From contig JAHQWW010000128.1 of NCBI GenBank assembly GCA_029856365.1, forward strand, positions 1 through 10,811: 10,811 bases of DNA, given 5' to 3'. Of this stretch, positions 1 through 10,811 are shown in pieces. The translations under genes and the position numbers were made by a program. Source of the stretch: Candidatus Hodarchaeota archaeon (GTDB taxonomy: Archaea; Asgardarchaeota; Heimdallarchaeia; Hodarchaeales; Hodarchaeaceae). How positions within the stretch are numbered: the stretch's first letter is position 1; each line of letters opens with the position of its first letter. The notes below the pieces were generated by a model, which was given only the letters and a program-made list of their open reading frames with translations, was not told the origin of the DNA and made no database searches.

Positions 1-1
1 T

Positions 2-859
2 TTCGTTAAATATTCGGACACGTGTTTCAGGAACAGGGATAGAGTCATTATCGAAACGTCGGATTGATTGATCAGGCATATATTGATACGCATCAGACCA
101 ATTCTCCATTTTTTCATCCCAAGCTCGCTGTTTAGCCACAAGATCCTCTTCTCCAAGGGGATTAACCATTTTACGTGGGTCCATTATCCCATTCAAAAGA
201 CTATTGACATTTTCTGCGAAATATTTGACTCCCAAGATTCTAAAATCTTCTGCGACTCTTTGGTACCCCAATCCAGGATCTTCTGCTAAGATTTCACCTA
301 TTTCCCAAAGGTAATAAAAATAAGATTGTTCTGCACCAAGAACAGGACTTCCTTCAATACGTACTTTTGTTTCATTGACTGGGACTAACGCTCGTAACTG
401 ATCTGTTGAACCAGAACCAAAGATATGGAATGATATGGGGTTGGTAACTGTTTTTGCGATCTCTTTCCATTTGATAACTTCTCCGCCTAGCAAAACCCCA
501 TCAAGTTTACCATTAATGAAGTATAATTTTATCCAGTATTTATTGTCAAGTATTGATAATTGAAGATCTTTCCACCTATTTACAGGAATCAGATGGATGT
601 TATGATAGATTATACCTGCAGAGGTAAAAACATTTAATGCTGTATTTATCAGTAGACTATGATTATTATCATAAATAACTGCTATTTTTCTTGGTAAATC
701 AAAACCAGGATATTTTTCATCAAAAGGAGGTGTCTCTTTGGTTCGATTGATTTCAGCTCTTCGTGCAGCAGCACTTGCAACACTTATAAGAATAATAAGT
801 ATTATGAGAGTTGAGAAAACAATATTCCTATAACGAATGATTTTCTTTGCATGAATCAT
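2..859 (-). CDS. Secreted or membrane-anchored hypothetical protein, 3' end beyond the window (>=286 aa), translationally coupled to the giant gene
   Basis: Manual translation from the ATG at 859-857 is open to the window edge: MIHAKKIIRYRNIVFSTLIILIILISVASAAARRAEINRTKETPPFDEKYPGFDLPRKIAVIYDNNHSLLINTALNVF...WIKLYFINGKLDGVLLGGEVIKWKEIAKTVTNPISFHIFGSGSTDQLRALVP...RVRIFNE. The ATG overlaps the upstream stop (ATGA) and has AAGGAGGT 7 nt upstream. It has a basic n-region, a hydrophobic h-region and an A-S-A cleavage-like site. It is absent from the ORF track, presumably because it has no stop inside the window. Confidence 0.9.
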   Translation of the reverse strand, partial: MIHAKKIIRYRNIVFSTLIILIILISVASAAARRAEINRTKETPPFDEKYPGFDLPRKIAVIYDNNHSLLINTALNVFTSAGIIYHNIHLIPVNRWKDLQLSILDNKYWIKLYFINGKLDGVLLGGEVIKWKEIAKTVTNPISFHIFGSGSTDQLRALVPVNETKVRIEGSPVLGAEQSYFYYLWEIGEILAEDPGLGYQRVAEDFRILGVKYFAENVNSLLNGIMDPRKMVNPLGEEDLVAKQRAWDEKMENWSDAYQYMPDQSIRRFDNDSIPVPETRVRIFNE

Positions 860-3800
860 GGTTGGAACCTCCTTCTATCAATGGCATTTTGTTTTTGTTT
901 CCTTCTAACCCAGAAAAATAAAAATGAAGCAAAAATGGTTAGGAAAATAGGAAACACAAGTTCCAGAACTTGCGTTTTACTGGCAACATTTGCAGAAGTA
1001 ATTTCTGAATCATTCTGAGATTGATCAGGTGGAGATTTATCTCTAAAATCAACACTTGCGGCTTGTCCATTCTGTAAGCCTAAAAATCTACCAGATGGAT
1101 CTGTAACTGCTATTGTGCCATCGATTAAAATTGCTACGAAAGCTTCTTTCATGGTGGAATCCACTTTCCAGTTTTTAACTGTTATTATTTCCTCAGGGAA
1201 TGAATGCGATTCTATGATAGCTCCTTCAGGTGTAAGGACGATGAGTGAGTTATGAACAACGAATGCTATTTCATTTTCATCACTATTATCGATGTTAGCA
1301 AAGTGATGGTCATAAGAATCATTGCAATAGTATTGCGATTCACTAACGAATGTTATTATACTTCCATCGTCTTTCCATACCTGTGAACCATTATTGCGGG
1401 TAGTTAGTAAAATATCATAATAGGAACCTTGATCAACTATATCCATAGCAACAATCTCCTTTTGATAAGTGATTGAATTAAATGAGACCGCTCCATTAGA
1501 AAGCCATTTATATCGAAGTAATTCTCCTCCATCAGAAACCAGATATATATTTGCTAGTTGATTTTTACTTTCAATTGATTTCACTAAAACCCATTTTGTA
1601 CCCATATCTGGTGCTGGGAAAGAGCCTCCAAGAATTGATGTTGACGGTAATTCAATCAAACTTGCTGTTCCAAGAAAATCTAAAGCAACAATATGAGTTT
1701 TAATTCCAATATTGGAAGTATCAAGACATTCACCTTTCAGATATGTGAAGTAGGTAGGACTTGTAAAAGTCCAGATGAATTTTTTAGTGATAGGATTGAA
1801 AAGTGAGAGTATTCCGCTATTGTTTACAATAGATTGTAATAATAAGACGTCAGAACTACCATCTAAGGATAACGAAGTTGCAATCGAACCATCAGTAGTA
1901 ACTTGAGCCCAAACTTTAGTGGTTGTTCCCTCAAGAATGAAGAGATCGCTTTTATCAGTTTTAAATGCTAAACCTAGCTTACCTGGTTCAATCTCTAAAC
2001 CACATGCACTTATGTTTGAAAATGCTAGTAATTGAATTCGCCAGATCTCACCTCGGTTAAAGCTTCTCAGAATAAGTGTCCCATTATTGAAAGCAACCAA
2101 AAGCTTTTCAGTCCCGTCATTAGTCACTATGACAGGTATCACGAAACTATCAATTGAAGTGAGATCAGTATATAGTATTTTTGTTTTGGTCTTTACAAAG
2201 CTCGTCTGTGGTGTGATGGTATTGTTAGCTTTTGTTAACATACCAGTAACCTTGAAAATTGGGCCAGTCCCATTAATACATGTAACAGCTATATAGGTTT
2301 GGTCATCATCTGCATTTGCTATATTTGCCGTCACCGATTGTGAGTCAAAGTCTGTCCAAAGGATGTCAGCTCCTGTTAATGATATACCAAATAATCCTGA
2401 ATTGAATGTGTAACCAAGTATAATTTTCGTATTACCGTAGGATTTAATTTCAAATTTAACCATGTTATCAAAGAAGTACCTCTGCCAAATAATATCAGCT
2501 GTAGACACATCAATGGCAAATATTGCGCTTGTGTAACCCTTTGACGGGAAAAGAGTGGTAGAAGATGTAAAATCATGTATTGGCAAGATAATATCTGTTA
2601 TAGAATTACCATCGACATCCTGTGCATAAATATCAAAGTCATCTAAATCCATTCCTTTACCAATAGGAATAGTTTGATTCAGCATTATATTCAATGTAGA
2701 GAGATCATAAACTTCTAAACGACTTTCATTTGTATAATTATCAAAAATAGCAATAGCCAAATCAAGTTGGAGGTTACCATCAAAATCACCAATGGCAGAT
2801 CGGGATCTTGTATCGAATTTTGTCAAATGACTTAAATTAAATGATTTTTGAATTGATCCATCCTTCCTCAAAATAGTAACATTTTTGTAGGTTAAAAAGT
2901 CACTTGAGCATACTGATATTCTTGTTGTTTTCCCAATACTACCCACTGTAAGATCAAAATAACCTTTATTTTGAGGATTATTATCTGGTGTCACATCCCA
3001 AATTTCTTCACCAGTTATTGGTTCAATGGCACGAATATCAATCATGGTCGCAACAATAAGGTCTGGTACCGTATCACCATCAACATCAGTAAAAGCATGG
3101 TTATTGGTAGTATTCAATGAGGCCTCAGGAATCCAATATTGTTCATTCCCATCAAGATCTACTCCTAATATCCCTTCGGATGTAATTCCCATAATAACTG
3201 AATCATCAATGAGATAGATCTTGCTTATCTTACTATGGATTGTATACCGCCATAATAACTCATCTTCTTCGATATCCCATGCTGTTATTCCATTATCGCC
3301 TCTTCCGTCAGCAATGATGAGATCTAATTCACCATCGCCATCAACATCAATTAAGAGGCTATCCGATGCGTTTATTGTAGAACTTGAAACAAATGTTACA
3401 TCACTATAGAGATATTCTTCAGTAATGGCATACATGTCATTTATTGGTTGTTCTAGATTGGAGACTTCAAAACTGAAAACATCACCTCCTTTTAAAGTGA
3501 AAATAAGTTCTGGCCAACCATTTCCATTAGAATCAAAAATTGCGACTGCTCCAATTTCGCGAGCTCTTGCCTCATCAGAAGCGAAGAATTGTGCATAAGT
3601 ACTGTTTAGGAGTTCGGGATGGAGTGAGATGAATGATGGTGGCTGGTATTGCCATTTCTGGAGATATGAAATACTTCCATCAATTTCCTGATTTATCTCA
3701 AGTAACGAAACACGATAATTATGTGAAATGAATAATTCGTTTCGTAAGTCATTATCTGTGTCACCAACAGCAATCGCTGTCACTTCATGTAAATCAGTGA

Positions 3801-6800
3801 ATTTGAACCAGTGACCTTGTTCTATCTTACCTATCCACAGTTGCGTGGCTAAGTTATAAGAACTATTGTATGAATTTTCTGTGTAAAATGGATCTGAAAC
3901 ATCTACCAAGAATCTTGAAACGAGTTGATAGAGGATTCCACCTGTACCATCATCAGTAACACGGGGTCTGTAGTTTTGGCGACTTATCACATTATATCCA
4001 CCTTCCGTTACCAAACCTGCTGTTGATTGAACAAGATCAGGATCATCGCTATTCAGAACATAAGAATCAGACCAAGTCGTTCCAGAATCACTAGAAAAGA
4101 TGGAAACAACTTCTGACTGACCACCAATAAGTCGTTCGCGTAGATATGTTCGTTCGTATAATACTGCAATTCTATTGGGGTAATTTTCCATTGTTGAAGC
4201 ACTAGGGAATTGTGCGCTTCCTACGCCACTAGTAATTGGAAAAACACCTTGATTCTGGTAAGTACTATTCAAGACTGTAAAGTACAACTTTTGTGCTCGA
4301 TAAAAAGTATCCCTTGGATATCCAGCGAAAATAATCCCAAGGCGGCTATTAATATTGATTAAATCAACTGAATGGATAAAGTAACCCTCTAATCCAAGAG
4401 AATCTGATTTATTAACTAATACTCCATTTTCAATAACCTGTAGCATCAAAATCCCTTGATAATCAGGGATCTTGGATTGTGAATAGCTAAGATAAACAAT
4501 TTGATCAGTCTTTGTAATTATTTCTAACGTTCCTAAACCTTGTACTTGGATATTAGGATCAACTACAGTTATATTTAGAATTAAACGCGTTTTTGTCAAA
4601 TAGTTCCCGTTTTTATCGAAATTTCGCGCAAGAATGCATTTTCCATCAACCATTCCATCACTAGTATTGTATTCATGCACCCACGATACAAAAATGGTTC
4701 CATTCTGTAACTGAGTAATTACAGGTTCATATTCTATTCCAAAATGTATTCCATCATCACTATTATAATTCCGTTCATAAGGTGTACCATTGTGGTTGAT
4801 TCCCCAATCATGTGACTCCCAATCGAGAAGTGAACCAGTATCTAAAGGTATATCAGCTGTTTGTAATACATTTGACTGGTTTTTTCGTTGTTTAGATGAA
4901 CGATCGGGATAAAGATCAACGGAATCAATTTTATCCTCATAGTCATATAATGTAACTGCATTCGGAGAATTATAATCAAATTCCAAGTTTATTCTAGTGA
5001 GATTAGGATTAAACCCATATCGATCATTAAATACTGATGAATTTCTCGCAATCACAAAGTAATCTCGAGCAGGAATTGTATCTGATAAAGTGATATTATT
5101 GTTTTCTGTTCGTATTGTTATACTTGCTAGCGATATATCGAATATATTTGGATTGTATAGCTCTATCCAATGGTAACTAATGTTTGAAGGATCAAAATTA
5201 TCCTTAAAAAATATCTCAGAGATTAACAGATCTTCTGGCGCATTGAAGAGCTGCTGCGTTATATTTTTTGCAGTTCCTAGAGACGTTGGATCGCTTGTCA
5301 CATTATAATAAAGACGTCCGTCACCATTACTAGGATCGGACATGTCAACCATCTTTTGATCCCCCGAATAATGATCATGGTCTTCTTCTTCGACACCATA
5401 GACAACAAAGTATTCATCTGAATCAAGACGTACTATATCATGAGCACGTGGACCTAATCCTATAGGGGAGTTGTATATTCCAAACGTTGGTGATAATTCA
5501 TTCTCGATTCCGTAATTTGGATCTGATGTAATTATTTCAATTCTAGTAAAATTCAAAATTTCTGATTTTTCTGCTTCCCAAATATCAATTCCATCCGCAT
5601 GTGCAATAATCAGTTCTAATTTACCATCGAAATCACTATCACTTATTGCAAACGCATTGATTCGTGTGCTTATTGATTGATTGAATTCGTAGAATTGATG
5701 GATATTGCCAAAGTCAGATTGAGAAGCTAAAAGAAATCCTGTTTCTGTACCAGTTAGATTTGCTCCTCCAATCCATAATTCAGTTTTATTATCTTGATTA
5801 AGATCTGCAAAAAGCATTGTACGAATGTCTAAATCAGGATGATAATTAGGATTTCCAGGTTGATTATAAAAACCAGAACTACCGCCAGTGGATTGAAAAC
5901 TTTCTACCCATCCAATTGCAGGATCATAACGGAGTAAGAATATTTGATTACTAACACCAAGAGCAATCATACTTCCACGCCCATCAAAATCTGGTGTGAT
6001 CGCCATAGTAGAAAACTGGTATACATCATTATCAGATATAAAACTATTAAAATCAGTTTCGAAAACAAACTCATACTCATCATTAAAGCCCGTTGCTTCG
6101 AAAAAATATATTTTAAAGCCAGCTGCGATAATAAATTCCTCATTTCCATTGTTATTATAATCTAATCCCGCAGCAGCAAGATTCCCATGATCAAAAATTG
6201 TCCTTTGAAAAGTACCTGGGACCCCAGGAAGATCCTGAAATGCATAGGGTGAAAATGTAGTAGTTTCCGTGTGATTAAGATTATGAGTCTTATAAGCCCG
6301 TTTATAAGTATTCTCAGTCAAATGTTCAAAGACGTACACGTTATTATCGTAATCGCTGACGATTATTTCAGCATAACTATCACCATCTAAACCATAAGAA
6401 GTAGTTAGAGTTAATGTCCAGTCTTTTAACTCATCTAAATTAGACCATGATTTAGCGATTGAATACCCAAAATTAATTGCATCAGGAGGGGATTGTTTCA
6501 GATTTACTTCTAATTTAACTAATTCTGGATTTGTACCAATAATATAAGCATTTTGTTGATTTGTTTCAGCAATAAGATTTCTTATATGGCCTTGTACACC
6601 ATTCCAGATCCATAGAGATTCAGCTGAGCTTTTATTGGAATTTGAGGAAACAATAACCCCGAACGTATAATTATTGAATCTTAAAGATCCATCAGTTGTT
6701 GGATTTTTCATCATATAGGCATTTCTTACCCATTGAGGTTCTCCGAAAGTCCCTTGATTTTCAAAGAAATCCATACCATAGCGAAAACCAGTCTGACCAG

Positions 6801-9800
6801 CTTCCCATTCACAGACATAATAACGAGTGGAGGCACCTGGTAAATCATTCCAAAGGCCATTAGTGTACATTTCTACATAATCTTCCCCAGAACCAGCATT
6901 ATTGGGCTCCCCTGGACTCCATTGAGCATCACCTGAAACATAAGGTTCATCCGTAACCCATTTCCAGACCCCTTCAGTTATTTCATCAGTTAAACCAATC
7001 CATATCCTATTGGATCTGGCCAAATTGCTTACAAATGTATTTTCTGCACTAGTAGTAACGGTGACTAAATGTCCACCGTATGCTTGACATGCTGCCTTGG
7101 CTTCAGTCCAAGTTTTTGTGTCATAAAATAATTTGTACTCATTGCCCAAATAGAAAACTCCTCCATGACTAGAGCTTTGGTATGAATAAGCTATGTCATA
7201 ATCTCCATCCTGATCGTAATCCCATGCGTTTGGCGAAAATATGGGATTTAGAGGAGCCCGATCATTGAATTCTTCAAAATAATCAGAATCAAACTTGAAT
7301 CTAGGATTGGAAGCGGTTCCAACATTCCATAAGATGGCTAGTTTTCCATTGGATATAATAATGTCTTCTAAGGTGTCGTTATTAACGTCTACTATTGTAC
7401 CTGAAGGATAAGTGGTTGCAATAGCAAGAAAATCGTACAAATGACCTTCTGTGTCGTTTAAAATCCCTGAATAATAATAATACTCATCATTGTTGGGCAT
7501 AGGCTGAGTATAATACCAAATTTGGGGATAAAGTTCTGGATCATATGTAATTGGTCTTCTAAAAGGACCTTCATACCAAGGGAATACAACAAGCTCATCC
7601 ATCTCGTTGTCGTAAAGGTTACCAAAAGCAGTTGTAAGAACTTTATCAGAGAGAATACTATAACCATTAATGAAATAAAATATTGATTCTGAAGGTACAG
7701 GAACATTATTCGGCAACTCGAAGCCCGTTTCATCACTATATACCTTAATATCATTACTAGAGGTGCTAGTAACAATTAATTCACCAGATCCAGGGTTGAT
7801 CAGCTCGCTGCAATCAGCAACACTGATATGATGAACATCTGAAAAACCAGTAAATTCCTTTGTTTTCTCTACTCCGTTCTTAATATATCTCCAGGACGGG
7901 ATATAGGTCGCTTTTGGTGTTCCTTGTATAGACCAGATAGTTTCTCCTAAATTGAAATAAGAATCAGTATAGGAATCCCATATCTGGTTAAAGGAGGGGT
8001 TTACTATTCCATAATCTGTTGCAGGAATTTCTGTGAGTTCAGCAAGTTTACTTGGAAACTTTTTATAATAAGAAATATTGTGTGGTTCATATTGGAATGC
8101 TAAAAGCCGACCATCAGTTCCTCCGAAGACTATCTTATTTTTGACATCAGATTCGTTATAGGAAAATGATAATGGGTCAATAGTTACCGATGTTGCAATG
8201 GTTAGGGGGCGGGCAACATAAGGAAAGACTATCGCGTTTACTCTTCTTTCTTTAAATTCAGTTGTATTATCCTGCAGTAAAGTTAATCGGATATATTGGG
8301 CTGACATCATTTTTTTCCAGGCAAAAAGGGGGTCAACATCAATAGATAATCCATTACCGTAAGTTAATGGAGAAATATCAGATGAGTCGATTTGATGCCA
8401 ATCAATGAGGTTGTTACTAAGAGAAATATTCCATTCATTTGGGTCAGGGGTTGGCGAACCCGTTGAGGAATCAAAAATGATGTATAGATCTGGATTGGAA
8501 TTTCCATTTGATGCCACCTCTTCGCTTTTTCCCAAGTTCCATGTACCTGTGGCGTTATTATGAGTACTGTTTGTGTAGAAAGTTGTATGTTTGTCGTCCA
8601 AAGAATCCCATTCACAGATATAGTAAATGGAAGATGTAGCAGGCAAATCATTCCAAGTGCCATCTGTACGCATATGTCCATAATGTTCAATTCCACCATA
8701 ATTATCAGGTTGATTTGTCCCCCAATTAGTGTAGTCAACACCTCTCACGCAGGACTCGCCTGTAATCCATTGATCCCAATTCCCTTCCTCTATTACATCT
8801 GATAAACCAATCCAAACATAATTAGACCCTGCCAAGTTATGAACGAAACTACTCTCTTCAACACTGGTAATGGTGACTAAGTGGCCACCTAAAGTCTCAC
8901 AAGCAGCTTTTGCTGCTGTCCACGATACTTTAGTAGTGAATCCTCTATATTCATGTCCATTGTACAGTACTCCTCCGCGGTTATTTTCCCATTCACAGAC
9001 ATAATAACGAAAATCATCAATATTATCGATATCATTCCATGCTCCATTCCAATCAGCCATCAGTTCAACAAAATCTTCAAGACCATGTGCAGGAGAAGGT
9101 ACGAGATGATTATAGATTTTGATGTCATCCGTGATCCACTTGAAGTTACCTTCTGATGCACCATAAGTCTCGGAATCCGTTAAACCAATATGAACTCTAG
9201 CATTACCACCAGTCAATCCAGAGTTTAAAACCAAGTCGGTAATGAACTCATTTTCTTCAGGGCTAGTAATAACGACCAGATGGCCACCCAGGGCCTCACA
9301 CGCAGCTTTTGCTGCTGTCCACAATACTTTAGAAGATTTAAATAACTTATATTCATTTCTATTGTAAATAATTCCATCATGTTGGGTAAGACTATGGGCA
9401 GGTTCACCAGTAACAGCAGAATTGGCTGTGGGTTCAAATGTGTTTTGAGTATCCGCATCCCATGGTTCAGGATATTTACTCCCATCTTCATCTTGGTAAT
9501 ATACTTGCCAGTTCATAGATTCGCTACGAACCATCCAATCAGCGAAATTTTCAAAGGGATAAGCTCCCACCATTTGCCAGCCTTCAAAATTTTGGATCAG
9601 CTGTTCCAAGTAAAAACCCCGCTCATCTGTATAGTGTAGTACCCATGCGCCTTGTCCCCAAGCAAGAATAACTGCTTCCATAGCTATGTCACCATCATCT
9701 AATTCTCCTGTGGCGATTTGACCTATTGGGTTCCAAATTGGCTGATAGAGACCACTGTTATTCCAGACTAGTCGATAATCGTTGTCATTGGGAAAAGGAA

Positions 9801-10811: not shown

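Follow-up and report, generated by a model that had tools for sequence, protein, structure and literature searches.

The window analysed here, a 10,811-nucleotide stretch from a Candidatus Hodarchaeota archaeon, is an entire contig (C159) and carries two long open reading frames, with gene B1 followed by gene A1 and both on the minus strand. According to the ORF list and its translation, the larger frame encodes a B1 protein of 3300 amino acids, and the second frame (286 amino acids) runs open into the contig end and is the start of gene A1, the downstream gene being cut by the end of the assembly. Full-length A1 (P0005) has 2206 amino acids and is 100% identical to the window frame over residues 1-286; its C-terminal 770 residues were found on contig C102 (C102:1-2310). 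An earlier note on this DNA had described a second exported protein behind the giant one. What the window holds is only the first 286 residues of a protein that is itself a 2206-residue giant. The pair belongs to a seven-gene block that in the source genome is split over three contigs (C149, C159 and C102). The features of the window are as follows.

856..10758, minus strand: gene B1, predicted type I membrane protein with lectin domains set into an FG-GAP multi-propeller scaffold (ORF, Pfam)
10669..10752, minus strand: N-terminal signal-like segment of B1, MKMSSQSAKIRRK plus a hydrophobic run (read from the sequence)
9601..10431, minus strand: N-terminal FG-GAP/ITFG2-type beta-propeller, residues ~110-386 (Pfam FG-GAP_3, FG-GAP, Itfg2 and Beta-prop_BBS7)
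8992..9327, minus strand: C-type lectin domain CTLD1, WND kept, without EPN or QPD (PF00059, 46 bits; motif scan)
8611..8931, minus strand: CTLD2, QPD at residue 683 and WND at residue 702, galactose-type signature (PF00059, 70 bits)
7141..8589, minus strand: conserved B scaffold block, residues 724-1206 (alignment)
6808..7119, minus strand: CTLD3, EPN at residue 1284 and WND at residue 1303, mannose/GlcNAc-type signature (PF00059, 88 bits)
5428..6783, minus strand: conserved B scaffold block, residues 1326-1777, with FG-GAP-type calcium loops (alignment, motif scan)
4915..5241, minus strand: candidate lamin-tail (LTD) Ig-like domain (Pfam PF00932)
3769..4911, minus strand: BNR/sialidase-like propeller candidate, residues 1950-2330 (Asp-box, ESM Atlas feature search)
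1009..3768, minus strand: C-terminal propeller region, residues ~2331-3250, PQQ_2/BBS2-like (weak Pfam PQQ_2 and BBS2_Mid matches)
859..972, minus strand: C-terminal end of B1, with a predicted transmembrane helix (904-972) and a short basic tail (hydropathy)
856..874, minus strand: coupling junction, AAGGAGG at 868-874, 8-nt spacer, ATGA overlap at 856-859 (sequence)
2..859, minus strand: gene A1, first 286 residues, cut by the contig end (ORF)
164..697, minus strand: family-defining alpha/beta N-terminal domain of A, residues ~55-232 (AlphaFold2, clusters)

The ORF, Pfam and hydropathy analyses agree on a 3300-residue protein with a signal-like N-terminus, propellers, lectin domains and a C-terminal transmembrane segment, just as the earlier note had it. 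The signal-like segment of B1 displays a basic n-region and a hydrophobic core, predicted from hydropathy and charge pattern; the N-terminal signal peptides of both proteins were called by eye from that pattern. At the opposite end, the single predicted transmembrane helix (residues 3263-3285, hydropathy 2.35) is followed by RRKQKQNAIDRRRFQP (the RRKQKQ tail), and a transmembrane helix with a short basic tail terminates all B homologues checked. B1 holds 48 N-x-S/T sequons, an enrichment over the expected 36 +/- 5. Matches above the curated Pfam cut-offs comprise Lectin_C (three stretches, 179 bits), FG-GAP_3 (46 bits), FG-GAP (29 bits), Beta-prop_BBS7 and Itfg2. Public homologues of B1 bear automatic GenBank names only, such as 'lectin-like protein [Ca. 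Hodarchaeales archaeon]'.

The N-terminal propeller is the best conserved part of B, with 40-47% identity phylum-wide. AlphaFold2 modelled it with pLDDT values of 80-97 and roughly 5-6 confident blades, and a Foldseek search with this propeller returned beta-propellers of many kinds, such as Sec13/Seh1 and KICSTOR chain B, with integrin alpha5 no higher than rank 50. By these matches the propeller is of the broad FG-GAP/ITFG2 type and not specifically integrin-like. B1 aligns collinearly with canonical B proteins of other Asgard archaea, and also with the B part of naturally occurring A-B fusions. Residues 724-1206 align with the canonical B of genome G024 (residues 448-910) and with the fusion of genome G346 (residues 2637-3103), and residues 1326-1777 share 29-33% identity with canonical B, with B2 and with the fusion. 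The motif scan detected seven DxDxDG-type loops and one Asp-box across B1, with DxNxNG/DxDxDG loops at residues 1533 and 1707 and the Asp-box, SSDSGTTW, at residue 2222. The lamin-tail match in B1 (29.2 bits) lies below the cut-off of 34.3, and the same domain exceeds the cut-off in homologues, among them that of G009 (41 bits). For residues 1950-2330 an ESM Atlas feature search retrieved BNR_2 clusters at scores of 0.92-0.93, which serve as a lead only, and Pfam gave no BNR match in B1. The C-terminal propeller region retains 59-65% identity to same-genus homologues and 28-40% in family f5.

The three PF00059 stretches of B1 all lie well above the cut-off of 22.6 bits, and comparison with solved chains gave E-values down to 1e-33. 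The best solved relatives of CTLD2 are MRC2, PLA2R, CLEC10A and ASGR1, and those of CTLD3 are DEC-205, langerin, SP-D, mincle and DC-SIGN. Over 105 nt, the DNA of CTLD1 and that of the CTLD2 region share 74% identity, which points to tandem duplication. Cysteines stand at residues 487 and 588 in CTLD1, 620, 670 and 715 in CTLD2, and 1224 and 1316 in CTLD3, so that the domains keep the outer alpha1-beta5 pair only; the 'EDC...C' pair is replaced, for example by EDYVEM. Since this second canonical disulfide is absent, the sugar-binding loops of B1 may be less stable than those of animal carbohydrate-recognition domains. In the collinear alignment with lectin-free B proteins, all three lectin domains fall exactly in the gaps between the aligned blocks, and they are by this alignment insertions at domain borders of the B scaffold. 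A word-indexed search that found eight short relatives placed metagenome proteins closest to the CTLDs (50-57% identity) and included an oyster perlucin-like protein at 37% identity.

The distribution of the lectin domains is narrow. Across the 85 Asgard genera sampled they are confined to one genus, apart from two unrelated proteins of family f20, and among B proteins they occur in the source genus only. Sugar-binding cassettes are swapped within the B family: where B1 has CTLDs, further B1-like proteins have PA14/GLEYA or ConA-like modules, the ConA-like module of one homologue being of the GH43_C2 type. By this pattern the C-type lectin domains of Asgard B proteins are a patchy, late addition. 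Two of the three CTLDs keep their calcium and sugar motifs, but the likeness to animal adhesion receptors drawn in the earlier note misleads, the modules being latecomers restricted among B proteins to a single genus. C-type-lectin folds are known targets of diversity-generating retroelements. Such targeting was also considered for B1, and neither a near-identical copy resembling a template repeat nor a reverse transcriptase occurs in the 10.8-kb contig; DNA repeats in the window are limited to the three diverged stretches that code for the CTLDs, 63-74% identical to one another, plus a single pair of propeller loops.

The partner protein A1 is built differently. Its alpha/beta N-terminal domain is followed by a hydrophobic middle of about 980 residues rich in Gly, Ala, Leu and Ile, by about 20 thrombospondin-type-3 (TSP3) calcium repeats, with 20 calcium motifs at residues 1253-2010, and by a C-terminal predicted transmembrane helix with a short basic tail like that of B1. 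Full-length partners (P0005 and the A1 of G009) match TSP3_bac only in Pfam. AlphaFold2 predicted the N-terminal domain, or head, with a mean pLDDT of 87 and a core of 94-98. The head is rare and almost exclusive to this family: a search of 1.84 billion proteins yielded no more than 68 cluster representatives, and the domain is N-terminal each time. Its best Foldseek matches were caspase-6 and SAVED-CHAT at E-values of about 2e-3 and TM-scores of 0.2-0.33, and VIA-align placed SAVED-CHAT (Z 10.2) level with PBP/LacI half-domains (Z 9-9.9). Such matches are to three-layer alpha/beta folds of a generic kind. Residues A74, Y113, G121, W131, H145, G150 and W185 are nearly invariant in 31 sequences. 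An active caspase/CHAT (clan CD) peptidase was considered for the head and rejected, as no cysteine is conserved in the 31 sequences and the fold likeness is not distinctive.

The two genes meet in a compact junction. The A1 start codon (ATG, 859-857) overlaps the B1 stop codon (TGA, 858-856) and is preceded, 8 nt upstream, by AAGGAGG, so the ATGA overlap and near-perfect Shine-Dalgarno sequence of the earlier note were both recovered. Five of the six species compared have the ATGA overlap, and AAGGAGG is invariant in all six amid variable flanking bases. In G009 and G011 the ORF coordinates likewise give a 4-nt overlap, and start/stop overlaps of this length exist in both gene orders, A-B and B-A. 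Several Thorarchaeota-type genomes encode A and B as single frames of 4,348-4,901 amino acids. These fusions retain the transmembrane helix of A, a Lys-rich linker and the signal anchor of B, and for that reason look like read-through of neighbouring genes, not like a fusion of interacting domains; they prove only that 1:1 co-expression is tolerated.

Adjacency of A and B had been put forward in the earlier note as a check on the pair, and it proved strict. The two genes are directly adjacent, co-oriented and in the same order in 10/10 relatives with strong matches to both, and in dozens of further Asgard genomes among the 399 sampled they are adjacent in every inspected case with both on one contig. 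In the common type B begins right after an A gene of approximately 2,100-2,250 amino acids; in the window type A begins at the end of B, and the B-A order is the reverse of the common A-B order. In many genera A and B stay side by side at identities of 25-45%, even as the genes around them change. These neighbours, a PPC-domain protein upstream, a right-handed beta-helix/NosD-like membrane protein downstream and a TPR protein, vary between lineages. A description as a two-gene system proved too narrow, since the pair belongs to the seven-gene block, which holds a second, diverged A/B pair (A2-B2 besides B1-A1). The pair has been duplicated as a unit, and the B1-A1 of the window is the diverged second unit, set apart by its inverted order and by the three CTLDs and an LTD/BNR-like segment placed into the B scaffold. 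Of the 399 genomes, 108 gave a match to the A head and 81 to the B N-propeller. No A head was detected in 291 of them (~73%), including 8 of the 22 genomes of the source genus and nearly all of family f20, and a pair absent from most sampled genomes cannot be a universal Asgard contact machine. Judged by its sequence, the window copy is one unit of a conserved, uncharacterised, Asgard-specific pair encoding probable giant surface proteins.

As the earlier note had supposed, the pair does not match a described system in the literature searched, which covered Asgard FG-GAP, C-type lectin, integrin and thrombospondin proteins, and the GenBank names of its members are automatic. The supplementary files of the Hodarchaeales culture preprint likewise mention no lectin, FG-GAP, lamin-tail or VCBS protein. 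The 'badge' protein of Nerearchaeum, a single large beta-sheet protein, is set apart from A and B by its description (10.1101/2025.07.22.663070).

Several better known surface systems nevertheless resemble the pair in part. Integrin alpha and beta each join a large ectodomain to a short tail in a type I membrane protein, a plan that is predicted for A and B as well. Integrin alpha carries an FG-GAP-type beta-propeller with DxDxDG calcium loops, as B1 does, and its alpha-I domain, a ligand module in or near the propeller region, may be an analogue of the lectin insertions of B1. However, integrin beta is composed of beta-I/vWA (MIDAS), PSI, hybrid and EGF domains, and Pfam finds none of these in A; integrin alpha has thigh and calf legs and a GFFKR motif, and B1 lacks both (Pfam; its tail reads WVRRKQKQNAIDRRRFQP). 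B1 is also about three times larger than integrin alpha and contains several propellers. Homology of the A/B system with integrins was accordingly rejected, because A has none of the domains of a beta subunit and the propeller resembles propellers at large, leaving analogy only. The integrin-alpha-like propeller of the earlier note falls with it, being of the generic FG-GAP/ITFG2 type and paired with a partner devoid of integrin-beta features.

The CTLDs of B1 share Pfam Lectin_C and the EPN/WND and QPD/WND signatures with animal multi-CTLD receptors (MRC1/MRC2, DEC-205, PLA2R) and with the single recognition domains of langerin, DC-SIGN, ASGR1 and CLEC10A. Unlike those of the animal receptors, they are embedded in an archaeal propeller scaffold and possess the outer cysteine pair only. 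Bacterial TSP3-repeat and giant calcium-dependent adhesins (Myxococcus CglD-type; RTX/BAP-type) are likewise very large, repeat-rich and calcium-binding, with terminal ligand modules. The A/B pair differs from these adhesins in its C-terminal transmembrane anchor in an archaeal membrane, with no T1SS or outer membrane, and in having an obligate second giant.

Taken together, we lean, if only slightly, towards A1 and B1 forming a membrane-anchored surface pair that serves in calcium-dependent contact or capture and whose lectin cassettes choose the glycans. From the signal-like starts and terminal helices we infer that both proteins are exported and exposed as giant, singly membrane-anchored and probably N-glycosylated surface proteins. 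B1 would present a chain of FG-GAP/ITFG2-type and other beta-propellers into which genus-specific CTLD cassettes (QPD, EPN and degenerate) are inserted; A1 would contribute its family-specific alpha/beta head, the hydrophobic middle, a stalk made up of its roughly 20 TSP3 calcium repeats, and an anchor of its own. Both genes are probably translated from one message by termination-reinitiation at AAGGAGG-N8-ATGA, and such an arrangement should yield matched amounts of the two proteins at the same membrane site. A and B may then associate side by side on the outer membrane face, where the lectin cassettes of B would set which glycans are bound, whether on partner-cell envelopes, exopolymers or particles.

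The same gene arrangement could arise if A and B were co-regulated but independent surface proteins, kept adjacent by shared regulation and secretion timing with no physical complex between them. The block does contain other surface-type genes that vary by lineage (PPC-domain, beta-helix/NosD-like and TPR), the fusions keep both membrane segments and the linker and need no domain-domain contact, and the gene order of the window type is inverted relative to the common one. Yet it is exactly A and B that remain together in many genera, although their sequences have diverged to 25-45% identity. They have also been duplicated jointly, one block holding both A2-B2 and B1-A1, and the start/stop overlaps are kept in both orders. 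Pairing this strict is typical of subunits and counts against independent action, which we consider unlikely while still granting it some weight. If, on the other hand, the two proteins were structural components of an irregular Asgard coat serving as a protective or spacing layer, their large size, membrane anchors and abundant sequons would be accounted for, and the surface of cultured Asgard archaea does bear globular densities, of unknown composition, in a layer that is not crystalline (10.1101/2025.07.22.663070; 10.1101/2025.11.06.686947). A core envelope component should be near-universal, however, and most of the genomes searched yielded no such pair, even many of the same genus that are >90% complete. 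Lectin cassettes that differ among close relatives also fit recognition better than structure, and the S-layer protein proposed for a Hodarchaeales isolate is another one, a homotetramer (10.1101/2025.02.26.640444). The patchy distribution and this other published candidate weaken an archaeal S-layer reading in particular, and we regard a coat function as very unlikely.

Nutrition offers a further explanation, in which the block would be an apparatus for polysaccharide capture and degradation, with B as the platform for binding or hydrolysis of the lectin/BNR type and with the beta-helix and PPC neighbours as enzymes. The BNR/sialidase-like lead with its Asp-box, the position of the NosD-type protein downstream and the PPC-domain protein upstream, and the GH43_C2 module of one homologue are all compatible with such a role. 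Against it, Pfam and NCBIfam identify no glycoside-hydrolase or lyase catalytic family in B or in the A head, the Asp-box is a single one and goes without a Pfam BNR match, and the conserved core (A head, TSP3 stalk and B N-propeller) carries no enzyme signature. Cultured Hodarchaeales strains are, moreover, reported to be peptide-dependent syntrophs (10.1101/2025.02.26.640444), and we hold the nutritional explanation to be the most remote of those considered.

Returning to the calcium-dependent contact or capture device, a more ambitious version would make A/B a heteromeric Asgard adhesion receptor, a functional analogue of the integrin type assembled from different parts, that mediates surface adhesion and partner contact and whose exchangeable cassettes (C-type lectin, PA14/GLEYA or ConA-like) choose the target glycans. 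We consider this version quite unlikely as it stands. If true, it would make accessible at the molecular level how archaea in syntrophic partnerships, as invoked for eukaryogenesis, pick and hold their partners.

In culture, Asgard cells, a Hodarchaeales strain among them, adhere to and crawl on surfaces, their adhesins not yet identified (PMC13716822), and they touch their partners via a protein-decorated membrane of unknown components (PMC13716822; 10.1101/2025.07.22.663070). The lectin domains of B1, a patchy and late insertion, caution that 'animal-type' domains in Asgard genomes should not be read as ancestral. The A/B pair is lineage-specific, strictly co-inherited, predicted to be surface-anchored and equipped with species-variable sugar-recognition modules, which makes it one of the few concrete candidates for Asgard cell contacts, and one that can be tested directly in the available Hodarchaeales and Lokiarchaeia cultures. 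Asgard archaea being the closest relatives of eukaryotes, the pair represents a candidate cell-contact device in that lineage.

The window is one entire contig (C159, 10,811 bases) and belongs to a MAG of 4.24 Mb that is 83.6% complete; near-identical proteins bear public names that assign it to Hodarchaeales/Kariarchaeaceae (Heimdallarchaeia, Asgard). It carries two open reading frames:

856-10758, minus strand: B1, 3300 aa, occupying nearly the whole contig
2-859, minus strand: N-terminus of A1, 286 aa; the contig ends inside the gene

The B1 stop overlaps the A1 start codon as ATGA, with AAGGAGG located 8 nt upstream. Among six species of the genus the AAGGAGG junction motif is invariant while adjacent bases vary, and the ATGA overlap is retained in five of the six. 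Since both frames, the ATGA and the AAGGAGG were found, with the junction motif conserved across the genus, the earlier note was accurate in describing a giant gene followed by a second frame with an ATGA overlap and a near-perfect SD. In the alignment, the junction of one genome (G012) reads ATGC, and its B1-orthologue match (G012:C248:14444-17932, minus strand) contains an in-frame TAA; the gene may be a pseudogene, the sequence may contain an error, or our coordinates may have been set wrongly.

The second gene had been taken for that of another exported protein. Its signal-like N-terminus stands, but the 286 residues are a fragment of a 2206-aa giant with its own TM helix. In every homologue of this fragment, the match formed the N-terminus of an open frame of approximately 2,050-2,300 aa. 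One of them from another assembly (P0005, 2206 aa) is identical to A1 over the entire 286 aa, and contig C102 of the window genome opens with the coding sequence for its last 770 aa. Full-length A1 comprises:

N-terminal: signal-like helix
following this helix: alpha/beta head
middle, about 980 aa: hydrophobic region with abundant Gly, Ala, Leu and Ile
aa 1253-2010: 20 TSP3-type calcium motifs, with Asp making up 19% of residues
C-terminal: TM helix, then an RRRR tail

AlphaFold2 gave a high-confidence fold for the A head (pLDDT 87) that resembles many three-layer alpha/beta domains, SAVED-CHAT (Z 10.2) being tied with periplasmic-binding-protein halves (Z 9-9.9). No conserved cysteine was found in an alignment of 31 head sequences, which rules out an active caspase-type protease. 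Such heads are rare: among 1.84 billion proteins, only 68 cluster representatives matched.

In all ten relatives with strong matches to both, three of which belong to another family (28-40% identity), the A1 head directly adjoins the last third of B1 in the same order. Across 399 sampled genomes of the phylum, 108 (27%; 42 of 85 genera) contained the A head and 81 (20%; 36 of 85 genera) the B N-terminal propeller. Coordinates were compared by hand in dozens of cases (e.g. G024, G028, G134, G137, G313, G385), and wherever both matches shared a contig the B propeller lay on the strand of A and started about 6.5-7 kb downstream of where A starts, indicating that B begins immediately after A; in G024 the two overlap by 4 nt. 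The reverse order of the window, B1 then A1, was seen in the window genus and family f5. The pair is not universal in Asgard: it is nearly absent from f20, the largest sampled family (A head in 2 and B in 0 of 135 genomes), and no A head was found in 8 of 22 genomes of the window genus.

Several genomes carry A and B as single frames of 4,700-4,900 aa, and P0023 of the representative library is another, at 4,348 aa. Natural A-B single frames of Thorarchaeota-type genomes, 4,348-4,887 aa in length, include L026 (G346:C38, 1860-16370, minus strand), P0023, P0107 and P0108. The G346 fusion, the one examined, keeps the A TM helix, a Lys-rich linker of about 70 aa and the B signal anchor; its predicted product would cross the membrane three times and expose both ectodomains on the outside. 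It looks like stop-codon loss between neighbouring genes rather than a domain fusion.

The pair lies in a larger block, complete in the closed genome G009 (all minus strand):

1: A2, 2205 aa
2: B2, 3159 aa
3: PPC-domain protein, 937 aa
4: B1 with CTLDs, 3162 aa
5: A1, 2224 aa
6: beta-helix/NosD-like protein, 846 aa, with a TPR match close to the C-terminus
7: TPR protein, 911 aa

G011 has an identical layout from the PPC-domain gene through the TPR gene. In the window genome the block was split by assembly over three contigs:

C149: B2 and the PPC protein
C159: B1 and the A1 start
C102: the A1 end and two TPR-bearing genes

Directly after A1 on C102 (2320-7648, plus strand) lie an 858-aa protein and a 927-aa all-TPR protein; the former has a signal-like N-terminus, and homology points to a right-handed beta-helix/NosD-like region and a TPR match close to the C-terminus. 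The same two kinds of gene come after A1 in G009 and G011, and might connect the surface proteins with the cytoplasm. The B2 frame on C149 (2-8869, plus strand) is at least 2956 aa long and terminates in YGQEEYLIEQK, with no hydrophobic helix at its C-terminus; its G009 orthologue has a C-terminal TM helix followed by KKRRFNQ. The lack of an anchor may be genuine, giving a shed form, or may stem from a frameshift or from faulty assembly.

Pfam searches of B1 returned FG-GAP, FG-GAP_3, Itfg2 and BBS7-type propeller matches close to the N-terminus, three Lectin_C domains (179 bits in total), weak PQQ/BBS2-type propeller matches toward the C-terminus and a lamin-tail (LTD) match at 29.2 bits, below the 34.3 cut-off but above it in homologues. 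The protein contains one Asp-box and seven DxDxDG-type calcium loops, and its N-glycosylation sequons are more numerous than expected (48 versus 36 +/- 5). A single hydrophobic helix (aa 3263-3285) precedes a basic tail. AlphaFold2 modelling of aa 30-470 with an alignment of 30 orthologues confidently shows a beta-propeller at aa ~110-386. Language-model features liken aa 1950-2330, which include the Asp-box, to a BNR/sialidase-type propeller, an assignment we regard only as a lead. Two 44-nt direct repeats (3050-3093 and 3311-3354, 70% identity) fall by position at about aa 2470-2570, in the C-terminal propeller region near a DVDGDG calcium loop at aa 2471, and look like ordinary internal repeat structure of that region.

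Animal CTLDs filled the best 60 of 210 solved-structure matches of B1. CTLD2 contains QPD...WND and matched MRC2, CLEC10A and ASGR1; CTLD3 contains EPN...WND and matched DEC-205, langerin, SP-D, mincle and DC-SIGN. In CTLD1 the EPN/QPD motif has been lost, and of the two canonical disulfides each domain retains just one. Ca2+-dependent sugar binding by the B1 CTLDs is plausible. BLASTP against lectin-free B proteins gave four collinear conserved blocks (aa 3-414, 724-1206, 1326-1777 and 2320-2520) whose gaps hold CTLD1-2 and CTLD3 exactly; the CTLDs have thus been inserted where domains meet. Of the 399 genomes, 12 contain Lectin_C, ten in the window genus and two in f20, the latter in unrelated proteins. 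The genus-limited spread, the one to three copies per orthologue within the genus, the likeness of CTLD1 to CTLD2 (74% DNA identity over 105 nt) and the PA14/GLEYA or ConA-like modules replacing CTLDs in related proteins point to the lectin modules being recent, exchangeable additions on an older scaffold. Of two B1-like proteins from other Hodarchaeales-type assemblies, P0100 combines PA14/GLEYA with three lamin-tail domains close to the C-terminus, and P0099 has a ConA-like GH43_C2 module at the N-terminus. The top-scoring CTLD of the window genome (89 bits) lies in a stand-alone 237-aa frame (C3:5933-6235, plus strand), and sister species also have CTLDs in proteins of about 1,500 aa (G007:C14, G011:C16, G020:C76, G013:C179, G014:C453). 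Within the window genus, CTLDs have spread into several gene families.

The results support A and B as a functionally linked, co-translated pair of predicted surface-anchored giants: they co-occur and are syntenic, as the earlier note's proposal of a two-gene surface system had implied. We infer that they would form a complex able to bind partner cells, glycans or matrix. That A and B are independent, co-regulated adhesins is the likeliest of three alternatives, and itself unlikely. An envelope coat component comes second and is improbable, and a glycan-harvesting apparatus encoded by the block has the slimmest chance; no characterised S-layer or hydrolase operon fits the pair. An integrin-type system was rejected by membership, A being without any beta-subunit domain and B without the alpha-subunit legs and motif. 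The B1 propeller is of the broad FG-GAP/ITFG2 kind; Foldseek returned general propellers (Sec13/Seh1, a KICSTOR subunit), with integrin alpha5 only at rank 50.

A search among about 8.4 million papers and preprints gave no description of the pair, and none of Asgard proteins with FG-GAP, C-type-lectin or TSP3 domains; expression or proteome evidence for the pair was likewise looked for in the literature and not found. GenBank names of the homologues are automatic. Asgard culture papers state that surface proteins and adhesins are not yet identified (PMC13716822; 10.1101/2025.07.22.663070; 10.1101/2025.11.06.686947). The detail gained from the window comprises the QPD/EPN assignment, the points at which the lectins are inserted, the swapping of cassettes, the conservation of the junction motif and the read-through character of the fusions.
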